Assembly (NCBI GenBank): GCA_000004695.1
Contig: CM000152.2
Location: 5,504,001 to 5,568,000 of the forward strand
Length of the DNA stretch: 64,000 nt
Reading direction: 5' to 3'
Source: Dictyostelium discoideum
Lineage: Eukaryota
Part shown: positions 1 to 64,000 of the stretch, one piece after another
Layout of the letters: the number at the start of each line of letters is the position of its first letter
Numbering within the stretch: the first letter of the stretch is position 1
Translations under genes and position numbers: made by a program
Notes under the pieces: generated by a model
What the model saw: the letters and a program-made list of their open reading frames with translations, nothing else
What the model was told of the DNA's origin: nothing
Database searches by the model: none

Positions 1-728
1 ATACCGGTCCAATCGGTATGGAACCACATGAATTGGCTCAATGGTTAGGTATGACTGGTACAAAATATCAAAAACAATTTGACCATTTACAACAACAATC
101 TAATCAAGATTTTAAACCACGTTATACTTTATCCACTGAAGATCTTCGTTATAAACAATGTAAATCCTTTAATTTCGAATGCCCATATTGTGGTCAAAAT
201 AATGAATTCACTGGAATTGTAAAGATTGATTCAGAGGGTAAAAGTGAATCTGGCTTCGATTGCAACCAATGTCATGCTAAAATCCCATTAAAGAAATTAG
301 CTAATCAATTACAATTAAACATTAGAACTTATTTGAAGCAATATAATGATTGGGATTTACGATGCACCGAATGTGAAAAAGTCTCTAAAAACTATAAAGA
401 AACCTCTTATCGTTGCGCTAGACCTCAATGTCGTGGTAAAATGATTCAAATTATGACAAGTTCAAAATTGTTTAATCAAATTAGTTTCTTTTCAAAACTA
501 TTTAGAAATGATCTTTCAAACTCTGATAATACCACTACAATCATTCCAAATGAAGATCAAAATACTCTTAAACAAGCAAAACAAATAATTGATTCTTTTC
601 TCTCTAAATTTGATCAATATAATGTAAATTTAAATTCACTCTTAACTCCTTCACAAACTTTAGATAGTTTTAATAATTATTTAGCTTCTTCTCGAGCTAG
701 TATTCAATATCCAATACTTAATAAATAA
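1..728 (+). CDS. polA1: DNA polymerase alpha catalytic subunit, C-terminal fragment (5' end lies outside the window). The frame is open from nt 3 and the stop is at 726-728.
   Basis: The C-terminal zinc modules align to the human POLA1 tail. 'FNFECPYCGQNNEF' matches 'FKCPCPTCGTENIY'. 'FDCNQCHAKIP' matches 'YRCSNIDCKASP'. 'LKQYNDWDLRCTECEKV...RCARPQCRGKM...ISFFSKLF' matches 'IKKYYDGWLICEEPTCRN...LCPACMKA...LCFYRYIF'. Confidence 0.8.
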   Translation, partial: TGPIGMEPHELAQWLGMTGTKYQKQFDHLQQQSNQDFKPRYTLSTEDLRYKQCKSFNFECPYCGQNNEFTGIVKIDSEGKSESGFDCNQCHAKIPLKKLANQLQLNIRTYLKQYNDWDLRCTECEKVSKNYKETSYRCARPQCRGKMIQIMTSSKLFNQISFFSKLFRNDLSNSDNTTTIIPNEDQNTLKQAKQIIDSFLSKFDQYNVNLNSLLTPSQTLDSFNNYLASSRASIQYPILNK

Positions 729-1180
729 AATTTTAAAAAAAATAAATAAAATAAAATAAAAATAAAGAATTCTAATTTTAAAATCAAATTAAAAATAAAT
801 TATTTTAAAATCTCGGAAAATTTATTCCTTTTGAAAAAAATCCAAGAAAAAAAAAATAAAATAAATAATAAAAATAAAAAAAAATAGTTTGTTTTTTTAA
901 AAAAAAAGAAAAAAAAAAAAATTAAAAAAAATTAAAATAAAAAATTTCCATTTTTGGAAAAAATTTATAAAAACAACGATTTTTAATTAAAAATAATAGA
1001 TTAAAAAATATCTAAACAATATTTATCTTTAACTTATTTACTTTTTTTTTTTAATTTAATTTAAAATAATTGTTTTGATAATTTTAAATTTATTATTATT
1101 TGTTGTTTTTTTATTTTTAAATAGTAGTTATATATATTTAAAAAAAGTAATAATAAAAAAAAGAAAAATTTAAAAATAAA

Positions 1181-1493
1181 ATGAAAGTTTTATTAGCAGT
1201 AGATGGATCTCTATCCTCAAATCAAGCTTTATTGGAAGCATTTAAGACAATTGATAGTTCAAGAGATATTTTAGATATCATAACAGTGGATAATTTTAGA
1301 ACTTCACCACCTCAAGATGTTGATGCAGGTGAAAGAATTTTATTAGAATATGTTGAACGTTGTAAAGATCAAGGTGTAAGTTTAAAATATTTGAAATAAA
1401 ATTTTTTAAAAAAAAAAAAAAAGAAAAAACAAAACTTATATTTATTACTCAAACCAATTATTAATATTATTATTTATATTCAATTATTCAATA

Positions 1494-1586
<93 letters not shown>

Positions 1587-1851
1587 CCACCTAAAAATTT
1601 TATTACAATAGTTTATTTTAGATAATAATTTAAATGCCCAAGTATTACATGGTGATGTTAGACATGAAATAATAAGATATATAAAAGAGTGTGGACCATT
1701 CGATAGGATTATGGTTGGATCTCGTGGATTGAATCCATTTAAAAAGTTATTATTAGGTTCTGTTAGTGAATATTTAGTTCACCATTCTCCAATTCCTGTT
1801 TATGTTGTAAAATCTGATGGTAGTTGTAAAGTATCTGATCCTGCTCTCTAG
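1181..1851 (+). CDS. Universal stress protein (UspA-family) domain protein, 2 exons: join(1181..1375,1612..1851)
   Basis: Exon 1 reads MKVLLAVDGS...CKDQG and ends at a GTAAGT donor at 1376. The intron contains an (ATT)n run. The acceptor is ...acaatag at 1611, phase 0. Exon 2 reads '...HGDVRHEIIRYIKECGPFDRIMVGSRGLNPFKKLLLGSVSEYLVHHSPIPVYVV', matching the USP signature 'GSRG...LGSVS...H..CPVLVV'. Stop is TAG at 1849-1851. Confidence 0.7.
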
Positions 1852-2036
1852 GGTGAAAAATAATTATCACACCACCCCCTCCCCCCTCTCCAATTATTAA
1901 ATTGATTACCACTATTTCAAATAAAATAAAATAAAATAAAAAAAAAAAAAATGCTAAAAACCTAAATGCTTATTTTTTTTTTTTTTTTTTTTTTGTATTT
2001 ATATTATTACTGTTACTATTTTATTTATTATATTTA

Positions 2037-2499
2037 TTATATTTTTTTTCCTTCTTTTAGTGCACTATGTAGACAATGTTTTGCACCTGAAATTTTAATT
2101 TGTAAATATTCTGAACCACCATCTTTTGGATCATTAATTGTTAACAATTCATTATATTTTTTATCGATATCTTCTTTTGAGACTGTTTCTACATTTTCTA
2201 AACCTAAAATCTTTCTTGCTTCAATTGGTGACATTTTACTTTTAACATCCATACTACCTGCTGCTGCTCCCATACCTGATTCTGCCTCTATTTTTTTTAA
2301 AAAAATAATTAATAAAATTCTATGAAAATTATTTTTATGTATATAATATGTATATAGGTATCTTTTTTCTTTTGAATAAAATGGGTGTGATAGTGATATT
2401 AAACATACGTAAAAGTGCTTGTTTATATGCCATTTGAATTGAACGAACCAATACAGTTCCTGATGTAAATACAATTTTTGCAATTAATCTTGCTGCCAT
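2037..2499 (-). CDS. pam16: Mitochondrial import motor subunit Pam16/Tim16 (Magmas), 2 exons: complement(join(2037..2288,2409..2499))
   Basis: Exon 1 reads MAARLIAKIVFTSGTVLVRSIQMAYKQALL and ends at a GTATGT donor (phase 1). Exon 2 reads '...QAESGMGAAAGSMDVKSKMSPIEARKILGLENVETVSKEDIDKKYNELLTINDPKDGGSEYLQIKISGAKHCL'. This aligns along the whole length to human PAM16: '[28 protein letters not shown]...LSLQEAQQILNV...[35 protein letters not shown]'. Confidence 0.8.
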
Positions 2500-3129
2500 T
2501 TTATTCTATTAATTATTTAAATATTTAATTTGTTAATTTAAAAAATGACAATAATTTTATATAAACAGCAACACAAATAAAACGTTCGAACTGAAAAAAA
2601 AAAAAAAAAAAAAAAAAAATTTAAAAATTAATTTTTTTTTTTTTTTTAATTTTTTTTTTTTGTTTTTTTATTTTTTTTTTTTTAAATTTCCAAAAATGTT
2701 AAGAAATAATATTTGATTTGTTTTGAAAATAAAAAAGGAGTTTTTTTATTAAATCTTATTTTAATTATTTAAAAACTTTCCTATTTTTTTTTGATGAACT
2801 TTTTTTTTTACTTTAATAAATAAAATAAAATAAAAAAATAAAATAATAAAAAAAGATTTTAAAATAATTTAAAATTTAAGTGAATAAGTAAGCAATGACG
2901 AAGTTATTGCATTATTTAAAGATATTCAAGGTAAAAAAATAAAAAAAAAAAAAAAATAAAAAAATTGAAAAAAAAAAAAATTAATTTTTTTTTTTTAATT
3001 TAATTTCCAATCATTGGGTTTCATATGTTGTTAAAATTATGATAATGATGTGTTCTCTCTTTTGACTATCGCAATTCTTATAATGATAGCAATTTTGATT
3101 GGTGTGTGTTAATTAAAAAAAAAAAAAAA

Positions 3130-3167
<38 letters not shown>

Positions 3168-3532
3168 ATATAAAAAAAAAAAAAAAATGAAAATTTAATT
3201 TAATTTAACATGTACATAAAAAATAATTATAGTGGGTGTATTAATTAATATTTGAATATTTATTAAAAAGTTATCATTAAAAATTTTGTATATAGGAAAA
3301 AAAAAAAAAATAAATAATAAAAAAAAAATAATAATAAAAACAATAACAACAATTAAGTAAAATCGCAATTGTATATAGTAATAATAATATCATTATAGTT
3401 ATATTTAAATTTATTTTTTAAACAAAGTAAGTAAATAATATTAAAAAAAATAATAATAATAGATTGAAACTTGTACTAATTTGATAATAAAAAAAAAAAA
3501 AAAAAAAAGAAAATAAAAAAAAAAAAAATTAT

Positions 3533-5512
<1,980 letters not shown>

Positions 5513-5669
5513 AAAAAGTTTGGAATAATAGTCAATAAATATTATTTTTAATAATAATAATAATAATAAATATTAAAATAAAATAAAAATAAAATAAAAA
5601 GCAATTGTTTAAATATATATATATACATAAAATTTATTTTTATATTTGAATTTTAAAAAAAAAAATTTC

Positions 5670-6768
5670 TTAAGAATTTGGTGGTGGTTGTTGTTGTTGT
5701 TGTTGTTGATTAATTGGTGAAGATCTTTTTAAATTTAAAGGATTAAAAGAATAATCAATTACAGATTCTTCAATGATTTGTTTAACTTGAAAAGAAATTG
5801 GTTGATCAGAGATTGTTGAGAATAAAGATACTGGTAAATATTTGCCATAAGAGTCATAAAATTTTAAACGATTTTGAATCTCTTGATTATAGTTATGTTT
5901 TAATTCTTCATTGAATTGTTCAGCAATTGTTTTTTGACGTAAATATTCTTTTTGTCTTCTTTTAACCTCTTCTAATAGATTATCATAGGATTCATCGAAT
6001 AGATCATACCATTTACCAAGACTATATAATTCACCAATGAAATAATTTGCACCAGCCAATCGTTGTTCGAATATACAATTAAATCTTTCAAATGTTTCCC
6101 AATTCTCTGAGAAATCATTACCAAAACTTAACTTTTCATTCAATAAATAAACTAATGTATAAATACTACAACTCTCTTTAAATTGATTTTCAATATCTTT
6201 TACATTCTTTGACATTAATTGTATATTCTCTAATGAACTTGTTAAAAGTAATTGAATTTGTTCTTTTTTATTATTAATATTAAAATCATGTTGTTGTTGT
6301 GGTGATGATGGTGATGGTGAAGAAGATGAAGAAGATGACGATGGTGATGGTGATGGTGATAATGGTGATGGAGACGGTTTATAAAAAGTTATAAAATCAC
6401 ATTGTGAAGCTACATTAATTAATTGATTTTGAATTGTTTTATATAAATTATTTTGTTGTGTTAATAAATCAGAGAGTGAATTACTTTCTTCAATTTGTTT
6501 ATTATATTGTTTTTGAATCTCTAAGAATCTATTCTCCATCTCTAAATTTGATTCATTGGTTGATTTATATATTTGTTTTGATTTATCACAAATTTCATTT
6601 AATCCTGATAATTCTGATAAAAATTGATTCTTTATTAATTCTAAACTTTCAATATCAATAAAATCATATAATGTATTTAAATTATTATTGTTATTATTAT
6701 TATTATTTTTATTTACATCATTATTATTATTATTTTCATTATTATCATCTTCAGTACTTTTATTACTA

Positions 6769-6824
<56 letters not shown>

Positions 6825-7227
6825 TTTAAAAACTAAACCTTTATCTAAATATTTCTTTTTTAAAATTTCTAATTTATTTTCTATTGACGTAAATAATGAT
6901 TGTTTTTGATTCGATAACGATGTAAAATCATTTATAAATGTATTATATCTATCATTAAATTGTGTTGATGTTTCTTTTAATATCTAAAATTTTTTAAAAA
7001 AAAAAGTAAATAAATATAAGAATTTGATAATACCACAAATACAAACTAATAATTTATAATTAAATAATAGTTACAATTAATTGTTTATTTAATTCTCTAA
7101 TGATTAAATGTAATTTTGATAAAGAATTATCATATTTTTCATAGGTTTGTTTTGATATCTTTAATAATTGATCAGTTTGGTTAGAATGGCTTTTACACAA
7201 TTCTAATGATTTACTTGAAAAATCCAT
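5670..7227 (-). CDS. Hypothetical coiled-coil protein with poly-N and Ser/Pro-rich tracts, 2 exons: complement(join(5670..6983,7075..7227))
   Basis: Exon 1 reads MDFSSKSLELCKSHSNQTDQLLKISKQTYEKYDNSLSKLHLIIRELNKQLI (51 codons) and ends at a GTAACT donor. An AT-rich 91-nt intron ends at a ttttag acceptor. Exon 2 is 1311 nt in frame through the track ORF 5670..6539. No homolog recognised. Coiled-coil heptad character is visible in the sequence. Confidence 0.5.
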
Positions 7228-7593
7228 ATATATATCTATATATATATATAGATATATATATTTAATAAGTTGAAATTAAAATTTAAATTATTTATATATA
7301 TATATATATAATTTTATTTTTTTATTTTTTATTTTTTATTTTTTATTTCTTCACACAATTGTTAAATTAATTAAAAAAAAATAAAAAAAATTTTTTTAAA
7401 AAAAAAAAACACCTTTTTCATTTTTTTTTTTTTTTATTTATTTTTTTTTTTTTATTTGTATATTTTTATTTTTATTTTTGTCTCGATACCATATTTGGAA
7501 TTTTTATTTTTGATAATTTAAAAATAGTTTTGATGAGAAATCTTTATTTTATTATTATTTTTATTTTTAATATTTTTTAATATTTTTAATATT

Positions 7594-9272
7594 TTAACTT
7601 TGAATTGTTGTTAAAAAAAAAGTTGGAACTGTTGCACGGAATGAATAATCTCTATTATTTAATTTAACCATTGTAAAATAACCTCCCATATGACCCTGAG
7701 AACGTTCAATCTCACACCTACTACAATATTCACTAAATTTATTTATTTATTAATTAATTAGTATATTTTTTAATAATAAAAGAGAGAGAGAAAATATTAT
7801 TATTATTATTTTATTATTTATTTAATTTTATACATACAAAGTTACACCAGGTTTTATAATTGGAAATTTACCAATTACACCAGGACCATTTACATTTGAA
7901 GAACCATCAATTGTTGATATTATCCAAAAACGATGAGTTAATTGACAAGCATTTTTTGGATCTTCATCTTTATCCATTGAGATAGTTACTCTATAAAAGA
8001 AGGTATAAGAATTTTCATCCTCTGGTATATAAACTGCACTACATTTTATTTTAACACCTTGAGTTACAACCTCATCACCATTGTAAGGTGAAAACTCTGG
8101 ATATCTATAGAGTATTTTCCTTCTAGTTGTGAATACACCTTTCTCTAATGCAAAAGCATGTAAATATAAAAATTCCCAAAAACTATTTGCAACAATCATT
8201 GGACTACCCGGAGCAATTAATAAGATTTGGTCCTTTTTAAAACTCTTTTCTTCAATTTTAAAATCCCGCAATGCCATTATATAATATCTTCTAGAGGCAG
8301 AACATGCTACAAATAAAACATGTTGAAATGATTGCATATTTCTAGTCTTTTTATATAACGATATCGTCTTTTCAAGTGATAATAAAAATATATTTGTTTT
8401 TGATTCATATGCTTCAACTGTACCTAATAAACCATATCTTGTAAATTCTTTTTGTCCATTATGAATTAACATTGAACATAAATAATCAGCTGGTAATTTT
8501 ATATTATTATCATTATTAACAACATTATTTGAACTATTATTTGAACTATTATTTACAAATTTAATAGTTGAAATTAATTTATATAATTTAGTATGAGAAA
8601 TCGAATGAAAAGATTTTTTCATTGAATCCATTGAATTTAAATCCATCCAATTTTCAAATCTATCCCAAATGTATCTCATTGTTTTATAATGATGAATTAT
8701 ATTTGAATTAAATCTTTGATGTAATAATTTATTTACAATAATTGGTGTTAATTTTTCTTTTTCTATTATTTCATTTTGTTCTCTTTCTAAATCTAAATGT
8801 TCATTTTTATTTTTATTTTGACTTTTATATGATTTTCTTAATTCTTTTAAATAATTTGCTTCTTCATTAATATCATCGTCATCGTCATCATTATCTTCAT
8901 CTTCATCATCTTCATCATACTCTTCATCATACTCTTCATCATACTCTTCTTTTTCATCTTCATTTTCTTCATCTTTATTATCCTCCTCCTCCTCATTATT
9001 AGTATTAACATTATTTTCTACTTCTTCATTATTAATATTTAATTTATATTTGATAATTGCATTATCAGTTGATAATAAGAAATCTTTTTGAATAATATCA
9101 TTCCAAATCATATTTGAAATTGAAGAATTTGAAATGATTTGGTTAAAATATAAATTAACTTGAGATAATTCTAAAAGTGATTTTGTATGTAAATTTTGTA
9201 ATATAATTAATAAATTTTCAAATGGTATATTTAAAATGTAACATGGTTGTTGTTGTTGATTATCTTCATCTT

Positions 9273-9276
<4 letters not shown>
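7594..9276 (-). CDS. F-box only protein 3 (FBXO3)-like: N-terminal F-box plus C-terminal ApaG domain, 2 exons: complement(join(7594..7732,7838..9276))
   Basis: The N-terminal F-box reads 'YILNIPFENLLIILQNLHTKSLLELSQVN'. It is followed by a long acidic D/E/N region. The ApaG domain reads 'FFYRVTISMDKDEDPKNACQLTHRFWIISTIDGSSNVNGPGVIGKFPIIKPGVT' and ends at a GTATGT donor (phase 2). Exon 2 reads 'FEYCSRCEIERSQGHMGGYFTMV...', matching the ApaG consensus 'PGESFEYTSGCPL.T.GTMQGSYQM'. Confidence 0.7.
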
Positions 9277-9314
<38 letters not shown>

Positions 9315-9833
9315 TTTTATTATTAAATTATATTATTAAAATAAATATTTGTATGATTTTTAATTGAATATTTTATGATTGTAGTAAATGTGTGCAAATA
9401 ATTGTGTTTTTTTTTTTTTTTTTTTAATTATAAACCCATAATTAGTAAAGAAAAAAAAAAAAAAAATTAAAAAAAAAATAAAAAAAAAAAAAAAAAATTT
9501 AAAAAAATAATAAATGTTTAGAAATAAAAAAAAAAAAATTAAAAAAAAAATTAAAAAAAAAATAAAAAATTCATTGCATTTTTTTTTTTTTTTTTTCTTA
9601 AAATAGTAATTTTTGTTTTTTTTTTTTTTTTTTTATTTTTTTTATTTAATTATAAACTCGTAATCAAAAATTTGTTTATACCATTTTTTGATTAGATATT
9701 TTTTACTTTCATTGCAAAAGAAGAAAAAAATTTTAAAATTAAATTTAATTTAAAATTTTTTTTTTTTTTTTTTTTAGCCCAAACCAATCAAAAAAAAGTT
9801 TTTTTTTTTTTTTTTTTTTTTAATAATTAAATA

Positions 9834-11875
9834 ATGAACAGTGAAAATATAATTAAAGTTATTAAAGGAAAAAAAGTTGTAATAAATGGTGAAATAAAAC
9901 CAGCATCAATTTTAATTAAGTAAGTTTTTAATTAATAAAATAATAAATAATAAATAATAAATAATAAATAATTTTAAAATTAAAAATTAATTTATATTTT
10001 TTTTTATAAAGAAATGGTATTATTATTGATATTAAAGATTATTCAAGTGAAATTAAAGAAGAACATGAGGTTTTAATTGAAGAAGAGAAATTAGTTATTA
10101 TGGGTGGATTAGTTGATAGTCATGTTCATATTAATGAACCAGGTAGAACAGAATGGGAAGGATTTTTAAGTGCAACAAGTGCAGCAGCATCAGGTGGTGT
10201 AACAACCATTATTGATATGCCATTGAATAGTTCACCAGTTACAACAACATTTGAAAATTTACAAACTAAAATTGAATCGATGCCAGGTAAATTAAGAGTT
10301 GATGTTGGTTTATTGGGTGGTATTATACCGGGTAATTCATCAGAGATCTCTAGAATGGTATTAGAAGGTGGTGTAGTTGGTTTTAAATCATTTTTAGTTC
10401 ATTCTGGTATTGATGAATTCCCACATGTGAAAGAGGATGATATTCAAGAAGCAATGAATGTAATGAAAAAATTAAAAGATGAGCAAGGTGGAAGGGATGT
10501 AGTTATGATGTTTCATGCAGAGATTGAGGAACCAATTAAAGAGGCCACTGAGAGATTACAACGTGAGAATGCAGATCCAAAATTATACGACACCTTCCTC
10601 AAAAGTAGACCAAGAGTTAGTGAGAATATAGCAATTGATAAGGTTATTGAGTTAACTAAAAAGAATATGATAAAAACTCATATCGTTCATTTATCATCCA
10701 GTGATGCAATTGAAGCCATTCACGAGGCGGTTCATAATGATGGTGTGCCAATTACTGCAGAGACAACCTACCATTATCTATACTTTGAATCTGAGCAAGT
10801 CCCATACGGTAACACACTCTATAAATGCTGTCCACCAGTACGTGAAAGTGAAAATAAAGATTTACTTTGGAAAGCTGTGACCAATGGTACCATAAACATC
10901 ATCGTTAGCGACCACTCACCATGTACATTAGATTTGAAATTAATTGAACAAGGTGATTTCATGAAAGCATGGGGTGGCATTAGTTCGCTACAATTAGGCT
11001 TACCAATCATTTGGACAGAGGCTAGCAAAAGGGGTGTGCCATTAGCCAAACTCTCAGAATACATGTCTGACGCACCATCACGTCTAGTTGGCTTAAACGA
11101 TCGTAAAGGGTCAATTAAAATTGGCAGAGATGCAGATTTCGTTATATGGGATCCTGAAGAATCGTTTACAGTCGACCAAGGTCTATTAATGGTAAAAAAT
11201 AAAAATTCACCATACCACGGTGAAAAACTTTTAGGTGTAGTTCACCACACGATTTTACGTGGTAATAAAATATTTTCAAAAGGTGATCAAACAATTTCAA
11301 AAATTATTGGTAAACGTTTAATTCAAACTAAAATTCACACAAATCCAATTTACCCATCACCAACATTACCAACCATAGAGTTATTAAATAGTTTAACTGA
11401 GCAAAAAACATTCTTTGATTGTATTCATTTACTATTTGAAGCTGCACCACCTTTAGCAAATGCATTATTTTCAAAACGTCCATTCTCATCATATCAACAA
11501 TTAATCGATCAAGCTTATTCAATCATTCAATCATTAAATGAATCTGATAAAATTCAAGTTATCAATGCTCATCCAAGAATTGGTGTATCTGCATCACAAG
11601 TTAAAAATTCATCATCAATTAGTTACCGTGAACAATCTTGTGATAAAGATTCCTCGATTGATCAATCAATTCTTGAAAATTTAACACAATTAAATCAACA
11701 ATATGAATCAAAATTTGGTTTTAAATTTGTTGTATTTGTAAATGGTCGTCCAAAGAATGAAATCATTCCAATTTTACAAAATCGTTTAAATAATAATGAT
11801 AAACAAAAAGAATTAAATTTAGGTTTATCTGAAATGATTGAAATTTCAAAATCAAGATTATTAAAATTATTATAA
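9834..11875 (+). CDS. Bifunctional allantoinase (N-terminal, about 450 aa) fused in frame to OHCU decarboxylase (C-terminal, about 150 aa), 2 exons: join(9834..9919,10012..11875)
   Basis: Exon 1 reads [28 protein letters not shown] and ends at a GTAAGT donor at 9920 (phase 2). Exon 2 reads '[13 protein letters not shown]...[21 protein letters not shown]...[13 protein letters not shown]...', which is the allantoinase/dihydroorotase-type amidohydrolase. A single 591-codon ORF then continues into '...[14 protein letters not shown]...[29 protein letters not shown]...'. The HP-R-G and KFGFPF-ICARG-like motifs there mark OHCU decarboxylase. Confidence 0.85.
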
Positions 11876-11940
11876 TAACATTATATATATATAAATATTA
11901 TAAATAAATTATTATTATTTTTTTTTTTTTAAAAAATTAT

Positions 11941-13522
11941 TTATTTAATTTTATTTTTTCTATTTTTAATTTTATTTTCAATAATTTCTTCATTATTGTT
12001 ATTATTATTATTATTATAATTATTATTATTATAATTAATATTATTATTATTATTATTATCATCATTATTAATTAAAAAGTTTTTAAAATTATTTTGTCTT
12101 TTTTGAGAAATTTTTAAAAATAAAATGAAAATAATTGTAATGAATATTAAGAATAATAAAATTAAGATTAATTCAAAATGTTCTAATAAGAAAGCTGATA
12201 AAGATTTACCAGAACAATTTGGATTCATTAAGATTTCATTTACCATTGTTTCATTTGTACCTTTGAAATTACAAGTTGAACCACCTTGATCTAAATCGAC
12301 TAAACAATCGAAGCCATGATAAATTTGTCTTTTGAAATTGAATTTTCTAAATGAACTACTTGCCAATTCAAATTCATTCTTTGCAGTGATAATATTATTT
12401 TCAAATTTATTATTTGAATCTTGGAAATCAACATTTGAATAACTACAATAAATTGAAGACCCAAATAATGTTGCAACATTATTAACTATTCTATTCGATT
12501 GTAACTCCAATGAACATCTATCATTACAATTACTAACATAAATTGAACCACCATTATATGCATAATTCTCATAAAATATTGAATCAATAATTGTAATACG
12601 TTGTTTAATATTATTTAAAAACAATGCACCACCTAAACCTCTACCATAATTTTTATAAAAACTACTTGAATCAATTAAAATTTTACCTGAATTTATAATT
12701 GAAATTGCACCACCACCATTATTATTATTATAATTAATATTTTGATGATGATTGTTATTATTTTGATTATTATTTTGATTATTAATTGTTGTTGTTATAC
12801 CATATTTTTCATTACTATCAAATAATGAATTAAAAATTTCAACAATTTGAAAACCTGAAACTAATAATGAACCACTGCCAATATTATCTTTAAATAATGT
12901 TTGTTTAATTAAAAGTTTATTAAATATACCATTTGCATTCATTGGTATATCACCATTATTTGATTTACTCTCTAAATTCAATGATATCCATGGTGAATTA
13001 TTACTACCTCTTATATTTTTAATAATTGAATTTTCAATTTCAATATGAGTTGATGATTGTTTTGATTCAATTTTAATTGATGATTCATCCAATGGTATTG
13101 AGTTTTGATGAGTACCAATGAATCTTGAATTCTTTATTATAATTTGTACCCTTTGATTTGATATTTCTTTAACATTTAAAAATTGATTAAAATCATTTTC
13201 AAAATTACAATTTATAATATTTAAATTTAATCCACCAATACTACCACCACCACCACCACTATTACCACTATTACCACTGCCACTATTATCAAAATTTAAA
13301 ATATAATTCATTGAATTACTATCTTTAAATGAAATTCCTTTAAATGTAATTTCATTTTTTGATTTATTTGATAAATAAAACATTGGTTTTTCTGATCCAT
13401 CATTTTTAAAAATAACTTGTTCATTTGGATTTTGTTGTTTTGCTAATTGTTCAACTTCTTCTTCTAATATTTCATATTCAATATAACTTTCATCAAATGG
13501 ATTAATATTATCTTTATCATTT

Positions 13523-13557
<35 letters not shown>

Positions 13558-13965
13558 TTCGTCATTATCATCATCATTATCATCATCAATATCAATTTCT
13601 TCATTATCTTCTTCATTTGGATCAATTAATTTTAAAATTGGTAATTCTTGAAATAATGTATTTTCAAATGAAATATTTAAATCACTTAAATCTTGTTGAA
13701 TATTTTTATATTCACCTGGTGTAATATGAACTTTTATCTTTGAATAACTATTAATTGATTTATATTTATCTTTGATTTGATTGATTGCATAATCAATGCT
13801 TTTACATTGATGTTCATTTCCTAATAAACCACAACCATTTTCATCTTTTCCTTTACTATTTGAAATATATAAATCAATTTGATTATTACTTTGACAATAA
13901 TTAAATGATATAGTAATAAATAAAATTAAAAAAATAAGTGAAAATGAAATAATATTCACTTTCAT
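11941..13965 (-). CDS. Secreted/membrane protein with a predicted right-handed beta-helix (pectin-lyase-like fold), an acidic N/D-rich insert and a C-terminal transmembrane helix
   Basis: The N-terminal signal peptide is MKVNIISFSLIFLILFITISFNYC. A D/E/N-rich low-complexity block follows. Repeated G/N/S-rich beta-strand motifs follow, such as 'GGGAISIINSGKILIDSSSFYKNYGRGLGGALFLNNIKQRITIIDSIFYENYAYNGGSIYV'. The C-terminal hydrophobic stretch is 'LILILLFLIFITIIFILFL', followed by a basic/N-rich tail. Single 674-aa ORF. Confidence 0.5.
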
Positions 13966-14228
13966 TTTTGTTTGGTTAATTTGAAAATAATTGAAAAAAA
14001 AAAAATTTTGAAAAATAAAAAAATAAAAATAAAAAAAAAATTAAATAATGTCATATTTTTTAATTTTACCTTTTAAATGTAATTTCAAATTGTTACTTTT
14101 GATAGCAACAAAACTACCTCGTCAATGAATAAAATTGCCATAGGATTTTAAGATTTTTAATTATTTCATTAATTTGAAAAATGAACTCGGAACGATTTCA
14201 GGCATAAAATTTAAAAAAACATCAAAAT

Positions 14229-14299
14229 GGGAGATTAGTTAAGTGGTATAATGCTACCTTTGGGTGGTAGCGTCCTGAGTTCGATTCTCGGATCTCCCC
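14229..14299 (+). tRNA. tRNA-Pro (anticodon UGG)
   Basis: Sequence: GGGAGATTAGTTAAGTGGTATAATGCTACCTTTGGGTGGTAGCGTCCTGAGTTCGATTCTCGGATCTCCCC. It folds as a cloverleaf: 7-bp acceptor stem, D-arm, anticodon stem CTACC/GGTAG around loop TTTGGGT (anticodon TGG), 4-nt variable loop, T-arm CTGAG-TTCGATT-CTCGG. The anticodon loop is identical to the eukaryotic tRNA-Pro(UGG) loop. Confidence 0.85.
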
Positions 14300-14320
14300 A
14301 AATTTTTTTAGAAAAATGTG

Positions 14321-14343
14321 GGGATCACATGTTCGATTCTTGT
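14321..14343 (+). promoter_or_regulatory. Putative external B box (ex-B) downstream of the tRNA-Pro gene
   Basis: The sequence 'GGGATCACATGTTCGATTCTTG' resembles the internal B box (GGTTCGAnTCC). It lies about 25-45 nt past the tRNA 3' end. This is the arrangement reported for many Dictyostelium tRNA genes. A mirrored copy accompanies the second tRNA. Confidence 0.4.
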
Positions 14344-15054
14344 AAAAAATGTGAAACCATCATCAAAAATTCAACAAGATAAATCATCAAACCAATATTT
14401 AATATTCTTTCTTATTAATAATTGGAGATGATATTGATATCCAATTTAATATCAATAATTTAATCAATTTACAAATTATTTATATCAATAGTCAAAAACT
14501 CTGGCTCATTTGGTTTTATTAATAATGGTAAATAACTTTATCTCTGATTTAAAGATAATTAATTAAATCTAATTTAAATTAATTTTACCACAATTAAATC
14601 TGATTTAAATTAATTTTACCACAATTAAATTCAATCTCTTAAGTAGTTTCAATTGATTGAAATATTATTAAAACTATACCTTTGAATTGGGTTTTTATTT
14701 ATTCATTTATTTATTTATCTATTAATTTATTTATTGATAATAAATAGAAAAAAATAAAAGGATAATAATAATAACTGCTTGAATCAAGTTTGATCTTTGG
14801 CTAACGTTTAATGAAGATGAAAACAAAATGATTTATTTTCTACTGAAATGATGTTTTGGGTGGATTAAAAAAAAAAGAAAATAATATTAAAAAAAAAAAA
14901 AAAAAGAAAAATATTTAAAATTTTTGCTAATAAAAAATAATTTTTTTTATTTATTTGCATTATGGTTTCTCGTAATATAAAAAAACAAAAAAAATTGAAT
15001 AATCCATTCAAGAATCGAACATATGATCTCCATATTGTTTTAAATAAATAAGTG

Positions 15055-15125
15055 GGGAGATCCGAGAATCGAACTCAGGACGCTACCACCCAAAGGTAGC
15101 ATTATACCACTTAACTAATCTCCCA
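15055..15125 (-). tRNA. tRNA-Pro (anticodon UGG), second copy, convergent with the first
   Basis: The plus strand is the exact reverse complement of the 14229-14299 tRNA ('GGGGAGATCCGAGAATCGAACTCAGGACGCTACCACCCAAAGGTAGCATTATACCACTTAACTAATCTCCC'). The flanks are also inverted copies. An ex-B-like box lies at 15009-15027 ('CAAGAATCGAACATATGAT'). Confidence 0.85.
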
Positions 15126-15408
15126 TTTTGATGTTTTTTTAAATTTTATGCCCCAAATCCTCTCGAATATTTTTTCAGCTTAACTACCTCGTCAATCAAT
15201 AAAAATTCCATAGGTGGATATTGATCAATAATGTGCCCAATAATTCACCAATCAACAAGTTTAATTACATTCAATAAAAAATAAAATAATAATGGAACTT
15301 AAATACACATTTTTAGCCTCCAAAGCTTAAGAATATCTATTTTACATAAATAACCTGTTTATTTAGATTGATCAAAAAGTTTATTTTTTAATTTATTAAT
15401 ATTCACCG

Positions 15409-16119
<711 letters not shown>

Positions 16120-16193
16120 TAATAATATTAATTTTTTTTTTTTTTTTTTTTTGTGAGATGGAGTTGAAATTAAAGAATTAAAAAAAAAAAAAA

Positions 16194-18013
16194 TTAAAAA
16201 AAATAAAAAAAAAAAAAACAATTATTGGAAAGGTATTTCAATTTTATTTTGCTATTATTTTGAGACGGTAAAAAGGGATTTTTAAGAAATTTTTTTTTTG
16301 AATATTTAATTACAGTTGATAACTTTGTGGATCCTAATATAATAGATCCTGATTCTTTGGTGACATTCCATTCATTAATGTCGATTTGAGGGTTAATTTC
16401 ATTTAATAATTTTGATTTTATGTCAACAATCATTGCTAATGATAAAGTGTTTGAATCAATTTGTTTTGATTTTGTAGAAGAAGGAGAAGAAGAAGAAAAT
16501 TGACTTTAAATTAATAAATTATTATTATTAATTAATAAATTTGAGAAATCTTTTGATTTACTAATTAAATCTATTTCATTTTTTACTTAATTGAAAAGCT
16601 CTTGTTAATAATCTAAGATATTGAATTTCTTTTGAGATATCTTTAAAAATTTCGTTTTCTTTATAGTTTTTAATGATGAAAGTGTCACGTTCATTGAATG
16701 ATAAATGATTTCCACTATTTCTAATTATTTCTTTAACTTTTCTATTTGAAAAAGCATCAGTAAAAGTTATACATAATAATGGTGTAATACCTAATGAAAG
16801 TACTTCTTTTATTTTATTATCAATAAATTGAATTCTTGGAAAAGCTAAGAAATCACGAATTGATACAATGAAAATGAAACAATTGATACTATAACGTTGA
16901 TCTGGTGGTAAGATAATACAATCATTGAATTTGGTACCATGGTGTATCTTGCCATCAGCCTTCATTTTTAATATAACATCAGTAACACCCAAACCCCAAA
17001 AAATCAGAACAAGAAACATTAATATTATTAAATGATTTTTGAATTGGGGAAAGGTTATCTTTTGATGATAATAAATCTTTAAGTGAAATATTATTTATGC
17101 TCGTTGTTATTTTAGTACTCCTAGACCTATTTACCATAAAATAATCCTCTAATTGGTTGTCTGGATTGAAAAGATTAACAAGACCATTCAACAAAGAACT
17201 TATACGATTCACCAAAATCTAAATCTCTTTTCAATTGAATAGTGAAACTTGAGTAATATTTATTTGATAAGAATTTAACTATTGTACCTGATGGTATTGA
17301 AAATTGACCATCTGGTTTTATTATAACATCTAATAATAAATCATCATAAATTAATTTAGTTTCATTTGAATTTGGATAAACCTCAATATTGAATGGAAAA
17401 TTCAAATATGGATCTTTACTACCACCATTAATCAATAATTTTATATCTTGATTAAAATTCTTTTCCAATTGAATTATTTTTTGATCTGGTAAAATTGATT
17501 GTAAATTATTAATAACAACAATATTTAGATTTGTGATTAAACTACAATTACATGCCAATCCATAGATTTCAACATTATCCAAGCTTAAATTGTCTAAAAA
17601 ACCATTAACTGAATCATCTGTCGATTTACCTGAACTAAAAATTAAAATCTTTGAATTAAAATCACTTGGTTCCCAACTTGATTCTAATATACCTTCAAAA
17701 CACAATTCCATTGCTTCACCCAATTTCGCTTCATTATTTGTTTTTGAAAATTTTATATCTTTTAAACCTTCTTTAATTTTTTCTTGTTCTGATTCAAACT
17801 CTAAAATTGTTTCAACACTCTCACCATATGTTATAATTTACAATCAATATTGAATTTTTCAAGTTGAGTAATGAAATACTTGATAATTACATTAAAAATT
17901 GACATCTGTGATGATGTTTCAATTAAAATTGAAAAATAATTAATTTTATTATTATTAATTTTAATCTCTGTTTTGAGGGTATTTCTATTTTTTTTTTCAT
18001 TTCCACCTTTCAT
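16194..18013 (-). pseudogene. Degenerate, frame-disrupted vWA-domain gene, paralogous to the intact vWA gene immediately upstream at 18317..20513
   Basis: Four consecutive ORF pieces on the minus strand, each in a different frame: 18013-17831, 17830-17175, 17215-16979 and 17019-16576. The frame switches at 17215-17175 and 17019-16979 lie in overlapping stretches containing homopolymer runs. At 17831 the first frame ends at a TAA, leaving only a 24-nt GT..AG candidate between the pieces. No AT-rich intron sequence separates the pieces. The pieces align in order to the neighbouring gene. 'YFSILIETSSQM' matches 'FVIFCIDISGSM', but the MIDAS DxSxS has been lost. '...EAKLGEAMELC...ILIFSSGKSTDDS' matches '...STALGSAVAAC...IIICTDGQSNMG'. 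'VEIYGLACN' matches 'ISVLTIKGTD'. A possible spliced tail exists at 16505..16194. Confidence 0.4.
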
Positions 18014-18316
18014 TATTTTGTTTTTTTTATGATTTTATAAAAATAAATAAAAAAAAAAAAACAATTTATATTCATTAAAAAAAAAAAAAAAAAAAAATAT
18101 GAAAGGAAAAGTGTTTTTTCCAAATATGGTAATATTAATATTAAAATGGGTAAAAGATTTTATTCATTTTAATGTATTTTATTTAATATTCCTTTTTTAT
18201 TAAAAAATAAAAAAATAAAATAAAATAAGTCTAATTTTATATTTTTAAATTTATTAATTTTGAAGCTATTAATTTTTATTATACAATTTAATTTTGGTTT
18301 TTTTTTTTTTTTTAGT

Positions 18317-20217
18317 TTAAATGAATTTTTTCTTTGATTTTGTACTATTCATATTTGACATATTATAAAGCATATTAGCAGTTGCATCATCACGATTTTG
18401 TTGACGTGATTTTAATCTATCACCACTTGAATTATAACTCTTTTCATTTGAAACAGTATTTGATAGTTGAGTTTCAATATCTTGAGCTTGTTGCATATAA
18501 TTTGACATTGAATCGATTTCATCTGAATCGACTTTAGTAGCCTTTTGTTTCTTCATCATTACCTTTTGCATAAGTCCAGCATGTGAATAATTTTTAGCAC
18601 GAGATTTTTCATAATCACCTGATGAAGCAATCTTTGTAGAGGTTTGAACCATATTAATACCCAATGCCTCGATGTTTGCATGTTCTTCAGCCAAATCAGA
18701 GCTTGTTGTAATCTCTTGAGTTTGAGTGATCATTCTTACACATTTCTTACCAGTGAGTGTTGTATAAAAGATTTGTAATTGGAATGGTATTGATTTCAAA
18801 GATTTATCAATTAATTTAGAGGATCTAACACCATATTCAAATGAAATTGTTGTGTCTTGATTTACATTACCAATCACTCTTTCAACAAAACTCTTTTCAG
18901 TATTATTATTATTATCAAAGTCACTAACGTAAAGACCTTTATGGAGGAATATCTTAACGGATACATTTGTTGCTAAAGTAGGTAAACTAAGAATTTCTTT
19001 GAAACCATCATTTAAATTGATTGGATCCATAATGTTAACTTCACCACCGGTATTATTTGCCAATTTACCAATCACTTCAAGTTTAGTATCGGTACCTTTA
19101 ATGGTGAGTACACTAATGGAAGTACCACTTCTTTGAGCCATATTTGCAATTTGTTCAAATACCATTTGTTGTTTTTCTGGTGCTTCAGTTGCACCTAAAC
19201 CCATATTTGATTGACCATCGGTACAAATGATAATTTGTGAACCTCTTGAACCACCGGTAATACCAACACAAGCTGCAACTGCAGAACCTAAGGCAGTGCT
19301 ACCACTACCTCTTAATGTTTTAACCTTTTCCAATAATGAATTCTTTGTTTTTGAAACTGGATTATTCATTTGTAATAAACCACCTTCTTCAACCAATTGA
19401 GAGAGGTCTAATAATTTAGCTTTATCACTGATTGTAACTGGTTCAGTTGAGCCATCACCAAACATTGTAACCTTATCACTAAATGTTACGATACCAACAC
19501 GTTTATTTGGATACTTTTCAGCGATACTTTCAATTTGATGTAATAAACCAATTTGAACACATTGTAAACGTGAAACATAACTAACCTTTGTAAGAGCAGC
19601 TAGTTTTTCAGGAATTTCATTATCGTAAATACCTGAATTTGATACTAATGAACTTGGAATTGATAAACCATTTACAGATTGTGTAACTTCCATACTACCA
19701 CTAATATCAATACAAAAGATTACAAATGAATCATCTTTTTCATTCTTTTCTTTTTCATCTTTTTCTTTTTCTTCTTTAGTTTTATTGTTGTTGTTGTTAT
19801 TGTTGTTATCACCAACTGGTTCAGATTCTAAAATATAATCAATTATATTTGTTTGTGGTATTTCTTCTTTATCAATGACAATTTCATTCTCTTCATAACA
19901 AAATTCACATTTCCAAGTTTTATTTCCATCGAAACCACCATCAGTTGGAATATTTGGATGCTTTTTACCATCATTTAATGTTATCTCTTTTAATGCATTG
20001 ATATTGCTGAAACCACAATTACATTTTTTACAAAAGTAACCATCACCAGTTTGAATAGATGATTCCTTTGCAACTGTACCTAAATTGACTACTAATACAT
20101 TGGTTGTTGCTTTCTTTATTTTAGCTTTAAGTTGATTTGGTGCACGATTATTCATTGGTGCTGGTGGTGGTGCTTGTGGTGCTGCTGATCTACCAAAAAT
20201 ACTAAAGAATCCTCTTG

Positions 20218-20283
<66 letters not shown>

Positions 20284-20513
20284 GAGGTTGTTGAGGTTGT
20301 TGAGGTTGTTGAGGTTGTTGAGGTTGAGCACCTTGAAAGAAAATATTGCTATCTATTTTTTTAAAAAAAAAAAAAAAAAAAAACAAATGATAAAAATTTA
20401 ATTAATATTTTGAAATAAAAAATAATAATAATAATAATAGTAATAAACTTACCAACAACAAATTCTTCCTCTTCATCATCTTGAACAAAAGTATATTTTG
20501 AACCACAATTCAT
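18317..20513 (-). CDS. von Willebrand factor A (vWA) domain protein with an N-terminal poly-Q/PQ tract and a C4 zinc-ribbon, 2 exons: complement(join(18317..20352,20453..20513))
   Basis: Exon 1 reads MNCGSKYTFVQDDEEEEFVV and ends at a GTAAGT donor (phase 1). The acceptor is aaaaaaatag. Exon 2 starts DSNIFFQGAQPQQPQQ...Q26. It then carries CxxC pairs ('FCKKCNC...WKCEFC'). It then carries a vWA domain with an intact MIDAS motif ('FVIFCIDISGSMEV', 'GSTALGSAVAAC', 'IIICTDGQSNMGLG', 'ISVLTIKGTDTKLEVIGKLANNTGG'). A beta-rich and then a helical C-terminal region follow. The zinc-ribbon to vWA-trunk to beta-barrel to helical order resembles Sec23/24. This resemblance is inference only. Confidence 0.7.
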
Positions 20514-21042
20514 TTTTTGTATTTATTTTTATTTGTTTTTATTTATTTGTTTAATTTTTTTGATTTATTAAAATGATTTTATGAAAAAAAAAAAAAAATA
20601 AAAAATAAAAATCAGTGGCTTTTTATAATTTTTAAATTATTCTGAAAATTTTCTCACCACTTTTATTTTTTTTTTTTTTTTTCTTTGAAAAAAAATATTT
20701 GAAATTAAAAGCATTGCTCAAAAATGTGAGTGTACAAAAAGATACTTTTTTTAAACACTTCCAAATTGGAATTAAAAATATAATATTTTTTAATTTAAAA
20801 AATCTTGATATTTTATTTATTTATTTTTTTTGTTTTTATATTTGTTATTTGTTATTTTCATTTTCATTTTTTTTTTTTTTTTTAATTTTATTTTTGGAAT
20901 TTTTTTCATTTATCATTTTTTATTTTTATTTTTTATTTTTATTTTTATTTTTATTTTTTTTTTTTATTTTTTTTTTTTTTTTTTTCAATTATTTTTGTTA
21001 TTTCAATAATTTTTGGGAAATTGGTTTTTTTTTTATTTTTAA

Positions 21043-22594
21043 ATGGTAGCTCAAAGACATTATTATCCAAATTTAAATGATTTACCAAAAGAAATATTAG
21101 TAATTATATTCACACATGTTTTCAATTTATTAAAAAAAGATAAATGTAGAAATCTTAATTCAAAATTTTTTCAAAATGTTTTCATCAGTAAATCAATTGG
21201 TAATTCACTTTTAAATAGTACAGAGTTTTGGATAATATTGATATCTTCTTATATATTTAAAGATATTCTTATTTTTACATCAAATAAATTGGATAGAAAT
21301 GTTTATAATTTAGTTTATTATTGTGCGAGTCAATGTAAAATTAGAGATTATTTTAATAGAAATATTAAAGGTCAAAGACTTCAAACTGTATGTATATGAA
21401 TATAAATAATGAAAAAAAAATAAAATAAAATAAAATAAAATAAAATTTTAATTATATAATAATTATATATAGAAAATTCAAAGTAGTAAATATATGAATT
21501 TAAAAACAGCAGTTTGTTCAATACCATTTGAGAGTAGTTTTATAGTTGGTGGATTGGGTACTAATAAATATCCATTTTTAAGAGCATTCAATTATAAAGG
21601 TGAAGAACAAATCAATTATTTACAAATGAATAGAGTTGGTGCTTATGAAAATAAACCAATTGAATCAATTTCATGTAGGAATAAAGTATTGGCATTTAGT
21701 GTGTTGGGTAGTGATATTATATCAATTTGTAAGACCAATGACTTGAATGAAGATAAATGTGGTTATTTACAATATGAGACTATTAGAACCTCATGCACAG
21801 GTGAAAGAAGTAGGGTAAAGTTAAGTCCGGCCGACGAGAATAAATTAGCTATTGGTGGTAGTGATGGGTCGGTGCATATCTATGATTTGAATCGTATACT
21901 TTCAAACACTGATGACGATGACCAATACGAAGGCAATGAATACATTACAGTCATATCGGAGTGGGGTTTCATGAATAACAAGCTACCAGTTTGGGACTCT
22001 TGTTTCACAAATGATGGTAGAGGTTTATTCGTAGTGGGCGAGTCAGTTCTCAATTGTAGCGATTACTATAAGAATACCGGTTTCGTTAGATACTGGGACA
22101 CCAGACAAGATCCGAATAAAATGGTATGGCAATTAAGGGAAGGTATTGAAGTTGGTGGTATCTCACAATCCCAAGATTCAAATTGTATAGCCTACGTAAT
22201 GAGAGGTGGTTTGGTTAGAGTATTCGATCTACGTTCTCCAAATAATCCACTGGCATTATTCACACCAGAGTCTTCATTAAACTATAACTTTACTTTAAAA
22301 TCTCCATTCAATAGAGACGCTATAGCTTGGATACCCGGTGGATGTGATAATATAGTCTCCTCTTTTTACAATGAAATCAATGTATGGTCAATGGCTGAAG
22401 GTGAAGATACTTGTACCATCATGGTTGATAAATATAGAACCCAAGATAATAATCATAATCAATTAGATATAACTGATGATGGTTTATTACTTTGTTCCAA
22501 TGATACAATTTATTCTCTAAATGATATCAGTGATAAATCAATCATTGATTATTTAGATAATCAAAAAAAAGAAAAAGAAATTGAAAGTGATTAA
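21043..22594 (+). CDS. F-box/WD40-repeat protein, 2 exons: join(21043..21387,21473..22594)
   Basis: Exon 1 reads 'MVAQRHYYPNLNDLPKEILVIIFTHVFNLL...' (F-box-like LPxEIL..IF) and ends at a GTATGT donor at 21388, phase 0. The acceptor is tatatag at 21472. Exon 2 carries WD-repeat-like units: 'IGGSDGSVHIYDL', 'VRYWDTR', 'GGLVRVFDLRS', 'NEINVWSM'. Confidence 0.6.
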
Positions 22595-22719
22595 ATAATA
22601 ATAAAAATTAATAAATAATAAATAATAATAATAATAATAATTTTTTTTTTTTTTTTTCTTAAAAACAAAAACTATATCTAATCTTTATTTGATTTTCTTT
22701 TATTTTTATTTTTTTTTTT

Positions 22720-24464
22720 TCAAAATAAATCAGATTTAAAATCAATTTCCCAAGTGTTTGGACCTAATTCCATTTCTTTATCAGTTAATAAACATTGATC
22801 TAATTTTTTAATGATTGTATCTTTATCAAAACCATTTGATTGTAAACCAACGATTGACAATTCAATCTTTCTATCTTGATATTTAAATAATTTAATTTCT
22901 CTTTCAATATTTTCTTTAATTGCTGGATTCCATTCACTTTCTTTCATTGTTGACCAAAATGGACGTTTATTACCAATCATTTCTTTACCTTCAAGCTTTT
23001 TTTAAAAAAAATTATTAATAATTTATTTATTATTATTTATTTATTATTATTTATTTAAATTATTATTTTTAAAATATTTAAATATTTACAATTTCAAAAT
23101 TATATTTATTTTTCATATCATTTGCTAACCAAATTAAACCAGTTGTTAATAAAACACCTTTAAAATTTGTTGTTAAATTTAATTGATTATTTTCATTCTT
23201 TTCAATTGTATCATATAATAATTTATGTAAACGAATTGGATGAAATGGTTTTCTTTGATAATAATTTACAATTGAAATACCAGTTTCAGTATCAGTTTCA
23301 CTCTCTAATTTGTAATCTCTAATGGTTACAACATAGTTAAAGAGTAATTGAAAATTTGGTATCTTACAATAACTAGTTTCAATAACTAATGATGATGATA
23401 TTAAATTTAATAATTTTCCAATAAATTCTAATTTTGATTTTTCAATTTTATCAATTTTATTTAAAATTATAATATTTGAAATTGATATCTATTAAAATAT
23501 ATATATATATATTAGTTTTATATACATGTATATTACTATTTAATAATAGTGATAATAATAAATAATAATAATAATACAAACTTGTTCTAAAATTAAAGTT
23601 GAAACTAATTTATCTGATGATTTAACTAACTCATCAATATCAGCATCTAAATCTTTAAGATCATCAATTTCATCATTTTGATCATCACAACATTCTTTTT
23701 GACAACCTTTACCACATTCTAATTTTGTATCTTTTTGTTTTGTACTACTACTACAAACACCTTTTTCATCACAACATGATGAATGATCATGTTTTTCTAA
23801 TTGTTGTTTTTCAAATTTCTCACTTAATTCTTTTTCATAATTTTTATCATCAATATCTTGATTATCAATTTCTTCACCTTCTTCTTCTTCACCATCTTCT
23901 TCATTTGACATAATTTTCATGATATCTCCAACTTTTTTATCAGATTTTAAATCATCTAATAATGATTCAGCATCTAATATACAAACTACATTTATTAATT
24001 TTACACTCTAAAAATAAAATAAAATTGTTGTGTGTTAATTATAATAATTGTTGTTGTTGTTATTGTTGTTTATTAATTTTATTTTATAAATTGATACATA
24101 CTGAAATGAAATCACCTAAAGAACCTTCCATTTCATCAGCACATGATAAAACTTCTAATAAAAATGTACTTTCAAATGGATGAGAAAAGAAGATAACTTT
24201 ATCAAATTTACCTTTTTTTAATATAAAATCACCAATAAATTCTTCTTCCATAACTGTAACTATTGACCCATTTTGTAATTCGATACATGTATCTTCAACC
24301 AATGTTTTATAACCATTAGATTCATCCAATACTGATTGAGGTAATGTTCCAACTCCATCAAATAAATATGCAACCTTTAATCCTAAATTATCTTTTCTAA
24401 TACTATGATAAAGTGATGCTTTACCAGTATTAATAAATCCAATCACTACAATTGCATCTGTCAT
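22720..24464 (-). CDS. COG0523 / CobW-family (ZNG1/CBWD-like) protein with a degenerate P-loop and no CxCC motif, 4 exons: complement(join(22720..22995,23090..23488,23582..24007,24102..24464))
   Basis: The protein aligns over its whole length to human ZNG1/CBWD1. 'IVVIGFINTGKASLYHSI' matches 'VTIITGYLGAGKTTLLNYI'. 'IELQNGSIVTV' matches 'LELRNGCLCCSV'. 'LKKGKFDKVIFFSHPFES' matches 'MQKKGKFDYILLETTGLADP'. 'VKLINVVCILDAES' matches 'LDGIITIVDSKY'. 'DKLVSTLILEQ|ISISNIIILNKIDKI' matches 'ATRQVALADAILINKTDLV'. The C-terminal 'GLIWLA...RKIELSIVGLQSNGFDKDTIIKKLDQCLL' matches CobW_C. A Cys/His-rich acidic linker is present ('HDHSSCCDEKGVCSS...ECGKGCQKECCDD'). Donors are GTATGT, GTTTGT and GTAAAT. Phases were checked against the track ORFs. 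Confidence 0.75.
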
Positions 24465-24629
24465 TTTTTTTTTTAATTTTATATTGTTTAAAAAAAATTA
24501 AAACAAAAAAAAAAAATTAAAAAAAAAAAAACAATTCTAAGTGATCACATTGAAAAAAAAAAAAAAAAACCGAAAAAAAGGTGTTTTGTTTTTTTTTGAT
24601 TAATTTATTTTTAGTTTTTTTTTTTTTTT

Positions 24630-25766
24630 TTATTTTGTAGATGAAGATTTTGTAAATTTTAAAGCATCTAAAAAATTTGACATTGAAATATTATTTATAT
24701 TAATATCATTTCTTAATGCTAATAAAGCAGTTTCTTTACAAAGATTATTAATATCTGCACCATTGAAACCTTGAGTTAATTCTGATAATTGAATGAAATC
24801 TACACTTTCATCCAATGGCATTGATTTAGTTATTTTTTTGAAAATATCTAAACGTGCTTCTTTATTTGGATTTGGTATTTCAATATGATAATCAAATCTA
24901 CCAGGTCTAAGTATTGATGGATCTAATAAATCAATACGAGTTGTTGCTGCTAATACAATTGATTGATTGCTATTATTATTATTGTTGTTGTTACCACTAC
25001 CACCACCACCATAAATACCATCAATTTCAGTTAAAAGACATGATAATAAACGATCAGATGATTGTTCAGAAGAATCATCAAAACCTCTTAATTTTGCTAA
25101 AACTTCCACTTGATCCAAGAATAAAATACAAGGTGAACTTTCACGTAAAGTTTTGAATAATTTTGAAAGGTTTTTTTCACTTGCTCCAACCACTGGATCA
25201 ATGATATCAGTTGATGAGATTGATATGAAATTTATATTTGGCGATGATGATGCAATTGCACGAGCAATTAAACTTTTACCATTTCCAGGTGGTCCATATA
25301 ATAATACTCCACTTGGCGATTTAATACCTAACCTATCCAATACACTCTTATTCAACATTGGTGTTAATATTGATGATTTGATTTTTTCAATTATTTCATC
25401 TAATCCACCAATTTCATTGAACCCATTACCATTACCATTACCACCACCATCTCCATAACCAATGGTTGGTAATTTATATTGATTTAATATCGAGGGTTTT
25501 ACAAGCTCAAATGCTTTATTAAAATCGAATTTTTCAATTAAATTATAATCATGACAATCATTTCTTTTAATATTCACTAAAATAGCTTCTTTACATAAAC
25601 TATTTAAATCTGAACCTACATAACCATGTGTACATTCTCCCAAATATTCTGATAACTCTTTATAATGTATTTCATTATTTTTAAAATTTGGAAATTCTAA
25701 ATTAAAAAAAAAAATTAGTAAATTTGGTTTTAAAAAAAAAAATATAAAATTTAAAAAAAAAAATAA

Positions 25767-25799
<33 letters not shown>

Positions 25800-26592
25800 T
25801 ACTTTTAAATAATAAATATAAAATTTCTTTTCTATCATTTGGTGAAGGTATTGGTAAATTTAAAACTGAATCAAATTTTCCAATTGAAAAGAACGCTGTA
25901 TCTATAGATTCAATTCTTGATGTTACACCAATTACAAATACTGATCTTTTCTTACTATTATTTTCTAATAATGTTAAAAAATTTGAAACTACTCTTTGTT
26001 CAATATCTATAATTTTAATTTAAAACAATTAGAATTTTATTTATTTATTTATTATTTATTATTTATTATTTACATACACCCTAATGAATCATTTCTAATT
26101 TGTGAAATTGAATCAATCTCTTCAAAAACTAAAACAAATGGTGATTGACTACTTGCTGTATTGAATATACTTTCAATTAATTTTTCAGTATCTCCATCAT
26201 CTTTATTTTTTAAAAAAAAAGAGAGAGAGGGGTTAGTTTGAGGGAAAAATAAAAAAAAAATTAAAAAAAAAGAGTTTTAAAATTAATTTATTTTTACCTT
26301 TTTGAAATAGGTTTGATGAATTTATAATTTTATAATTTATTGATAATTTTGTTAAAATTGATTTTATTAATAATGATTTACCAATTCCTGATCTTCCATT
26401 TATTAGTATATTACATGGGTAGAATTGATCATCATTACCATCATCATTAATAATAATATTTCCAATTATATCCAATCCATCTAAATTAAATAAATCATTA
26501 ATTTTATCAACTATAAATGAAATTGTATTACCCAATCCTCCTACATTTTCATTGATCGATTTCTTTATATCTTCTAATTTTATGTTTTTCAT
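24630..26592 (-). CDS. AAA+ ATPase with two tandem AAA domains and no N-domain (Cdc48/AFG2 superfamily). D2 Walker B is naturally D-Q. 4 exons: complement(join(24630..25696,25803..26006,26078..26200,26298..26592))
   Basis: D1 has Walker A 'ILINGRSGIGKSLL' and Walker B 'FVLVFEEIDSI', then '...RVVSNFLTLLEN...VFVIGVTSRIESID'. D2 has Walker A 'GVLLYGPPGNGKSLIARAIA', Walker B 'CILFLDQVEVL' (Q where catalytic E is expected), then 'VLAATTRIDLLDPSILRPGRFD' and 'QGFNGADINNLCKETALLAL'. Introns use GTAAAA, GTATGT and GTATAC donors. The last intron carries a (TGTA)n run. Coordinates near 25800 may be off by 1. Confidence 0.7.
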
Positions 26593-26619
26593 TTCATTGT
26601 TGCTATTTTAAATAAACGT

Positions 26620-26693
<74 letters not shown>

Positions 26694-26764
26694 AAACAAA
26701 AAAGTGAAAAATAAAAAATAAAAATAAAAACACTTTTTTTTTTTGGTTTTGAAATTTTACAGTT

Positions 26765-28147
26765 TTAGGACCTATTATCTCTATCCCTATAGTTATAGTC
26801 TCTATTATTATTACTACTATTACTATTACTATTATTATTATTATTATTATATTTTTTTTTATTATTATAATTTGTATTCCATAATGAATCTTTTTCAGTT
26901 GTATCTTGATCTTTTAAATGAGTATATTTAGTTCTACCTGCTTTACCAAAGTTTTTAACTTGCATTACTTTTGGTAATAGTTCACGATTGAATTTATCTT
27001 CACCAGTTGGTGCAGAGAAATCTTTATTTTTAATATACTCGTCATCTTGAAAGAAAGCACCACGATGGTAATCTCTTTGAAGGAATTTCAATTGTTTCTT
27101 TTGTGAGTTATCAATGTTTGTTCGCGAACGAGATGGATCCTCTTTAAGGATTTGGTCATCGGTCATTGCTCTTCTTCTTGCAAATTCTTTCTTTTCAAAT
27201 TCTGCCAATAGACGAGTATGAATCTCCAATCTAACACGCTCCAATTCTCTTTGAATCCATAATAGTTTTTTACTACCATCTTGATCTTCATCATCGTCAT
27301 ACTCTTCCTCTTCTTTTTGTTCCAATTCTTTAGCTTCTTGCTCTTTTCTATCCCTATCTAATTCATCTTTTAATTTTCTATGAGCTTCGATTTTTCTTTG
27401 TTCTTTCTCTCTCTCCAATTGAGCTTGCTGTTCTTGTTCTTCTTTCTCCCATTGTTCATCAGTTTTAATTGTACCTCTATCATCTTTTTTTATAAATGTT
27501 GGTCTAAATATTGGTGGTTGATCCCAATATTCATCCTCATCATCCTCTTCTGAATCTGTTTCATATTCACTACTACCCTCTTCTTCACTTTCACCTTCAA
27601 TATCTTTAAATGGTTGTTGTTTCTCTTCTAATTCTTTTTGTTTTTGTTCTTCTTCTTCTTTTTTCTTTAAATATCTTTCTTTTGCTCTTCTTCTTCTATC
27701 ATCATCTTCATCATCATCATTATGATCCTTTTTTGTATCATTATTATTATTATTATTATTATCATCATCTTCTTTTATAATCTCTGTTTTTTGTATTCTT
27801 CTTGATGTAGTGGTTGTAGTTGTGGTGGTGGTATCATTATCATTATCATCATCATGATGTCTTCTTCTACTTGCTTTTCTTTCTTCAACAGATTGTGGTT
27901 CATCTTGATTTGAAGACCTATTTTTAAATCTAGCTAATCTCGGATCATTTGTTTCTGCTTCTTTAATTGATTTTTGATTTTGAATATTTGAAAAATGACT
28001 ATCTTGATCATCTTCCGCTTCTGCATAATCTGGTCTTTGACCTGCTCTATATCTAATTACTTTTGTACCACTTGTAACTACTGAATGTCCACCACTACTC
28101 TCTAAATTATTCTTTAATTTATCTCTTATCCTTGATGCAACTGACAT
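26765..28147 (-). CDS. mfap1: Microfibrillar-associated protein 1 (MFAP1/Spp381-type spliceosomal protein)
   Basis: Single 460-aa ORF, basic/acidic-rich. The conserved MFAP1 core is present: '[14 protein letters not shown]', '[20 protein letters not shown]', '[20 protein letters not shown]', '[43 protein letters not shown]'. Confidence 0.85.
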
Positions 28148-28287
28148 TTATTATAATTATATATATAAATAAAAAGGTAAAAATTAAAAAAAGGAAAAAA
28201 AAAGAAAAAAATTGAAAATTTAATTTTTTATTTTTTTTTATTTTTTTTTTTTATTTTTTTTACATAAAGGGGCGAAAAAATTAAAGT

Positions 28288-28332
<45 letters not shown>

Positions 28333-28382
28333 AAATAAATTAAATATGATCTTACCTCTCTCCTGAGATAGACACAATAAAA

Positions 28383-32679
<4,297 letters not shown>

Positions 32680-32929
32680 TAAAAATAAAAAAATAAAAAA
32701 TAATTAGTTTTGTTTTTTTTTTTTTTTTCTTTTCTTTTACTAAAATTTTTTCATTTTGCAAGTTCATTTTTGACCAAAAAAAAAAAAAAAAAGAGATAAA
32801 GATAAAAACAAAAACAAAAATGGGATTGCAAGAAATTTCATTTTTTTTTCATTTTTTTTTTTTATTTTTTTTTATTTTTTTATATTTTTTTTTATATTTC
32901 ATTTTTTAATTTCTTTCTATTTAAAATAA

Positions 32930-35307
<2,378 letters not shown>

Positions 35308-35487
35308 TAAAATCTTTTTTTTTTTAATTTATTTTTTTAACCTATTTTTTATTTATTTTTTTTTTGGGTTTTTCAAAAAAAGGTCTGAAAACCTAATTAT
35401 TGGAAAAAAAGTGTTTTGATATAGAACAAAATAAGCGAAAATGAATTTAGAAGATCGTTTCAAATTTCATTTGATTTTTATTAAATT

Positions 35488-35527
<40 letters not shown>

Positions 35528-35828
35528 GGACAACACCAGACCAAATCAAATTATTTTTTAAAATGGGAACAAATAAAGAATTTGGTTAATGTCAATTTAC
35601 TGGTAAAAGAAAAAAAAAAAAAAATATCTAACAATCAAGTATGTGATTTTCAAAAAATGTATAATCATTGGATTATAATAAAAATAAAATAAAAATATTT
35701 TTATAAATACTACAAAAAAATTAATTAATTTACAGTTTAGTGGTTTAAAAAAAATAAAAAAAAAAAAAGTTAAAATAAACTTAAAAAACCTATTATTAGA
35801 ACACACAGATCGAAATTACAAATCACCA

Positions 35829-35875
<47 letters not shown>

Positions 35876-36110
35876 GAAAAAAAAAAAATAAAAAATAAAA
35901 AAAAATAAAAAATAAATTTGGGCTCACCCACAAAAGATCAGTATCTGATTGTTTTTTTTTTTTTTATAATATTGATTTTGAAAAATTCAAATTTCTAAAA
36001 ATTGGATAGATACCTTTTGATTAAACAAAATTTTTTAAATTAGAGATGTTTCAAATAAAACCAGTTTTTATGCTCCAAATTATTTTTTTTTTTTTTTTTT
36101 TTTTTTCTTC

Positions 36111-36149
<39 letters not shown>

Positions 36150-36642
36150 AGAAAATATAATACAATAATTTAAAAAAAAAAAATTAAAAAATAAAAAAAT
36201 TTATTTATTAGTTTTTTTAATTTTAATTTACAAATCTATTATCATATTTAAATATTTTTTTATAATCAAAATAAATCAAAATCAAAAAATATTTTAATTC
36301 TTAACCAAATTCAATAAAAAAAAAAACAATTATAATAATTGTCAAAAATCAAATCAAAAAATAAAAAAAAAAAAAAAATAATTAAAAAAAATAAAAAAAA
36401 ATAAATTTTTTATCGTCCATTTATCGTCTTTGGGATTGAAATAAAAACCCTTTGAAAAAAAAAAAAAAAAAAAAAAAAAGCAAAAATAAATTTGTCTGCA
36501 AAGATATACGAAAAAAAAAAAAAATAATAAAAAAAAAATTGGCACACTAAAATTAAAAATAACAGCAAAGATAAAAAAAAAAAAAAAAAAAAAAAAACAG
36601 CAAATATATAATTATATAAAACAATATAATAAAAAAAAAGAT

Positions 36643-38909
36643 ATGGAAATTGATAATTTATTTTTTTACTGTTGGAGAAATGTTTATATTAGAGGTTTAA
36701 TATTTAATTTTATTAAAACCAATAAAACAGAATTAATAAATCCAAATTTTGGTATTTACAATTATTATCAAATGAATGATGTAAATTTAATGGCAACAAA
36801 TAAAGGATTAAAGCAATTGTTAGTTGAAAAGGTTGAAAAAAAATATCATTTAAATTTTAATTTTTCAAAATCTGGAATTCCTTTTGAAAATATTTTTAAA
36901 AATTTTAAAAATGAAACTGATAAAGAATTTTTTAATAATCTATTCAAAAATTATCCAAATTATTTTTTATCTTCAATTGATATAACAGCAGAATATTCAA
37001 TGGCCTGTGATTGTGTTGTTGCATTCCAAGTTTTAGTAAATAATTTTAATTATACTCCAATTAATTGTAAACAATTATTTATTGATTCAATTTTAAAAGG
37101 TTCTATCGAAACTTCAAAATTAATAAATGAAAAGTTTAATCCAAAACTAAACCAAATTGATTATGATGAAATTTGGAAATTATTATTAAATAAGAATGTT
37201 GACCTTGTAATAGAAGAAACTATTCCAAATAATGACCCAATTGGTAAAATTAATAAATCAATTGAATATTTAGTAAAAGAATTAAATGCACCCTTACCAC
37301 CACCTATCGATAATAATTCATTTAAATGTTTTATTGATTTTTCAATTAAAAATAGAAATCTTGAATATATTTTATCAACTTGTTATTCAATTTCCTATTT
37401 AAAATCATCTTTGGAATTATTTATTTCTCCATTTCCAAATTTAACCAATTCATTTAAAATTTTAACAATTAAAGAATTGGATGAAATTAAAATGAAATTA
37501 ACTAGACAAGAATTAGAAAGTAATGTACAAGATATTGAAACTAATAATGAAATAATTTCAAAATTAGTTGGAATGGCTTCAAAATTTACAAGTATTAATT
37601 TTTATTTTAATATGGTATTTTATTATCAACATTATGAAAATAATTATATAACTTTAATGAAATTGAAAATCAAAATCAAAATTTATCATTATTTAATGAA
37701 ATTTTAATTGCACATGGTAATTATAAAGGAATAGTTGAAAATGTTGATTTAATGGAACTTGAACCACATCAAAAAGGTAAATCAATTATAATCACTGGTA
37801 AAGAATCATTTAAAATTTTTAGATCATGTAAAAATAATATTGAAAATGTTTTTAAAATAATGGTACAAGATATTATTGATAATTTCACATTTAGAACTAA
37901 ACCATTAACTGAGATTCATTCAGTTTTAGATATTATTAAATTTTTAGCTACTTTTGGTGATACAAAATTAGTTTTAGAATTATTTGCAGAAATTAATAAA
38001 AACTATGTAATAGTTTCAGGGTACCCAAATCAAGCATATTCTCTAGTAACTTCAACTGAAATGTTTGATATTATATTTTTTAAATTTAAAAATGCATTTA
38101 GATTAAATGAAATTTATGATCTTGTTGATTCAAATAATGATAGAACAAATACTTATTTAATTTTAGATCATTTTAAATCAAAATATCCAAATGAATATAA
38201 TAAAGTAGTAGCACATTATAATCCATTGCCAAATCATTTATTAAATGAATTTATTTTCAATAATTTAGAAGAACATAAACAAAAACTAATTGAAAGTGAA
38301 TGTTGGCTAAATAGAGTAAGAAATGGTGTTGTACCATTAGAACATTTTAAAAAACTTTTAGAAATCACTCCAGATGATCAAGAATATCATTGTTTTGAAA
38401 GTAGTGAAATTTTTAATTATGTTTTCAATCAACGTATGCATGATATTGAAAATGGTAGATTTCAATTAACTCAAAGATCAAATTTATTAAATTATTATGT
38501 TACTGGTAAATTAGAAACAACAATTTTAAATTATATTGAAAAACCAATAAATTTTCCAAATTTAAATAGTTGTATAGATTTATTAATTAAATTTAATGAT
38601 TTAATTTCATTGAAATTCATTTTTGATTATTTTAATTTACCAAATTGTTCAAATTATCAAATATTCTTTAAAAATCATTTAATATTGATATCAGAACAAA
38701 ATAATTTACAAGTTTTATCATTTATTTTTCAAAATTATCCAACATTACTAACTCAAGAAAATTTACAATTCTTATTTAATCATTGTTATCAAAAAACTGC
38801 CTCGATTGAAATAATTAATTATATTATTAAATCAATTAGATTTAAACCAAATTTATTAAATTTATATTCTATTCCGATTGTAAAAAATTATTTTAATTTT
38901 TCAAATTAA
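36643..38909 (+). pseudogene. Dictyostelid orphan-family gene, copy A. Frameshifted around 37645-37707 relative to its intact tandem paralog at 39803..42169.
   Basis: Two ORFs, 36643..37707 and 37752..38909. Together they are collinear with the single 788-aa ORF of copy B. 'MEIDNLFFYCWRNVYIRGLIFNFIKTNKT' matches 'ELFFYCWENVYIKKVIFENLKTNKT'. 'IAHGNYKGIVENVDLMELEPHQKGKSIIITGKESFKIFRSCK' matches 'ISHGDYKDLVLNINKL...INGKSIYFLGFESYTLFRSCK'. The second frame is open from about 37644 and overlaps the end of the first. That pattern is an indel signature, not an intron. Confidence 0.5.
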
Positions 38910-39518
38910 AAAATTATATTAATAAAATTTTAAATATATAAAATAAATAAAAATAATTTTTTTTTTATATATAACATTTATTTTTATGTGTTTGTTATTG
39001 TAATAATAACTATTCAAAGATAATATATTTATATTTGATCGTTTTAAAATATTTTTAATAATAATAACAAACCAATATAAAATAAAAAATTTTTTTGTAA
39101 ATTAAAAAGGTATTAATTAATTATTGTTATTAAACATTAAAAAAATAAAAATTATTTCATTTACTAGATATTGAGAATAAAAATTACAAATTTGTTTGTA
39201 TTTTTTTATTTTTTTTATTTGTGTTAAAATTGTTTTATAAAAAAATAAATAAATAAAGATAAAAATAAAATAAAATTAAATTTTTATCAATAAATTGGAA
39301 AAAAAAATAATAACAACACTAGGTTTTAATATGGGGGTTTTAATTTGTAATTTTGAAATTATTAATTTGTTATTTTATTTTAGATCACACACCACACAAT
39401 TTAAATTCATTTTACATGTTCTCATCATTAAAATTAATTTTTTATTTAATTTAACACTATAAAAAACAATCGTTTTGTGCAATAAAAAAATAATTTGTTT
39501 ATTTATGTTACAATTAAT

Positions 39519-39560
<42 letters not shown>

Positions 39561-39802
39561 CATAATTTAACACTTTATTAAAATTATTATTTTATCTAGG
39601 TGTTAAAATTATTTATATTAAATATAGTTTAATATTTTAATATTTTAATATTTTTTATATTGCCATAAAGAAAAAAAAAATAATAATAATAATAAAAAAA
39701 AAAAAAAAAAAAAAAATAATAATAGTAATAATTTAATTTTTTTAATTTAATTTTTATAATTTATAATTAATAAAATTATAACAAATTAAAAGAAAGAAAG
39801 AA

Positions 39803-42169
39803 ATGGAAATAAATAATGGTACATTAAAAAGGAATTCAGAATTATTTTTTTATTGTTGGGAAAATGTTTACATAAAAAAAGTAATTTTTGAAAATTTAAA
39901 AACAAATAAAACTTCAATAATAAACCTATTATATGGAATATATAATTATTTACAATTAAATGATGTTAATACAATTACAACAAATGAAAACTTACATATT
40001 TTATTAATAGATAAAATTAAAAAAACAAGAAATTTAAATTTTAATTTTCCAAAAACCAAGATTCCCTTTGAATTAATTTTCCAAAAGTTTAATTCAAATG
40101 AAACAATTGATTTTTATAAAGATTTATTTAAAAATTATCCAAAGTATTTCCTTTCTTCAATGGATGCAATTTGTGAATATGCAATCAAATGTAATAATAT
40201 AGTTGCAATTCAAGTTTTAATAAAACATTTTTCATTTGTCCCAAATAATAGTAAAGAAATTCTAATAAGTTCAATTTTAAATGGGTCATTCAAAGTTGCA
40301 AGTTTTTTAAAAGAATCTTTTAATATAAACCTTACCAATGAAGATTATAATAAAATATGGAATTATTTATTATACAATGAAAATGTGGAAGGCACAAAAC
40401 AAGAAGCCCATTCAATGTTTGAAGTAATAAAACATAATAAAAATATAAATTTTAATAAAATAAATGATTCAATTGAATATTTAGTAAAAGAATTAAATGC
40501 ACCATTACCATCACCTATTGGTAATAATTCATTTAAATGTTTCATTGATTTTTCAATTAAAAAAAGAAATCTTGAATTTATTTTATCAACTTGTTATTCA
40601 ATTTCATATTTAAAATCATCTTTGGAATTATTTATTTCACCCAATCCAAATTTAACGAATTCAATTAAAATTTTATCAATTAAAGAATTGGATGAAATTA
40701 AAATGAAATTAACTAGACAAGAATTAGAAAGTAATGTACAAGATATTGAAACTAATAATGAAATAATTTCAAAATTAGTTGGAATGGCTTCAAAATTTAC
40801 AAATATTAATTTTAATGTTAATATGAAGTTTTATTATCAACATTATTATTTTAATGAACCACCTAAACAATGGGGAGATTTTTTAACAAATATTTATAAC
40901 TATATTGAAATTTCAATATCACACGGAGATTATAAAGATTTGGTACTAAATATTAATAAACTACCAATTGATCCTACAATTAATGGTAAATCAATTTATT
41001 TTTTGGGTTTCGAATCATACACATTATTTAGATCATGTAAAAGTATAATGAACCAAAAATGTGAAATATTTATTCAAGATGTTGTTAATCATCAATTAGA
41101 TACAACAATTGCACCAGAATTAAAACATTCAATTATTGATGTTATAAAATTTTTTATTACTTTAGGAAATATTGAATTGATTCAACAACTTTTTATACAA
41201 CTAGATTATTTCAATATTCAAATTAATCCATCAAATTTAATATACTCTTTTATTAATTCAACTGAAATGTTTGATTTAATTTATCAAAGATTTAGAGAAA
41301 CATTCAATTTAAATGAAATTTTAGAAATTGTAAATATGTATAATAAGGTTGAAATTAAATATTTAATACTATACCATTTTAAAAACAACTATACCCAAGA
41401 TTATTATCAACAACTTGAAAATTATATACCATGTGTAAATAATTTATTAAATGAATTTATTTTTGAAAATATTCAAGATTTTCAAAATAAATTAATAGAA
41501 TCAAATTTTTGGTCAAATTCTTATGCAATTAAAACTATAAATACCAATCTCCCATTAAAACATTTTAAAAAATTATTAGAAATAACTCCTATTGATCATG
41601 AATATTATCATTGTTTTAATAATTTTGAAAATTTAAAATATGTAATAGATTTTAGAAAACAAGATATAATCAACAATCGTAGATTTTATATACAATTTGA
41701 AAATTCATCAATTTATAATATATATGCATGTGGAATGATGGAAGAAATTTTTGAGGAATGTTTAGAAAAACCAATTAATATCCCAATGGAAAATTTAAAT
41801 AATACATTTGATTTAATGATTAAATCAATTGATTTAAAATCAATTAAATTTATAATTGATTATTTTAATCTAACAAATAATAATACATTTATTCAAAACT
41901 TTAAGGGATGTTTAAATACAATCTCAAAGTTTAACCGAATTGAAGTTTTATCATTCATATACAATAACTATCCAACACTATTATCTCAAAATAATTTACA
42001 ATCATTATTTGAACATTGTTTACAAGTAACAGGTTCAATTGAAATAATTCAATTTTTAATTAAAGATATTAGATTTAAACCAAACCTTGAAAATATTGAT
42101 AAAAATATTAATTTTACAGATAAAACTTTTATAACTAAAAATTATTTTTTAAAATATTTAAATAAATAA
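39803..42169 (+). CDS. Dictyostelid orphan-family protein, copy B (788 aa, intact), with no recognisable domain
   Basis: Single uninterrupted ORF. It is homologous along its length to copy A at roughly 40-50% amino-acid identity. One segment of about 110 residues is nearly identical even at nucleotide level ('SIEYLVKELNAPLP...KELDEIKMKLTRQELESNVQDIETNNEIISKLVGMASKFT'). Confidence 0.7.
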   Translation: MEINNGTLKRNSELFFYCWENVYIKKVIFENLKTNKTSIINLLYGIYNYLQLNDVNTITTNENLHILLIDKIKKTRNLNFNFPKTKIPFELIFQKFNSNETIDFYKDLFKNYPKYFLSSMDAICEYAIKCNNIVAIQVLIKHFSFVPNNSKEILISSILNGSFKVASFLKESFNINLTNEDYNKIWNYLLYNENVEGTKQEAHSMFEVIKHNKNINFNKINDSIEYLVKELNAPLPSPIGNNSFKCFIDFSIKKRNLEFILSTCYSISYLKSSLELFISPNPNLTNSIKILSIKELDEIKMKLTRQELESNVQDIETNNEIISKLVGMASKFTNINFNVNMKFYYQHYYFNEPPKQWGDFLTNIYNYIEISISHGDYKDLVLNINKLPIDPTINGKSIYFLGFESYTLFRSCKSIMNQKCEIFIQDVVNHQLDTTIAPELKHSIIDVIKFFITLGNIELIQQLFIQLDYFNIQINPSNLIYSFINSTEMFDLIYQRFRETFNLNEILEIVNMYNKVEIKYLILYHFKNNYTQDYYQQLENYIPCVNNLLNEFIFENIQDFQNKLIESNFWSNSYAIKTINTNLPLKHFKKLLEITPIDHEYYHCFNNFENLKYVIDFRKQDIINNRRFYIQFENSSIYNIYACGMMEEIFEECLEKPINIPMENLNNTFDLMIKSIDLKSIKFIIDYFNLTNNNTFIQNFKGCLNTISKFNRIEVLSFIYNNYPTLLSQNNLQSLFEHCLQVTGSIEIIQFLIKDIRFKPNLENIDKNINFTDKTFITKNYFLKYLNK

Positions 42170-42264
42170 TAATTTTATTTATATTTCTCTATGGTTGTAC
42201 AACAAATTATTTATTTTTTATTTATTTATTATTTATTATTTGTTTTATTTATTATTTAATTTAT

Positions 42265-44140
42265 TTATTTCTTCTTTTTTACAGCTTCTAATTTTAAGAG
42301 AGTTTTACCAATTTTAATAGTATCACCAGGTAAGAGATAAGCTTTACTAATTCTTTTATGATTAACTTTAGTACCATGACCAGAACCTAAATCAATGATA
42401 ATTACAGAATTTTCAGAAACTTCAATTTTACAATGGCTTCTTGATACTTTTTTATCACCAACAGTGACAATACAACTTTCAGAACGACCAATTGTATTAT
42501 TACCTAAATTTAATTTGACAACAGCTGGTTTTTCAGTTGGTGGTAAATCGAAGGGTGTGATAATTAAAGTTGCAGTGAACTTTTTACCATAACCATTGAT
42601 TGGTTGTTGATGAACACCTTCTTCTGACACTCTTGGTTGTTGATTTAATTTTAATTTATCCATTGGTGGCATATCAATTAATTTCTTACCTTCTTTTGCA
42701 TTATTTAATGCTAATACCCAATCTTTCATTGCAACATGATGTTTAGCTTTCAATATAAATACACTTAATGGTGTTGATAATTTAAAGCAATGTCTAAGAT
42801 CTGGTGAATCACAAACTGAAATATCTGTATATTTTAATGTAATAACACCTTGTGGTGGCTAAAAAAAAAAAAAATTAGTAATCTAAAGATTTAATAAAAA
42901 CATATATATATATGTATATATATATAATGTAATAGTTTACCATTTTTGAACTTTTATAATAATATAAACATCTTTCAACTAAAACGAAATAATAACCTTT
43001 CCAAGTTATTTGATCATCACTATCTTCCATTATTAATAGATTACCAGATTTATCTTTTTTAGATTTATTCAAAATATTTGAAGAGTAAGTATCAATCTCT
43101 TGAAGTAAAATTAAAAGACGATCCAATTCAACTTGAGTTTTTTGTTCAAACAATGGTGAAACTACAGTGTAAGCTTCGAGACGTTCATCATAATCGGTTT
43201 GAGTTAGATTAGTTCTAACTAGATTTTGTAAAACTGAATTCCATTGTTCAAATTCTTCATTTGTAGAGGCACAAAGTGAATCGATTCTTTTATTCTTTGA
43301 AAAGATTTGTAATTGATAATTACCAACGTTTGGAGTTTTCATATCGATAAGATTCTTTTCTTTCAATGGGATTGGTGGTGTGATGAATGAGATTGTGATT
43401 GTACCTTTTGGTTTTCTTGCTTTTTTGGTTTTAAAATAATGTAAATGATTACCAATCAATACGAAATAATATTTCTTCCAACCTGCGGCGAATCTACTCT
43501 TTTTCAATAACTCACCCTCCATAGTTGCATGATTATGTTCTGCTTCCAATACCCAACCACGATCGATAACTGATAAATGTGATGATATCTTTTTGTCAAG
43601 CGAACTTTGTTGTTCTGTTAATAATTTAATATCAGTTTTATTATCCTTTTTACCACCACTGCCACCACGTACACCATCAACTTCATTACCACTGTTGTCT
43701 TCATTTGATGAGGTTATTGGTCTAATCTCTTTTGGTTTCTTTGAAGATGATGATGCTTTTTTAATTGCTTTATGATCATCATCTGCTTCATCCTCTGATG
43801 ATGAATAAATATCATAACTATAATAATTTGAATTAATTCTTTGATTAAATTCATCCTCTGTAATTGGTACTGGTCCTCTAATACTACCTGAACTTTCATT
43901 CTTTCTATGAATTACATCAAATTCATCCTCATCATGATTTTTATGATTACTTGGGCTACTTGATGTTGTTGTAGTTGTTGTTTGTTTTTTACTAATACTA
44001 CCACTTGTAGATGATGATGATTCTTTCTTTTTACTACTACTGTTACTACTAGATGATGATTTCTTTTCTTTCTTTGATGATCTTGTTAATGGTTCTTCAA
44101 TAAATTCATCCTCTTCTAAGTCTACTAATTTACCAAACAT
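42265..44140 (-). CDS. PH-PH-FHA domain protein with a Ser-rich N-terminus, 2 exons: complement(join(42265..42858,42941..44140))
   Basis: Exon 1 (400 codons) carries two PH-like segments: 'GWVLEAEHNHATMEGELLKKSRFAAGWKKYYFVLIGNHLHYFKTKK...PKGTITI' and 'ITWKGYYFVLVERCLYYYKSSKM'. It ends at a GTAAAC donor (phase 0). The acceptor is a t-rich run ending in ag at 42859. Exon 2 completes the second PH ('PPQGVITLKYTDISVCDSPDLRHCFKLS...VAMKDWVLALNNA'). It then encodes an FHA domain ('NTIGRSESCIVTVGDKKVSRSHCKIEV...IIIDLGSGHGTKVN...LLPGDTIKIG'). Confidence 0.7.
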
Positions 44141-44613
44141 TTCTTTTTTTTTTTATTTATAATATAATATTGTTTTTTTTTCTTTTATTTTATTTGTATG
44201 TATTTTAAAAAAAAAAAAAATTAAAATTTTTTAATATGGGCTATTCGATGAGCAAAGGCGTGTGTGAATTGCGGTTGAGGGGGTTTAATATATATATATT
44301 TTTTATTTTTTTTTCAAATATATAAACTATTAAAAATTATAAAAAAAAAAAAAAAAAATTTTTGAGGAAGGTGATCAAGATTGAACTAAATTTAAATTTA
44401 TTAATCTGTATTCAAATAATAGTGGGTGAAAGAAATTGGGTATAAAAAAAAAAAAAATGTTTAAAAAAAAAAAAAAAAAAAAAAGATTTTTTTTTTTTTT
44501 TGTTTAAATACAATAGCGGTTTGTGTGAAAAAGAAAAATAAAAAAAAAAAAAAAATGGCTAATAGAATTTTTATGGATTCGATGAATTTGTAGATTTTTA
44601 TATTTATTTATTT

Positions 44614-44651
<38 letters not shown>

Positions 44652-45010
44652 ATATAGTTTATTTTAATATATTTTGCTATAAGACACAAAAAAAAAAAAA
44701 AAAAAAAAATAAAAATAATTATAAAATAAAATAAAACGTGGTATATTCACATGAAAATTTGTACACTATCAATCACGAAAAAAAAAAAAAAAAAAAAAAA
44801 AGAATTAATTTTCTTTCATTCTTTGAATCTAAAAAATTCAACAAATAATGGGATCTCGATATTTTCAATCTTTTTTTTTTTTTTTTTTTTTTTTCTTTCA
44901 CAAAATTACAAAAATTTGTCAAAAACTCGCATCTATTTTTATAACCAATTTTTTATTTTTTGTTTTTTTTTTTTATTTATTATTATTGTTATTTTATAAT
45001 TTATTTAAAG

Positions 45011-46148
<1,138 letters not shown>

Positions 46149-46410
46149 TTTTTTTTTTTTCTATCTGAAAAAAAATGAAAAAAATAATAAATTATAATTT
46201 GATGTGTTCACACAAAAACGCGATAAAATTTAAAAAATAAAAAAAAAAAATAAAAAAAAAAAAAAAAAATTTAAAAAAAAAAAAATAAAAATTAAAAAAA
46301 AAAATATTAATTATGTTTGAAATAATATAATTAAAATATTATTTTTTATTTATTTATTTTTAACTAAATCATTTCAATTATAAGCTTTTTTTTATCTTAT
46401 ATTATTATTT

Positions 46411-46444
<34 letters not shown>

Positions 46445-46676
46445 TATTAATTTATTATTTTTTTTTTAATTTTTTTTTTAATTTTTTTTTTTTAATTTGG
46501 GATAAATAAAATTACTTGTGAAAAATAAAAAGAAGATTTGATTTGAAAACTATTTAAACCTTGGGTATATGCATTTAATTTGCTATTATATTTAAATATT
46601 TAAATAATTAAAAGGTGGATTCACCGACGTGTTTAAAAAAAATTTTTTTAATTTTTTAAATTTTCGAGTATATTCA

Positions 46677-46713
<37 letters not shown>

Positions 46714-46967
46714 CAATTTAAATTATTATTTTATTTAAAAAGACTATTTTTGTATTTTATTTTTTTAATATTTAATATATTTTTTTACAGATTTGCTATA
46801 TTGTTTTTTGTTTTTATTTTTTTTTTTAATTTTTATTTTTTTTTTTTTTCATTTTTTTAATTTTTAAATTTTTTTTTTAATTTTTCAATTCCCTCACAGA
46901 TATCACTGTATATACATACACAAATATATTTATTATTATTATAAATTAAAAAAAAATTAAAAAAAAA

Positions 46968-49004
<2,037 letters not shown>

Positions 49005-49805
49005 TTAATAATAATAATAATTAATAATAATAATAATAATAATAGTTATACTTTATTTATATATTATTAACTTGTATATAATATTTTTTTTATTATTTTT
49101 TTTTTTTTACCCTTTTTTTTAATAATTTTAATTAAACATTTAAAAAAAAAACAAAATCCATCAAAAAATTTTTATATGAATATTCATTTATTTTTATTTT
49201 TATTCTTTTATTTTATTTTTATTTTTATTTTTATTTTTATATTTTTAATTTATAAATTACTAACTTAAATATTGGATTTAAAAATATAGAAAGAAATGGT
49301 AACATTGAAGAAACAACAGAGGACCTTTTAAAAGGTAGAACAATAAAAAGATCAACAACTCCAACAAAGGGTGGTGGATTTAATTTAAAAAAAAGTTTTG
49401 ATTTTACTTCCCGTTCAAAATCCAAAAGTCCAAAACCAGATTTACAATTCGGAAGTGGTGAAAAATAAATAATGTATAAATAAAATAAACACTTGATTTG
49501 GACGAAAGAAAATCAAATGTTTATTTAAAATTCTTTGATTTTTTTTTTTTTTTTTTGTCCAAAAAAAGGTAAAACAGAATAAAGTTTATTTTAATTGTGT
49601 TTATTTTTAATTTTTAATTAAAAAATATTGTGTTTAGGTTTGGCTTATTTTTTATTTTTTTTTTTATTTTTAATTTTCACTTTAATTTTTTTTTTTTTTT
49701 TGGAATTGCGCCTTTTTTTCATATAAAAAAAAAAAAAATAAAATAAAAATAAAAAAAAATAGTTGAGGAAAACAAAACGAATAAAACTGTACAGATAAAA
49801 ACAAC

Positions 49806-51127
49806 ATGGAAATAGATATGGCAGATAAAACAAATAAATTTAAAACAGATATAGAAAGAAAACAGTTTGAAAGTTTACCTTGGGTAGAAAAATATAGACC
49901 AAAGAATTTAGATGATTTAATTGCACATGAAGATATTACACAAACAAGTAATGTTAACATTACATTAATAATGATTCACACCTTTTTTAATAATTATTTA
50001 ATAATTTACTAATAAATAAAAACAACAATAACAACAACCAACAATAATAATAATTATTTTATAAATAGTTACAAAATTAATAGATAATAATACATTACCA
50101 CATTTACTATTTTATGGACCACCGGGTACAGGTAAAACATCAACTATTCAAGCAATTGCAAGAAAATTATATGGTGATAATTACTCTAGAATGGTGTTAG
50201 AATTAAATGCATCTGATGATCGTGGTATTGATGTTGTCAGAGAACAAATTAAGACATTTGCAAGTTCAATGTTCTTTTTTAAGTATGAACTTTTTTCTTT
50301 CTTTTTTTTTTTTTTTAAAATTATAATTAAATATTAACAACAAAATAAAAAAATAAATAAATAGTACAACAGTACCATATAAATTAATTATTTTAGATGA
50401 AGCAGATTCAATGACAAATATTGCACAAACAGCATTAAGAAGAGTAATTGAAAAGTATACAAAAACAACTAGATTTTGTATAGTTTGTAATTATGTTATT
50501 AAAATTATACCTGCTTTACAATCAAGATGTACAAGATTTAGATTTAGTCCATTACCAACTCCACCAACTGAAATTAGATTAAAAGAAATTATTGAAAAGG
50601 AAAAGTAAGTTTTTAAAATATGTATATATAATTTGAAAAAATATCATATTAATTATTATTATTATTATTATTATACTAGTGTTAAAGTTGATAGTAAAGC
50701 AATGAATGCAGTATTAGAATTAGGATGTGGTGATATGAGAAAATGTTTAAATATATTACAATCAGTATCAATGTCTTCAATAGATAACAACATTACAGAA
50801 GAAGCAATCTATAAATGTACAGGTTATCCAATGCCATCTGATATTGAATTGATGGTTGATTGGTTATTAAATAGTGATTACGAAGAAGCTTTTCAAAATA
50901 TTAGTGATTTAAAAAAGAAAAAAGGTTTATCATTGAATGATATCATCGCAACACTTCAAAAATTCGTCGTTCAAATTGATTTGGATAATGTTATCCTTTG
51001 TAAATTATTATCTCATTTATCAGATATCGAATATAATCTATCAATTGGTTCCTCTGAGAAATTACAATTAGGTTCTTTAGTTGGTTGTTTTCAATTGTCA
51101 AGGGATGATGAATTATTACATAATTAA
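49806..51127 (+). CDS. rfc5: Replication factor C small subunit (RFC5 ortholog), 4 exons: join(49806..49947,50069..50282,50365..50604,50680..51127)
   Basis: The protein aligns to human RFC5. '[21 protein letters not shown]' is present. '[27 protein letters not shown]...[25 protein letters not shown]' is present. '[54 protein letters not shown]' is present. '[12 protein letters not shown]' is present. Donors are GTAATG, GTATGA and GTAAGT. The total is 348 codons. The boundary near 50604 is within 1 nt. Confidence 0.85.
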
Positions 51128-51258
51128 TTGTTTTTTAAAAAAAAAATAAATAAAAAAAAATAAATAAAAAGAAAAATAAAATAAAAATTAAAACAAAATA
51201 TATAAAACTTATTATAATGCTTTAAAAAACAAATAAATACATCCAAAATAAATTTAAT

Positions 51259-51289
<31 letters not shown>

Positions 51290-52335
51290 CAAAAAGTATA
51301 TCTGAAAAAAAAAGGAGAAAATCTTTTTTTTTATTTGTTTAAATTCTGAAAACTGGCTTGCCAACTAACATTGGGCTATTACAAAAATTTGATCTAAGAG
51401 CATCTGGTTGTGCGAATTTAATTCTCTAAAAATAAATAATAATTAAAATTTTGTTGATTGTTTTTTTAGGAATTATATTTAATGGTTTGTATAATATAAA
51501 TTTCTTACAATTGGGGTAATATTTTGTTGCATTTTTAATTTAGGAATATAGAAATAATAATTTTAAAATTGTAAAGAAATTTATATAAAATTTTTTTTTT
51601 AAAAGTGTGTTATTTTTTAAAAAAAAATTTCTAAGAAAATAATCAAGTATACTGTGATTATCTTATAATAAAAAAAAAAAAGTTTGATTTTTTAAATCCA
51701 AAGGAACCATCCAATTTCCAATTCAAAGAAATTTTTTTTTTTATCCAATCCACAAACCAAGCAAGTGGCATTTTGAGAAAAAACCTAATTTTTAAAGGGG
51801 TTTTTTTTTTTTTGAAAATATCCTTTTTTTATTAAATATTCCAGATAATCCAAACAACCAATAAAGATGGATGAAAGTCCTTCAAAACCTGATATTTTAT
51901 CAAATCTTTTTGTTTTATTGGTAATGTTTAAAATTAAAAAAAAAAAAAAAAGAGGAAAAAAAAAGAGGAAAAAAAAAGAGGAAAAAAAAAAAAATATTGA
52001 TATAGGCTAAATAGATTTTTCGCCATGTTATTTCAATAGTTATCAAGTTTAAAAAATACAAGAAAGAAGAGAGTAAGAACCAACACAGTAGGATTTGAAT
52101 TCAAATGGGTAATGGAGTATGGACCTTTACTATTTCTTTTAATTTTTTTTTTTTTTCTTTTTATTTAAAAAGTTTAATAATATAAAAATCATTAATATCG
52201 ATTGTTTTCAGATTTTTTATTATTATTTTTATATTATTGTTTTATTATTATTTTTTAATTTTGTTTTTATTTTTTATTTTTTTTTTTATTATTTTTTTTT
52301 TTTTTTTTTTATTATTATTTTTATTGTTTTTTTTT

Positions 52336-54732
52336 TTAATAATCATATTTATTTTCCCAAGATATATAGGATTTTTCAGTATAAAGTTGTTTAATACGTT
52401 GAGATCTTTTTGATTCAAATTGAATTTGTTCGATAATTTCTTTATTCTTTTTCTCTAATTGACTAACAATGAAATCATATTTTGGTTTAATATTGAATAA
52501 AAGCTTTCTTTCACGAATACCTCTATTATCCAAATACTTGATGAGGTCATCCAACTCCTTCTTACTAGAGTAGTATTCCCAACCACCATTTTCATTTTCA
52601 ACATAAATTTTACTTGGCAATTGATACCAATACCAATAGTTTCTATAGTTTCTATCTCTTCCAAGTGATTCTAAACGTGTGGAATATTTCTCCAACTTTT
52701 CATCTAAAATCTCTAATTTCTTTTCTAGCTTTTCGATTTCTTTTTCTACGACAGGAGTAATTGGTTTCTTTTGTTTAGCACCCTTTGGTTTTTTAACTTC
52801 TTGTTGTTGTTGTTCTTCATCATCTTCATTATTTTCATCATCATCCTCAGCAGCAGCGGCAGCATCATCTTGTTTTAATTGTTTTTCCTCTAAGATGATA
52901 CCTTTTTTCTCTTGTTTAACTTCATTACCCAATTCAACATTCTTTTCCAAATGTTTACGAATCTTTTCAGATGCGATAGTTTGTTTAACTAAATAAGCGA
53001 GAATGTAAATTCTTTCTTCAACAGAGAGTTTAAAATAATTCTTTTTCTTTAAAACTTTACAAATTGTATTTGCATCTGCAGATGTAATAATTTCATTTTC
53101 TTCTTTCCATTCTTCTTCACCTTCATCAGATGCAACTTCTTCTTCTTCTTCTTCCTCTTCTTCCTCCTCTTCTTCATTCTCTTCATCATCTTTTTTAGTA
53201 TCTTTAGTTCCATCATTATCTTTCATTTCAACATCTTTTTTAATTTCATTACCATCTTCATCTAATTTCATTTCATCGTCTTCATCATCAGAACCTGGTA
53301 ATTCATTTGCTAAATTTAACATTCTAATATTTTGTTCTTCCAATTGTTTTAATTTCTCTTGTTTCTCTTTTTCTTCGATTGCAATTCTTTTAACTTCATT
53401 TTGAAAGTATGCTCTGAGTGTTGCTAACCAATTACGATCGGTAATGGCTTTGCCACCAAAGGTTTTCTTTGGTGTTCCACTTGAATATGATGGTAAAGTG
53501 AAGATGGTTTTCATTAAACGAATATGAGATTCCACCAAGATATTGGTTTCTGTATGATGTTGAATTGCCATTTCAAAATCGTCCAATGGGAAAGGTGATA
53601 AGAGTAGCACCTTTTCAAAATGATTAAGAAAATGCCAGACCATTAAAAAGTCACCAAAAGTATTTGATAAACAAAAGAAATCTGAAGATGCAATTGGACG
53701 TTCATTTTCTTTACCTGTTTCTTCATTCTCTCGATCAACATCTTGATCCTCAATTGGATATTTTGGCCTCTTTCTCTTTCTTTCAGTTTCTGATTCATCA
53801 CTACTATCTAAATTATTATTACTATTACTATTACCATTACTATTACTGTTATCATTACTCTCAATATCTACACTTTCCTCTTCAGTATCTTCAAGTATTT
53901 CTCCATCTGCAATTCTTTTTCTTTTTAAATGTTGTTCAACCTCTTTCCTTACAGATGATGGTATTTTCAAACCCTCTAAATTATACTTTTTAATTAATTC
54001 TGGTTCAACCTCCCAAAAACCACCAAGATGTTTTGTTTTTTTTGCTACAGTTTTAATGGTATCTTTTACCATTGGTTTAAAGATTGGTGGTTCTCTCTTT
54101 TGGATATCTTTAATATTGATAATAAAGTTTTTACCTTGAGAATCAACATAAATTTTATAATATTTTTTAATTGAATCTAATTTCTTTCTTGGATCAACAT
54201 ATTTTCTAACTGATTTAGTATCACTATCTTTTTCTTTTTCTTTTTCTTTCTCTTTTTCTTTTTCTTTTTCTTTTTCTTTTTCTTTTTCTTTTTCTTTTTC
54301 TTTTTCTTTTTCTTTTTCTTTTTCTTTTTCACCTTTTTTATCAGAAGAGGTGTCACCATTGTTTTTTTCATCCTCTTCTTCATTTTCATCATCACTATAC
54401 AATTGTAATTTAATTTCTTTCTTTGGTATTGGTATTGCTGATAATGCATTGATTGAACTTGATGTTGTGGTGGTTGTTGTTGGTGGTGTAGTTGGTGTTG
54501 TTGTTGTTGTTGTTGTTGAAGAAGATGATGATGATTTCTTTTGTTGTTCATTATCTGATTGTTCATCAGATTCATTATAGTTTTCCAATAATTCTATGAT
54601 TCTTCCAGTATATTTAACATTTGCTTTTTTAAAAGATACAATTTCACCTGGATAATAATTCATCAATAAAAATTCATATAATTGATTTGTCATTTCTTCA
54701 AGTGTAATTTCCTCTATATTTTATTAAATTTT

Positions 54733-54777
<45 letters not shown>

Positions 54778-55347
54778 AGATTTATGATAAATAATAATAA
54801 TAATAATAATAATTAACTATATTTTTAAAATACTTTACTATATTGAATAAATTCTAAACAATGTGGTAATAATAATTCAGACACTTTTGAAACTTTTTCA
54901 GAAGCATTCTTTTCACTTAATAATGCTTCTTCAAATGTTAAATTTTGTTTACCTGTAATTGAACATGTCCAAATCTTTTGTCTATATAACTCATATCTAT
55001 CAATATAATCCCTAATTATTAAAATTTTAATTTTTTTTTTTTTTTATATTAAAGAAAAGGTTTAGTATAATAATAAAAATAATAAAATAAAATAATATAA
55101 TAAAATAAAATAATAATAATAATATAATATAATAAAAATTGAAAAAAAATAATAATAATAAAAAAAAAAAAAAAAAAAAAAATGAAAAATAAAATAAAGT
55201 AATATAAATATATATATATATAATAATACTAAATACATACTTATATCTTTTAAAATGTTCTTTTGTGAATTTAATAACGAAATATTCTTCACCAGATTTT
55301 ACTCTAGTTTTATTTAATTCAAAGGGATCTTTTCCATGAAGTGGCAT
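52336..55347 (-). CDS. ISWI-complex accessory subunit of the Itc1/ACF1 (BAZ1-like) type: WAC, DDT and WSD motifs, no PHD or bromodomain. 3 exons: complement(join(52336..54711,54834..55011,55241..55347))
   Basis: The WAC domain is split over two small 5' exons. 'MPLHGKDPFELNKTRVKSGEEYFVIKFTKEHFKRY|KDYIDRYELYRQKIWTCSITGKQNLTFEEALLSEKNASEKV...' matches Acf1 'MPLLKRKPF...FYCKETGEIFRDYEEYFERILLYNSRVWTCELTGKTGLTYEEALESEKKA'. The third exon continues with 'EITLEEMTNQLYEFLLMNYYPGEIVSF'. The DDT domain reads 'FGDFLMVWHFLNHFEKVLLLSPFPLDDFEMAIQHH'. The WSD-like segment reads 'NYRNYWYWYQLPSKIYVE'. Donors are GTATGT and GTATTT. Exons total 887 codons. Confidence 0.75.
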
Positions 55348-55699
55348 TTTTTCTCTTTTTTTAAAAAAAAAAAATTTATAAATATAAATAAATAGATATT
55401 ACTATATTATTGTTATTATTAATATTATTTTAACTGTTGGTGATCTGCTTAATTGTTTCGAAAATTAAAAAAAAAAAAAGAAAAAAAAAAAAAATTATGA
55501 AAAATTGAAAAATTTTGGATTCTTGTGTTAAAAGGGTTAAAAAAAAAAAAAATAGGTTTGGCGCCTAAGAAATTTTTTTTTTCCACAATTGTTTTGTGTT
55601 AAACAGTGTTGATCAAAAATTAAAAATAAAAAAAGTAAAAAAAGTAAAAAAAAAGTAAAAAAAAATAAAAAAAATAAAAATCATAAAATTTAAATTTAT

Positions 55700-57218
<1,519 letters not shown>

Positions 57219-57438
57219 ATCTTAAATTTTACTTCTCGATGAATTTGAACAAATAATTCATTTTCCCAAAAAAAAAAAAAAAAAAAAAAAAAATTTATTT
57301 TTTTTGTTTTTTGTTGTTTTGGTTCATTTTATTTTTTTTTTATTTTTTATTTTTTTTTTATGGAGGTGTGCGGGAAAAAATTAAAAATTCAAATTTAGAT
57401 GTTTTAATAAAAATATTTGAACACCAAAAAGAACCGAG

Positions 57439-59916
57439 ATGCCAAATAATGAAAATGAAGATTCAATTGTTTTATTACCATTAGATAGATATACAGTTGG
57501 AATTGACGAGTTTATTGGATTTAATGAATTTTATGATGATTATAAAAATAATAATTTTAATGAAAAAGATTCAATAATAAATGAATTATGTTATATGTCA
57601 ATTCAATTAATGGAAAAGTTATCATTAAAATTAGGAGATTGGATATTTATTGATGTTCAAAAACAACAACAAAAACAACAAAAACAACAACAACAACAAC
57701 AACAAAATAAACAATGTATTATATCAAAAGTTTGGACTTCAAGATATATTCAACAAAATTATTATATTCAATCAAATTCAAAACTAATATTAAACCAACA
57801 AATAAATGATGAAGAACAAGAACAAGAACAAGAACAAGAACAAGAACAACAAGAACAAGAACAAAATAAAAAACAAAACAAATCAATAAAATATCCAAGT
57901 TTTGTCAAAATTTATAAAGTTAATGAATTTGAAAATAATTTAAATAATGTTGATATTGAAATTATAGTTTCAAATAATAATAATAATAATAATAATGAAA
58001 ATATAAGAACATTATTTAGTAGTAAACAATTTATAAAGCAATTATTAATAAATAAATTAATATGTAGTGGAATGAATATATCACTTTATAATAATAATGT
58101 TAATTTAATTATAAAAAATGTAAATAATAATAATAATTTAAAAATTGGTTTAATTAGTCAATCAACAAAAATAAATATAATAATAATAACAAATGAAAGT
58201 TTATCATGTTTATACTCTTCAAATTCATCAAATTTATTAAATTTAAATTATAAAAATAAATTATTTAAAAAATTTAAATTAAATAATAATAATAATTTTA
58301 AAATTGGTGGATTAAATGAACAAATTAAATTATTGGAAGAAATGATGATTTATCCAATTTTATTTCCACAAGTTTTTAAAACTTTAAATATTGATCCACC
58401 AAAAGGAATTTTATTAAAGGGTCCACCAGGTACTGGTAAAACTCATTTAGTTAGGACTGTTTGTGATGCATATGATATTGAGATGATATCAATTGATTGT
58501 GCAAAAATCTCTGGTTCCTATATCGGTGAAACTGAAGAGAATTTAAGAAACATTTTTCAAGAAGCATCAGATAAATCAATTGCAAAATCAAATTCACCAA
58601 TTGTTGTATTCATTGATGAAATCGATACTATTTGTCCACCAAGATCTAAATCCACTCAAAACGAGTCACGTGTTGTTGGCCAATTCTTGACGTTACTAGA
58701 TGGTATTGGTGCTCGTAAAGGTAATTTAATTATAATAGCAGCTACGAATAGACCAAATCAAATCGATAATGCACTTAGAAGACCTGGTCGTTTAGATAGA
58801 GAAATTGAGATACCAGTACCAAACAAACAACAACGTTTAGACATTCTAAAATTATATTGTTCAAAATTACCAATCTCACCAACTCCTTCCAATTTATTAG
58901 ATCAAATAGCTGATGAAACCGTTGGTTATGTTGGTGCAAATATTCAATTCCTTTGTAGAGATTCTGCATTTATTGCATTTTCAAAATATAATTTATTAAA
59001 GTATCAAAATAATGAACAAAATGAAAATGAAAATGAAAAAAAATACCTTATTGAAATTGAAGATTTTAGAGAATCAATTAAAAATAATCCAGCATCAATT
59101 TTAAAAGGTGAACATTTAGTTGAGAATATTAGTAATGTAAGTTGGGATGATATAGGTGGTTTGGATGATATAAAAGAAGAATTGAGACAAGCTATAGAAT
59201 GGCCAAATCTTTACAAGGAGTCATTTGAAAAGTTTGGATTATCACCACCAAAAGGTATCATTTTGTATGGTCCACCAGGTTGTTCAAAAACTACACTGGT
59301 CAAAGCAGTGGCATCAAGTTCGAAATTATCATTTCTATCACTAAGTGGTGCAACTATTTTTTCACCTTATTTAGGTGACTCTGAACAAACAATTAGGGAT
59401 ATTTTTAAAAAGGCCAGACAAACAACTCCATCAATACTATTTTTCGATGAAATTGATGCAATTGTTTCAAAAAGAAATCTTTCAGATAATTCTAGTGGTG
59501 ATAATGCACAGTCAAGAGTGTTGTCAACATTTTTAAATGAAATGGATGGTGTTGAACAATTGAATGGTGTAATTGTAATTGGTGCAACCAATAGATTAGA
59601 TATGATCGATAATGCATTACTCAGACCTGGAAGATTCGATAAAATATTGGAAATCAAATTACCAGATCAATTATCAAGATTAAAAATTTTAAAAATTAAA
59701 ACAAAATCAATACCACTCTCAGATAATGTTAATTTAATTGAAATCTCAAATTTAACAAATGGTTTCAGTGGTGCTGATCTTGAAAATCTGTGTAGAGAAG
59801 CTTCATTTCAATCTTTAAGAAGAGATTTATTAAATGGTTTTGTTGAAATGTATGATTTTTTAAATTGTTTATCAAAAATTAATAATCAATCAAAAAATTT
59901 AGAAAATAAAATCTAA
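57439..59916 (+). CDS. Cdc48-family type II AAA ATPase with an N-domain and two canonical AAA domains (AFG2/SPATA5-like)
   Basis: Single 825-aa ORF. D1 has '[19 protein letters not shown]' and 'VVFIDEIDTICPPR', then 'IIIAATNRPNQIDNALRRPGRLDREIEIPVPN'. D2 has 'GIILYGPPGCSKTTLVKAVA' and 'ILFFDEIDAIVSKR', then 'VIGATNRLDMIDNALLRPGRFDKILEIKLP'. The N-terminal region of about 300 aa contains poly-Q and poly-N inserts. Confidence 0.75.
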   Translation: MPNNENEDSIVLLPLDRYTVGIDEFIGFNEFYDDYKNNNFNEKDSIINELCYMSIQLMEKLSLKLGDWIFIDVQKQQQKQQKQQQQQQQNKQCIISKVWTSRYIQQNYYIQSNSKLILNQQINDEEQEQEQEQEQEQQEQEQNKKQNKSIKYPSFVKIYKVNEFENNLNNVDIEIIVSNNNNNNNNENIRTLFSSKQFIKQLLINKLICSGMNISLYNNNVNLIIKNVNNNNNLKIGLISQSTKINIIIITNESLSCLYSSNSSNLLNLNYKNKLFKKFKLNNNNNFKIGGLNEQIKLLEEMMIYPILFPQVFKTLNIDPPKGILLKGPPGTGKTHLVRTVCDAYDIEMISIDCAKISGSYIGETEENLRNIFQEASDKSIAKSNSPIVVFIDEIDTICPPRSKSTQNESRVVGQFLTLLDGIGARKGNLIIIAATNRPNQIDNALRRPGRLDREIEIPVPNKQQRLDILKLYCSKLPISPTPSNLLDQIADETVGYVGANIQFLCRDSAFIAFSKYNLLKYQNNEQNENENEKKYLIEIEDFRESIKNNPASILKGEHLVENISNVSWDDIGGLDDIKEELRQAIEWPNLYKESFEKFGLSPPKGIILYGPPGCSKTTLVKAVASSSKLSFLSLSGATIFSPYLGDSEQTIRDIFKKARQTTPSILFFDEIDAIVSKRNLSDNSSGDNAQSRVLSTFLNEMDGVEQLNGVIVIGATNRLDMIDNALLRPGRFDKILEIKLPDQLSRLKILKIKTKSIPLSDNVNLIEISNLTNGFSGADLENLCREASFQSLRRDLLNGFVEMYDFLNCLSKINNQSKNLENKI

Positions 59917-60222
59917 AAATAAATTAATCACTCAATAAAAAAAAATAAAAAAAAAAATAAAATAAAATAATTAAAAAAACGAAAACAATTAAATTTTATT
60001 TTTTTTGAATTATTTTTTTAATTTTTCGTTTATTCGTTTTTTTTTTTTTTTTTTTTTTCGAAAGTTGCGACTATAAAAATTTTTTTATTTTTTTTATTTT
60101 TCTTTTTTTTTTTTTTTCATTAAATACACTTTATCTTTCATTCTTATTTATTTTTTTTTTTTTAATAAAAAGAAGAGCGTGAAGCATATTTTCTATAGTA
60201 TACCACTTATATTTTATTTAAA

Positions 60223-60709
60223 ATGGTAATGTATTTAATAATAATTAAAAATTTTACACTTTATTTTAAAATTAACATATTATTAATTTATTTATTTAAT
60301 TTTTTTATTATATATAAAATAGGCCGATTCTTCAAATAACGAAAAAGCTAAACCATTAGCTGATAGCAAACTTACTCTTACCATTTTGGATCTTATTCAA
60401 CAATCAAACAATTTAGGCCAATTAAAGAAAGGTGCTAACGAATGTACCAAAGCCGTTTCACGTAGTACTGCTGAATTTGTTGTTTTAGCCGCTGATGCTG
60501 AACCATTAGAAATTTTATTACACATTCCATTATTATGTGAAGATAAGAATATTCCATACGTTTTCGTTTCAAGCAAATCCGAACTCGGTAGAGCTTGTGA
60601 TGTTTCAAGACCAGTTGTTGCTTGTGCTGTTACTGTCGATGATAAGAGTCAATTGAAATCTCAAATCACTAACGTTAAAGATTCATTAGACAGATTATGG
60701 ATCGTTTAA
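60223..60709 (+). CDS. snu13: Snu13/NHP2-like protein 1 (15.5K, L7Ae family), 2 exons: join(60223..60225,60323..60709)
   Basis: The ATG is followed immediately by a GTAATG donor. The acceptor is aaaatag at 60322. Exon 2 reads '[103 protein letters not shown]'. It is near-identical in pattern to human SNU13 '[35 protein letters not shown]...[49 protein letters not shown]'. Confidence 0.85.
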
Positions 60710-60783
60710 ATTCGATTCATTTCATGTATTTTTTTTATAATACAAATGTGTACATATATACATCAAAATTATCTAAATTTTAA

Positions 60784-60818
<35 letters not shown>

Positions 60819-61414
60819 AAATAGATAATAATTTTTTTGTATTATTTAAATAATATCAGCTAAAATTAGTTTATTTCAACCACCCTTTTTTTTGAAATGG
60901 ATTTTTTTAAAATAAAATTAAACTTTAAAAAAAAAAAAAAAAACAAAACCTTTCCGATTTATTCTATTTTTAAAAATATCCTTTTATTTTTTAATTTTTT
61001 TTTTAATTTTATTTTTTTTTTTTTTTTATTTTTTTTTTTTTCCAATATTCAAATAAAATTAAATGAAAGAAAAATATTATATATATTAATTTATTATTAT
61101 TGCCCCATCTTTAACCCACCTCATTGTACAATTTTTGGAAAAGAGTGGGTAGTGTATTGAATAATAAAATTGAAACCTTTCATTTTTCATTTATTTTTTT
61201 TAATTTCATTGTGTGTTTGGATTAATTTTTTTTTTTTTTTATTATTTTTTTTTTTATTATTTTTTTTTTTTTTTTAATATTTTTTTTTTTATAATTATTA
61301 TTTTTTTTTTTTTTTTTTCATTTATCTATTCAACAAACTTTCGAACACCACTACCAATTCCTCTTTTTTTATATTTGTAAAAATTGTGTGAATGTTTTTT
61401 TAAAATACAATTAT

Positions 61415-61450
<36 letters not shown>

Positions 61451-61584
61451 CCTTTATATTAAAATATAGTTTTTTAAGAATTGGTATTTATATATTAAAA
61501 TATAGATTATAGATTTTATAACAAATCCATTTTTTTATTATATCTTTTTTTTTTTTTAAAAAAATAAAAAAAAAATAAAAAAAA

Positions 61585-64000
61585 ATGGTAAAATTGTTTG
61601 GAAAATCGAAGAAAAAGGAGGAATCTCCTCAATCCATTGATATTGCATTCCAAAGTATTTTGGTAAGTTTTTAAAATAATTTTCTTTTTTTATTTTTATT
61701 AGTTTTATTTAACTTACAAATAACATATTTATTTAAAATTATTATTATTTTTTTTTTATTAGGATGAAATTGGTGTTGTTGAAACAGAAAAAAAACATTT
61801 AATGGCAACAATGTAATATATAATTTTTTTTTTTTTTTTCTATTTTTTTTTTTTTTTTTTTTTTTTTTCTAATATTTTTTATTTTTAATTTTTTTTTTTT
61901 CAATTTTAATTATAACAAATATAGGGATACAGTTAGAAAACAACAATTAATTCAATCATATTCAAGTAAAAAATTTTCAAAGAATGAATTTGGGAATAAA
62001 TCAAAAAAGAAATCAATTATAACTCAATCACCACATTACTTTGTAGATTGTTTAAAAAATGACCCATCTAAAGAAGTATTGACATCATTACGTGTTCGTT
62101 TGGGTAATCAACCACTAAAATGGTTGAAAGAATTTTTATCATTAGATGGTGTATCATTATTAATTAAAGTTTTAATTTTAAATGAAATTAAACAAGTGTA
62201 TGTATTTTTAAATAATTTATTTATTATTAAAAAATTAAAAAATTATTACTATTTATTAATAAATTTATTTGAAAAAAAAAAAAAAAAGTAAAAATCAAGA
62301 AGATATTTATAAAATTGCACAATGTTTACATTCATTAAAATTAATAATGAATACAAAATTTGGATTAGAATCAGTTATAAAACAACCAACTAATATACAT
62401 TCAATTTCATTGGTTATGGATACACCACATTTGAAGACTAGAATCATGGTTATAGAATTATTGGCAGCATTATGTGTTGTAAATTCCAAAGGTTTACCAT
62501 TGGTATTGAGTGCAATGGATAACTATAGAGAAGTAAAGAGAGAGAAGAAACCATTCATTCATCTTTTTCAAGGTTTAAAGAATCCTTCTGGTTCATTACA
62601 AGCTACTACATTTGCATTGATTAATACATTGATTAGTAGTAGTCAAAGTGTTGAAGAGAGACAAAAGATTAGAAATCAATTTAAAAAGTTGGGTATTACA
62701 AAGGTGATTGAGGAATTGGAGCCAGAATATGCAAATAATCCAGATTTGGCAACACAAAAAGATCTATACGAACAGGAATGTAGATGGGATGAACAAGAAC
62801 AAATTGAAAATGCACGTGGTGATATCTCTGATGAAAACCCTGAAGCATTGGTAAAGGCAATCCTTGATAGAACTGCTGGTGGTCCATTGTATTCTTCATT
62901 CACTTCAATCTTAAGATTATTGGCAAATTCAATCACTGATCAAACAAAGGATCAGTCATTGTCAAACTATTTATTCGTAGAGAAGGTCATTGGTAAAATG
63001 AATAATGGTGAATCTTATCTCGATGATATTGGTACATTTTTTGGTGGAGGTGGTGGTGGTGATGGTAGTTTAGATATCGCTCATGTATCTGGAGAGAAAG
63101 CAGTACTCATTCAAAAGGAGATTGAAGATTTAAAGAAACAAAAAAAGAGAGATCAAGATAAATTGGCAGAGAAAGATAAACTCTTAACTAAATTGGCAAA
63201 GAGAATGAGAAAGATGGAAGAGGCAATTAAATTAGGTAAAGGTTTAGAATATTTAAATAATCAAATTGAAATTGAATCACCACCCGATTCATCTACAAGT
63301 ACACCACAAGAAACAACACCTGGTGGCACCAAAGTACCTTTGAAAACTTCACCAGTTACAAAGGCTGATCTTAAACATAAACTTTCAACATTTACAACTG
63401 CTAAAGCTCCAAATGGTGTAAGTGATTTCCTTAGCGGTCTTGATACCACTAATCAACAAGGAAGTACGGATGCATCTCAAACTGAAGCTGGTAGTGGCGA
63501 CGGTATACCTTTACCACCGGGAGCACCTCCCCCACCTCCACCACCAGGTGGTAAATTAGCACCATCAACACCACAACTATGTTCACGTCCACCATCAATT
63601 AAAATGAAATCATATCAATGGACACGTTATCGTACTAGAAACGTTACCAATACATTCTGGAAGAATGTTAATCTCACAAAGTATAATGACTGTTTACCAC
63701 ATGAACAAATTGAAGGTTTATTTGGTGCAGCCATATTTGAAAAGAAAGAAAAGGAATTGAAAAAAGGATCAGAGGTAACTGTTATTGATACAAAGAGAGC
63801 TCAAAACATTGGTATTCTCTTATCAAGATTTAAAAATGTTACTCATGATGCAATCTATGATGCAATCTATAGTTTGGATGAGTCAATATTGGATCTTGAA
63901 ACCATTAATCAATTCATAAAGTATATTCCATCAAAGGAAGAAATTGATTGTATCATTGCATTTAAACAACAACAAGAACAACTACCAGAGGAAGAGAGAA
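61585..64000 (+). CDS. Diaphanous-related formin, 5' portion (GBD/FH3, FH1, start of FH2). The gene continues beyond the window. Exons: join(61585..61662,61763..61812,61925..62197,62289..>64000)
   Basis: Small 5' exons: 'MVKLFGKSKKKEESPQSIDIAFQSIL', then 'DEIGVVETEKKHLMAT', then 'M|RDTVRK...LRVRLGNQPLKWLKEFLSLDGVSLLIKVLILNEIKQ'. Donors are GTAAGT, GTAATA and GTATGT. Phases are consistent with the track ORF at 62079. The long exon 4 carries armadillo-like FH3 sequence, a coiled coil and the FH1 proline run 'IPLPPGAPPPPPPPGG'. It then carries FH2 'MKSYQWTRYRTRNVTNTFWKNV...IEGLFG...' and runs off the window. Confidence 0.8.

What the first reader, a model, noticed from the sequence alone, without database searches (positions are those of the whole stretch)
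9834..11875. Allantoinase and OHCU decarboxylase fused in one polypeptide
A single 591-codon exon runs from a complete allantoinase into a complete OHCU decarboxylase domain with no stop or intron between them. The allantoinase end carries the cyclic-amidohydrolase HxH metal motif '[11 protein letters not shown]'. The OHCU end carries 'AHPRIG...[13 protein letters not shown]'. OHCU decarboxylase makes (S)-allantoin and allantoinase hydrolyses it, so the fusion links two consecutive steps of urate catabolism. That would be a Rosetta-stone arrangement. The fusions I know of are different ones: OHCU decarboxylase with uricase in Bacillus PucL, and with HIU hydrolase in plant TTL. I could not confirm from memory whether existing annotation recognises the second domain here. 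The gene pairs divergently with the FBXO3-like gene across a 557-bp promoter region.
Basis: partly seen in the sequence, partly recalled or inferred. Interest (0 to 1): 0.7.

Follow-up and report, generated by a model that had tools for sequence, protein, structure and literature searches.

The report
Allantoinase fused to OHCU decarboxylase
This Dictyostelium discoideum gene (allB1, DDB_G0282199) really does join two consecutive urate-breakdown enzymes, OHCU decarboxylase and allantoinase, in one protein, but databases already record both domains and similar pathway fusions are known, so it is a modest finding.

Summary
Window 9834-11875 (+) is a two-exon gene: exon 1 9834-9919, a 92-nt GT..AG intron, and exon 2 10012-11875. 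Its 649-aa product is 100% identical to D. discoideum AX4 DDB_G0282199, UniProt Q54SV3 'Probable allantoinase 1'. Residues 1-465 pass the NCBIfam allantoinase equivalog model (489 bits, cut-off 358). Residues 492-645 match almost the whole Pfam OHCU_decarbox profile (E 1.8e-38). No stop or intron separates the two parts. All metal ligands and catalytic residues of both domains are invariant in 14 fused orthologues from Dictyostelia and from Ceratiomyxa and Clastostelium transcriptomes. Both halves are under purifying selection (dN/dS 0.13-0.18 and 0.37-0.41). Balamuthia has separate genes. The same N-to-C architecture also occurs in bacteria such as Agromyces and Thermoanaerobaculia, inside operons with uricase and/or HIU hydrolase, and seems to have arisen independently there. 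Precomputed Pfam annotation already lists both domains, but source names say only 'allantoinase'. I found no paper describing the fusion. Verdict: a real, conserved and probably bifunctional enzyme, and a new member of a known kind of ureide-pathway fusion. Interest is low to moderate.

The parts
9277..9833 (.). 557-bp AT-rich intergenic region shared with the divergent FBXO3-like gene (7828-9276, minus strand). It is presumed to hold a bidirectional promoter.
   Evidence: Sequence, ORFs. The neighbour has F-box, SMI1_KNR4 and ApaG domains. Promoter function is inferred and was not tested.
9834..9919 (+). Exon 1: the start codon plus residues 1-28 and two bases of codon 29. This is the N-terminal beta-strand part of allantoinase.
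   Evidence: The spliced product is 100% identical to Q54SV3.
9920..10011 (+). The only intron: 92 nt, GTAAGT...AAAG, 3% G+C.
   Evidence: A single intron lies at about the same distance from the start codon (86 and 95 nt of exon 1) in D. firmibasis and D. purpureum.
10012..11875 (+). Exon 2, residues 29-649 plus the TAA stop. One uninterrupted frame runs through both domains.
10115..10147 (+). [11 protein letters not shown], residues 64-74. H66 and H68 form the HxH metal-ligand pair and align with E. coli AllB His59 and His61.
   Evidence: Alignment to 3E74. Invariant in 14 orthologues.
10012..11320 (+). The exon-2 part of the allantoinase domain. The domain covers residues 1-465 in all. The other metal ligands are K154, H197, H255 and D329.
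   Evidence: TIGR03178 matches residues 9-464 at 489 bits, above the cut-off of 357.85. PF01979 matches residues 58-447. PDB allantoinases 3HM7 and 3E74 match at E 1e-73 to 1e-76.
11321..11365 (+). Linker, residues 466-480 ([14 protein letters not shown]). It is predicted to be coil and is partly conserved: T468 is invariant and Y476 nearly so.
   Evidence: Alignment A1. In the AF2 model residues 452-483 have no regular secondary structure.
11366..11872 (+). OHCU decarboxylase domain, residues 481-649, with H549 (in AHPRIG), E569, R608 and R644.
   Evidence: PF09349 matches residues 492-645 at E 1.8e-38. PDB OHCU decarboxylases 5UOU, 3O7H, 2O70 and 2Q37 match at E 1e-10 to 1e-12. The AF2 model is all-helical here. 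The P. violaceum stand-alone gene starts at the position equivalent to residue 480-481.

Best explanation
The locus is D. discoideum allB1 (DDB_G0282199). It encodes one 649-aa polypeptide with two catalytic modules for consecutive steps of urate catabolism.

The C-terminal module (about residues 481-649) is an OHCU decarboxylase. It would convert 2-oxo-4-hydroxy-4-carboxy-5-ureidoimidazoline into (S)-allantoin, using the conserved His549, Glu569 and Arg644 set. The N-terminal module (residues 1-465) is a binuclear-metal cyclic amidohydrolase of the AllB type. It would open the hydantoin ring of (S)-allantoin to give allantoate. A proline-rich coil of about 15-30 residues tethers the two.

The likely benefit is obligatory co-expression, 1:1 stoichiometry and co-localisation of the enzyme that makes the S-enantiomer with the enzyme that accepts only that enantiomer. 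This limits the spontaneous decay of OHCU to racemic allantoin.

What is shown: gene structure, domain identity, residue conservation, purifying selection, phylogenetic spread, and separate genes in outgroups. What is inferred: both activities in the fused protein, one mRNA in D. discoideum itself, and any kinetic advantage or channelling.
For: - Gene model: identical to Q54SV3.
- Domain identity: allantoinase equivalog model passed at 489 bits against a cut-off of 357.85. OHCU_decarbox matched at E 1.8e-38 over nearly the full profile.
- Allantoinase residues: alignment to E. coli AllB 3E74 puts H66, H68 and K154 on His59, His61 and Lys146 (my count from the printed alignment), and H197, H255 and D329 on its HCE, CHVSS and SDHSP motifs (His186, His242 and Asp315 by motif and memory).
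- OHCU residues: alignment to zebrafish 2O70 puts H549, E569 and R644 on His67, Glu87 and Arg161. All of these are invariant in 14 fused orthologues.
- Selection: dN/dS is 0.13 and 0.18 for the allantoinase part and 0.37 and 0.41 for the OHCU part, against D. firmibasis and D. purpureum respectively. Neither species has an intron between the domains.
- Spread: the fused ORF is found in all sampled dictyostelid genera and in complete Trinity transcript ORFs of Ceratiomyxa fruticulosa and Clastostelium recurvatum. The latter is transcript-level evidence that a fused mRNA exists in relatives.
- Reproducibility: the identical ORF appears in several D. discoideum strains and in 6 independent SRA assemblies.
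- Separate genes elsewhere: Balamuthia and fungi.
- Bacterial parallel: independent bacterial fusions have the same domain order and sit beside HIU hydrolase and xanthine dehydrogenase genes, plus uricase in Agromyces.
- Stereochemistry: AllB uses only (S)-allantoin, and uncatalysed OHCU decay gives the racemate (PMC12623156, read).
Against: - No enzymatic data exist for this protein.
- I have no transcript or protein evidence from D. discoideum itself. The Logan contigs that carry the ORF still contain the intron, so they are genomic.
- The OHCU part falls below the curated cut-offs of the bacterial NCBIfam models: 97 against 124, 92 against 139, and 87 against 96.
- The OHCU part evolves two to three times faster than the allantoinase part.
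- (S)-allantoin is a stable metabolite, so true substrate channelling is not required and is not shown.
- P. violaceum has a stand-alone OHCU decarboxylase gene, so the tether is dispensable.
Confidence: 0.85

Rival explanations
1. The C-terminal domain is a catalytically dead remnant. It would now serve only as an oligomerisation, stability or regulatory module of allantoinase, with OHCU decarboxylation either spontaneous or done by another gene.
For: dN/dS is higher for residues 481-649 (0.37-0.41) than for the allantoinase part (0.13-0.18). The scores fall below the bacterial NCBIfam equivalog cut-offs. Acytostelium has HS in place of the near-invariant HP.
Against: H549, E569, Q570, R608 and R644 are invariant in 14 sequences spanning Dictyostelia and Protosporangiida. 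The Pfam match covers nearly the full profile and scores 133 bits against a gathering score of 24. The domain is 47-54% identical to stand-alone eukaryotic enzymes.
Confidence: 0.08
2. The fused gene was acquired ready-made from bacteria by horizontal transfer, not assembled within the eumycetozoan lineage.
For: Bacteria have the same N-allantoinase / C-OHCU architecture. After Balamuthia, a rotifer-labelled sequence and several unnamed metagenome proteins, the named relatives of the allantoinase part are Acidobacteriota proteins at 50-52% identity.
Against: The D. discoideum OHCU domain is 47-54% identical to stand-alone fungal and Balamuthia enzymes but only 28-33% identical to the OHCU domains of the bacterial fusions. 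The allantoinase part is 55-57% identical to stand-alone Balamuthia and Didymodactylos proteins but 36-44% identical to the bacterial fusions. These are pairwise identities. No tree was built.
Confidence: 0.05
3. The fusion is an artefact: two adjacent genes joined by an assembly or annotation error, or a missed stop or intron.
For: I saw no D. discoideum transcript that spans the junction.
Against: The frame is continuous and the composition at the junction is coding-like. The identical ORF is present in 6 independent SRA assemblies and in several strains. The same fusion is found in 14 species, including transcript-derived ORFs. The linker is partly conserved.
Confidence: 0.02

Closest known systems
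Stand-alone allantoinase AllB / DAL1 (EC 3.5.2.5; E. coli AllB PDB 3E74, Bacillus 3HM7)
   Same: It has the same cyclic-amidohydrolase TIM-barrel family and the same HxH, Lys, His, His, Asp metal-ligand set. It scores above the TIGR03178 equivalog cut-off.
   Different: It carries an extra C-terminal domain of about 170 residues. The D. discoideum paralogue allB2 (510 aa, 67% identical) lacks that domain and instead has a hydrophobic, signal-peptide-like N-terminus.
Stand-alone OHCU decarboxylase Urad / UraD / HpxQ (EC 4.1.1.97; zebrafish 2O70, Klebsiella 3O7H, Arabidopsis 2Q37)
   Same: The Pfam PF09349 match covers nearly the full profile. The His, Glu and Arg catalytic residues are conserved. 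The predicted fold is all-helical.
   Different: It is tethered to the C-terminus of the next enzyme in the pathway. It has no conserved C-terminal PTS1-type tripeptide: the ends vary among -KLL, -KLI, -KLNL, -KLHP and others.
Plant allantoin synthase / transthyretin-like protein (TTL): OHCU decarboxylase fused to HIU hydrolase
   Same: It is a fusion of OHCU decarboxylase with a neighbouring step of the urate-to-allantoin pathway (noted in PMC3646786).
   Different: The partner there is the upstream enzyme, HIU hydrolase. Here the partner is the downstream enzyme, allantoinase.
Bacillus subtilis PucL: OHCU decarboxylase fused to urate oxidase
   Same: It is an OHCU decarboxylase domain fused to another ureide-pathway enzyme (from my own knowledge of the field; not checked with a tool here).
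   Different: The partner there is uricase, two steps upstream.
Cryptococcus Dal2,3,3: allantoicase fused to ureidoglycolate hydrolase
   Same: It is a fusion of consecutive steps in the same pathway, confirmed by cDNA and interpreted as possible channelling (PMC3646786).
   Different: The enzymes are different, the fusion is specific to basidiomycetes, and it acts downstream of allantoate.
Bacterial allantoinase-OHCU decarboxylase fusions (e.g. Agromyces WP_386937914.1, a Thermoanaerobaculia MAG, metagenome clusters)
   Same: The domain order and sizes are identical (604-672 aa), with both Pfam domains present. They sit in purine-catabolism operons.
   Different: They are only 28-44% identical per domain to the D. 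discoideum protein, whose domains are closer to stand-alone eukaryotic enzymes. This points to independent fusion events.

Membership tests
Allantoinase (AllB type, cyclic amidohydrolase superfamily) | Scores above the curated cut-off of an allantoinase equivalog model, not of a dihydroorotase or hydantoinase model | tested here: met
   TIGR03178 scores 489.2 bits against a cut-off of 357.85 and is the best family. All dihydroorotase, hydantoinase and ErtD models score below their cut-offs.
Allantoinase (AllB type, cyclic amidohydrolase superfamily) | Binuclear metal-centre ligands: HxH, a carbamylatable Lys, two His and an Asp | tested here: met
   H66, H68 and K154 align with E. coli AllB His59, His61 and Lys146 by my count from the printed alignment; H197, H255 and D329 align with its HCE, CHVSS and SDHSP motifs. 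All are invariant in 14 orthologues.
Allantoinase (AllB type, cyclic amidohydrolase superfamily) | Hydrolyses (S)-allantoin to allantoate | not testable with these tools
   This needs an enzyme assay.
OHCU decarboxylase (Pfam PF09349, EC 4.1.1.97) | Full-length match to the family profile above the gathering score | tested here: met
   132.9 bits against a gathering score of 24, covering profile positions 4-154 of 155 at residues 492-645.
OHCU decarboxylase (Pfam PF09349, EC 4.1.1.97) | Passes the NCBIfam (bacterial) equivalog or subfamily cut-offs | tested here: not met
   NF010372 scores 97 against 124, TIGR03180 92 against 139, and TIGR03164 87.4 against 96.25. These thresholds are tuned on bacterial sequences. 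I do not regard this miss as disqualifying, but I report it as it stands.
OHCU decarboxylase (Pfam PF09349, EC 4.1.1.97) | Catalytic His (in the HP motif), Glu and C-terminal Arg | tested here: met
   H549, E569 and R644 align with zebrafish His67, Glu87 and Arg161. The residue roles come from my memory of Cendron et al. 2007. The residues are invariant in 14 orthologues.
OHCU decarboxylase (Pfam PF09349, EC 4.1.1.97) | All-alpha fold | tested here: met
   The AF2 model has only helices in residues 484-648, with pLDDT mostly 75-93. I ran no fold search.
Rosetta-stone (bifunctional) fusion of consecutive pathway enzymes | Both components lie in one ORF, with no stop or intron between them | tested here: met
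Rosetta-stone (bifunctional) fusion of consecutive pathway enzymes | The components occur as separate genes in other genomes | tested here: met
   Balamuthia has an allantoinase (475 aa) and an OHCU decarboxylase (302 aa). Fungi have stand-alone OHCU decarboxylases. P. violaceum has a stand-alone OHCU decarboxylase gene.
Rosetta-stone (bifunctional) fusion of consecutive pathway enzymes | The fusion is conserved and under selection, not a one-off | tested here: met
   There are 14 eumycetozoan orthologues, dN/dS is below 0.5 for both halves, and 24 of the best 150 cluster representatives are fused.
Rosetta-stone (bifunctional) fusion of consecutive pathway enzymes | One mRNA and one polypeptide in this organism | not tested
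   Only indirect evidence exists: complete Trinity ORFs in Ceratiomyxa and Clastostelium. The D. discoideum contigs I found are genomic.

The most novel reading that the evidence does not exclude
The same allantoinase-to-OHCU-decarboxylase order has arisen independently in Eumycetozoa and in bacteria (24 of 24 fused representatives share it). This would reflect a real physical coupling, such as a defined inter-domain or oligomeric geometry that hands (S)-allantoin directly to the amidohydrolase site. In addition, the dictyostelid protein has no signal peptide, no PTS2-like motif and no conserved PTS1. That would move the last step of allantoin synthesis out of the peroxisome, which implies export of HIU or OHCU rather than of allantoin.
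Probability: 0.15. Interest if true: 0.45.

Novelty: new member of a known kind. Interest (0 to 1): 0.3.

Why it matters
It adds a fourth partner, the downstream enzyme allantoinase, to the known set of fusions involving OHCU decarboxylase, alongside uricase and HIU hydrolase. The recurrence in Eumycetozoa and in several bacterial lineages is independent genomic evidence that making and consuming the S-enantiomer of allantoin are functionally coupled.

In practice it is mainly an annotation point. The D. discoideum protein and its bacterial counterparts are named only 'allantoinase', so pathway reconstructions that search by name will wrongly report OHCU decarboxylase as missing from these genomes. 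It opens no new mechanism and settles no long-standing question.

Tried and rejected
- Literature: seven full-text searches found no paper that mentions an allantoinase-OHCU decarboxylase fusion. The terms combined OHCU decarboxylase, allantoinase, Dictyostelium, fusion, fused, bifunctional, COG3195, the locus and UniProt identifiers, and urate oxidase. The passages I read discuss only the TTL and Dal2,3,3 fusions. Ramazzina et al. 2006 (PubMed 16462750) is not held, so I could not check whether it notes the fusion.
- Word-index search with the C-terminal domain alone: it returned only single-domain proteins and did not even recover the fused dictyostelid proteins. It is therefore not a valid survey of architectures. 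I replaced it with an exhaustive HMMER search using a junction-spanning query, residues 330-649.
- Transcript evidence: I looked up the contigs that carry the 591-aa ORF. They still contain intron sequence, so they are genomic.
- Peroxisomal targeting: the C-terminus is -KLL and is not conserved, and no PTS2-like motif is present. I drew no localisation conclusion beyond 'no obvious signal'.
- Assembly or annotation artefact, and horizontal transfer of a pre-fused bacterial gene: both were considered and rejected (see the rival explanations).
- AF2 model from the 14-sequence alignment: it gave only moderate confidence (mean pLDDT 74.6, pTM 0.77). I used it only for secondary-structure class and linker disorder, not for inter-domain geometry. 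I ran no fold search because the sequence evidence was already decisive.

Full report
**What is in the sequence**

The ORF list shows a 591-aa ORF at 10100..11875 (+), counted from the first in-frame ATG. Reading upstream shows an ATG at 9834, a GTAAGT donor at 9920 and an AG acceptor at 10010-10011.

Joining 9834-9919 to 10012-11875 gives a 1950-nt CDS in frame and a 649-aa protein. That protein is 100% identical over its full length to D. discoideum AX4 DDB_G0282199 (XP_640282.1, UniProt Q54SV3, 'Probable allantoinase 1').

The '591-codon exon' is really the ORF from the first ATG. Exon 2 is 1864 nt including the stop, and the first 58 allantoinase residues lie upstream of 10100.

The intron has 3% G+C. 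The domain junction (11300-11460) has 29% G+C and contains no stop. The quoted motifs are at residues 64-74, 548-553 and 596-608.

The divergent neighbour at 7828-9276 (-) is 557 bp away and has F-box, SMI1/KNR4 and ApaG domains.

**Domain identity**

Pfam gives Amidohydro_1 at residues 58-447 (E 2.9e-24) and OHCU_decarbox at residues 492-645 (E 1.8e-38), the latter covering profile positions 4-154 of 155. NCBIfam's allantoinase equivalog TIGR03178 scores 489 bits against a cut-off of 357.85. Every dihydroorotase, hydantoinase and ErtD model falls below its cut-off.

The C-terminal part hits the bacterial OHCU decarboxylase NCBIfam models significantly but below their curated cut-offs: 97 against 124, 92 against 139 and 87 against 96.

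Against solved structures, the N-terminal part matches the allantoinases 3HM7 and 3E74 at E 1e-73 to 1e-76. H66, H68 and K154 align with E. coli His59, His61 and Lys146 by my count from the printed alignment, and H197, H255 and D329 align with its HCE, CHVSS and SDHSP motifs (His186, His242 and Asp315 by motif and memory). The C-terminal part matches the OHCU decarboxylases 5UOU, 3O7H, 2O70 and 2Q37 at E 1e-10 to 1e-12, and H549, E569 and R644 align with zebrafish His67, Glu87 and Arg161.

An AlphaFold2 model built on 14 sequences has pTM 0.77 and mean pLDDT 74.6. It shows no regular secondary structure in residues 452-483, followed by an all-helical domain at 484-648.

**Conservation**

A whole-protein search found both Pfam domains in orthologues of 638-665 aa from many taxa:
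- Dictyostelium species (discoideum, citrinum, dimigraforme, firmibasis, purpureum)
- Tieghemostelium, Cavenderia, Acytostelium, Heterostelium and Synstelium
- complete Trinity transcript ORFs of Ceratiomyxa fruticulosa and Clastostelium recurvatum

The fusion is therefore at least as old as the common ancestor of these dictyostelids and of Ceratiomyxa and Clastostelium. A fused mRNA exists in those relatives.

In the 14-sequence alignment, all the catalytic residues listed above are invariant. Nei-Gojobori dN/dS against D. firmibasis and D. purpureum is 0.13 and 0.18 for residues 1-465, and 0.37 and 0.41 for residues 481-649. Both species have a single 5' intron at about the same distance from the start codon and none between the domains.

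**Separate versus fused elsewhere**

Balamuthia mandrillaris has a stand-alone allantoinase (475 aa) and a stand-alone OHCU decarboxylase (302 aa). Fungi have stand-alone OHCU decarboxylases that are 47-54% identical to the D. discoideum domain.

Polysphondylium violaceum has a stand-alone OHCU decarboxylase gene. Its reading frame opens with an ATG at L001:4894, at the position that aligns with residues 480-481 of the D. discoideum protein. A protein kinase gene lies upstream, not an allantoinase.

D. discoideum also has a second allantoinase, allB2 (510 aa, 67% identical). It lacks the OHCU domain and has a hydrophobic N-terminus.

**Wider distribution**

I ran an exhaustive HMMER search of 1.84 billion cluster representatives with a junction-spanning query, residues 330-649. 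Of the best 150 representatives, 24 carry both parts, always in the order allantoinase then OHCU decarboxylase.

Ten full-length examples (604-672 aa) have both Pfam domains. They include Agromyces sp. WP_386937914.1 and a Thermoanaerobaculia MAG, both named only 'allantoinase AllB'.

In Agromyces the fused gene is followed by HIU hydrolase and uricase genes and preceded by xanthine dehydrogenase genes. In a second bacterial contig it is flanked by a xanthine/uracil permease, an adenine-deaminase-like gene, HIU hydrolase and xanthine dehydrogenase.

The bacterial fusions are only 28-33% (OHCU part) and 36-44% (allantoinase part) identical to the D. discoideum domains. That is less than the stand-alone eukaryotic enzymes show. 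The eumycetozoan and bacterial fusions therefore most likely arose independently. This rests on pairwise identities, not on a tree.

**Mechanism**

Established biochemistry says three things. OHCU decarboxylase makes (S)-allantoin. Uncatalysed OHCU decay gives racemic allantoin. AllB-type allantoinase accepts only the S-enantiomer (restated in PMC12623156).

Tethering the two enzymes guarantees equal expression and co-localisation. Recurrence of the fusion in unrelated lineages, together with operon linkage in bacteria, supports a functional coupling. Direct channelling is not shown and is not needed chemically, because allantoin is stable.

Both activities of the fused protein, and a single mRNA in D. 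discoideum itself, remain inferences. The contigs I found for the ORF are genomic.

**Novelty**

The gene is annotated, and the precomputed Pfam list for it and for every orthologue already includes PF09349. Domain-level databases therefore recognise the second domain. The names given by the sources do not.

Seven full-text searches found no paper that describes this fusion. The fusions discussed in the papers I read are OHCU decarboxylase with HIU hydrolase in plants, and allantoicase with ureidoglycolate hydrolase in Cryptococcus. The library lacks most subscription papers, including Ramazzina et al. 2006, so I cannot exclude a prior mention.

I rate it a new member of a known kind: one more ureide-pathway Rosetta-stone fusion. 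It is real and conserved, and its interest is low to moderate.

Noticed in passing
L001:4894-5420 (Polysphondylium violaceum AJWJ01000014.1): This is a stand-alone OHCU decarboxylase gene. The annotated product (KAF2077979.1, 139 aa, starting at 5001) looks N-terminally truncated, because homology to the D. discoideum protein starts at an ATG at 4894, at the position equivalent to residues 480-481. No allantoinase lies upstream; a protein kinase gene sits on the other strand. No P. violaceum allantoinase appeared among the top 120 hits. This could be a gene fission or loss of the allantoinase part.
   Followed up: partly
P0017 (D. discoideum allB2 paralogue, not in this window): The second allantoinase (510 aa) is 67% identical to the allB1 amidohydrolase part. 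That is closer than the fused orthologues of the other dictyostelid genera compared (61-64%; D. purpureum is 70%), so it may be a duplicate that arose within Dictyostelium. It lacks the OHCU domain and has a hydrophobic, signal-peptide-like N-terminus (MEIWKVIFSIWFLLFQNFVLS), which suggests a different compartment.
   Followed up: partly
L004:8001-9926 (Agromyces sp.) and L005:8001-10019 (metagenome contig): These bacterial allantoinase-OHCU decarboxylase fusions are named only 'allantoinase AllB'. They overlap the start of a downstream HIU hydrolase gene by 4 nt and sit in xanthine dehydrogenase purine-catabolism clusters, with uricase too in Agromyces. Name-based pathway reconstruction would miss the decarboxylase.
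   Followed up: partly
window 7828-9276 (-): The divergent neighbour is a 482-aa protein with F-box, SMI1/KNR4 (SUKH-1) and ApaG (DUF525) domains and a long acidic insert. I recall this as the FBXO3 architecture.
   Followed up: partly
window 11941-13965 (-): The convergent downstream gene (674 aa, rich in Asn and Gly repeats, with hydrophobic N-terminal and near-C-terminal segments) has no Pfam hit. A minus-strand gene in the same downstream position in D. purpureum (570 aa) carries PF13229 Beta_helix; I did not compare the two. Only 65 bp separate the two stop codons.
   Followed up: no
P0263 (464 aa cluster representative): This protein has an aldehyde-dehydrogenase-like N-terminal part followed by a complete OHCU decarboxylase domain that ends in -SKL, a canonical PTS1. 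It is either another fusion architecture or a merged gene model. The organism is unknown.
   Followed up: no
P0020 (Didymodactylos carnosus, rotifer): Outside the fused group and the allB2-type paralogues, the closest relative of the allantoinase part (57% identity) is labelled as a bdelloid rotifer protein, ahead of Balamuthia. This may be contamination by an amoebozoan or a horizontal transfer.
   Followed up: no
window 9277-9833: The 557-bp intergenic region is about 10% G+C and contains several homopolymer A or T runs of 15-45 nt. This looks typical of the AT-rich intergenic DNA elsewhere in the region profiled, and there is nothing specific to this gene pair.
   Followed up: no

What the first reader, a model, noticed from the sequence alone, without database searches (positions are those of the whole stretch)
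14100..15235. Convergent inverted duplication of a tRNA-Pro(UGG) unit with ex-B boxes and a conserved upstream element
Two identical tRNA-Pro genes face each other tail to tail about 755 bp apart. The duplicated unit is larger than the tRNA. About 130 bp of 5' flank is mirrored, including a well conserved 'CTACCTCGTCAATSAATAAAA-TKCCATAGG' element about 90-110 bp upstream. The 3' flank with a B-box-like 'ATGTTCGATTCTTG' about 30 nt downstream is also mirrored. Dictyostelium tRNA genes are landing sites for TRE5 and TRE3 retroelements. I see no retroelement ORFs here, so this looks like an unoccupied target pair. The conserved upstream element could be a tRNA-gene-specific cis element.
Basis: partly seen in the sequence, partly recalled or inferred. 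Interest (0 to 1): 0.5.

Follow-up and report, generated by a model that had tools for sequence, protein, structure and literature searches.

The report
Rearranged tRNA-Pro gene pair in Dictyostelium
Two identical proline tRNA genes face each other in a Dictyostelium discoideum AX4 intergenic region. They are an old tandem pair in which one copy was flipped in this lineage, and the "conserved upstream element" is a local 33-bp direct repeat, not a tRNA control element.

Summary
The two convergent, identical tRNA-Pro(UGG) genes and their mirrored ex-B boxes are real. The mirrored unit is about 165-170 bp: roughly 51 nt of 5' leader, the 71-nt gene, and about 43 nt of 3' flank. It is not about 130 bp of 5' flank.

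The 33-mer (14112-14144 and 15182-15214) lies on the + strand in both copies. It is therefore a direct repeat flanking the inverted pair. It has opposite orientation and a different distance relative to each tRNA (84 vs 57 nt).

The window is D. discoideum AX4. The same intergenic region in seven related genomes carries the two genes as a tandem (+,+) pair. D. firmibasis has one copy and D. purpureum has none. Only AX4 has the convergent arrangement.

Flank markers show that the AX4 right unit (about 14997-15232) is the inverted counterpart of the left-hand unit of the closest available relative. The 33-mer is not recognisable next to any of the 15 related copies.

Best reading: ordinary Pol III genes of a known kind, a lineage-specific micro-rearrangement, and a by-product repeat. 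The locus is unoccupied by retroelements in AX4 but occupied in three relatives. Interest is low to moderate.

The parts
14112..14144 (+). 33-mer copy U1 (AACTACCTCGTCAATGAATAAAATTGCCATAGG). It sits at the point where AX4 stops being collinear with its relatives on the left side.
   Evidence: Direct repeat family D7 and core search. Collinearity with L006 ends at about 14104-14116. The 3' half plus the next ~35 nt belongs to the V' sequence family seen in L003 (+) and in L006/L007 (-).
14178..14228 (+). 5' leader of the left tRNA. This is the part of the 5' flank that is really mirrored.
   Evidence: Inverted repeat I1, alignment, position-by-position comparison.
14229..14299 (+). tRNA-Pro(UGG), left copy, in the ancestral orientation. 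A box TAGTTAAGTGG at +8. B box GTCCTGAGTTCGATTC.
   Evidence: Motifs were read against the consensus sequences quoted in PMC5391098 and PMC3159450.
14303..14309 (+). T7 run, Pol III terminator of the left copy.
14331..14339 (+). ex-B box GTTCGATTC of the left copy, at +32. The surrounding 3' flank (14313-14350) is of the type found at the right-hand (T2) unit of relatives.
14343..15008 (.). AT-rich spacer. It has no ORF and no retroelement remnant. It has no homologue in the related loci except a 28-nt low-complexity marker at 14922-14949.
14997..15232 (-). Block of about 236 nt that is the inverted counterpart of the left-hand (T1) tRNA unit of isolate ACTFIR (L006 12452-12690). It contains the right ex-B box, the right tRNA, its leader, U2, and 18 nt beyond U2.
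   Evidence: BLAST 79% over 238 nt, E=9e-54. Alignment. Markers Y-P and exB3-T1type.
15012..15020 (-). ex-B box GTTCGATTC of the right copy, at +34.
15054..15124 (-). tRNA-Pro(UGG), right copy, inverted relative to all other genomes examined. It has no T>=4 run directly after the gene. The first such run (T8) is at 14987-14994.
15125..15175 (-). 5' leader of the right tRNA (mirrored part).
15182..15214 (+). 33-mer copy U2 (AACTACCTCGTCAATCAATAAAAATTCCATAGG). It is an internal part of the 5' flank of the inverted unit.
   Evidence: Its 3' half plus the next 18 nt matches 29/33 the reverse complement of L006 12452-12487, upstream of that isolate's T1.

Best explanation
The locus holds two ordinary Pol III-transcribed tRNA-Pro(UGG) genes of the usual D. 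discoideum design: internal A and B boxes plus an external B box about 32-34 nt downstream.

They are an old same-anticodon pair that arose as a tandem duplicate after the split from D. firmibasis. In the lineage leading to AX4 the locus was rearranged. One ~236-bp unit (5' flank, gene, ex-B box) now lies inverted next to the Rab-like gene, which gives the convergent arrangement.

The tRNA and its proximal 28-nt leader have since been kept identical in the two copies. The likely cause is gene conversion plus selection.

The 33-mer is not a regulatory element of tRNA genes. One copy (U2) is simply part of the 5' flank of the inverted unit. The other copy (U1) sits exactly at the left synteny breakpoint. 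U1 is most likely a short patch copied or converted from U2 (ectopic conversion or templated repair) onto an old, diverged paralogue of that flank.

Shown: gene identity, orientation, phylogenetic distribution, flank orthology, and absence of the 33-mer elsewhere in the data examined. Inferred: the order of events, the copying mechanism, and gene conversion.
For: Identity of the window:
- It is D. discoideum AX4 (genes DDB_G0282199 and DDB_G0282201).
- A second assembly of the same strain type has the same convergent arrangement.

Phylogenetic distribution at the same intergenic region:
- Tandem (+,+) pairs occur in D. discoideum ACTFIR and ACTFIW, D. cf. discoideum ACTFIY and ACTFIZ, D. citrinum ACTFIU and ACTFIV, and D. 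dimigraforme.
- D. firmibasis has one copy.
- D. purpureum has none in 22 kb.
- All 15 copies compared are 100% identical over 71 nt; the two D. citrinum ACTFIV copies were not part of that comparison.

Flank orthology:
- The AX4 right unit aligns inverted to the ACTFIR T1 unit over 238 nt, including 108 nt of 5' flank.
- It also carries the T1-type sequence after the ex-B box.
- The AX4 left unit carries the T2-type 3' flank.
- The arms are as diverged from each other as from the units of other isolates. The duplication is therefore old.
- Both AX4 arms share a derived leader, GGCATAAAATTT. This points to later homogenisation.

The 33-mer:
- Both copies are on the + strand.
- It has sharp edges.
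- There is no above-null match in seven other loci.
- The three U1/U2 mismatches make U1 resemble the V' family found at the corresponding place in relatives.

Literature:
- Same-anticodon pairs or triplets are described for D. discoideum (PMC8163159).
- External B boxes lie ~41 bp downstream of 66% of its tRNA genes (PMC3159450).
Against: - The path from the tandem to the convergent arrangement is not a single clean inversion. Undoing the inversion of 14997-15232 restores a tandem pair, but with the two unit types in the opposite order to ACTFIR/ACTFIW. The V' segment is also flipped (note 5).
- The closest available relatives are about 2.5-2.8% diverged in coding DNA. The timing is therefore coarse, and intermediate states are missing.
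- The GC-richer 5' 15 nt of the 33-mer has no recognisable source.
- The spacer 14351-14921 has no homologue.
- The marker at 14922-14949 is low complexity.
- A genome-wide search for the 33-mer in AX4 could not be done.
Confidence: 0.7

Rival explanations
1. Recent inverted duplication. A single tRNA-Pro unit with long flanks was copied in inverted orientation in AX4, for example by fold-back or template switching at a stalled fork.
For: The gene plus 28 nt of leader are identical in both arms. tRNA genes are plausible fork barriers (general knowledge). D. firmibasis shows that a single-copy state exists at this locus.
Against: Beyond -28 and beyond the gene, the arms are only about 65-82% identical. 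That is no closer than to units of other isolates. The two arms carry different unit-specific distal flanks that are shared with ACTFIR/ACTFIW. Seven related genomes already have two copies here. A fold-back event would mirror the 33-mer, but it is direct. No hairpin or palindrome is present at the junctions.
Confidence: 0.1
2. The 33-mer is a functional cis element. It could be a binding site acting on the tRNA genes, on the neighbouring Pol II genes, or as a boundary. It would be kept in two copies by selection.
For: It matches 30/33 in otherwise unrelated AT-rich sequence, and its 5' half is unusually GC-rich. Both copies lie within 120 nt of a tRNA 5' end.
Against: Orientation and distance relative to the two tRNAs differ. 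It is not conserved at the orthologous positions in isolates that are ~97% identical in coding DNA, nor in any other species. There is no further copy in the 64-kb window. All three differences between the copies fall inside the element.
Confidence: 0.07
3. The 33-mers are a long target-site duplication. A 1.04-kb cassette (14145-15181) with tRNA-bearing terminal inverted repeats would have inserted into a site of the form A-U-Y'.
For: The layout is direct repeat, inverted repeat, spacer, inverted repeat, direct repeat. The direct repeats have sharp edges.
Against: The repeats do not abut the inverted arms; the gaps are 33 and 6 nt. No transposase or other ORF is present. The U1/X1 junction is contiguous in L003, and the leader/U2/Y' stretch is contiguous with a tRNA in L006. 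Neither inner junction is therefore new. A 33-bp duplication is far longer than known for Dictyostelium elements (own knowledge).
Confidence: 0.05
4. Assembly artefact. The right copy would be mis-oriented in the reference.
For: Inverted repeats can confuse assemblers.
Against: Two assemblies that differ by three indels over 14 kb agree on the arrangement. The arms are only 170 bp long and 666 bp apart, which is within single reads.
Confidence: 0.02

Closest known systems
D. discoideum tRNA genes with an external B box (ex-B), as used as targets by TRE5, TRE3 and DGLT-A retroelements
   Same: Internal A box (TRRYNNARYNG at +8). Internal B box (GTCnnnnGTTCRAnYC). ex-B GTTCGATTC 32-34 nt downstream. 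Empty integration windows at about -47, -15 and +100. Relatives have elements at exactly those windows.
   Different: The right copy lacks a T>=4 terminator before the ex-B box. Otherwise there is no difference.
Same-anticodon tRNA gene pairs or triplets of the D. discoideum genome (PMC8163159, citing the genome paper)
   Same: Two 100% identical genes with the same anticodon, 0.8 kb apart.
   Different: The comparison made here shows that this pair is not a recent duplicate. It is an old tandem pair that changed orientation in one lineage. I could not retrieve what the genome paper says about the orientation of such pairs.
Micro-inversions and breakpoint-associated short duplications or templated insertions at rearrangement junctions (general DSB-repair phenomena)
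   Same: A small (~236 bp) inverted block. A short (33 bp) copied patch lies at one breakpoint.
   Different: The copied patch is direct, not inverted as in the staggered-break inversion model. The mechanism is inferred, not shown.

Membership tests
Eukaryotic nuclear tRNA gene (Pro, UGG) | Cloverleaf with anticodon UGG and a full-length match to the tRNA covariance model | tested here: met
   ARAGORN. Rfam RF00005 57 bits, positions 1-71/71, for both copies. Fold.
D. discoideum tRNA gene with ex-B box | A box TRRYNNARYNG at +8 and B box GTCnnnnGTTCRAnYC inside the gene | tested here: met
   TAGTTAAGTGG at +8 and GTCCTGAGTTCGATTC, read. Consensus sequences are from PMC5391098 and PMC3159450.
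D. discoideum tRNA gene with ex-B box | Second B-box core GTTCRAnYC a few tens of bp downstream of the gene | tested here: met
   At +32 (left) and +34 (right). The same position holds in 10 of 15 related copies and is degenerate in three more.
D. discoideum tRNA gene with ex-B box | Oligo-T Pol III terminator directly after the gene | tested here: inconclusive
   Left copy has T7 at +4. Right copy has only T3 runs, and the first T>=4 is at +60. The minimum T run needed in Dictyostelium is not known to me.
Same-anticodon tRNA pair of D. discoideum | Two genes with identical anticodon and sequence, close together | tested here: met
Recent inverted (fold-back type) duplication | Arms uniformly near-identical, with flanks mirrored up to the breakpoints | tested here: not met
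   Arms are 82-85% identical outside the gene and the proximal leader. This equals the divergence from other isolates' units. The 33-mer is direct. The distal flanks are of different unit types.
tRNA-gene-specific upstream promoter element | Fixed orientation and distance to the gene, and conservation at orthologous or other tRNA genes | tested here: not met
   Opposite orientation, 84 vs 57 nt. No match above shuffled controls in seven loci holding 13 tRNA-Pro genes. A genome-wide test was not possible.
Retroelement-occupied tRNA target (TRE5, TRE3, DGLT-A, Skipper-2) | Element ORFs or LTRs in the -15, -47 or +100 windows | tested here: not met
   No ORF of 70 aa or more. The spacer has no similarity to the elements found in relatives or to anything else held. 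A Dictyostelium repeat library was not available.
DNA transposon-like cassette (TIR plus TSD) | Target-site duplication abutting the terminal inverted repeats, and an empty site in relatives | tested here: not met
   Gaps of 33 and 6 nt. The inner junctions pre-exist in relatives. No empty site is seen in nine loci.

The most novel reading that the evidence does not exclude
This tRNA-Pro intergenic region may be a recurrent micro-rearrangement hotspot. About 240-bp tRNA units and short pieces of their 5' flanks would be repeatedly flipped, exchanged, partly duplicated and patched between closely related amoebae while the 71-nt gene stays invariant. The driver would be breakage at Pol III/TFIIIC-bound DNA or at retroelement integration attempts. 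The 33-bp direct repeat would then be a repair scar (templated patch) marking such an event.
Probability: 0.3. Interest if true: 0.45.

Novelty: already known. Interest (0 to 1): 0.25.

Why it matters
The genes themselves are routine. The comparison is still useful in three ways.
- It removes a tempting false lead. The "conserved upstream element" is a locus-specific direct repeat, not a cis element.
- It shows that a same-anticodon pair in the reference strain is an old pair kept identical by homogenisation, not a fresh duplicate. That bears on how the many tRNA pairs of D. discoideum should be read.
- It documents strong structural turnover around an invariant tRNA: orientation change, LTR and non-LTR insertions, and partial tRNA copies. 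If this holds at other tRNA loci, it would make tRNA genes markers of fragile sites in these compact genomes.

Tried and rejected
- Palindrome or hairpin origin of the 33-mer around CCATAGG. DNA folds of both junctions and of the ACTFIR counterpart are no better than shuffles.
- A second direct repeat after the left ex-B box and after Y'. The alignment is not significant; 96 of 200 shuffles do as well.
- A single-inversion model. It is incompatible with the signed marker order.
- Spacer as a retroelement or LTR remnant. There are no hits once low complexity is masked.
- The 33-mer as a dispersed element. There is no other copy in the window.
- Metagenome scan. Two hits to the core are unrelated coding sequences with no tRNA nearby, about what chance predicts.
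- The 33-mer as a coding relic. Its reverse complement reads ..ILFIDEVV.., but the open frames are only 19 and 32 codons.
- Looking for closer AX4 relatives through exact look-ups of the two flanking proteins. Only the second AX4-type assembly was returned.
- The Dictyostelium genome paper could not be retrieved.
- A literal text search for the motif in papers found nothing.

Full report
**What is in the sequence**

ARAGORN finds exactly two tRNA genes in the 64-kb window. Both are tRNA-Pro with anticodon UGG, at 14229-14299 (+) and 15054-15124 (-). Rfam's tRNA model matches both at 57 bits over the full model, and the sequence folds as a cloverleaf.

The genes are identical, tail to tail, with 754 nt between them. 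The inverted repeat around them is 14178-14315 versus 15038-15175 (138 nt, 89%). It continues, with a small indel, to 14342/15009.

The mirrored unit therefore consists of:
- about 51 nt of 5' leader, of which the proximal 28 nt are identical and the rest is about 65% identical;
- the 71-nt gene;
- about 43 nt of 3' flank ending in a B-box core, GTTCGATTC, at +32 (left) and +34 (right).

The gene carries the A box TAGTTAAGTGG at +8 and the B box GTCCTGAGTTCGATTC. These fit the D. discoideum consensus sequences TRRYNNARYNG and GTCnnnnGTTCRAnYC (PMC5391098, PMC3159450). External B boxes about 41 bp downstream are reported for 66% of D. discoideum tRNA genes (PMC3159450). These are textbook Dictyostelium tRNA genes.

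**The 33-mer**

- It matches 30 of 33 positions, far above chance. The best GC-containing 33-mer pair in 100 shuffles of the intergenic region reached 23.
- The 21-mer core occurs twice against 0.01 expected.
- Both copies are on the + strand (family D7). It is a direct repeat that brackets the inverted pair, not part of the mirror image.
- Relative to the left tRNA it lies at -117..-85 in one orientation. Relative to the right tRNA it lies at -58..-90 in the other orientation.
- The distances to the inverted arms are 33 nt and 6 nt.
- The similarity has sharp edges on both sides.

The claim that about 130 bp of 5' flank is mirrored is therefore wrong.

**Where the window comes from, and the comparison**

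The flanking proteins identify D. discoideum AX4. DDB_G0282201 lies at 11941-13965 (-) and allantoinase DDB_G0282199 upstream of it. A Rab-like gene with a polyQ tract ends at 15409. A second assembly of the same strain type differs by three indels in 14 kb and has the same convergent pair.

Using the allantoinase orthologues as anchors, I fetched the same region from nine other genomes. All loci have the same gene order and orientation.

| Genome | tRNA-Pro(UGG) copies | Orientation | Spacing (kb) |
|---|---|---|---|
| D. discoideum ACTFIR | 2 | + + | 1.19 |
| D. discoideum ACTFIW | 2 | + + | 1.38 |
| D. cf. discoideum ACTFIY | 2 | + + | 0.97 |
| D. cf. discoideum ACTFIZ | 2 | + + | 0.79 |
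| D. citrinum ACTFIU | 2 | + + | 1.14 |
| D. citrinum ACTFIV | 2 | + + | 3.0 |
| D. dimigraforme | 2 | + + | 2.9 |
| D. firmibasis | 1 | same orientation as the AX4 left copy | n/a |
| D. purpureum | 0 (in 22 kb) | n/a | n/a |

All 15 copies compared are 100% identical over the 71 nt. Parsimony gives the series: no gene, then one gene, then a tandem pair, then a convergent pair in the AX4 lineage only. The left AX4 copy keeps the ancestral orientation and the right one is flipped.

**Old pair, not a fresh inverted copy**

Outside the gene and the proximal leader, the two AX4 arms are 45/53 (5') and 36/44 (3') identical. Each arm is equally similar to the units of ACTFIR and ACTFIW.

The distal flanks are informative.
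- AX4 15003-15232 aligns, inverted, to ACTFIR 12452-12685 (238 nt, E=9e-54). This is that isolate's left-hand unit (T1) with 108 nt of its 5' flank. The stretch TTGATCAATATCCACMTATGGAA is included.
- The sequence just after the AX4 right ex-B box (GAATGGA) is also T1-type.
- The AX4 left unit instead carries the 3' flank typical of the right-hand unit (T2) of ACTFIR/ACTFIW: AAAATGTGGGG..CTTGTAAAAAAT.

Both unit types thus predate the split of these lineages. Both AX4 arms share the derived leader GGCATAAAATTT, where the relatives have GGCAAAAATT. This points to later homogenisation of the gene plus about 28 nt, most simply by gene conversion (inference).

**The rearrangement is not one clean inversion**

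The signed marker order in ACTFIR is: A+, V'-, [Y-P, tRNA, e1]+, S3+, [tRNA, e2]+, R. In AX4 it is: A+, V'+, [tRNA, e2]+, S3+, [e1, tRNA, Y-P]-, R.

Re-inverting 14997-15232 restores a tandem pair, but with the unit types in the opposite order, and a ~40-nt flank segment (V') is flipped as well. At least three reversals, or an inversion combined with exchange of units, are needed. I could not resolve the path.

Most of the spacer (14351-14921) has no homologue in any fetched locus. The closest relatives available are 2.5-2.8% diverged in coding DNA, so intermediates are missing.

**What the 33-mer is**

- U2 is part of the 5' flank of the inverted unit. Its 3' half plus the following 18 nt matches 29/33 the reverse complement of ACTFIR 12452-12487, and the stretch runs on into the leader and tRNA there.
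- U1 sits where collinearity with ACTFIR/ACTFIW ends on the left, at about 14104-14116.
- The 3' half of U1 plus the next ~35 nt belongs to a related flank family (V'). This family is found in + orientation in ACTFIY and in - orientation next to the same anchor in ACTFIR/ACTFIW.
- The three U1/U2 mismatches all make U1 V'-like.
- The 5' 15 nt (AACTACCTCGTCAAT) are identical in the two AX4 copies and have no recognisable counterpart at either position in relatives.
- As a whole, the 33-mer finds nothing above shuffled controls in the orthologous intergenic regions of seven genomes. The core has no match with up to 3 mismatches in the loci tested, nor an exact match in the others.

My reading is that two old, diverged paralogous flank segments were partly homogenised in the AX4 lineage, or that a patch was copied from U2 to the breakpoint. 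The mechanism would be ectopic conversion or templated repair. This step is inferred.

A tRNA-specific cis element is not supported. Orientation and spacing are inconsistent, and the sequence is not conserved even in isolates about 97% identical in coding DNA. What I could not do is scan the rest of the AX4 genome. A metagenome scan returned two unrelated coding sequences.

**Retroelements**

There is no ORF of 70 aa or more and no similarity of the spacer to anything else held. The relatives show the site is used.
- D. firmibasis has a two-ORF non-LTR element with a reverse-transcriptase ORF2. It lies in the same orientation as the tRNA and starts about 85 nt downstream, the TRE3 position (PMC5911963).
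- ACTFIW has a ~270-bp insertion with TGTAATAAAG...CTTTATTACA ends 17 bp upstream of its second copy.
- ACTFIY has a 390-bp insertion with TGTAAT...ATTACA ends 13 bp upstream of its first copy. Both lie within the DGLT-A window of 13-33 bp (PMC5006619).

**Verdict**

The feature is a known kind of object. Same-anticodon pairs are described for D. discoideum (PMC8163159), and ex-B boxes are well known.

The added value is the evidence that the convergent orientation is derived and that the "conserved element" is a local repeat. The most novel reading still open is that this region is a recurrent micro-rearrangement hotspot around an invariant Pol III gene. I give that about 0.3.

Noticed in passing
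window 14987-15053 (minus strand, downstream of the right tRNA): The right tRNA-Pro copy has no T>=4 run directly after the gene (ACTTATTTATTTAAAAC). The first one (T8) is at +60, beyond the ex-B box. The other 14 copies compared (eight genomes in all) have T4-T7 starting at +3..+7. The right copy may give 3'-extended precursors or be weakly terminated.
   Followed up: partly
L002 (D. firmibasis) about 9190-9254, minus strand: The 60 nt after the single tRNA-Pro are a decayed, internally deleted second tRNA-Pro copy. It has an anticodon-arm-like stretch, a T arm, the acceptor 3' strand and a T run. Its ex-B box is the B box of that relic. This suggests ex-B boxes can originate from degenerate tandem tRNA copies.
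   Followed up: partly
L008 (D. cf. discoideum ACTFIZ) 12447-12532 and 13090-13324: Tandem partial copies with a 56-nt period, each made of the 5' leader plus the first 9-14 nt of the tRNA (..CCAAAATGGGAGATTA..). They lie upstream of both tRNA-Pro genes: one extra copy before the first gene and three before the second.
   Followed up: partly
L007 13687-13957 and L003 12521-12910: LTR-like insertions with TGTAAT...ATTACA termini lie 17 and 13 bp upstream of a tRNA-Pro gene in two wild isolates. The site is empty in the other isolates. Position and termini fit DGLT-A-type solo LTRs (PMC5006619). They were not compared with a repeat library.
   Followed up: partly
L002 3974-8892 (minus strand): A non-LTR retrotransposon (ORF1 413 aa; ORF2 1225 aa with RVT_1) starts about 85 nt downstream of the D. 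firmibasis tRNA-Pro, in the same orientation as the tRNA. This is the TRE3-type position.
   Followed up: partly
window 14561-14622: A 31-nt unit (AATTAAATCTRATTTAAATTAATTTTACCAC) is duplicated in tandem inside the spacer, 97% identical.
   Followed up: no
window 15445-15567: A long (TTG)n run. On the minus strand it is the CAA-encoded polyglutamine tract near the C-terminus of the Rab-like protein (ORF 15409-16221). The tract is also present in the relatives.
   Followed up: no
window 14112-14144 and 15182-15214, minus strand reading: The reverse complement of the 33-mer translates to PMAILFIDEVV / PMEFLLIDEVV, which is Walker-B-like. The two metagenome hits to the core are coding sequences with that motif. 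The open frames in the window are only 19 and 32 codons, so this is probably coincidence.
   Followed up: partly

Follow-up and report, generated by a model that had tools for sequence, protein, structure and literature searches.

A probable in-place pseudogene of a vWA-GTPase gene beside a separate vWA gene in Dictyostelium discoideum

We find that a locus previously read as a decaying vWA paralog is very probably a non-processed pseudogene, the in-place remains of a single-exon gene of ~712 codons for a vWA-GTPase protein, and that its upstream neighbour is unrelated to it. Both loci lie on the minus strand, between positions 16194 and 20513 of the window, the 64,000-nucleotide stretch of Dictyostelium discoideum DNA analysed here, whose base composition (~22% GC) is Dictyostelium-like. 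An initial annotation had correctly placed two same-strand vWA neighbours here and took the downstream one for a decaying tandem duplicate of the other. The decay stands, as indels relative to an intact ortholog; the duplication does not, as the two loci belong to different vWA lineages. Because the downstream locus is no decayed copy of its neighbour, its loss looks like ordinary gene death. Several signs point to a pseudogene: family homology, lesions relative to a syntenic ortholog, lesions that cannot be spliced out and relaxed constraint. The coordinates of both loci are collected in Table 1.

Table 1. Features of the two vWA-containing loci, in window coordinates; ortholog codons are those of P0001
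Feature	Position	Strand	Description	Basis or remark
Upstream vWA gene	20513-18317	-	Intact
Upstream exon 1	20453..20513	-	MNCGSKYTFVQDDEEEEFVV plus first base of next codon	Read from sequence
Upstream intron	20353..20452	-	Sole intron, 100 nt, GTAAGT...AATAG, 93% A+T
Upstream exon 2	18317..20352	-		Pfam and homologs
Upstream Zn ribbon	20032-20021; 19909-19898	-	CKKC; CEFC
Upstream MIDAS	19708-19691; 19303-19286; 19222-19205	-	DISGSM; GSTALG; TDGQSN
Downstream locus	18013-~16194	-	Very probable non-processed pseudogene
Segment 1	17841..18013	-	Ortholog codons 1-58, vWA N-terminus	Start ATG at 18013
ETSSQM	17920-17903	-	In segment 1, where DxSxS would sit
Lesion 1	17835..17840	-	7-nt deletion (AAAATTC/AAATTCA), frameshift, ortholog codon 59	L001 and L002 keep the 7 nt
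Segment 2	17202..17834	-	Ortholog codons 62-279, rest of vWA and first half of beta-sandwich	tblastn
Lesion 2	17202/17201	-	224-nt deletion junction, frameshift, ortholog codons 279-353	DNA alignment
Segment 3	17004..17201	-	Ortholog codons 354-421, SSLLNGLVNLFNP via switch I (TKITTSINN) to G3 motif
Lesion 3	16998..17003	-	+1 T in T6 run inside G3 motif (ortholog SDSWG), frameshift	DNA alignment
Segment 4	16586..16997	-	Ortholog codons 421-558, G-domain remainder and long C-terminal helix	tblastn
Lesion 4	16586/16585	-	5-nt deletion (TAAAC), frameshift, ortholog codon 558	DNA alignment
Lesion 5	16506..16508	-	In-frame TAA, ortholog codon 590	AAT in L001, AAA in L002
Lesion 6	16426..16427	-	In-frame 96-nt deletion junction, ortholog codons 622-653	DNA alignment
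Segment 5 and degenerate 3' end	16194..16425	-	Ubiquitin-like remnant IKSKLLNEINPQIDINEWNVTKESG...

Lesions relative to a syntenic ortholog

The conceptual translation of the downstream locus matches a family of Dictyostelium proteins 700-770 aa long, with P0001 as the best match (phmmer, E 1e-253). In lineage L001, the P0001 gene is one uninterrupted, single-exon ORF of 712 codons. It is flanked on one side by the same WD40-like gene and vWA gene as in the window, and on the other by a gene of 244 aa that aligns to the window's Rab. When this ortholog is compared with the window by tblastn, the match is split into five pieces, collinear and in frames -1/-3/-1/-2/-3, and its E values (6e-111, 1e-85 and 2e-19) are far beyond chance. 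The identity to P0001 is 88% in segment 2, which also holds in-frame indels of +3, -15 and -3 nt, and 85% in segment 4, which includes a G4-like ITFTD (16770-16756).

Lesions were placed by aligning the DNA of the window to that of L001 and L002. Relative to P0001, the locus has four frameshifts (-7, -224, +1 and -5 nt), one TAA, the 96-nt deletion and a scrambled 3' end, and its stop codon is lost. Read from the ATG, the frame stays open for 60 codons and then meets a TAA (17836-17834). The 7-nt deletion lies between AAATT direct repeats, with its precise breakpoint ambiguous within those bases, and the 5-nt deletion lies between TAAA direct repeats; the extra T in the T6 run is the sole homopolymer slip among the frame switches. 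Segment 5 carries insertions of 27 and 6 nt, which are accompanied by loss of the ancestral stop from the frame, so that the reading continues into the poly-T that lies upstream of the Rab gene.

The initial annotation had proposed at least three switches of frame, around homopolymer runs. The pieces do lie in different frames, but there are four switches, of which only the T6 one involves a homopolymer. What was taken for a run at 17195-17205 is the junction of the 224-nt deletion, and the switch near 17835, attributed to a run at 17825-17835, is the 7-nt deletion. The inventory was also incomplete, as it missed the 5-nt deletion, the TAA, the two large deletions and the degenerate 3' end.

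Mapped onto an AlphaFold model of the ortholog, the 224-nt deletion takes out the P-loop GDVGSGK together with three strands of the beta-sandwich and the G domain's first strand, and the 96-nt deletion takes out the first two strands of the ubiquitin-like domain at the C-terminus. In the window's lineage, the ancestral gene has been destroyed by small, slippage-type indels (-7, +1 and -5 nt), a nonsense change and two larger deletions, of 224 and 96 nt. A frame-corrected product would still be without its P-loop and half of its ubiquitin-like domain, and we infer that the pseudogene gives rise to no functional product.

Splicing, constraint and the fate of the locus in other lineages

We used the intron of the upstream gene as an internal standard for a real intron in this DNA. 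GTAAGT donors occur nowhere in the pseudogene locus. GT..AG pairs that would mechanically restore the frame do exist at each junction; their A+T content is 64-81%, where the intron of the upstream gene has 93%, and splicing any of them would remove at least 41 nt that are colinear with the single-exon ortholog. Judged by composition and collinearity, no credible intron restores the downstream frame. The earlier view that the switches are indels and not introns is upheld, in that the ortholog is single-exon and collinear and every switch falls at an indel relative to it, as is the observation that the switches have neither a GTAAGT donor nor AT-rich intron sequence. The accompanying warning of mis-annotation was also apt: in sister genomes, the broken orthologs have been modelled as split genes or given invented introns (P0005 with P0012, and P0011). 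The appropriate annotation for the locus is a pseudogene and not a multi-exon gene, and the split or spliced models that sister assemblies carry are artefactual.

The downstream locus is under relaxed constraint. Its dN/dS is 0.53 between the window and L001 and 0.60 between L001 and L002, against 0.19 and 0.05 for the upstream gene in the matching pairs and 0.01-0.12 for a functional paralog of the downstream locus in the same strains. Counting synonymous against nonsynonymous changes specific to the window gives 8:19 for the pseudogene and 19:7 for its neighbour (Fisher p=0.002). As the dN/dS of the pseudogene is well below 1, some of the divergence arose while the gene was still constrained, and the time of its death is only roughly bounded. 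P0001 shows a nonsynonymous excess on its own branch (6 S : 14 N); this 'intact' ortholog may itself be on its way out and, if so, is a weaker standard of function.

From the aligned sequences, the same locus has been broken independently in two further lineages and is missing from a fourth. L002 carries four frameshifts of its own and a stop, in L003 there are frameshifts together with a deletion of 388 nt, and in L004 the gene is wholly absent at the locus. One lesion in L002, a +1 A at ortholog codon 421, coincides in position with the window's +1 T. We rejected shared ancestry of the two as unlikely: the inserted base is T in one and A in the other, the site is a T/G run, and L002 groups with the intact L001 as its sister (dS 0.025-0.048) and is far from the window (dS ~0.12). 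In situ pseudogenes left by birth-and-death turnover of lineage-specific gene families are alike in having a syntenic intact ortholog, collinearity at the DNA level, multiple frameshifts, nonsense changes, deletions and a raised dN/dS, and in being independently disabled or lost at the same locus in sister lineages. The present case is the same in kind, and is notable for having one lineage with an uninterrupted ORF and three that are broken or empty.

Could the gene nevertheless be functional, with its frame switches arising from mistakes in sequencing or assembly, or from short introns of an unconventional kind? A T inserted into a T6 run is a classic error site, the mechanical GT..AG pairs are available at each junction, and gene predictors have applied such devices in sister genomes. 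However, deletions of 7, 5, 224 and 96 nt and a TAA are not homopolymer errors. The G1 P-loop (GxxxxGK[ST]), which is invariant in the ortholog and 36 homologs (G347, G352, K353), went with the 224-nt deletion and cannot be recovered by splicing; the ortholog is intronless, and the candidate introns are coding-like in composition. The relaxed constraint described above comes from substitutions, which do not depend on the indels, and two other assemblies have orthologs whose breaks fall at different sites. We consider a functional gene very unlikely. For programmed recoding (by frameshifting or RNA editing), or for a truncated or regulatory product such as a vWA-only fragment, a short peptide or a non-coding RNA, there is nothing positive, save that conservation with the intact ortholog extends to the promoter-proximal region and the ATG and that several motifs are still recognisable. 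The four shifts differ in sign and size, are accompanied by a stop and large deletions, and bear no recoding signature; the first stop leaves the vWA fold incomplete; and the lesions differ by lineage, which argues against any conserved recoding site. We give these last possibilities almost no credence.

The upstream gene and its relation to the pseudogene

The neighbour of the pseudogene encodes an intact protein of 698 aa. It opens with an ATG at 20513, and exon 1 runs up to a GTAAGT donor at 20452; its orthologs in L001-L004 have models of 693-710 aa with one intron. The MIDAS motif and C4 zinc ribbon that had been ascribed to this gene are both there, as DISGSM, GSTALG and TDGQSN and as a CxxC...CxxC pair. 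The four cysteines (C124, C127, C165 and C168) and the MIDAS residues (D-S-S, T, D) are invariant in 22 homologs, consistent with the gene retaining a working MIDAS site. With a dN/dS of 0.19-0.25 between lineages, the gene is under purifying selection.

In a Pfam search, the upstream protein matched VWA_2 above cut-off and Sec23_BS and zf-Sec23_Sec24 weakly, with no match to a Ras-family domain and none to the Sec23 helical or gelsolin domains. Its homologs (n=63) carry PF04810/PF04811/PF08033/PF13519, and several bear the name 'circularly permutated Ras protein 1'(-like). Proteins with a zinc finger and a Sec23/Sec24-trunk-like VWA domain but without cpRAS have been described as related to the C-terminal half of cpRas1 (Elias and Novotny, 2008; PMC2430557). 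The upstream gene has four cysteine codons 5' of the VWA/Sec23-trunk, cpRas1 homology and no cpRAS domain. It shares with that family the four invariant cysteines before the VWA/Sec23-trunk and the lack of a Ras-type domain, and we found no difference from the published description. The family is found in dictyostelids, ciliates and some metazoans. Its sequence identifies the upstream gene as a member of this cpRAS-less family of zinc finger, Sec23-trunk-like vWA and Sec23 beta-sandwich. Compared with Sec23/Sec24 proper, it retains a complete MIDAS and has no Sec23 helical or gelsolin match.

If the downstream locus were a decaying tandem duplicate of this gene, having lost its MIDAS in the course of decay, the two should resemble each other beyond their vWA domains. 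The loci are indeed adjacent on the same strand, each opens with a vWA fold and continues into a beta-rich domain, and hhalign of the two family profiles aligns their vWA cores (E 0.0076). That alignment, however, has 5% probability over 87 aligned columns, and these ~90 columns are confined to the vWA core, while BLASTP between the two proteins found no similarity (best E 5.6). The shared order of vWA trunk, beta-rich region and C-terminal region also fails as a sign of kinship, because the architectures differ: the upstream family combines zf-Sec23_Sec24, Sec23_trunk/VWA_2 and Sec23_BS without a GTPase, and the downstream family a PF00092 vWA, a beta-sandwich, a septin-like GTPase and a ubiquitin-like domain. 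The genuine paralogs of the downstream locus sit elsewhere in the genome, adjoining a SET/MYND gene. As had been noted, ETSSQM stands in place of DxSxS, but it should not be taken as decay. ETSS.M is invariant in 9/9 intact members of the subfamily, which evolve at dN/dS 0.01-0.12, and is an old subfamily trait rather than a symptom of this copy's decay. We consider a tandem duplicate extremely unlikely. The two loci represent different vWA lineages, a zinc-finger-bearing one of the Sec23-trunk type and one of the PF00092 integrin/ANTXR type fused to a GTPase, and their adjacency is coincidental.

The parent family of the pseudogene

An AlphaFold model of the ortholog built with nine close homologs only was unusable (pLDDT 41.6) and was superseded by one from a 36-sequence alignment (pLDDT 82.4), in which a GTPase fold is seen. 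The ancestor of the pseudogene would have been a cytosolic protein composed of an N-terminal vWA domain with a non-canonical ETSS.M site, a beta-sandwich, a septin-like TRAFAC GTPase and, at the C-terminus, a ubiquitin-like domain. Inspection of the family sequences by eye, with no predictor, revealed no signal-like hydrophobic stretch at the N-terminus. The Rossmann-like vWA fold is present in the downstream family, and the window has ETSSQM and SSG in place of a functional MIDAS (DxSxS...T...D). In the intact subfamily members, SSG likewise replaces TDG, and distant members of the family retain DxSxS/TDG. Relative to classical vWA/integrin I-domain proteins (PF00092: ANTXR, collagen VI and integrin alpha I-domains), the group-4 Dictyostelium subfamily is thus distinguished by ETSS.M for DxSxS and SSG for TDG, and the vWA of the parent family by its fusion to a GTPase.

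A deep profile of the family (A3) matched septin-3 and septin-9 in the PDB over ~180 residues (E 1e-7 to 5e-7), whereas the same search with a shallow profile (A1) returned only low-complexity noise. Pfam Septin matched weakly in 8/36 members (best 2.6e-5), below cut-off in all, and no Pfam GTPase family reached its cut-off. Septins and septin-like TRAFAC GTPases (the septin, GIMAP/AIG1 and Toc class) are the closest known relatives of the G domain, and share with it the canonical order of G1 (GxxGxGKS), G2 (Thr) and G3 (DxWG); the G2 and G3 residues T385, D419 and G422 are invariant across the family. The canonical G4 of GTPases is NKxD, and that of the parent family is [TN]FxD. Unlike septins, the window copy has its P-loop deleted; it keeps TKITTS and SDF(+1)WG, in which G3 is split by the +1 T. 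A cpRAS domain was considered for this GTPase and rejected, because the motifs run G1-G2-G3-G4 and not G3-G4-G5-G1-G2. We know of no septin or GIMAP with an N-terminal vWA and beta-sandwich and a C-terminal ubiquitin-like domain. The ancestral protein may have assembled in a nucleotide-dependent manner through its G domain and bound other proteins through its vWA and ubiquitin-like domains.

The pseudogene itself is ordinary, and points to an uncharacterised family combining vWA, septin-like GTPase and ubiquitin-like domains. Literature searches turned up no specific description of a vWA-GTPase family or pseudogene in Dictyostelium; the one relevant paper was that on cpRAS, which bears on the upstream gene. 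The family has so far been seen mainly in Amoebozoa. A wider reading, which we regard as tentative and rather doubtful, is that the parent family is an undescribed, mainly amoebozoan class of cytosolic GTPases with rapid birth-and-death turnover, in which ETSS.M marks a derived, metal-independent ligand-binding surface. The states of the locus across five close lineages (intact, three times independently pseudogenised, or absent) would resemble, by analogy, the turnover of conflict-driven, immunity-type GTPases such as IRG and GIMAP, and if that reading is true, the window's pseudogene is one snapshot of the process. Some paralogs are strongly conserved (dN/dS about 0.01-0.12) whereas this locus has been repeatedly lost, a contrast that makes the conserved paralogs reasonable targets for knockout in Dictyostelium.

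Lesions of the downstream locus

The downstream locus (18013-~16194, minus strand) encodes recognisable protein in stop-free stretches of all three frames. Joined together, these pieces match a Dictyostelium family of 700-770 aa proteins, the best match being P0001, a 712-aa protein from GCA_054859385.1, an assembly labelled D. discoideum. P0001 is encoded by a single, uninterrupted exon, and the gene order in its region (L001) is a WD40-like gene, a 708-aa ortholog of the upstream gene, P0001, and a 244-aa gene that aligns to the window's Rab. As these flanking genes correspond to those of the window, P0001 is the syntenic ortholog of the downstream locus. The flanking DNA of the two regions is ~92% identical and the synonymous divergence (dS) of the upstream gene to the nearest genomes is ~0.12; thus, the genomes compared here are separate lineages of a D. 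discoideum complex. The nearest genomes are labelled D. discoideum or D. cf. discoideum, yet they show ~8% DNA difference and dS of ~0.12, and so isolates called D. discoideum look like several species-level lineages.

We read the lesions by aligning the window's DNA to L001 and to L002, the syntenic region of a second assembly (Table). The open reading frame beginning at the ATG at 18013 is closed after 60 codons. The initial annotation had described at least three frame switches around homopolymers, which is only partly right: the switches number four, of which a single one arose by homopolymer slippage. The 224-nt deletion costs the pseudogene three strands of the beta-sandwich, the first strand of the G domain and the P-loop, and the 96-nt deletion takes away the ubiquitin-like domain's first two strands.

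Features of the two vWA loci, their neighbours and the intact ortholog (codons numbered as in P0001)
Feature	Position	Strand	Remark
WD40-like gene	21494-22594	+	upstream of the two vWA loci
Upstream gene, exon 1	61 nt, starts 20513	-	precedes the intron
Upstream gene, sole intron	20452-20353	-	100 nt, GTAAGT...AATAG, 93% A+T
Upstream gene, exon 2	long, ends 18317	-	completes 698-aa protein
7-nt deletion between AAATT repeats	~17840 (codon 59)	-	frameshift
+3, -15, -3 nt indels	inside segment 2	-	in-frame
224-nt deletion	between 17202 and 17201 (codons 279-353)	-	frameshift
+1 T within T6 run	17003-16998 (codon 421, within G3 motif)	-	frameshift
5-nt deletion between TAAA repeats	between 16586 and 16585 (codon 558)	-	frameshift
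Repeat-length changes	polyN/polySer linker	-	in-frame
TAA	16508-16506 (codon 590)	-	nonsense
96-nt deletion	between 16427 and 16426 (codons 622-653)	-	in-frame
27- and 6-nt insertions, 3' end	~16290-16230	-	ancestral stop out of frame
Rab-type small GTPase gene	16118-15409	-	downstream of pseudogene; contains MNSEKPDYNYLFKIVIIGDRKTGKT...
vWA	ortholog residues 15-197		AlphaFold model
Beta-sandwich	ortholog residues 214-321		AlphaFold model
G domain, long helix at its end	ortholog residues 341-575		AlphaFold model
Disordered Ser/Asn linker	between G domain and beta-grasp		AlphaFold model
Ubiquitin-like beta-grasp	ortholog residues 624-709		AlphaFold model

GT..AG pairs that restore the frame are present, by chance, at every junction. 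The candidate introns are 64-81% A+T, like coding sequence (76%); the true neighbouring intron is 93%. The shortest of them (41-126 nt) would each excise nucleotides that align colinearly with the single-exon ortholog, and splicing is unable to restore the 224 nt encoding the P-loop. GTAAGT is absent from the downstream locus and the ortholog is intron-free, supporting the initial preference for indels over introns. Sequencing error was also rejected as the source of the lesions, since such errors do not typically produce large deletions or a nonsense codon.

Relaxed constraint and loss in other lineages

The substitution pattern is evidence for decay that is independent of the lesions. By pairwise Nei-Gojobori estimates, dN/dS at the pseudogene locus is 0.53 (window versus L001) and 0.60 (L001 versus L002). 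By comparison, a functional paralog gives 0.01 between the same two genomes and 0.12 against a third. Of the changes seen only in the window, the pseudogene has 8 synonymous and 19 nonsynonymous, the upstream gene 19 and 7 (Fisher p=0.002). Judged by its lesions relative to the intact ortholog and by this raised dN/dS, the broken frame is real and reading it as a decaying gene was right: the downstream locus is an ordinary pseudogene of the non-processed kind, from a lineage-specific family that is uncharacterised. Even P0001, the sole intact ortholog (L001 6001-8139), carries 6 synonymous and 14 nonsynonymous changes on its own branch (5 and 0 in the upstream gene on the same branch), and may be an open reading frame that is no longer constrained.

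The same locus is damaged differently elsewhere. L002 (GCA_054859355.1) has frameshifts of -1, -1, +1 and +2 nt and a stop, and in annotation its locus (6001-8191) was split into two genes, P0005 and P0012. L003 (GCA_054859205.1) has lost 388 nt of the G domain and carries frameshifts as well, and its locus (4001-5622) was given a 445-aa gene model, P0011, whose introns are invented. These three models are annotation artefacts, split or spliced around the lesions of the same dead ortholog. In L004 (GCA_054859235.1), the pseudogene ortholog and the Rab gene are both missing between conserved flanks. Only one lesion is common to two lineages, the +1 at codon 421 (context GATTCTT|GGGG), where the extra base is T in the window and A in L002 (~7262); it is absent from L001. 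The intact L001 is the sister lineage of L002, and so this insertion looks like a recurrent slippage hotspot and not a shared ancestral lesion. Given the different lesions or absence in each lineage, and the 6:14 ratio on the L001 branch, the locus appears to be dispensable throughout the complex and to be undergoing independent loss in each lineage. This repeated loss of one locus, together with the parent family, is what gives an otherwise low-interest pseudogene its remaining, modest interest.

The parent family and the upstream gene

A full-library profile search with the parent family found 65 clusters. The ten whose source was looked up come from dictyostelids, Pelomyxa and two environmental or unnamed eukaryotic records, and all are unnamed or 'hypothetical'; our literature search for a description of a vWA-GTPase family found no paper. 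An AlphaFold model of the ortholog, built on a 36-cluster alignment, is confident, with a pLDDT of 82.4. The family profile matches septins (septin-3 and septin-9 at ~1e-7), and G1, the G2 threonine and the G3 DxxG are invariant in the family; none of the Pfam GTPase models scores above its cut-off in family members. We infer that the ancestral product was probably a cytosolic, nucleotide-regulated assembly protein.

The initial annotation had taken ETSSQM, in place of the canonical metal site (MIDAS), as a sign of decay. That argument fails, as every one of the nine intact group-4 Dictyostelium subfamily members has ETSS.M, with SSG for TDG, including paralogs under strong purifying selection. 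Distant relatives from other dictyostelid lineages and environmental eukaryotes retain DSSxSI/DTSGSI and TDG. The non-canonical site is thus an old, selected feature of the subfamily.

Nor are the two neighbours tandem paralogs, as had been proposed. BLASTP finds no similarity between their proteins (best E 5.6), and hhalign of a 9-sequence downstream against a 22-sequence upstream profile aligns 87 vWA-core columns only, at 5% probability. By type, the vWA domain of the downstream locus belongs with PF00092 (integrin/ANTXR/collagen VI) and that of the upstream gene with the Sec23 trunk. The pseudogene's true paralogs sit elsewhere, beside a SET/MYND gene.

The motifs reported for the upstream gene (DISGSM, GSTALG, TDGQSN and two CxxC pairs) were all found. 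In Pfam, VWA_2 passes its cut-off, while Sec23_BS and zf-Sec23_Sec24 are weak. Searching the database yielded 63 homologs, spread over dictyostelids, ciliates, metazoans and others, with precomputed PF04810, PF04811, PF08033 and PF13519; several of them bear the name 'circularly permutated Ras protein 1(-like)'. An alignment of 22 homologs shows no variation at the four Cys or at the MIDAS residues. The gene matches a cpRAS-less group resembling the zinc-finger and VWA/Sec23-trunk half of cpRas1 (Elias & Novotny 2008, PMC2430557). With dN/dS of 0.19-0.25 between lineages and 0.05 for the closest pair of genomes, this is an ordinary functional gene.

Neighbours and composition of the window

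Database searches with the proteins of both loci gave close homologs from Dictyostelium only, and the window-encoded proteins have no exact match in a 15-billion-protein collection. The Rab-type protein carries a polyQ tract of ~45 residues directly ahead of its C-terminal CLIQ box; polyQ and polyN tracts are abundant throughout the window. Two tRNA-Pro(UGG) genes, at 14229-14299 (+) and 15054-15124 (-), lie inverted ~750 bp apart. Their flanks of ~130-170 bp are likewise an inverted duplication (BLAST), and the arrangement is kept in the syntenic regions L001-L004. G+C is ~22% overall and 12-35% per kb, with peaks (0.35) at 10001-11000, 48001-49000 and 63001-64000 and 12-30% in the remainder; these peaks presumably mark coding regions that are conserved or highly expressed.

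Follow-up and report, generated by a model that had tools for sequence, protein, structure and literature searches.

The gene DDB_G0282213 lies at positions 22720..24464, from ATG to TGA, on the minus strand of the 64-kb stretch of Dictyostelium discoideum DNA that we analysed (the window), and consists of four exons encoding 487 amino acids (all positions given below are on the minus strand). The spliced translation matched the AX4 protein DDB_G0282213/XP_640289.1/Q54SU6 with zero mismatches, and the exons and introns were exactly those proposed earlier from the DNA alone (the sequence-only reading). The deposited annotation is "hypothetical protein" only. Exon 1 (24102..24464, residues 1-121) holds the N-terminal half of the G domain with degenerate G1, CxCC and G3 positions, and is followed by intron 1 (24008..24101; 94 nt, GTATGT...TTTTAG, 15% GC), which lies after ...GDFIS and is kept at this position in all dictyostelid orthologues. 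Exon 2 (23582..24007, residues 122-263) encodes the 'VVCILDAE' strand, an acidic and Cys-rich insertion and the helix preceding G4, and intron 2 (23489..23581, 93 nt) again has the same position in every orthologue. Exon 3 (23090..23488, residues 264-396) contains the G4 strand, the interdomain region and the first half of a CobW_C-type domain. After intron 3 (22996..23089; 94 nt, 2% GC), exon 4 (22720..22995, residues 397-487 and the stop) encodes the second half of this C-terminal domain (CTD), including YQDRKIELS and CLLTDKEMELGPNTW, which are both common to ZigA-type proteins. All three introns are GT..AG, phase 0 and 93-94 nt long. The strings quoted in the sequence-only reading were all present in the product, namely GFINTGKAS (residues 9-17), NGSIVTV (65-71), FSHPFEST (93-100) and HDHSSCCDEKGVCSS...ECGKGCQKECCDD (194-230).

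As the protein is annotated as hypothetical only and its Pfam scores fall under the gathering thresholds, the gene might be taken for a decaying pseudogene or an annotation artefact, in which a wrong exon model masks canonical motifs. We consider this highly improbable. The P-loop, CxCC and G3 positions are all within one unbroken exon, the A/T-rich spacer between the stop codon of the upstream gene and the ATG measures 165 bp, and independent annotations of 7 other dictyostelids have an identical N-terminus and identical intron positions, on which grounds a missed exon restoring the canonical motifs was rejected. Additionally, at least 12 genomes or strains have an undisrupted reading frame, synteny is conserved, and pairwise dN/dS was 0.11-0.18 overall, 0.04-0.19 in the degenerate N-terminal part of the G domain and 0.08-0.16 in the CTD. 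Because of the overall ratio and the conserved intron positions we regard the gene as functional, and a pseudogene was rejected on the same grounds.

Placement within COG0523

By profile and fold comparison, the product of DDB_G0282213 genuinely belongs to COG0523, although it has diverged strongly. As a single sequence it obtained 19.7 bits for the G domain (PF02492, cut-off 20.7) and 17.6 bits for CobW_C (PF07683, cut-off 22) with Pfam; across the family, the cobW model matched 8 of 8 members (best E=1e-13) and CobW_C 7 of 8. With hhalign the dictyostelid family aligned to the canonical ZigA/ZNG1-type profile over 378 columns and both domains (probability 100%, E=2.4e-61); the block-for-block correspondence, which the sequence-only reading had stated for human ZNG1, was seen here with this profile. 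The best-scoring model family was the NCBIfam ZigA model NF038288 (91.8 bits, E=4e-26), which aligned residues 238-479 to model positions 145-383; its equivalog cut-off of 600 bits lies above this score and likewise above those of the canonical protist (453 bits) and yeast (408 bits) proteins. That the CobW_C domain is retained, as had been proposed, was borne out by both alignments, the one from hhalign spanning the whole CTD.

The AlphaFold model of the D. discoideum protein is mediocre overall (pLDDT 64). In a Foldseek search with this model the top three matches were all YjiA (E=1.6e-7 to 4e-6), followed by other SIMIBI NTPases, and HypB was a weak fold match only. YjiA of E. coli (PDB 1NIJ, 4IXM, 4IXN) was the only solved structure matching both domains of the model (E=1.6e-7, probability 1.0); its sequence identity is 11-13%, and in contrast to the dictyostelid protein it has intact GKT, CxCC and ExxG motifs. 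It was also the best sequence match in the PDB (1e-9), but this score depended on a yeast sequence within the profile, and a dictyostelid-only profile gave merely E=0.3. The assignment to COG0523 is therefore based on hhalign, NCBIfam and the fold search and not on the PDB sequence match. Of the features by which COG0523 members are recognised, the G-domain fold, the CobW_C-type domain and the G4 NKxD were found, and GCxCC, Walker A GK[ST], G3 ExxG and RxKG were absent from the D. discoideum protein.

Among the matches listed, the nearest canonical relatives were protist and bacterial ZigA-type proteins with a PETEEY linker (SSN cluster 1), together with the yeast homologue. The best canonical match of the exhaustive HMM search was from Balamuthia (P0020), and the yeast COG0523 homologue P0009 was the sole non-dictyostelid match of the single-sequence search. 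As judged from these matches, the nearest canonical relatives are ZigA-type and not vertebrate ZNG1 specifically. The ZigA-type proteins, which include A. baumannii ZigA (NF038288) and protist homologues, share with the dictyostelid family the two-domain architecture, the CTD signatures RPFHPxRL, WLA, (G/Q)DR(R/K)xE and CLLT(D/E)xE..GP..W, the NKxD motif and the P-loop Gly and Lys. In contrast, the dictyostelid family is without CxCC, G3 ExxG, the RxKG finger and the PETEEY linker, has an acidic, Cys-rich insertion of about 100 amino acids in the G domain, and the C-terminal His-rich tail of the protist ZigA relatives is absent from the dictyostelid protein.

Using tblastn with three canonical queries, DDB_G0282213 was the only COG0523 gene detected in the window. 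The sequence-only reading had expected a canonical paralogue elsewhere in the genome, and in fact two D. discoideum COG0523 paralogues are listed in Table S1 of PMC10642216, Q54TS3/DDB_G0281589 and Q869Q0/DDB_G0274527; both have both Pfam domains and fall under the GTPase rule of UniProt, and are thus canonical by annotation (PMC10642216). With the canonical queries P0112 and P0020 no Dictyostelium proteins were among the best 120 matches each, which consisted of bacterial ZigA and of protist proteins, and the names of 10 matches with a Dictyostelium-like composition likewise pointed to none. In the stored version of a published COG0523 network table, Q54SU6 was not detected. Main-text literature contained no mention of DDB_G0282213, Q54SU6, DDB_G0274527 or DDB_G0281589, our literature searches returned nothing relevant combining COG0523 and Dictyostelium, and no paper was found that connects COG0523 with pseudoGTPase or pseudoenzyme. 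The dictyostelid branch of COG0523 pseudo-GTPases is probably previously undescribed.

Lost and retained motifs

We compared the motifs of the family with those of canonical relatives, of which 356 full-length sequences were used for GK[ST], CxCC and [ED]xxG and 377 for RxKG and PETEEY. The P-loop GFINTGKAS (residues 9-17, 24414..24440) has Ala16 (codon GCA) in place of the Walker A Ser/Thr, and 355 of the 356 canonical relatives have GK[ST]. The proposed change from GKT to GKA thus proved to be real, GFINTGKA being present in all D. discoideum strains. It is, from the distribution in the alignment, a late change within the D. discoideum clade, most family members having GKS: this was kept in D. 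purpureum, P. violaceum and its relative P0006, H. album, A. subglobosum, T. lacteum and P0016, with GKA or GKV in the D. discoideum clade and GKV in C. fasciculata. The Walker A codon follows the series TCx -> GCA -> GTA.

The position of the canonical NGCxCCT is occupied by NGSIVTV (residues 65-71, 24252..24272), so that all three Zn-binding Cys are gone. This replacement, already named in the sequence-only reading, was seen in the alignments, and CxCC is found in 351 of the 356 canonical relatives. The CxCC motif provides the three thiolates of the regulatory Zn site, and GCxCC has been called 'family-defining and invariant' (PMC13001444) and 'characteristic' of COG0523 (PMC10642216). An intact GCxCC was found in 0 family members; T. 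lacteum and P0016 have GSVCC, A. subglobosum SICC and H. album GSCVCC.

In KVIFFSHPFESTF (residues 89-101, 24162..24200), which covers the beta3 strand together with what was once Walker B/G3 (ExxG) and switch II, Gly is absent. As the 397-sequence MAFFT alignment left the G3 of the family unaligned, we turned to HMMER, hhalign and secondary-structure prediction to assess the register, which stays ambiguous. An insertion of 5 residues was introduced by HMMER as well as by hhalign, with E98 or F93 at the position of the canonical Glu, and the ungapped register used before agrees with the predicted strand and helix spacing. However, none of the three registers restores ExxG, because residues 89-113 are without any glycine. 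Loss of the switch motif (FSHPFEST) therefore stood in any register. ExxG was found at the aligned G3 position of no family member, compared with [ED]xxG in 353 of the 356 canonical relatives.

An additional loss, missed in the sequence-only reading, concerns the RxKG arginine finger. At its position the D. discoideum protein has LTTG (residues 377-380, 23138..23149), in which Arg and Lys are lost and only the Gly is kept; RxKG was found in 0 of 17 family members and in 377 of 377 canonical relatives. The finger, in strand beta2 of the CTD, has been reported as invariant in the superfamily, and RxKG mutants of ZigA and MigC lost GTPase activity and nucleotide affinity, showing that it is essential for hydrolysis (PMC13001444). 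Similarly, the PETEEY linker, which has PETEEY-like counterparts in 293 of the 377 canonical relatives, is ESETDTETGIS in D. discoideum and consists of unrelated strings in the other members.

Other elements were retained. The G4 guanine-specificity motif NKxD is present in LNKIDK (residues 272-277, 23447..23464; NKID at 273-276), the P-loop Gly and Lys are kept family-wide, and the CTD motif QRKPFHPIRL (residues 341-350, 23228..23257), which hhalign aligned with the RRPFHPxRL of ZigA-type proteins, is invariant in the family. In many ZigA proteins G4 is SKxD instead of NKxD.

As judged from all members, the RxK arginine finger and lysine, the switch-II Gly, the first Cys of CxCC and the PETEEY linker are missing throughout the family. 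Loss of the last two CxCC Cys probably came afterwards and happened twice, once in C. fasciculata and once in P. violaceum with Dictyostelium; the Walker A Ser probably followed later still, likewise twice, in C. fasciculata and the D. discoideum clade.

It could be argued that the protein is a working, atypical metallochaperone GTPase that binds nucleotide, with hydrolysis performed by substitute residues or by a partner in trans and with the Cys-rich loop as cargo site; in the latter case the CTD of a canonical paralogue might lend the RxK finger. The P-loop Gly and Lys and NKxD are indeed kept across all four dictyostelid groups, most members retain GKS, an acidic residue is found near the former G3 (E98; D in P. 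violaceum), and for ZigA and MigC it was shown that a G domain can be activated in trans by its cognate CTD (PMC13001444). Moreover, in a bacterial ZigA-like cluster (P0208) the P-loop has GKAT while all remaining motifs are intact, and therefore Ala at Walker A alone is no proof of inactivity. However, four catalytic or coupling elements (RxK finger, switch-II Gly, CxCC and PETEEY) are absent together, the trans-activation was cognate-specific in the ZigA and MigC work (PMC13001444), and the two independent losses of the Walker A hydroxyl point to relaxed selection on Mg-GTP chemistry. A working GTPase is thus unlikely in our view.

At the other extreme the protein could be a class-I pseudo-GTPase that binds no nucleotide, its G domain being a folded scaffold in which GxxxxGK and NKxD are conserved for structural reasons. 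This would fit with the Ala in place of the Mg-coordinating Ser in D. discoideum, with the absence of the switch-II Gly and with that of the arginine finger, since an Ala mutant at the finger had strongly lowered GTP and GDP affinity in ZigA (PMC13001444). Against it, across the full depth of Dictyostelia every complete family member has N273 and K274, and D. purpureum (NKIE) is the only one without D276. To our knowledge, the sole known role of NKxD is guanine base recognition. We regard complete loss of nucleotide binding as quite unlikely.

Cys-rich insertion and proposed function

The family-specific insertion (about residues 151-247, 23630..23920) is acidic, predicted to be disordered (pLDDT <50) and contains 7 Cys, with the modules CCDEKGVC (199-206) and ECGKGCQKECC (218-228) in D. 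discoideum. It had been described as a retained, Cys/His-rich linker. The sequence itself was confirmed, but it does not link the two domains: the insertion belongs to the G domain, where it separates the 'vvDa' strand from the NKxD strand, and the canonical profile is without a counterpart in hhalign, which makes it a gain and not a retained linker. In most members it carries 1-5 copies of the CCxxGxC module, whereas H. album and A. subglobosum (group 2) fit this pattern only loosely. Cys density was 5.5-10% in the insert compared to 0.3-2% elsewhere. In four close species 7 of 7 insert Cys were invariant compared to 53 of 90 other insert columns (41% vary), a difference that was marginal (Fisher p=0.03). 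From this composition and Cys conservation, the insertion could be a candidate for metal binding.

The dictyostelid family was found in all four groups of Dictyostelia and, among the named clusters of the HMM search, not outside Dictyostelia. In the exhaustive HMM search of 1.84 billion representatives, 7 family clusters were obtained at E<=2e-96, after which the next match dropped to 146 bits.

Eukaryotic ZNG1 (CBWD; yeast YNR029C, Arabidopsis AT1G26520) is a Zn transferase for methionine aminopeptidase 1 (MAP1). It is a COG0523 protein with the same domain order as the DDB_G0282213 product, and its flexible N-terminal extension docks on the zinc finger of MAP1 while the CxCC loop delivers the Zn (PMC10642216). 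In contrast, the DDB_G0282213 product is without N-terminal extension (the first P-loop Gly is residue 9), in the rest of the family no more than about 15 basic residues precede the first strand, and as CxCC is lost the published transfer mechanism would be impossible. The D. discoideum genome already has two COG0523 paralogues, and DDB_G0282213 is therefore an extra, lineage-specific copy. ZNG1 is reported to be near-universal and single-copy. A thiolate-rich metal segment outside the switch region is known from another G3E NTPase, E. coli HypB, which has an N-terminal CxxCGC site and is without a CTD, but is still an active GTPase. Selection of a GTPase fold for interaction or scaffolding after catalytic loss is described for p190RhoGAP pG1/pG2, degenerate septins and the AAGAB N-domain; these have Ras-like (TRAFAC) or septin folds and none is a G3E/SIMIBI metallochaperone.

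We consider it probable that DDB_G0282213 represents a dictyostelid-only branch of ZigA/ZNG1-type COG0523 that has turned into a pseudo-GTPase and acts non-catalytically, because nearly all residues for Zn sensing and GTP hydrolysis were lost and a Cys-rich loop was gained. The same had been suggested by the sequence-only reading, and is now supported by the motif losses including that of RxKG, the dN/dS values and the canonical paralogues. Purifying selection maintains the two-domain fold of COG0523 together with many signature residues of the CTD, and with the elements coupling Zn binding to GTP hydrolysis gone, a Zn-gated metallochaperone GTPase cycle would not take place. At most, guanine nucleotide would serve as a static or structural ligand, and the D. 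discoideum protein would presumably bind it weakly and without Mg. Most likely the protein is a hydrolysis-dead scaffold or metal-binding protein. It may be a thiolate-rich protein for metal binding or buffering, with the insertion loop replacing CxCC, or an adaptor or regulator whose conserved CTD surface contacts a client or one of the canonical pair Q54TS3 and Q869Q0. Since GxxxxGK and NKxD are retained, some nucleotide-dependent property may persist, and 'dead' may be too strong for the members with GKS. Possibly, though we find it doubtful, the family forms a new functional class derived from the COG0523 scaffold, a metal buffer or sensor with thiolate ligands that is independent of GTP hydrolysis, is directed by its conserved CTD surface to a client or a canonical paralogue, and has nucleotide in a structural role only. 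In that case expandable CCxxGxC modules in a disordered acidic loop would have replaced the switch-coupled CxCC site.

Implications for COG0523 and Dictyostelium

COG0523 has been defined by a CxCC Zn site coupled to GTP hydrolysis, to which a 2026 study added the "invariant" RxKG finger. This clade dropped CxCC, the arginine finger and the switch-II Gly, with the Mg-binding Ser gone as well in D. discoideum, yet throughout Dictyostelia purifying selection keeps the fold and many CTD surface residues. This raises the question of what role the COG0523 scaffold and its enigmatic CTD have once the GTPase cycle is impossible. As the most degenerate members score below the Pfam thresholds and Q54SU6 was not detected in the network table, family-wide surveys can miss such proteins. 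The scope of the finding is one protist lineage, and the function proposed here is inferred from sequence. Dictyostelium employs zinc to poison the bacteria it ingests; it is also an established model of cellular zinc handling and amenable to genetics. If the metal buffer or sensor reading is true, Dictyostelium would have a dedicated cytosolic metal-handling protein with a counterpart nowhere else.

Gene structure and conservation of DDB_G0282213

The gene DDB_G0282213 starts with an ATG at position 24464 on the minus strand of the window, and its spliced translation gives a product of 487 aa from four exons (24464-24102, 24007-23582, 23488-23090 and 22995-22720, all minus strand). The three introns are of the GT..AG type, 93-94 nt long and all in phase 0; the window itself has approximately 22% GC, with short and extremely AT-rich introns, as is typical of Dictyostelium. 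The four-exon model proposed in the sequence-only reading was correct, as its product is letter-for-letter identical to the deposited D. discoideum AX4 protein (DDB_G0282213 / XP_640289.1 / Q54SU6), which is annotated as "hypothetical" or "uncharacterized" and nothing more. The P-loop (G1) and the CxCC and G3 positions are all located inside the uninterrupted exon 1. A missed 5' exon was ruled out, as only 165 bp separate the ATG from the stop of the upstream gene, which encodes an ATPase with two AAA domains (last exon 24630-25838, minus strand). This last exon contains a Gly/Asn homopolymer tract. On the other side, a WD40/beta-propeller-like gene (21494-22594, plus strand) converges on DDB_G0282213 with 125 bp from stop to stop. 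Elsewhere in the window, two tRNA-Pro(TGG) genes (14229-14299, plus strand, and 15054-15124, minus strand) are inverted and face each other at a distance of about 750 bp.

In a search of 5.8 billion proteins, orthologues of DDB_G0282213 were confined to dictyostelids. When 1.84 billion cluster representatives were searched exhaustively with an HMM, seven family clusters came up at E<=2e-96 and, below them, canonical COG0523 proteins, with Balamuthia as the best at 146 bits. The named family members represent all four dictyostelid groups: one with D. discoideum, D. citrinum, D. dimigraforme, D. firmibasis, D. purpureum and Polysphondylium violaceum, one with Tieghemostelium lacteum, one with Heterostelium album, Acytostelium subglobosum and Synstelium polycarpum, and one with Cavenderia fasciculata. 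Two models look like annotation artefacts: that of D. purpureum opens with a 14-nt mini-exon (MNFE/IFFRQRFYLG; positions 4000-4014 of the locus L004), and the family protein P0016 (eukprot, 1687 aa) is fused to a downstream gene, its G4 strand being without 'IILNK'.

The positions of the three phase-0 introns are identical from Heterostelium to Dictyostelium. Synteny extends to D. citrinum, D. firmibasis and D. dimigraforme for the upstream AAA-ATPase gene and to group-4 species for the WD40-like gene, and both are syntenic within the D. discoideum clade. Between the four closest species, Nei-Gojobori dN/dS was 0.11-0.18 for the whole gene, 0.04-0.19 for the degenerate N-terminal part of the G domain, 0.07-0.12 around G4, 0.08-0.16 for the C-terminal domain and 0.23-0.31 for an insertion in the G domain. 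In view of these orthologues, the synteny, the introns and the low dN/dS, also in the degenerate part, we set aside the reading of the gene as a pseudogene or annotation artefact, which is highly improbable.

A divergent COG0523 protein that has lost several hallmark motifs

Tested alone, the D. discoideum protein stays just below the Pfam cut-offs for cobW (19.7 bits, cut-off 20.7) and CobW_C (17.6 bits, cut-off 22); among the eight aligned orthologues, cobW matches all (best E=1e-13) and CobW_C seven. The NCBIfam ZigA model, which has an equivalog cut-off of 600 bits, gave 92 bits (E=4e-26), chiefly over residues 238-479. A family profile of 12 members aligned with a canonical profile of 22 ZigA/ZNG1-type proteins at a probability of 100% (E=2.4e-61); the alignment covers 378 columns across the two domains and bears out, for canonical COG0523 proteins, the block-for-block match and the CobW_C domain claimed from the sequence alone. 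The AlphaFold model (mean pLDDT 64, with 75-89 in the G domain and a disordered insertion) had three E. coli YjiA entries as best PDB matches over both domains (E=1.6e-7 to 4e-6), followed by other SIMIBI NTPases. The product is thus a real, very divergent COG0523 protein. The closest canonical proteins found were ZigA-type proteins of protists and bacteria with a PETEEY linker (SSN cluster 1) and a yeast homologue.

We read the motifs from an alignment of 397 sequences, which comprised family members and those canonical relatives that the searches had gathered. All three N-terminal changes that had been noted at first were confirmed: Walker A is GFINTGKA in D. discoideum, with GK[ST] in 355/356 canonical relatives; CxCC (351/356) is replaced by NGSIVTV; and the G3 [ED]xxG (353/356) is replaced by KVIFFSHPFESTF, with no Gly in residues 89-113. 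The G3 register is ambiguous, as HMMER aligns E98 with the canonical Glu and inserts 5 residues, hhalign aligns F93 with it and has the insertion following, and the ungapped register read initially (E = F93, G = P96) suits the spacing of predicted strand 89-93 and helix 101-107; ExxG is restored by no register. G4 is intact as NKID, where 302/356 relatives have [NT]KxD and most of the remaining 54 have SKxD, the variant of ZigA. No PETEEY is conserved across the family in these motif columns.

The strongest single point had been missed in the sequence-only reading: the C-terminal RxKG, found in 377/377 canonical relatives, is LTTG in D. discoideum. RxKG is reported as the sole invariant C-terminal motif of the superfamily; in ZigA and MigC its Arg is an arginine finger that also matters for the affinity to GTP and GDP, and neither Arg nor Lys is dispensable for GTP hydrolysis (Rocchio et al. 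2026, PMC13001444). The same paper terms CxCC, which gives three thiolates to the regulatory Zn, "family-defining and invariant", and has the PETEEY glutamate gating Zn-dependent hydrolysis.

Two other proteins also depart from the canonical pattern. P0208, a bacterial ZigA-like cluster of 35 member sequences, has GKAT as Walker A with CxCC, ESTG, NKID, PETEEY and RSKG all intact, so the Ser/Thr-to-Ala change exists in an otherwise canonical protein. P0148, a 366-aa match from the exhaustive HMM search, is an independent degenerate ZigA-like protein with a deletion of the segment that carries CxCC and with VIKAGALLEP at G3, whereas GKS, NKTD and RSKG are intact; its decay took another route than that of the dictyostelid family.

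The window contains no second COG0523 gene, and no canonical Dictyostelium protein was among the best 120 matches listed in the sequence searches. The expectation of a canonical paralogue elsewhere in the genome was borne out by Table S1 of PMC10642216, the node table of a paper on Arabidopsis ZNG1/ZNG2, where D. discoideum Q54TS3 (DDB_G0281589, 396 aa) and Q869Q0 (DDB_G0274527, 475 aa) each carry PF02492 and PF07683 together with the GTPase reaction rule of UniProt. The other dictyostelids looked up there have one to three such proteins each; the T. lacteum, P. violaceum and H. album family members are included without the GTPase rule, and Q54SU6 is not among the rows listed. The AT-rich canonical protein P0112 is split into adjacent ORFs (719-880 and 886-1998; L007 719-1998, Logan ERR14790941) on a densely packed 4.2-kb contig, which could reflect a frameshift or a variant genetic code.

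The Cys-rich insertion

The Cys/His-rich segment reported initially is real, but it is neither an interdomain linker nor retained: it is part of the G domain and follows the "VVCILDAE" strand, ahead of the helix that precedes NKxD, where canonical proteins have about 10-15 residues, and the canonical profile of 22 proteins has no counterpart. The insertion is acidic, predicted to be disordered and 80-148 aa long across the seven orthologues measured, with CC-x(2-4)-G-x-C modules as its building block. D. discoideum has one full module and C-x3-C-x3-CC, D. purpureum two modules, P. violaceum five, C. fasciculata, S. polycarpum and P0016 three to five or more, and T. lacteum (CCDDKSD)n and HDHDHDHD. 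Cysteine density is 5.5-10% within the insert compared to 0.3-2% outside, and 7/7 insert cysteines are invariant in four species, while the other insert columns vary at 37/90 (Fisher p=0.03). The poorest fit to the module pattern was observed in H. album and A. subglobosum, which both have part of CxCC; this would be consistent with relocation of the metal site, without proving it.

Several canonical protist relatives (P0020, P0021, P0023 and P0024) have His-rich C-terminal tails, e.g. HVHGEHCNHDHEE repeats, whereas the dictyostelid family is without them. Balamuthia P0020 has its own insertion of roughly 45 aa at the same site as the dictyostelid insert, and therefore this G-domain loop seems to be an insertion hot spot.

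Order of decay and possible function

Every family member is without RxK, the glycine of G3 and the first cysteine of CxCC. The CxCC position reads NGSVCC in T. lacteum and P0016, SICC in A. subglobosum and GSCVCC in H. album, where a C-x-CC string persists one residue shifted; the last two cysteines are missing in C. fasciculata and also in P. violaceum together with Dictyostelium. GKS is retained in D. purpureum, P. violaceum and its relative P0006, H. album, A. subglobosum, T. lacteum and P0016, whereas C. fasciculata, with GKV, and the D. discoideum clade, with GKA or, in D. dimigraforme, GKV, have lost the hydroxyl of Walker A, along the codon path TCx to GCA to GTA. Dictyostelids divide into groups 1+2 and groups 3+4, and given this accepted phylogeny the last two cysteines and the Walker A hydroxyl were each lost at least twice. 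Such repeated later losses are what relaxed constraint on Mg-GTP chemistry would predict once the machinery for hydrolysis had been lost at the outset.

Every complete member keeps the Gly and Lys of the P-loop and, in NKxD, N273/K274; D276 is kept too, except in D. purpureum (NKIE). It follows that selection still acts either on some property tied to guanine nucleotides or on the P-loop and NKxD loops as purely structural elements. The protein could also be an atypical yet active GTPase, possibly activated in trans, which we consider unlikely; a nucleotide-free scaffold is likewise unlikely.

The fold is kept under purifying selection and the Zn-sensing and hydrolysis elements are lost, together with retention of the G1 Lys and G4 and gain of the Cys-rich loop. 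Judged from these motifs, the product is probably incapable of a Zn-gated GTPase cycle and would act non-catalytically. More tentatively, metal binding might have passed to the loop, in which case the protein would buffer or sense metal through thiolates, or the conserved surface of the C-terminal domain might instead bind a client or a canonical paralogue.

The gene and its orthologues have been deposited and auto-annotated, and three orthologues stand uncommented in a published network table. The literature searched contained no mention of DDB_G0282213 or its protein, and no paper tying COG0523 to a pseudo-GTPase or pseudoenzyme. The family appears to be a conserved pseudo-GTPase branch of COG0523, and it contradicts the current description of two motifs as invariant. 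Within its scope of one protist lineage and a function deduced from sequence, the case is clear and testable, and those who work on COG0523 can learn from it.

What the first reader, a model, noticed from the sequence alone, without database searches (positions are those of the whole stretch)
24630..26592. Short tandem-AAA ATPase whose second domain has a natural Walker B Glu->Gln, near a canonical AFG2-like ATPase
The 562-aa protein is essentially two AAA cassettes with about 30 residues of N-terminus. D1 looks catalytically competent (GIGKS, EEID). D2 has a normal P-loop (GPPGNGKS) but reads 'FLDQVE' where the Walker B motif hhhhDE normally sits. This is the same substitution used experimentally to trap substrate-bound AAA proteins. 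About 31 kb away, at 57439-59916, is a full-length AFG2/SPATA5-like Cdc48-family ATPase. In animals AFG2A and the shorter AFG2B work as a heteromer. This short protein could be the AFG2B-like partner, but that is speculative.
Basis: partly seen in the sequence, partly recalled or inferred. Interest (0 to 1): 0.5.

Follow-up and report, generated by a model that had tools for sequence, protein, structure and literature searches.

The report
Ancient AAA ATPase with hydrolysis-dead ring

Summary
A four-exon gene on the minus strand (24630-26592) encodes a 562-aa tandem AAA protein with no N-domain. Its D2 Walker B reads LFLDQVE, with Gln403 at the catalytic-Glu column.

This is not a sequencing variant. 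The Gln is invariant in every dictyostelid orthologue with an intact D2, in about 50 orthologues from Mucoromycota and Mortierellomycota, and in two environmental sequences. It is absent from 210 of 210 other Cdc48-family D2 domains sampled. dN/dS against D. firmibasis is 0.086 overall and 0.039 for D2.

The family also shares a non-aromatic D2 pore loop and an acidic D1 pore loop. It is monophyletic (100% for D1+D2, 88% for D1, 96% for D2). It does not group with AFG2B/SPATA5L1 (25% or less). It probably corresponds to the long-branch "Cdc48-like" group of Kienle et al. 2016.

Most likely mechanism (inferred): D2 binds ATP without hydrolysing it and acts as a locked assembly ring, as in NSF D2. 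D1 is the only possible motor, and in dictyostelids it is partly degenerate too.

The parts
24630..26592 (-). Whole gene, ATG to TAA: 4 exons, 562 aa, tandem AAA (D1-D2) protein with no N-domain
   Evidence: gene model; 2x PF00004 + 2x PF17862; exon structure conserved in D. firmibasis; dN/dS 0.086; AF2 model of the 98%-identical P0001: pLDDT 83, pTM 0.74
26298..26592 (-). Exon 1 (aa 1-98 plus 1 nt): 16-aa N-terminal tail, D1 start (VGGL, aa 17-20), D1 Walker A GRSGIGKS (aa 66-73, window 26374-26397)
26078..26200 (-). Exon 2: acidic, non-aromatic D1 pore loop QKDDGDTE (aa 97-104, spans intron 1) and D1 Walker B LVFEEID (aa 122-128, window 26112-26132; Asp replaced by Glu, catalytic Glu126 kept)
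25803..26006 (-). Exon 3: D1 sensor-1 GVTSR (aa 166-170, Asn replaced by Ser) and degenerate D1 Arg-finger region FFSIGKFD (aa 178-185, window 25870-25893; canonical LRRPGRFD)
24630..25696 (-). Exon 4: D1 lid, D1-D2 linker, all of D2 and the stop codon
25272..25295 (-). D2 Walker A GPPGNGKS (aa 342-349), intact; Gly/Lys invariant across the family
25176..25199 (-). D2 pore loop 1 DPVVGASE (aa 374-381): Val where 206 of 210 other family D2 domains have Trp, Tyr or Phe
25104..25124 (-). D2 Walker B LFLDQVE (aa 399-405); Gln403 = CAA at 25110-25112, at the catalytic-Glu column
24936..24950 (-). D2 sensor-1 AATTR (aa 457-461): Asn replaced by Thr in dictyostelids (fungal members keep Asn)
24891..24914 (-). 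D2 second region of homology ILRPGRFD (aa 469-476): both Arg fingers intact and invariant across the family
57439..59916 (+). Context only, not part of the feature: single-exon 825-aa Cdc48-family ATPase with a 288-aa N-terminal region and canonical motifs. It is the Spaf-like / SPATA5L1 (AFG2B)-type orthologue.
   Evidence: 96% bootstrap; family HMMs

Best explanation
The gene encodes the Dictyostelium member of a distinct, ancient and functionally uncharacterised lineage of the Cdc48 superfamily. I call it the 'DQ family'; it probably corresponds to the 'Cdc48-like' long-branch group of Kienle et al. 2016. It is found in dictyostelids, in Mucoromycota and Mortierellomycota, and in some environmental eukaryote-like sequences. 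Three invariant features define it: Gln in place of the catalytic Glu in the D2 Walker B motif, a non-aromatic D2 pore loop ([ST/D][KP][VI][VI]G), and an acidic, non-aromatic D1 pore loop. Shown: the motif states, their conservation, the clade's monophyly, and strong purifying selection that is strongest on D2. Inferred mechanism: D2 keeps everything needed to bind Mg-ATP and to contact the neighbouring subunit (Walker A Lys, Walker B Asp, both Arg fingers) but lacks the catalytic base. In dictyostelids it also lacks the sensor-1 Asn. D2 would therefore sit in a long-lived ATP-bound state and serve as a locked assembly or regulatory ring, as NSF D2 and Pex1/Pex6 D1 do, rather than as the motor ring it is in Cdc48, p97 and Afg2. 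D1, whose Walker A Lys and catalytic Glu are invariant across the family, is the only ring that could hydrolyse ATP. It looks competent in the fungal members. In dictyostelids it is weakened (Walker B Asp replaced by Glu, first Arg finger lost, second one Lys or Arg). With no aromatic pore-loop residue in either ring and no N-domain, the protein is unlikely to be a processive threading unfoldase of the Cdc48 type.
For: Gene and motifs. Gln is conserved in all dictyostelid orthologues with an intact D2, in Rhizomucor, Benniella, Mortierella and two environmental sequences, and in all 45 of 47 newly found fungal orthologues with an intact D2 Walker B region; the other two are defective gene models. 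Outside the clade, 209 of 210 D2 domains have Glu and 0 have Gln; 206 of 210 have an aromatic D2 pore-loop residue. Clade monophyly: 100% (Kimura NJ, 99 taxa); 100%, 88% and 96% for D1+D2, D1 only and D2 only (Scoredist NJ, 113 taxa). D2 scores best against an HMM of the non-dictyostelid clade members. There is a clear score gap between fungal orthologues (453 bits or more) and archaeal Cdc48 (389 or less). Invariant columns across 29 family members include D2 G338/G341/G343/K344, D398, Q399, R461 and R464, and D1 G69/G71/K72 and E126 (P0001 numbering). dN/dS is 0.086 overall, 0.13 for D1 and 0.039 for D2. The AF2 model is confident and matches the D1-D2 modules of p97, Cdc48, Drg1 and NVL at TM about 0.7. 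That Walker B E-to-Q mutants bind ATP but do not hydrolyse it is standard for this superfamily and is restated for SPATA5/SPATA5L1 in PMC12019325. NSF D2 and Pex1/Pex6 D1 as non-hydrolysing rings is my own knowledge of the field.
Against: No biochemical data exist for any family member, so ATP binding without hydrolysis in D2 is inferred from motifs alone. A neighbouring acidic residue or slow hydrolysis cannot be excluded. The oligomeric state is unknown. All trees are distance-based (NJ), and the clade has long branches, so long-branch attraction could inflate support. The shared rare motif states and the agreement between D1 and D2 argue against this. The clade's position within the superfamily is unresolved. 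Its identity with Kienle's 'Cdc48-like' group could not be checked, because no accession lists were available. The taxonomic range is a lower bound, because the non-dictyostelid members scored close to the list cut-off of the representative search.
Confidence: 0.6

Rival explanations
1. One reading: the 562-aa protein is the AFG2B (SPATA5L1)-like subunit that co-assembles with the nearby AFG2-like ATPase in a 55LCC-like heterohexamer.
For: Human AFG2B is the best-scoring eukaryotic PDB hit by summed score (320 bits). Both proteins have an insertion after the D2 'DG' motif and a Pro before the D2 pore loop. With archaeal rooting, the DQ clade attaches next to Spaf-like in the NJ tree.
Against: DQ + Spaf-like gets 23.5-25%, 0% and 2% bootstrap. 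D1 alone ranks AFG2B below VAT, Afg2, p97 and AFG2A, and Spaf-like is the second-lowest-scoring family HMM for D1. The 825-aa neighbour is itself the AFG2B-type protein. D. discoideum, and the genus Cunninghamella (different species), have both a DQ member and a Spaf-like protein, so the two are distinct paralogues. Human AFG2B keeps both catalytic Glu residues and needs its N-domain to bind AFG2A. The family is absent from animals in my sampling.
Confidence: 0.06
2. The protein does not act as a homohexamer. It co-assembles as a non-catalytic, non-gripping subunit into mixed hexamers with another Cdc48-family ATPase (Cdc48, Spaf or the Spaf-like 825-aa protein). Its intact D2 Arg fingers would activate a neighbour's site while its own site stays ATP-locked.
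For: The D2 Arg fingers are invariant although its own D2 site lacks the catalytic base. Dictyostelid D1 has lost its trans-acting Arg finger while keeping its own Walker A and catalytic Glu, which is the asymmetric pattern seen in heteromeric AAA rings. Heterohexamers are known within this superfamily: Pex1/Pex6 (own knowledge) and SPATA5/SPATA5L1 at 4:2.
Against: There is no interaction evidence and no conserved linkage to any partner gene. Invariant Arg fingers are equally expected in a homohexameric ATP-locked ring. Fungal members have a fully canonical D1, which fits a self-sufficient homohexamer.
Confidence: 0.2
3. It is a conventional homohexameric unfoldase in which D2 still hydrolyses ATP slowly, with Gln or a nearby acidic residue substituting, and the unusual pore loops simply reflect a specialised substrate.
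For: D2 is the most constrained part of the protein (dN/dS 0.039). In dictyostelids the Walker B +3 position is Glu (DQVE).
Against: E-to-Q at this position abolishes or strongly reduces hydrolysis in SPATA5, SPATA5L1 and most AAA+ proteins (PMC12019325 and PMC11055677). Dictyostelid D2 also lacks the sensor-1 Asn. Fungal members have the ordinary DQID, so there is no family-wide compensating residue. Neither ring has an aromatic pore-loop residue.
Confidence: 0.1
4. It is a sequencing or assembly artefact, or a decaying pseudogene.
For: Nothing beyond the unusual motifs.
Against: The same Gln occurs in about 64 independent sequences from many genomes. The ORF is intact with canonical splice sites conserved between species, and dN/dS is 0.086.
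Confidence: 0.01

Closest known systems
Cdc48 / p97 / archaeal VAT (type II classical-clade AAA unfoldases)
   Same: The same D1-D2 tandem of AAA + AAA_lid_3 modules. These are the best sequence hits (VAT 358 bits, p97 and Cdc48 about 290) and fold matches at TM about 0.7. The D2 Walker A, Walker B Asp and Arg fingers are canonical.
   Different: No N-domain. The D2 catalytic Glu is Gln, whereas D2 is the main motor in Cdc48 and p97. Both pore loops lack an aromatic or large hydrophobic residue. Dictyostelid D1 has lost an Arg finger. The protein ends ...KSSSTK, with no C-terminal HbYX-type tail.
'Cdc48-like' group of Kienle, Kloepper and Fasshauer 2016 (PMC5070193)
   Same: They describe diverged, long-branch double-ring AAA proteins in amoebozoa, basal fungi, heterokonts and a few green algae, but not in animals. 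That matches the distribution and branch lengths found here. Their Table S1 lists two 'Cdc48' entries for D. discoideum.
   Different: The authors could not exclude a long-branch artefact and did not describe the Walker B Gln or the pore-loop signature. I could not confirm that their sequences are the same ones. I did not recover named heterokont or green-algal members.
AFG2B / SPATA5L1 ('Spaf-like'), subunit of human 55LCC
   Same: Same superfamily. Non-aromatic D1 pore loop, a Pro before the D2 pore loop, and an insertion after the D2 'DG' motif. N-domain loss is also reported for plant Spaf-like proteins.
   Different: Different clade. AFG2B keeps catalytic Glu in both rings (E304, E565), an aromatic D2 pore loop (SPFVGDSE) and an N-domain required for complex formation. 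The window's own AFG2B-type gene is the 825-aa ORF at 57439-59916.
NSF D2 and Pex1/Pex6 D1 rings (non-hydrolysing rings of type II AAA proteins); degenerate sites of heterodimeric ABC transporters
   Same: This is a comparison of how it works, not of membership. One nucleotide site keeps its binding residues but lacks the catalytic base, and holds ATP as a structural or assembly element while the other site does the work (my own knowledge of these systems).
   Different: These are separate lineages and the degeneration arose independently. Here the change is precisely the E-to-Q used experimentally, and the Arg fingers are retained, which is not the case in NSF D2. No biochemistry exists for this family.

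Membership tests
Cdc48 superfamily (classical-clade type II AAA, D1-D2) | Two tandem AAA cassettes, each with a C-terminal AAA_lid_3 helical subdomain | tested here: met
   Pfam PF00004 x2 (E 1.5e-58) and PF17862 x2; cassette envelopes 17-275 and 303-558; AF2 model pLDDT 83; Foldseek matches to p97, Cdc48, Drg1 and NVL at TM about 0.7
Cdc48 superfamily (classical-clade type II AAA, D1-D2) | Second region of homology with two Arg fingers in each ring | tested here: inconclusive
   D2 ILRPGRFD is canonical. D1 FFSIGKFD has lost the first Arg and has Lys at the second. Fungal relatives keep both.
Cdc48 superfamily (classical-clade type II AAA, D1-D2) | N-terminal substrate- or adaptor-binding domain | tested here: not met
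   Only 16 residues precede D1. There is no room for an upstream exon. Dictyostelid and Mucoromycota orthologues are also short. Mortierellomycota have an N-extension of about 260 aa with no Pfam match.
AFG2B / SPATA5L1 (Spaf-like) | Groups with AFG2B orthologues in a phylogeny of D1+D2 | tested here: not met
   DQ + Spaf-like bipartition 23.5-25% (D1+D2), 0% (D1), 2% (D2). Leave-one-out HMM scores: D1 159 bits vs Spaf-like (second-lowest; NVL 140); D2 265 vs 296 for its own clade.
AFG2B / SPATA5L1 (Spaf-like) | Signature pore loops (D1 G[SP]x.GE[ST]E; D2 SP[YF].GDSE) and D2 P-loop GPPGC[SAC]KT | tested here: not met
   The 562-aa protein has QKDDGDTE, DPVVGASE and GPPGNGKS. The 825-aa neighbour has GSYIGETE, SPYLGDSE and GPPGCSKT, which fit.
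AFG2B / SPATA5L1 (Spaf-like) | Catalytic Walker B Glu in both D1 and D2 (human E304, E565) | tested here: not met
   D2 has Gln403. The human residues are from PMC12019325.
AFG2B / SPATA5L1 (Spaf-like) | N-domain that mediates association with AFG2A and with C1orf109-CINP | tested here: not met
   No N-domain. The requirement in the human complex is from PMC11055677.
AFG2B / SPATA5L1 (Spaf-like) | Physical heterohexamer with the AFG2A-type subunit | not testable with these tools
   Needs co-purification or AP-MS.
'DQ family' (proposed here; probably Kienle's 'Cdc48-like') | Monophyly with the fungal and environmental members in both domains | tested here: met
   100%; 100%, 88% and 96% for D1+D2, D1 and D2
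'DQ family' (proposed here; probably Kienle's 'Cdc48-like') | Gln at the D2 Walker B catalytic position | tested here: met
   LFLDQVE. All about 64 family sequences have [DN]Q; outside the family 0 of 210 do.
'DQ family' (proposed here; probably Kienle's 'Cdc48-like') | Non-aromatic D2 pore loop and acidic, non-aromatic D1 pore loop | tested here: met
   DPVVGASE and QKDDGDTE; fungal members have SK[VI][VI]GESE and QT[DNE]xGASE.
'DQ family' (proposed here; probably Kienle's 'Cdc48-like') | Identity with the sequences that Kienle et al. called Cdc48-like | not testable with these tools
   The paper and the supplements held give no accession list. Only the taxonomic distribution and Table S1 counts are comparable.
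Type II AAA proteins with one non-hydrolysing assembly ring (NSF-D2-like function) | The degenerate ring binds ATP stably, does not hydrolyse it, and supports hexamerisation | not testable with these tools
   Only the sequence prerequisites are shown: Walker A Lys, Walker B Asp and Arg fingers are invariant and the catalytic base is absent.

The most novel reading that the evidence does not exclude
The DQ family is a ninth, genuine eukaryotic member of the Cdc48 family, dating at least to the common ancestor of Amoebozoa and fungi. It would have been selected for more than a billion years to hold ATP in D2 without hydrolysing it and to present acidic, non-gripping pore loops. On this reading it is not an unfoldase. 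It would be either a natural 'substrate-trap' or holdase ring for basic clients, or a regulatory subunit that co-assembles with and slows Cdc48, Spaf or Spaf-like hexamers.
Probability: 0.15. Interest if true: 0.75.

Novelty: new variant of a known kind. Interest (0 to 1): 0.5.

Why it matters
Walker B E-to-Q is the standard laboratory mutation for freezing AAA+ machines in the ATP-bound, substrate-engaged state. Here evolution has fixed that exact change in the ring that is normally the motor of Cdc48-type enzymes. It has held it, together with intact ATP-binding and Arg-finger residues, across dictyostelids and two fungal phyla under strong purifying selection. This turns a vaguely defined 'long-branch' group into a family with clear diagnostic motifs. 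It also argues that the group is real and not a tree artefact. Two genetically tractable hosts, Dictyostelium and Mucor/Mortierella, are available to ask what a permanently ATP-loaded, non-gripping Cdc48-like ring does. As a by-product, the analysis shows that a unicellular amoeba encodes an AFG2B/SPATA5L1-type protein, contrary to a recent statement that single-celled organisms lack it. That bears on how the 55LCC ribosome-maturation complex evolved.

Tried and rejected
1. Raw PDB score ranking could not assign orthology. Summed two-domain scores put archaeal VAT first for both window proteins, and AFG2A, AFG2B, Cdc48 and p97 fell within about 30 bits of each other.

Neither window protein is in the exact-sequence collection, so I obtained no public names or gene IDs.

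3. A mixed dictyostelid + fungal profile (A3) in the search for homologous proteins became too generic and returned mostly archaeal Cdc48. Searching with the fungal member P0253 worked.

4. Pfam found nothing in the N-terminal extensions of the Mortierellomycota and P0220 members, or in the N-terminal 290 aa of the 825-aa protein.

5. The Foldseek PDB search does not separate subfamilies; p97, NVL, Drg1 and Cdc48 all match equally.

6. Literature searches for CDC48B, 'Cdc48-like' and natural Walker B Gln found no functional work on this family.

7. I first considered the shared D2 insertion and the name of the Tieghemostelium orthologue (taken from Arabidopsis CDC48B, Q9ZPR1) as support for AFG2B affinity. 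I dropped this after the trees and family HMMs disagreed.

8. Synteny offers no functional clue. The MFAP1-AAA-cobW order is conserved only among close relatives.

9. The position of the DQ clade within the superfamily could not be resolved with distance methods. No ML software was available.
Full report
**1. What is in the sequence**

The window is about 22% G+C and has poly-Asn tracts. The best database hits are Dictyostelium discoideum proteins (96% BLAST identity; 98% in the alignment).

On the minus strand between 26592 and 24630, four exons join through GT..AG introns of 97, 71 and 106 nt into a 1689-nt CDS encoding 562 aa. The exons are 26592-26298, 26200-26078, 26006-25803 and 25696-24630. 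The same exon structure projected onto the D. firmibasis locus translates exactly to that species' annotated protein.

Pfam finds two AAA domains and two AAA_lid_3 domains. A single-cassette HMM places D1 at residues 17-275 and D2 at 303-558. There is therefore no N-domain, and the DNA leaves no room for one. About 170 nt, mostly a poly(T) run, separates the ATG from the stop of the upstream gene. That gene is an MFAP1 homologue. Some public gene models wrongly fuse the two genes (P0273, P0274).

**2. The motifs**

Residue-level alignments to VAT and to human AFG2B, and alignment of all cassettes to one HMM, give the following for D2:
- Walker A: GPPGNGKS
- Pore loop 1: DPVVGASE
- Walker B: LFLDQVE
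- Sensor-1: AATTR
- Arg fingers: ILRPGRFD

Gln403 (CAA, window 25110-25112) sits at the catalytic-Glu column. The sensor-1 Asn is Thr, and the pore-loop aromatic residue is Val.

- Walker A: GRSGIGKS
- Pore loop: QKDDGDTE
- Walker B: LVFEEID. The Mg-binding Asp is Glu, and the catalytic Glu126 is present.
- Sensor-1: GVTSR
- Arg-finger region: FFSIGKFD, where canonical proteins have LRRPGRFD.

**3. Is the Gln real and more than chance?**

Every dictyostelid orthologue with an intact D2 has LFLDQ[VI]E. These come from D. discoideum strains, D. citrinum, D. firmibasis, D. dimigraforme, D. purpureum, Tieghemostelium, Cavenderia, Acytostelium and Synstelium.

An exhaustive HMMER search of 1.84 billion cluster representatives with the dictyostelid profile recovered four non-dictyostelid proteins with the same features:
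- Rhizomucor pusillus (P0192)
- Benniella/Mortierella (P0253, with cluster member P0269)
- Two environmental sequences: P0182, and P0220, which has NQ

A follow-up search with P0253 found 47 further orthologues across Mortierellomycota and Mucoromycota. A clean score gap (453 to 389 bits) separates them from archaeal Cdc48. All 45 of these with an intact D2 Walker B region read LFIDQ[IL][DE]; the other two are defective gene models.

Among 210 two-cassette Cdc48-family proteins outside this clade, 209 have Glu and none has Gln at this column. At the D2 pore-loop position, 206 of 210 have Trp, Tyr or Phe.

dN/dS between the window gene and D. firmibasis is 0.086 overall, 0.13 for D1 and 0.039 for D2. 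The 'dead' ring is the most constrained part of the protein.

**4. Which family is it?**

Raw scores do not decide this. I cut D1 and D2 from 224 proteins, aligned them to one HMM and built NJ trees with bootstrap.

| Grouping | Kimura, 99 taxa, 200 replicates | Scoredist, 113 taxa, 100 replicates: D1+D2 / D1 / D2 |
|---|---|---|
| Dictyostelid + fungal + environmental 'DQ' sequences form one clade | 100% | 100% / 88% / 96% |
| DQ clade joined to the AFG2B/Spaf-like clade | 23.5% | 25% / 0% / 2% |

The clade is roughly equidistant from Spaf, Spaf-like, NVL, eukaryotic Cdc48 and archaeal Cdc48.

Leave-one-out family HMMs agree. The protein's D2 scores 296 bits against the non-dictyostelid DQ members and at most 267 against any other family. 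Its D1 has its second-lowest score against Spaf-like (159; NVL is lowest at 140).

The AF2 model is confident (pLDDT 83, pTM 0.74). It resembles the D1-D2 modules of p97, NVL, Drg1 and Cdc48 equally well.

The distribution (amoebozoa and early-diverging fungi, not animals) and the long branches match the 'Cdc48-like' group that Kienle et al. 2016 noticed. They could not distinguish that group from a long-branch artefact. Their Table S1 lists two 'Cdc48', one Spaf and one Spaf-like gene for D. discoideum. I could not verify sequence identity with their set. The shared rare motif states found here argue that the group is a real family.

**5. The neighbouring gene**

The 825-aa single-exon ORF at 57439-59916 has canonical motifs. 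It groups with human AFG2B and with the Nematostella, Trichoplax and Cunninghamella proteins at 96% bootstrap.

Against the family HMMs it scores 350 bits for Spaf-like and 310 for Spaf in D2, and 284 against 278 in D1. This is the same pattern as human AFG2B. True Spaf controls (human AFG2A, Acytostelium P0451) prefer Spaf by 70-90 bits.

It also carries the AFG2B pore-loop signatures GSYIGETE and SPYLGDSE. It is therefore the AFG2B/SPATA5L1-type gene, and a separate Spaf gene exists in dictyostelids (P0451). This agrees with Kienle 2016. It disagrees with the statement in bioRxiv 10.1101/2025.11.07.687187 that single-celled organisms lack SPATA5L1.

The 31-kb spacing has no evident meaning. 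The local neighbourhood is conserved in D. firmibasis but not in D. purpureum, and neither species has another AAA gene within 10 kb. The 31-kb distance itself is beyond the 10-kb flank I could fetch.

**6. Mechanism**

Shown:
- D2 retains the Walker A Gly/Lys, the Walker B Asp and both Arg fingers as invariant columns across 29 family members, along with the invariant Gln.
- D1 retains an invariant Walker A Lys and catalytic Glu.
- Fungal members have a fully canonical D1 (DE Walker B, RSGRLD).
- Dictyostelids have Glu-Glu in the D1 Walker B and have lost the first Arg finger.

Inferred: D2 binds Mg-ATP and contacts its neighbour but cannot activate water. It would behave like an engineered E-to-Q ring. 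Those mutants bind ATP but do not hydrolyse it in SPATA5, SPATA5L1 and most AAA+ proteins (PMC12019325 and PMC11055677). A long-lived ATP-bound D2 ring would provide assembly or regulation, as in NSF D2 or Pex1/Pex6 D1 (my own knowledge). D1 would be the only possible motor, which reverses the division of labour seen in Cdc48, p97 and Afg2.

Neither ring has an aromatic pore-loop residue, and the D1 loop is acidic. Classical hand-over-hand threading is therefore unlikely. I put about 0.6 on this overall picture. Family membership and motif conservation are near certain, and the functional reading is moderate.

**7. Rivals**

The phylogeny, the missing N-domain that human SPATA5L1 needs to bind SPATA5, and the identity of the neighbour all count against it.
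- **Non-catalytic subunit of mixed hexamers with another Cdc48-family ATPase, about 0.2.** I cannot exclude this. The retained D2 Arg fingers and the lost D1 Arg finger in dictyostelids would fit it.
- **Slow but real D2 hydrolysis in an ordinary unfoldase, about 0.1.**
- **Artefact or pseudogene, about 0.01.** This is refuted.

**8. Limits**

The trees are distance-based only, because no ML software was available. The clade has long branches, and its deep position is unresolved. Its taxonomic range is a lower bound, because the non-dictyostelid members scored just above the list cut-off. There are no expression, interaction or biochemical data.

**9. Verdict**

I rate it a new variant of a known kind (a type II AAA protein with one non-hydrolysing ring) in an uncharacterised family, with interest 0.5.

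Noticed in passing
window 57439-59916 (+): The 825-aa single-exon AAA ATPase is the Spaf-like / SPATA5L1 (AFG2B)-type orthologue, not AFG2A (96% NJ bootstrap, family HMMs, pore loops GSYIGETE and SPYLGDSE). A unicellular amoeba therefore has an AFG2B-type gene. This agrees with Kienle 2016 Table S1 and contradicts the statement in bioRxiv 10.1101/2025.11.07.687187 that single-celled organisms lack SPATA5L1. I did not check whether C1orf109 or CINP homologues exist in Dictyostelium.
   Followed up: partly
window 26765-28147 (-), and proteins P0273, P0274, P0121, P0127, P0039: The upstream neighbour is an MFAP1 (PF06991) homologue. Several public gene models are wrong. P0273 and P0274 (D. cf. 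discoideum) fuse MFAP1 to the AAA gene. P0121 (Acytostelium, 2073 aa) and P0127 (Synstelium, 4827 aa) are larger fusions. P0039 (Heterostelium) lacks the stretch carrying the D2 Walker A and B motifs.
   Followed up: partly
proteins P0474 (733 aa, ENA metagenome) and P0478 (737 aa, Chloroflexi MAG): Two prokaryotic tandem AAA proteins also read IFFDQL[DE] at a D2 Walker B-like position, which suggests an independent natural Glu-to-Gln change outside the eukaryotic DQ family.
   Followed up: no
window ~26620-26740: An uninterrupted poly(T) run of about 120 nt (as read on the minus strand) fills most of the intergenic space between the MFAP1 stop codon and the AAA gene's ATG. A 2-codon mini-ORF (ATG AAA TGA) overlaps the real start codon.
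   Followed up: no
L001 (D. firmibasis) and L002 (D. purpureum): The gene order MFAP1 - AAA - cobW-like is conserved between the window and D. firmibasis. In D. purpureum it is replaced by KBP_C - AAA - O-methyltransferase.
   Followed up: yes
proteins P0122 (1019 aa) and P0272 (1007 aa): These are Cdc48-like proteins of unidentified origin with three consecutive canonical AAA cassettes instead of two (P0272 is an ENA metagenome sequence). They score high only because the cassette scores add up.
   Followed up: no
Mortierellomycota members (e.g. P0253 residues 1-260) and P0220 residues 1-260: Some DQ-family members carry an N-terminal extension of about 260 aa with no Pfam match, while Mucoromycota and dictyostelid members lack it. 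It is unresolved whether this is a divergent Cdc48-type N-domain that was lost twice.
   Followed up: partly

Follow-up and report, generated by a model that had tools for sequence, protein, structure and literature searches.

Two related genes lie side by side on chromosome 3 of Dictyostelium discoideum, and in the AX4 reference one of them is split between two reading frames. The question raised by this locus is whether the split copy is a decayed duplicate, a gene interrupted by an intron, or an intact gene misrepresented in the reference. The analysis covered the surrounding 64-kb stretch of AX4 DNA, henceforth referred to as the window, and all coordinates refer to it. Product matching identified the upstream copy (A) as AX4 gene DDB_G0282225 and the downstream copy (B) as DDB_G0282227. 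The copy B product matches DDB_G0282227 exactly, and the public DDB_G0282225 protein (P0011, 707 aa) equals the copy A product minus 48 codons. Full-text literature searches with both identifiers returned no papers. Feature coordinates are presented in Table 1.

Table 1 Features of the tandem pair in the window.
Feature	Position	Strand	Description
Copy A, DDB_G0282225	36643..38909	+	ORFs; 755-aa protein after restoring one T
Copy A ORF1	36643-37707	+	354 aa
Copy A ORF2	ATG 37752, frame open from 37668, end 38909	+	385 aa
Putative conversion tract, A side	37245..37635	+	~390 bp, about 130 codons, KINKSIEYLVKELNAPLP to MVFYYQHY
Perfect A-B match	37466..37591	+	126 nt, equal to B 40677-40802; probable footprint of very recent conversion
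"Intron" of the AX4 model (KFT/IENVDL)	37592..37734	+	143 nt, implied by the P0011 sequence
Frameshift site	37650..37651	+	window TATATA/ACTTT, L001 TATATATACTTT; (TA)n run lacks one T
Spacer A-B	38910..39802		893 bp, AT-rich
Copy B, DDB_G0282227	39803..42169	+	single uninterrupted ORF, 788 codons
Putative conversion tract, B side	40456..40846	+	gapless against 37245-37635, 24 mismatches in 391 nt

A preliminary description, made from the letters of the window, had reported tandem direct-repeat paralogs of about 790 codons each, 900 bp apart, with one clean ORF (B) and one disrupted copy (A). Alignment over the full length by tblastn and MAFFT confirmed that A and B are collinear end to end, at 70% identity in nucleotides and about 52% in protein, and copy B is indeed a single open frame. 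The reported length fits copy B, but the repaired copy A is shorter (755 codons), and the reported distance is a rounding of the 893-bp spacer, which measures 849-1134 bp in other genomes. The frame change was correctly placed near 37645-37707, although the two frames are open together for 40 nt (37668-37707) and not for the ~60 nt given. No further family members besides A and B were found in the 64-kb window.

Comparison with an intact copy resolved the lesion to a single T, absent between 37650 and 37651. The reference point was the assembly GCA_054883475.1 (L001), which is 99.6% identical to the window over 30613-44926. In the coding sequences of A and B, L001 and the window differ solely by an extra T after 37650 in L001. 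Insertion of this T into the window reproduces the L001 copy A coding sequence exactly, and that copy is intact and encodes a 755-aa protein. The T-less form at 37645-37652 reads TATATAAC and the T-bearing form reads TATATATAC. The strain of L001 was assigned by elimination; since the project behind this assembly covers nine diverged wild isolates and the laboratory strain AX2-214 (PMC12745789), L001 is presumably AX2-214.

The reading frame at the lesion site is kept in 8/8 other A copies. The arrangement KBP_C gene, A, B, PH/FHA gene recurs in all eight other loci, and A and B each form one open ORF in every one of them. Copy A is therefore found intact in L001 and in seven more genomes from at least four species. 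Between species, copy A gave a dN/dS of 0.24-0.30 and copy B one of 0.23-0.38, which indicates that both paralogs are under purifying selection. The 729-733-aa models of copy B in three genomes were considered as N-terminal decay and rejected because the ORF extends upstream and encodes the N-terminal motif. The tandem duplication is older than the divergence among D. discoideum, D. citrinum, D. dimigraforme and D. firmibasis, and both copies have since been kept intron-less and selectively constrained in an unchanged gene neighbourhood. The D. discoideum-D. firmibasis split is dated to 50-100 My (Holland et al., PMC12745789).

Intactness in these eight genomes, together with purifying selection, argues that the lesion is private to the AX4 reference. 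The initial view of copy A as a disrupted duplicate was thus largely wrong: as judged from these alignments, the frame change is confined to the AX4 reference and is not an evolved pseudogene lesion. Copy A carries neither shared nor additional lesions, only the single 1-nt difference, and dN/dS among its orthologs is far from the value near 1 that would mark a pseudogene. A programmed ribosomal frameshift was rejected, as all orthologs are single-frame.

The frameshift is probably a Sanger-era sequence or assembly error. Ten substitutions relative to L001 cluster at 35528-36346, 1.3-2.1 kb upstream of the frameshift. In comparison with L001-L005, the window base was scored as unique at all ten sites. 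The L001 base is the majority base among the other four genomes (L002-L005) at 10/10 sites and is common to all four at seven; at the remaining three, one genome has a gap or the window's base. Because the window alone departs from the majority at these sites, the AX4 reference looks locally unreliable, and this makes a sequence error the probable source of the missing T as well. The nearest reference-only substitution lies 1.3 kb from the frameshift, so the argument from a low-quality patch is indirect. NTG-type mutagenesis was rejected as the source of the cluster, G-to-A transitions accounting for 2/10 substitutions.

Alternatively, the missing T could be a real, recent loss-of-function deletion in the AX3/AX4 laboratory lineage, which would make copy A a nascent strain-specific pseudogene. 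In its favour, the T is indeed absent from the window, and stops close both frames of copy A. The short TA repeat that contains the lesion is liable to slippage, and the lesion is 15 nt past the putative conversion tract described below, where it adjoins the end of recently converted DNA; repair synthesis can be mutagenic. Moreover, the linker that begins at the lesion is poorly conserved (B residues 349-416, predicted pLDDT below 50), so a split there might be tolerated. However, the rest of copy A is base-for-base the same as the intact AX2-like copy and therefore displays no secondary decay, and the ten reference-only substitutions within 2.1 kb upstream demonstrate that local errors exist. 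Genome-wide, Sanger-era consensus errors are also expected to outnumber true AX2/AX4 differences. Exact look-up of the 354-aa and 385-aa truncated products returned no independent record, a result that is uninformative on this point. A laboratory mutation is accordingly considered unlikely, and error is inferred to be the source of the one-base difference.

The public gene model avoids the frameshift by means of an intron at 37592-37734, and a genuine spliceosomal intron there would yield the 707-aa protein and leave no frameshift to explain. The segment has GT...AG termini and a GC content of 15%, it is used by P0011, and its length is close to the mean of Dictyostelium introns. Nevertheless, all B copies and the eight other A copies carry the same region in frame as coding sequence, and their gene models are all intron-less. 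Many alignment columns inside it are invariant, including N336, F337, N340, M341, F343-Y345, H347, Y348, E369, H374, Y377 and K378. Neither splice site is conserved. The donor GT is present in 1/16 copies, the NC4-lineage copy A, the other 15 sequences having AAATATT or a similar non-GT sequence, and the acceptor AG is found in D. discoideum A copies only (3/8 A copies). The donor GTATTA departs from the consensus GTAAGT, and the annotated GT-AG pair is one of ten that restore the frame equally well. A frame-restoring short intron, which the preliminary description had named as the finding that would overturn it, therefore exists only as annotation. A real intron is very improbable, and 37592-37734 is judged from the sequence comparison to be an artefact of annotation, spanning the frameshift at the cost of 48 codons. 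Spurious introns laid across a reference frameshift are a general annotation artefact, and the copy A model does not differ from such cases in kind: an intron of typical length cuts conserved coding sequence over a 1-nt discrepancy.

The comparison of A with B also revealed a central tract that the preliminary description had overlooked. Within a genome, A and B share about 0.8-0.99 identity over the tract, against 0.45-0.78 elsewhere; orthologs are 0.81-0.89 identical in the tract, while A and B of D. firmibasis reach 0.99. The flanks support the A/B split with bootstrap values of 0.97-0.995. In the tract that support drops to 0, and A instead groups with B as a sister pair in both D. firmibasis and D. 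dimigraforme (about 100% in each case). For D. firmibasis, tract dS between paralogs (0.26) is lower than dS between orthologs (0.54-0.68, D. discoideum versus D. firmibasis). Private derived bases common to both paralogs are concentrated in the tract in D. firmibasis (25/387 tract versus 19/1842 flank sites, p = 3e-9) and in D. dimigraforme (12/387 versus 3/1842, p = 2e-7). In the window, the 126-nt perfect match cannot be a product of chance between copies differing at about 30% of sites. It includes position 37505, where A and B have in common a derived base that is private to the NC4 lineage and changes a Lys codon to Arg. The maximal-scoring identical A-B segment ends at 37635 in 7/8 genomes.

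These data indicate that the A and B tract is homogenised by recurrent interlocus gene conversion, newly found here. The ~390-bp centre would have been repeatedly overwritten from copy to copy while the flanks diverged to about 60-70% nucleotide identity. GC and GC3 are no higher in the tract than in the flanks, so the tract lacks the enrichment that biased conversion usually leaves behind; such enrichment is frequent but not obligatory. The literature searched yielded no specific report of gene conversion in Dictyostelium. Neither Rfam families nor tRNAs were detected on scanning 35.0-43.0 kb, and an embedded RNA gene behind the conserved tract was rejected. Extreme purifying selection or an embedded non-coding element, acting with no conversion, is barely credible as the source of the central identity: the tract is the best-conserved protein segment between species too, but paralogs within a genome are more similar than orthologs even at synonymous sites, carry common lineage-private derived bases, and shift in topology from grouping by paralog to grouping by species.

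Interlocus gene conversion between tandem paralogs is familiar from human gamma-globin HBG1/HBG2 and from RHD/RHCE. The process has been surveyed among Caenorhabditis paralogs (PMC3966223). The A/B pair resembles such systems in having a short tract homogenised within a genome, diverging flanks, incongruent trees and lineage-specific substitutions common to the paralogs. It differs in that the 3' border of the tract is the same, and its extent nearly so, in 7/8 genomes, and in the missing GC enrichment. Another comparable system is the Dictyostelium tgr family, for which birth-and-death evolution with local recombination is described (PMC12745789, bioRxiv 10.1101/2025.10.22.684067). Like A/B, tgr is a multigene family of group-4 Dictyostelium with tandem pairs and recombination between paralogs, and it likewise contains "pseudogenes" that were set by the AX4 reference and whose status in other strains is questioned. 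Unlike tgr, the A/B locus is static in order, orientation and copy number in 9/9 genomes, its genes are under purifying and not diversifying selection, and its proteins are unrelated to Tgr.

The encoded proteins were compared with sequence and structure databases. The conserved N-terminal motif LFFYCW.NVYI noted at the outset was recovered in each of the 16 copies of A and B that were examined, and the initial impression of no known domain also held, no Pfam family reaching threshold. The statement that the family could not be placed now requires qualification: it is a lineage-specific expansion, with relatives found in Dictyostelium only, and bears a weak ankyrin resemblance. Pfam Ank_2 scored below its cutoff of 27.3 bits for copy B (21 bits) and the relative P0030 (21.9 bits) and gave no match to copy A or seven relatives. 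Two stretches of the family profile, positions 92-176 and 667-741, could be aligned with true ankyrin repeats. PDB sequences yielded no significant hit in a profile search, and Foldseek against the PDB returned no match with E below 1e-3; its generic alpha-solenoids (PPR, HEAT; E above 5e-3, TM about 0.15) were rejected as homology. An F-box reading of the N-terminal motif was also rejected, since Pfam gave no support for it even at E up to 1. The AF2 model is of mediocre quality (pLDDT 65.6, pTM 0.43), and only blocks of about 120 residues superpose well on ankyrin proteins (Ank_2 PF12796; yeast Yar1, DARPins, AnkB), from which the family differs by its own N-terminal motif, central module and long low-confidence linker. 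The evidence suggests predicted all-helical proteins of ~755-790 aa with degenerate ankyrin repeats, an assignment that is weak because no Pfam family reaches the cutoff. The proteins may act as protein-binding scaffolds.

In summary, the locus is highly likely to be an old conserved pair with recurrent central conversion, a one-base frameshift restricted to the reference, and a false intron. DDB_G0282225 in the AX4 reference very probably contains a one-base error or strain-private lesion masked by that intron, as a consequence of which the public 707-aa protein lacks 48 conserved residues; the 755-aa form should replace it. More generally, a "tandem duplicate, one copy disrupted" that is called from a single reference genome can be a reference artefact. 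Current understanding is not overturned by these findings, and their main value is practical. The pair offers a clean, tractable case of single-tract conversion whose border is conserved, in a genome very rich in AT and with no GC-bias signature, and defines a Dictyostelium-specific family of putative ankyrin-like proteins. It is rather improbable that selection keeps the fixed-border central module identical, beyond the homology that recombination itself demands, or that a genuine AX4 lesion divides the gene at its inter-domain linker. A and B, otherwise diverged, might nevertheless depend on an identical module of ~130 residues, either for a shared binding partner or for pairing with each other; if so, recurrent conversion would be a device of co-evolution that has been maintained for tens of millions of years.

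The window, D. discoideum AX4 sequence with a GC content of ~20%, holds two collinear tandem genes, copy A and copy B, separated by 893 bp. Copy B is a single ORF matching DDB_G0282227 exactly, while copy A is split into two ORFs in different frames, the second frame being open from 37668. Alignment of the copies extends from the start codon to the stop, at 70% identity in nucleotides and ~52% in protein, and no further relatives were found within the window. The ORFs and the alignment therefore bear out, small details aside, the tandem pair with one clean ORF and one frame-changed copy reported in the preliminary description; this observation is real.

Coordinates of the gene pair, its neighbours and associated features (window positions unless a locus is named)
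Feature	Coordinates	Strand	Remarks
Upstream neighbour of copy A			KBP_C-domain gene
Apparent low-quality patch	35528-36346		820 bp, intergenic, just upstream of copy A
Copy A (DDB_G0282225)	36643-38909		
Copy A, first ORF	36643-37707		
Copy A, N-terminal third	36643-37245		
Central tract, copy A	37245-37635		
Modelled intron in copy A	37592-37734		143 nt
T absent from window	37650/37651		
Copy A, second ORF	37752-38909		
Copy B (DDB_G0282227)	39803-42169		788 codons
Copy B, N-terminal third	39803-40455		
Central tract, copy B	40456-40846		
Downstream neighbour, PH + FHA domain gene	42265-44140	-	conserved; ~600 aa, introns; same position in all nine genomes
Upstream extension of B ORF, L002	9133-9303		deposited B model 729-733 aa
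Upstream extension of B ORF, L003	9179-9349		deposited B model 729-733 aa
Upstream extension of B ORF, L004	9306-9476		deposited B model 729-733 aa

The indel that the preliminary description proposed to locate by alignment is a single T. A newer D. discoideum assembly (L001, GCA_054883475.1), 99.6% identical to window positions 30613-44926, contains an uninterrupted copy A of 755 aa (P0014) and differs from the window by eight homopolymer-run length changes, eleven substitutions and this one extra T. Once the T is inserted, the window's copy A coding sequence matches that of L001 at every base; the copy B coding sequences are identical. The assembly project covered nine wild isolates, picked for divergence from AX4, and the laboratory strain AX2-214 (Holland et al., PMC12745789). 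By elimination among these strains, we infer that L001 is AX2-214. AX2 and AX3/AX4 derive independently from their common ancestor, NC4. At every homopolymer difference (32776, 35491, 35831, 36113, 36573, 39521, 44616 and 44778) the window run is longer by 1-10 A or T, a one-way bias consistent with nanopore-assembly collapse or with over-calling in the Sanger reference.

Of the eleven substitutions, ten form a cluster just upstream of copy A. The window base is unique at all ten sites, and the L001 base is that of the majority among four more distant genomes; it is common to all four at seven sites, with one genome showing a gap or the window's base at the other three. So many private changes within 820 bp, most of them transversions, exclude real divergence between two NC4 derivatives, so that the AX4 reference is erroneous locally and, by this comparison, the segment resembles a low-quality patch. 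The missing T, 1.3 kb downstream of the cluster, is the only length discrepancy outside homopolymer runs and falls 15 nt past the end of A/B near-identity, where, speculatively, copy B reads could perturb a shotgun consensus. The missing T is probably an AX4 reference error; that it is instead a real mutation of the AX3/AX4 lineage is less likely. Exact look-ups of truncated copy A products returned no match.

The AX4 entry for copy A (P0011, 707 aa) equals the window copy with KFT joined to IENVDL, which implies the modelled intron. Its donor GT occurs only in NC4-lineage copy A, the other 15 copies carrying AAATATT or similar non-GT sequence, and the acceptor AG was found in no copies but the A copies of D. 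discoideum. Every other A and B copy reads through the interior in frame as coding sequence, with many invariant residues; no introns were found in A or B gene models of other genomes, and the frame could be restored just as well by any of ten GT-AG pairs. Given the unconserved splice sites, the coding interior and the intronless models elsewhere, the short frame-restoring intron that would have overturned the frameshift exists on paper only, as an AX4 gene model; judged by comparison across copies, the segment is very probably not an intron. The picture of one intact and one disrupted duplicate is itself largely artefactual, arising from the AX4 reference and the way it was annotated; copy A is uninterrupted in L001.

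Protein searches resolved two orthologue groups, A-type and B-type, found only in D. discoideum, "D. cf. discoideum", D. citrinum, D. dimigraforme and D. firmibasis. Gene order was the same at all eight other loci (L001-L008): a large gene, the KBP_C-domain gene, A, B and the PH/FHA-domain gene, the last on the strand opposite to A and B. Between-species dN/dS was 0.24-0.30 in A and 0.23-0.38 in B, indicating that both genes are kept by selection. In the N-terminal third, B evolves ~2x faster than A (between-species dN 0.23-0.37 vs 0.11-0.19; dN/dS 0.27-0.45 vs 0.22-0.30). The D. discoideum/D. firmibasis split is estimated at 50-100 My ago (Holland et al., PMC12745789), and the shared pair makes the duplication at least that old. 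The short B models of three wild genomes start at an internal Met, upstream of which the ORF stays open for 57-58 more codons encoding the LFFYCWENVYI motif; these models are probably too short. Two isolates labelled D. discoideum (L002 and L003) showed ~91-93% identity to AX4 over the whole 14-kb locus and dS of ~0.10 from L001 in A and B, far above the usual D. discoideum diversity of ~0.003 (bioRxiv 10.1101/2025.10.22.684067), which fits the description of tropical isolates as genetically diverged.

No Pfam family reached its cutoff, in agreement with the earlier statement that no known domain is present; Ank_2 stayed below its cutoff of 27.3 bits, with 21 bits in B and 21.9 in one relative. 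When 1.84 billion representatives were searched exhaustively by profile, only 17 proteins matched: 14 from group-4 species (here those carrying the A and B types), one weak D. purpureum match, one ENA sequence and one mussel ankyrin protein, to whose canonical repeats profile positions 92-176 and 667-741 align. AX4 relatives include DDB_G0270810 and DDB_G0289685, the latter labelled "Ankyrin repeat-containing protein" in UniRef. We conclude that the family is lineage-specific, with a weak, below-threshold likeness to ankyrin repeats, and is not wholly unplaceable as first described. The proteins would most likely be non-enzymatic protein-binding scaffolds. A literature search found no paper naming DDB_G0282225 or DDB_G0282227.

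In the window, A and B are ~60-70% identical outside a central tract; the tract aligns without gaps over 391 nt, has only 24 mismatches and contains a perfect match of 126 nt. All genomes examined showed such elevated tract identity (A-B identity within a genome ~0.8-0.99 in the tract vs 0.45-0.78 outside; orthologue identity in the tract 0.81-0.89), and the maximal-scoring identical segment ended at 37635 on its 3' side in seven of eight genomes. Neighbour-joining recovered the A|B split in the flanks with bootstrap values of 0.97-0.995, whereas its support in the tract was zero; there A and B were sisters in D. firmibasis and again in D. dimigraforme, each at ~100%. Tract dS between the D. 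firmibasis paralogues was 0.26, lower than the 0.54-0.68 that separates the orthologues of D. discoideum and D. firmibasis, a relation impossible without conversion. Private derived bases shared by both paralogues were strongly concentrated in the tract in D. firmibasis (25/387 vs 19/1842 in the flank, p = 3e-9) and D. dimigraforme (12 vs 3, p = 2e-7). One paralogue-shared derived base, at 37505, occurs in the AX2/AX4 lineage alone; conversion is thus ongoing.

Neither GC nor GC3 was elevated in the tract, and no Rfam families or tRNAs were found in the region. The simplest mechanism would be self-reinforcing, similarity-dependent repair: the protein segment that is conserved best retains the similarity needed for homologous repair, and the diverged flanks have lost it. 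Selection keeping the identity of the central module is a possible alternative to this mechanism. The phenomenon is of a known kind; the new content is a recurrently converted, tract-limited module in an old tandem pair.

Follow-up and report, generated by a model that had tools for sequence, protein, structure and literature searches.

A segment of ~350 to 380 bp shared by two direct tandem paralogs in the nuclear DNA of Dictyostelium discoideum AX4 is, with high probability, a concerted-evolution island kept by repeated interlocus (nonallelic) gene conversion. The paralogs, DDB_G0282225 (copy A, positions 36643..38909) and DDB_G0282227 (copy B, Q54ST9, positions 39803..42169), both lie on the + strand of the 64,000-nucleotide stretch that was analyzed here (the window). 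Copy A is intronless, and copy B is an intact 788-amino-acid open reading frame (ORF). The two genes are ~64% identical at the DNA level overall, the tract excepted, and the tract counterparts are 3211 bp apart. The initial annotation had attributed the tract to recent nonreciprocal exchange between the copies, and this reading was supported by the tract tree, the collapse of synonymous divergence, lineage-specific changes shared by both copies, and GENECONV-type tests in nine genomes. The comparisons further support more than one recent event, the exchange having apparently taken place repeatedly, within one and the same zone, in several lineages.

The homogenized tract in AX4

Tract limits were set with a maximum-likelihood two-rate change-point model (log-likelihood gain of 90), which placed the tract at 37258..37635 in copy A and at 40469..40846 in copy B (both +). 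Its 378 nt are in codon frame, encode roughly SIEYL...FYYQHY, and correspond to residues 223 to 348 of B. Identity by the change-point model was 95.1% within the tract and 63.8% elsewhere; by direct count, 357 of the 378 bases matched (94.4%), in agreement with the ~95% first noted. When the A-B alignment was scanned in 60-nt windows, identity was 47 to 75% throughout, the sole exception being one block of 83 to 100%; divergence was thus not uniform along the genes. A repeat search recovered the pair separately, at 94% identity and a spacing of 3211.

The edges were profiled in 30-nt blocks in a single ungapped register (offset of 3211). At the 5′ edge, identity rose from 17/30 immediately before 37258 to 30/30 in the first tract block, and successive blocks from 37258 scored 30, 26, 29, 28, 29, 26, 27, 30, 30, 30, 30, 24, and 24; at the 3′ edge, identity fell to 8/30 from 37648. 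By these scores both edges are abrupt, as had been described. The initial annotation had placed the tract at 37255-37600 in A and 40468-40812 in B; its 5′ limit holds to within a few bases, but its 3′ limit falls short, since a shoulder at 37592-37635 (+) is also present. The shoulder has lower identity (38/44), its inclusion by the change-point model varied among genomes, and its part from 37603 to 37635 holds sites that remain A or B specific. The tract core (37258-37602, +) was homogenized in most of the nine genomes, with core homogenization beginning later, at 37311-37330, in D. citrinum and D. dimigraforme. A Pro-rich patch of the CCA/TCA type in the tract (37293..37311, +) differs in length among strains and species and is therefore an indel hotspot. 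Divergence islands also lie in the tract at 37432..37453 (+), where positions 37432-37433 give Phe in A and Asn in B and position 37453 gives Phe in A and Ile in B; these positions, together with 37603, 37615, and 37617, show fixed differences between A and B in all five genomes of the D. discoideum complex.

The longest exact A=B run in AX4 was 126 nt (37466..37591 in copy A and 40677..40802 in copy B, both +). It contains the uninterrupted ~125-nt match reported initially and is 5 nt longer at the 5′ end than the string quoted then; permuted columns (n = 1000) gave 38 nt at most. When only sites polymorphic among 18 sequences were counted, AX4 had 51 matching sites in a row, compared to a permutation maximum of 20 (P < 1e-4). 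Position 37505 of copy A (counterpart 40716 in copy B) lies inside the run and is a G (codon AGA, Arg). This G, the one lineage-specific tract substitution common to AX4 A and AX4 B, was absent from all 16 other sequences, which have Lys or another residue. The 126-nt run is the most recent subtract, and, together with the AX4-only substitution that it carries, it points to a further rehomogenization that probably took place in the AX4 lineage. The sequence shared by the AX4 copies is 1 base away from the A copies of other strains and 2 to 5 bases away from their B copies.

Comparison across Dictyostelium genomes

The island was found at the matching position in eight other Dictyostelium assemblies, representing five named species or lineages. 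Exactly two copies, in tandem and in conserved synteny, were present in 10 of the 10 assemblies examined, and the gene order (KBP_C gene, A, B, PH/FHA gene) is conserved across genomes. The locus as a whole shows ordinary between-lineage divergence, at ~90 to 92% identity over 18 kb. Gene models of B are N-terminally short in three assemblies; damage to the gene was considered and rejected, as the upstream frame is open and the difference is just the annotators' choice of start codon. No additional copy of the tract, beyond those in A and B, was found in the window. A full-library profile search for remote homologues placed the pair in a Dictyostelium-restricted family whose distant members are at most ~31% identical, and these were rejected as conversion donors because they are too diverged. 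A literature search with the identifiers DDB_G0282225 and DDB_G0282227 gave no matches.

A-B synonymous p-distances were 0.10 to 0.29 in the tract, compared to 0.44 to 0.64 in the flanks, and the A-B value was 4 to 6 times lower in the tract than outside. In a sliding window, this distance showed a single trough (0.06 to 0.15). All flank A-B synonymous distances were ≥0.42, and in the flanks orthologs were closer than paralogs. The tract copies of D. firmibasis differed from each other by a synonymous distance of 0.16 and from every other sequence by 0.36 to 0.45; those of D. dimigraforme differed from each other by 0.10 and from others by ≥0.21. The A-B distance in the D. citrinum tract (0.23 to 0.29) was not below the interspecies distance, and conversion in this species, as read from these distances, is either old or restricted to a shorter core.

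A GENECONV-like permutation test on polymorphic sites was run on the nine genomes. The longest row of matching polymorphic sites was 16 to 53, compared to permutation means of 8 to 10, and the result was significant in 9 of 9 genomes (P ≤ 4e-4). The longest fragments occupied different subparts of the tract, with different endpoints, from genome to genome, and exact A=B runs of 126 to 146 nt occurred. GC enrichment of the tract was looked for and was absent (GC at third codon positions [GC3] of 0.079 in the tract versus 0.184 in the flanks, with approximately equal overall GC); such enrichment, often cited in support of conversion, is not a defining feature and may not be applicable to a very AT-rich genome.

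Shared substitutions and alternative explanations

Neighbor-joining trees with bootstrap were built separately for the tract and for both flanks. In each flank tree, the A copies and the B copies formed separate clades with 100% bootstrap support. The tract tree paired A with B by species in D. firmibasis (100%) and D. dimigraforme (99.5%); within the D. discoideum complex, A and B were still weakly apart (69% and 41% bootstrap), and homogenization there is therefore patchy. Fixed A/B-diagnostic sites numbered 1 in 366 tract columns, compared to 122 in 1713 flank columns. Lineage-specific substitutions common to A and B numbered 24 in the tract and 14 in the much longer flanks of D. firmibasis, and 11 in the tract and 1 in the flanks of D. 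dimigraforme. On these sequence comparisons, the duplication is evidently older than the separation of D. firmibasis, D. dimigraforme, D. citrinum, and the D. discoideum complex; beyond the island A and B have evidently diverged independently ever since. By the same comparisons, rehomogenization followed speciation, at the least in the lineages of D. firmibasis and D. dimigraforme and also inside the D. discoideum complex.

One old exchange, or a mosaic origin of one of the two genes before the species split, followed by strong purifying selection on the protein, would agree with the identical position of the island in all genomes and with a nonsynonymous ortholog divergence that is lower in the tract (0.096 to 0.106) than in the flanks (0.156 to 0.220) between AX4 and D. 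firmibasis. Such a history predicts separate A and B clades for the tract and A-B distances at least as large as those between species, and the opposite was observed in D. firmibasis and D. dimigraforme. The strongly supported species-wise clades, the 24 plus 11 lineage-specific sites shared by the copies of these two species, and the AX4 A/B substitution absent from other D. discoideum genomes likewise argue against it, and we consider it very unlikely.

We assign the same low likelihood to selection alone, that is, to protein coevolution in which identical amino acid changes were fixed in parallel in A and B without DNA transfer. Most of the shared lineage-specific tract changes are indeed nonsynonymous (17 of the 24 in D. 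firmibasis and 9 of the 11 in D. dimigraforme), and the AlphaFold model predicts, with confidence, a helical module that matches the tract in position. Parallel selection, however, is not expected to produce shared derived synonymous changes (7 of 24 and 2 of 11, respectively), a collapse of A-B synonymous divergence in the tract, or exact nucleotide runs of 126 to 146 nt. Selection for sameness may act in addition to conversion, not in place of DNA transfer.

The initial annotation had offered nucleotide-level constraint, such as an embedded RNA element, as the alternative to exchange, and this did not hold up. An RNA structure, a regulatory sequence, or another functional sequence embedded in both coding regions would be consistent with A/B conservation being highest in the tract, with the somewhat lower ortholog synonymous distance of the tract in some midrange comparisons (0.23 versus 0.33 to 0.36 in the flanks), and with a weak RNAalifold consensus fold of the 18 sequences (−14 and −20 kcal/mol over 430 columns). 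Overall, however, ortholog synonymous divergence was about equal inside and outside the tract. Between AX4 and D. firmibasis it was 0.41 in the tract and 0.41 in the flanks for A and 0.38 and 0.54, respectively, for B; between AX4 and a second D. discoideum lineage (L007) it was 0.10 to 0.14 in the tract and 0.09 outside. Tract values equaled or exceeded those of the flanks (0.38 to 0.41 for D. firmibasis and 0.10 to 0.20 among close lineages) and were 2 to 4 times the within-genome A-B value. An Rfam scan of the whole window found two tRNA-Pro genes only and gave no match in the tract. The predicted fold of the tract was not more stable than that of shuffled sequence (+ strand, z = −1.43; − strand, z = −0.53), and control coding segments gave similar alifold z-scores under column shuffling. 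Constraint, moreover, cannot yield derived substitutions common to the A and B copies of one species, synonymous ones included, and cannot regroup a tree by species. We regard it as slightly less likely still than the two preceding explanations.

Least likely of all is an artifact of the 2005 AX4 reference in which paralog reads were collapsed or mixed: the reference does have at least one error in copy A, but an independent chromosome-level AX4-like assembly (L009) is base-for-base the same over both genes, one additional T excepted, and the same island is present in eight more assemblies, from other strains and species. The island is therefore no assembly collapse. The error is a 1-bp deficit at 37650..37651 (+), 15 nt beyond the 3′ edge of the tract, where the AX4 reference reads AATTATATA-ACTTT and other sequences read AATTATATATACTTT. 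Because this T is absent after 37650, copy A is split in the window into two ORFs (36643-37707 and 37752-38909); with the T restored, it is an intact 755-amino-acid ORF. As judged from these assemblies, the absent T is a reference error that introduced a false frameshift and an artifactual intron into DDB_G0282225, and the AX4 annotation of this gene needs correction.

Proposed mechanism, the encoded module, and related systems

Under repeated gene conversion, a lesion in one copy would be mended by homologous repair templated by the other copy, without crossover; we infer no crossover because there are two copies in every assembly. Ancient heterologies border the island on both sides and form a putative barrier that would account for its persistence. 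Immediately 5′ is an 8-codon insertion present in all B copies, and immediately 3′ is an indel-rich stretch that is barely alignable. Because of these heterologies and of flanks that are ~64% identical, heteroduplex presumably cannot spread outward, and every conversion would restore the identity that permits the next. Somewhat stronger protein-level constraint in the segment may help convertibility, and the A- or B-specific residues that survive in the island would either be kept by selection or reflect short conversion patches.

Neither A nor B had a Pfam match above the gathering threshold. The only one below it was Ank_2 (E = 5e-4; 21 bits versus a cutoff of 27.3), in B alone at residues 120 to 178, and the profile search reached true ankyrin proteins via the C-terminal part. 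The AlphaFold model, moderate in quality (pLDDT of 64), shows the tract as a confident helical module (B residues ~217 to 347) with low-confidence linkers on either side. A Foldseek search against the PDB gave no significant match, returning generic alpha-solenoids only, with TM scores below 0.25. It is conceivable, although we think it improbable, that homogenization is itself selected, with the helical module of ~125 residues (B ~223 to 348) serving A and B as a shared interaction surface, through which they pair or bind the same partner and which has to remain alike in both. If so, conversion would be the route by which A and B coevolve in the module, and the N- and C-terminal helical-repeat parts would specialize. 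The conservation of the boundaries across species, the numerous shared nonsynonymous changes, and the discrete predicted module are compatible with selected homogenization; an island that is mechanically confined and perpetuates itself would be just as likely to show all three.

The A/B island is a clean but unexceptional case of a process already well documented and reveals no new mechanism. Long-lasting mosaic concerted evolution has been described for the mammalian two-copy pairs BMP8A/B, DDX19A/B, and TUBG1/2 (Carson & Scherer 2009, PMC2720389). As in those pairs, each species has two linked paralogs, of which one internal segment is homogenized within conserved boundaries, and paralogs within a species are closer than orthologs between species; GENECONV-type support, a lower dN/dS in the converted part, and long-term recurrence are also held in common. 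Unlike the mammalian pairs, A and B are intronless, so that synonymous sites replace introns as the neutral yardstick; they lie just 3.2 kb apart, the GC3 of the tract is lower, and the host is a social amoeba. In D. discoideum itself, intermingling of tgrB paralogs within clades has been read as a sign of interlocus conversion or recombination (bioRxiv 10.1101/2025.10.22.684067). The organism is the same in the two cases, but in the highly polymorphic tgrB kin-recognition genes the process is discussed as a source of diversity, whereas conversion between A and B homogenizes one module of a diverged two-gene pair.

With ten assemblies, two copies in each, intronless genes, and an internal control in the flanks, the pair offers a well-controlled social-amoeba case of segment-restricted concerted evolution, and it can be used to study the tract lengths, rates, and base-composition bias of ectopic conversion in an extremely AT-rich genome. 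If left unmasked, the tract will give misleading trees or dN/dS values for A/B and for similar Dictyostelium pairs.

Divergence islands that persist in conversion tracts are reported for the Tigriopus GOT1 paralogs (PMC3728101) and for Caenorhabditis paralogs (PMC3966223). As reported there, a few paralog-specific sites survive in the A/B tract (37432-37433, 37453, 37603, and 37615-37617), and within-gene variation in the tract is raised in close comparisons.

A near-identical tract in diverged tandem paralogs

The window has a G+C content of ~20%, and its ORFs are rich in poly-Asn and poly-Gln runs; exact protein matches identify it as nuclear DNA of D. discoideum AX4. Copy A (DDB_G0282225; 36643-38909, + strand; one ORF matches the AX4 protein exactly) and copy B (DDB_G0282227, 788 aa; 39803-42169, + strand; the window ORF matches the AX4 protein) are intronless and lie in direct tandem on the same strand. 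In a global alignment their identity was 47 to 75% per 60-nt window, save for one block at 83 to 100%. When 30-nt blocks were compared without gaps at a fixed offset of 3211 bp, matches rose from 17/30 to 30/30 at 37258, held at 24 to 30/30 up to 37647, and then fell to 8/30. Two-rate change-point analysis placed the block at 37258-37635 in A and 40469-40846 in B, with 95.1% identity inside and 63.8% outside (log-likelihood gain, 90). By direct count, 357 of 378 positions were identical, and the 21 differences comprised 14 non-synonymous and 7 synonymous changes. The longest exact run was 126 nt (A, 37466-37591; B, 40677-40802), compared with at most 38 nt after column permutation, and the 3′ part (37592-37635) formed a shoulder of lower identity. 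A repeat search of the window independently recovered the pair, with no third copy within the window. The initial annotation had thus described the tract correctly to within a few bases.

A Pro-rich CCA/TCA-type patch in the tract (A, 37293-37311; B, 40504-40522) occurs at the same place in all eight loci from other Dictyostelium assemblies. Its length varies by up to ~15 codons, not only among strains and species but also between the two copies, in the manner of a coding microsatellite.

Evidence for repeated conversion from nine genomes

Protein searches of other Dictyostelium assemblies matched solely A or B orthologs. We took loci from D. firmibasis (L001), D. citrinum (L003 and L008), D. 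dimigraforme (L004), D. cf. discoideum (L002 and L006), and other D. discoideum lineages (L005 and L007). Each carried one A and one B in unchanged order, between an upstream KBP_C-domain gene and a downstream PH/FHA gene on the opposite strand, indicating that the duplication predates these species. By synteny with these loci, ORF fragments at 33313-35307 of the window belong to the intron-containing KBP_C-domain gene. L005 and L007, although labelled D. discoideum, differed from AX4 (window 26000-50000) by ~8 to 10% across the whole 18-kb locus, beyond A and B, and are therefore quite divergent from the laboratory strain; the synonymous p-distance of their A/B genes from AX4 was ~0.09.

In a protein-guided codon alignment of 18 genes (A and B of nine genomes), an island of high A-B identity occupied almost identical columns in all nine genomes (91 to 97% inside versus 61 to 64% outside; log-likelihood gains, 53 to 109). 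Within genomes, the A-B synonymous distance (Nei-Gojobori p-distance) was 0.10 to 0.29 in the tract and 0.44 to 0.64 in the flanks, and a sliding window revealed a single trough, of 0.06 to 0.15, over the tract. Ortholog comparisons showed no matching drop: AX4 versus D. firmibasis gave 0.41 in both tract and flanks for copy A and 0.38 and 0.54, respectively, for copy B, while for AX4 versus L007 the tract gave 0.10 to 0.14 and the flanks 0.09. Silent sites in the tract are therefore free to change, but do so jointly in both copies of a genome.

Both flank trees separated an A clade from a B clade (100% bootstrap each), with the same species order in each. The tract tree instead paired A with B in D. 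firmibasis (100%) and in D. dimigraforme (99.5%), and, for the D. discoideum complex, yielded one mixed group of A and B sequences with only weak A/B separation. Only 1 of 366 ungapped tract columns split all A from all B sequences, versus 122 of 1713 flank columns. Bases unique to both copies of one species numbered 24 in the tract versus 14 in the flanks for D. firmibasis and 11 versus 1 for D. dimigraforme; 7 and 2 of these tract sites, respectively, were synonymous. AX4 A and B share a Lys-to-Arg substitution (A, 37505; B, 40716) that lies within the 126-nt exact run and has no counterpart in the other 16 sequences. With polymorphic sites only, a GENECONV-style permutation test gave significant results (P ≤ 4e-4) for each of the nine genomes. 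The part of the tract covered by the longest fragment differed between genomes: 37467-37591 in AX4, 37275-37353 in L006, 37279-37405 in L002, 37293-37398 in D. dimigraforme, and 37313-37443 in D. firmibasis.

Such a pattern is the textbook hallmark of interlocus gene conversion. Silent sites, trees, shared sites, and the permutation test all bear out the non-reciprocal exchange between A and B first proposed, and they show that conversion was repeated, independent, and limited to one zone, i.e., mosaic concerted evolution. The initial annotation had also offered nucleotide-level constraint, for example an embedded RNA, as an explanation of the tract. We reject it: synonymous rates between orthologs are not lowered there, derived sites are common to A and B of one lineage, the tract tree argues against it, there is no Rfam match, and RNA folding is unremarkable. 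An RNAalifold consensus fold did not discriminate, as control coding segments scored much the same. One ancient exchange followed by purifying selection is likewise rejected, given the species-wise clustering and lineage-specific shared sites. Parallel selection without DNA transfer cannot explain shared synonymous changes or exact runs of 126 to 146 nt. An assembly artefact is excluded by ten independent assemblies, among them an AX4-like chromosome-level assembly (L009) that equals the window over both genes bar one base.

Interlocus conversion requires a minimum of one episode in the D. firmibasis lineage, one in the D. dimigraforme lineage, and one or more within the D. discoideum complex. 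A further episode, from A to B or from B to A, probably occurred in the AX4 lineage, whose shared sequence differs at 1 position from the A copies and at 2 to 5 from the B copies of other strains. In D. citrinum, conversion was older or more limited, as judged from a tract A-B synonymous distance of 0.23 to 0.29 and a shorter homogeneous core (37330-37590). Since every assembly holds two copies, unequal crossing-over need not be invoked. In close comparisons, the tract was more diverged than the flanks both within A and within B, as expected if conversion shuttles variants between copies.

Limits of the island and comparison with known systems

Compared with A, all B copies contain an insertion of 8 codons directly 5′ of the tract; directly 3′, past an FYYQHY motif, A and B can be aligned only with gaps. 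Both features are common to all species and hence ancient, and identity beyond them is ~64%. Recombination requires a near-identical stretch, and heterologies and mismatches stop heteroduplex extension. The insertion and the gapped stretch could therefore act as barriers to conversion, and an island between them would be self-perpetuating, with identical limits in each lineage.

The segment is also under more protein constraint, since non-synonymous p-distances between AX4 and D. firmibasis were 0.10 to 0.11 in the tract and 0.16 to 0.22 in the flanks. In the AlphaFold model the tract corresponds to a helical module predicted with confidence (B residues ~217-347) and flanked by low-confidence stretches (192-216 and 348-414), a coincidence that is partly circular because model confidence tracks alignment conservation. 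Across all five genomes of the D. discoideum complex, a few A/B-specific sites persist within the island, at 37432-37433 (Phe/Asn), 37453 (Phe/Ile), 37603, 37615, and 37617; they owe their survival either to selection or to short conversion patches.

The closest described parallels are the two-copy pairs BMP8A/B, DDX19A/B, and TUBG1/2, which show long-lasting mosaic concerted evolution with conserved boundaries (PMC2720389). Unlike in these mammalian pairs, the usual GC-biased signature is absent: mean GC3 was 0.079 in the tract versus 0.184 in the flanks, and it was lower in the tract in 18 of 18 sequences, contrary to the prediction of GC-biased gene conversion. This may reflect amino-acid or codon composition, or a conversion bias that is absent or reversed in an AT-rich genome. 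For the tgrB paralogs of Dictyostelium, a preprint suggests interlocus conversion or recombination (bioRxiv 10.1101/2025.10.22.684067). The pair described here is a modest, fresh example of an already known process, and its value lies chiefly in offering a clean test case and an annotation correction.

Proteins, gene models, and neighboring features

The A and B family consists of Dictyostelium-restricted, all-helical repeat proteins of ~700 to 890 aa. Their ankyrin-repeat match in Pfam was sub-threshold, and a profile of A/B reached true ankyrin-repeat proteins via its C-terminal part. Identity to other D. discoideum members (e.g., DDB_G0270810 and DDB_G0289685) does not exceed ~31%. A fold search with the protein returned nothing specific, and a search of the accessible literature found no mention of DDB_G0282225 or DDB_G0282227.

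The AX4 reference is one T short at 37650-37651, within a TATATA run, so that DDB_G0282225 reads as two ORFs; the 707-aa public AX4 protein restores the frame by treating ~37593-37734 as an intron. Because the T is present in all other strains and L009, each with an unbroken ORF of 755 to 760 aa, the frameshift most likely stems from an error in the reference that the annotated intron works around. Three B models (729 to 733 aa) begin at an internal ATG (L005, 7800-8001; L006, 7800-8001; L007, 11100-11304). The frame is open up to the AX4 start codon in all three, and the short N termini are the annotators' choice, not gene damage.

Elsewhere in the window, adjacent ORFs at 28383-32679 contain very long poly-Asn, poly-Gln, (Glu-Lys)n, and poly-Thr runs typical of Dictyostelium. 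A 138-nt inverted repeat (14178-14315 and 15038-15175; arms 89% complementary, 722 nt between) carries a tRNA-Pro(UGG) gene in each arm (14229-14299, + strand; 15054-15124, − strand), so a tRNA gene has been duplicated in inverted orientation along with its flanks.
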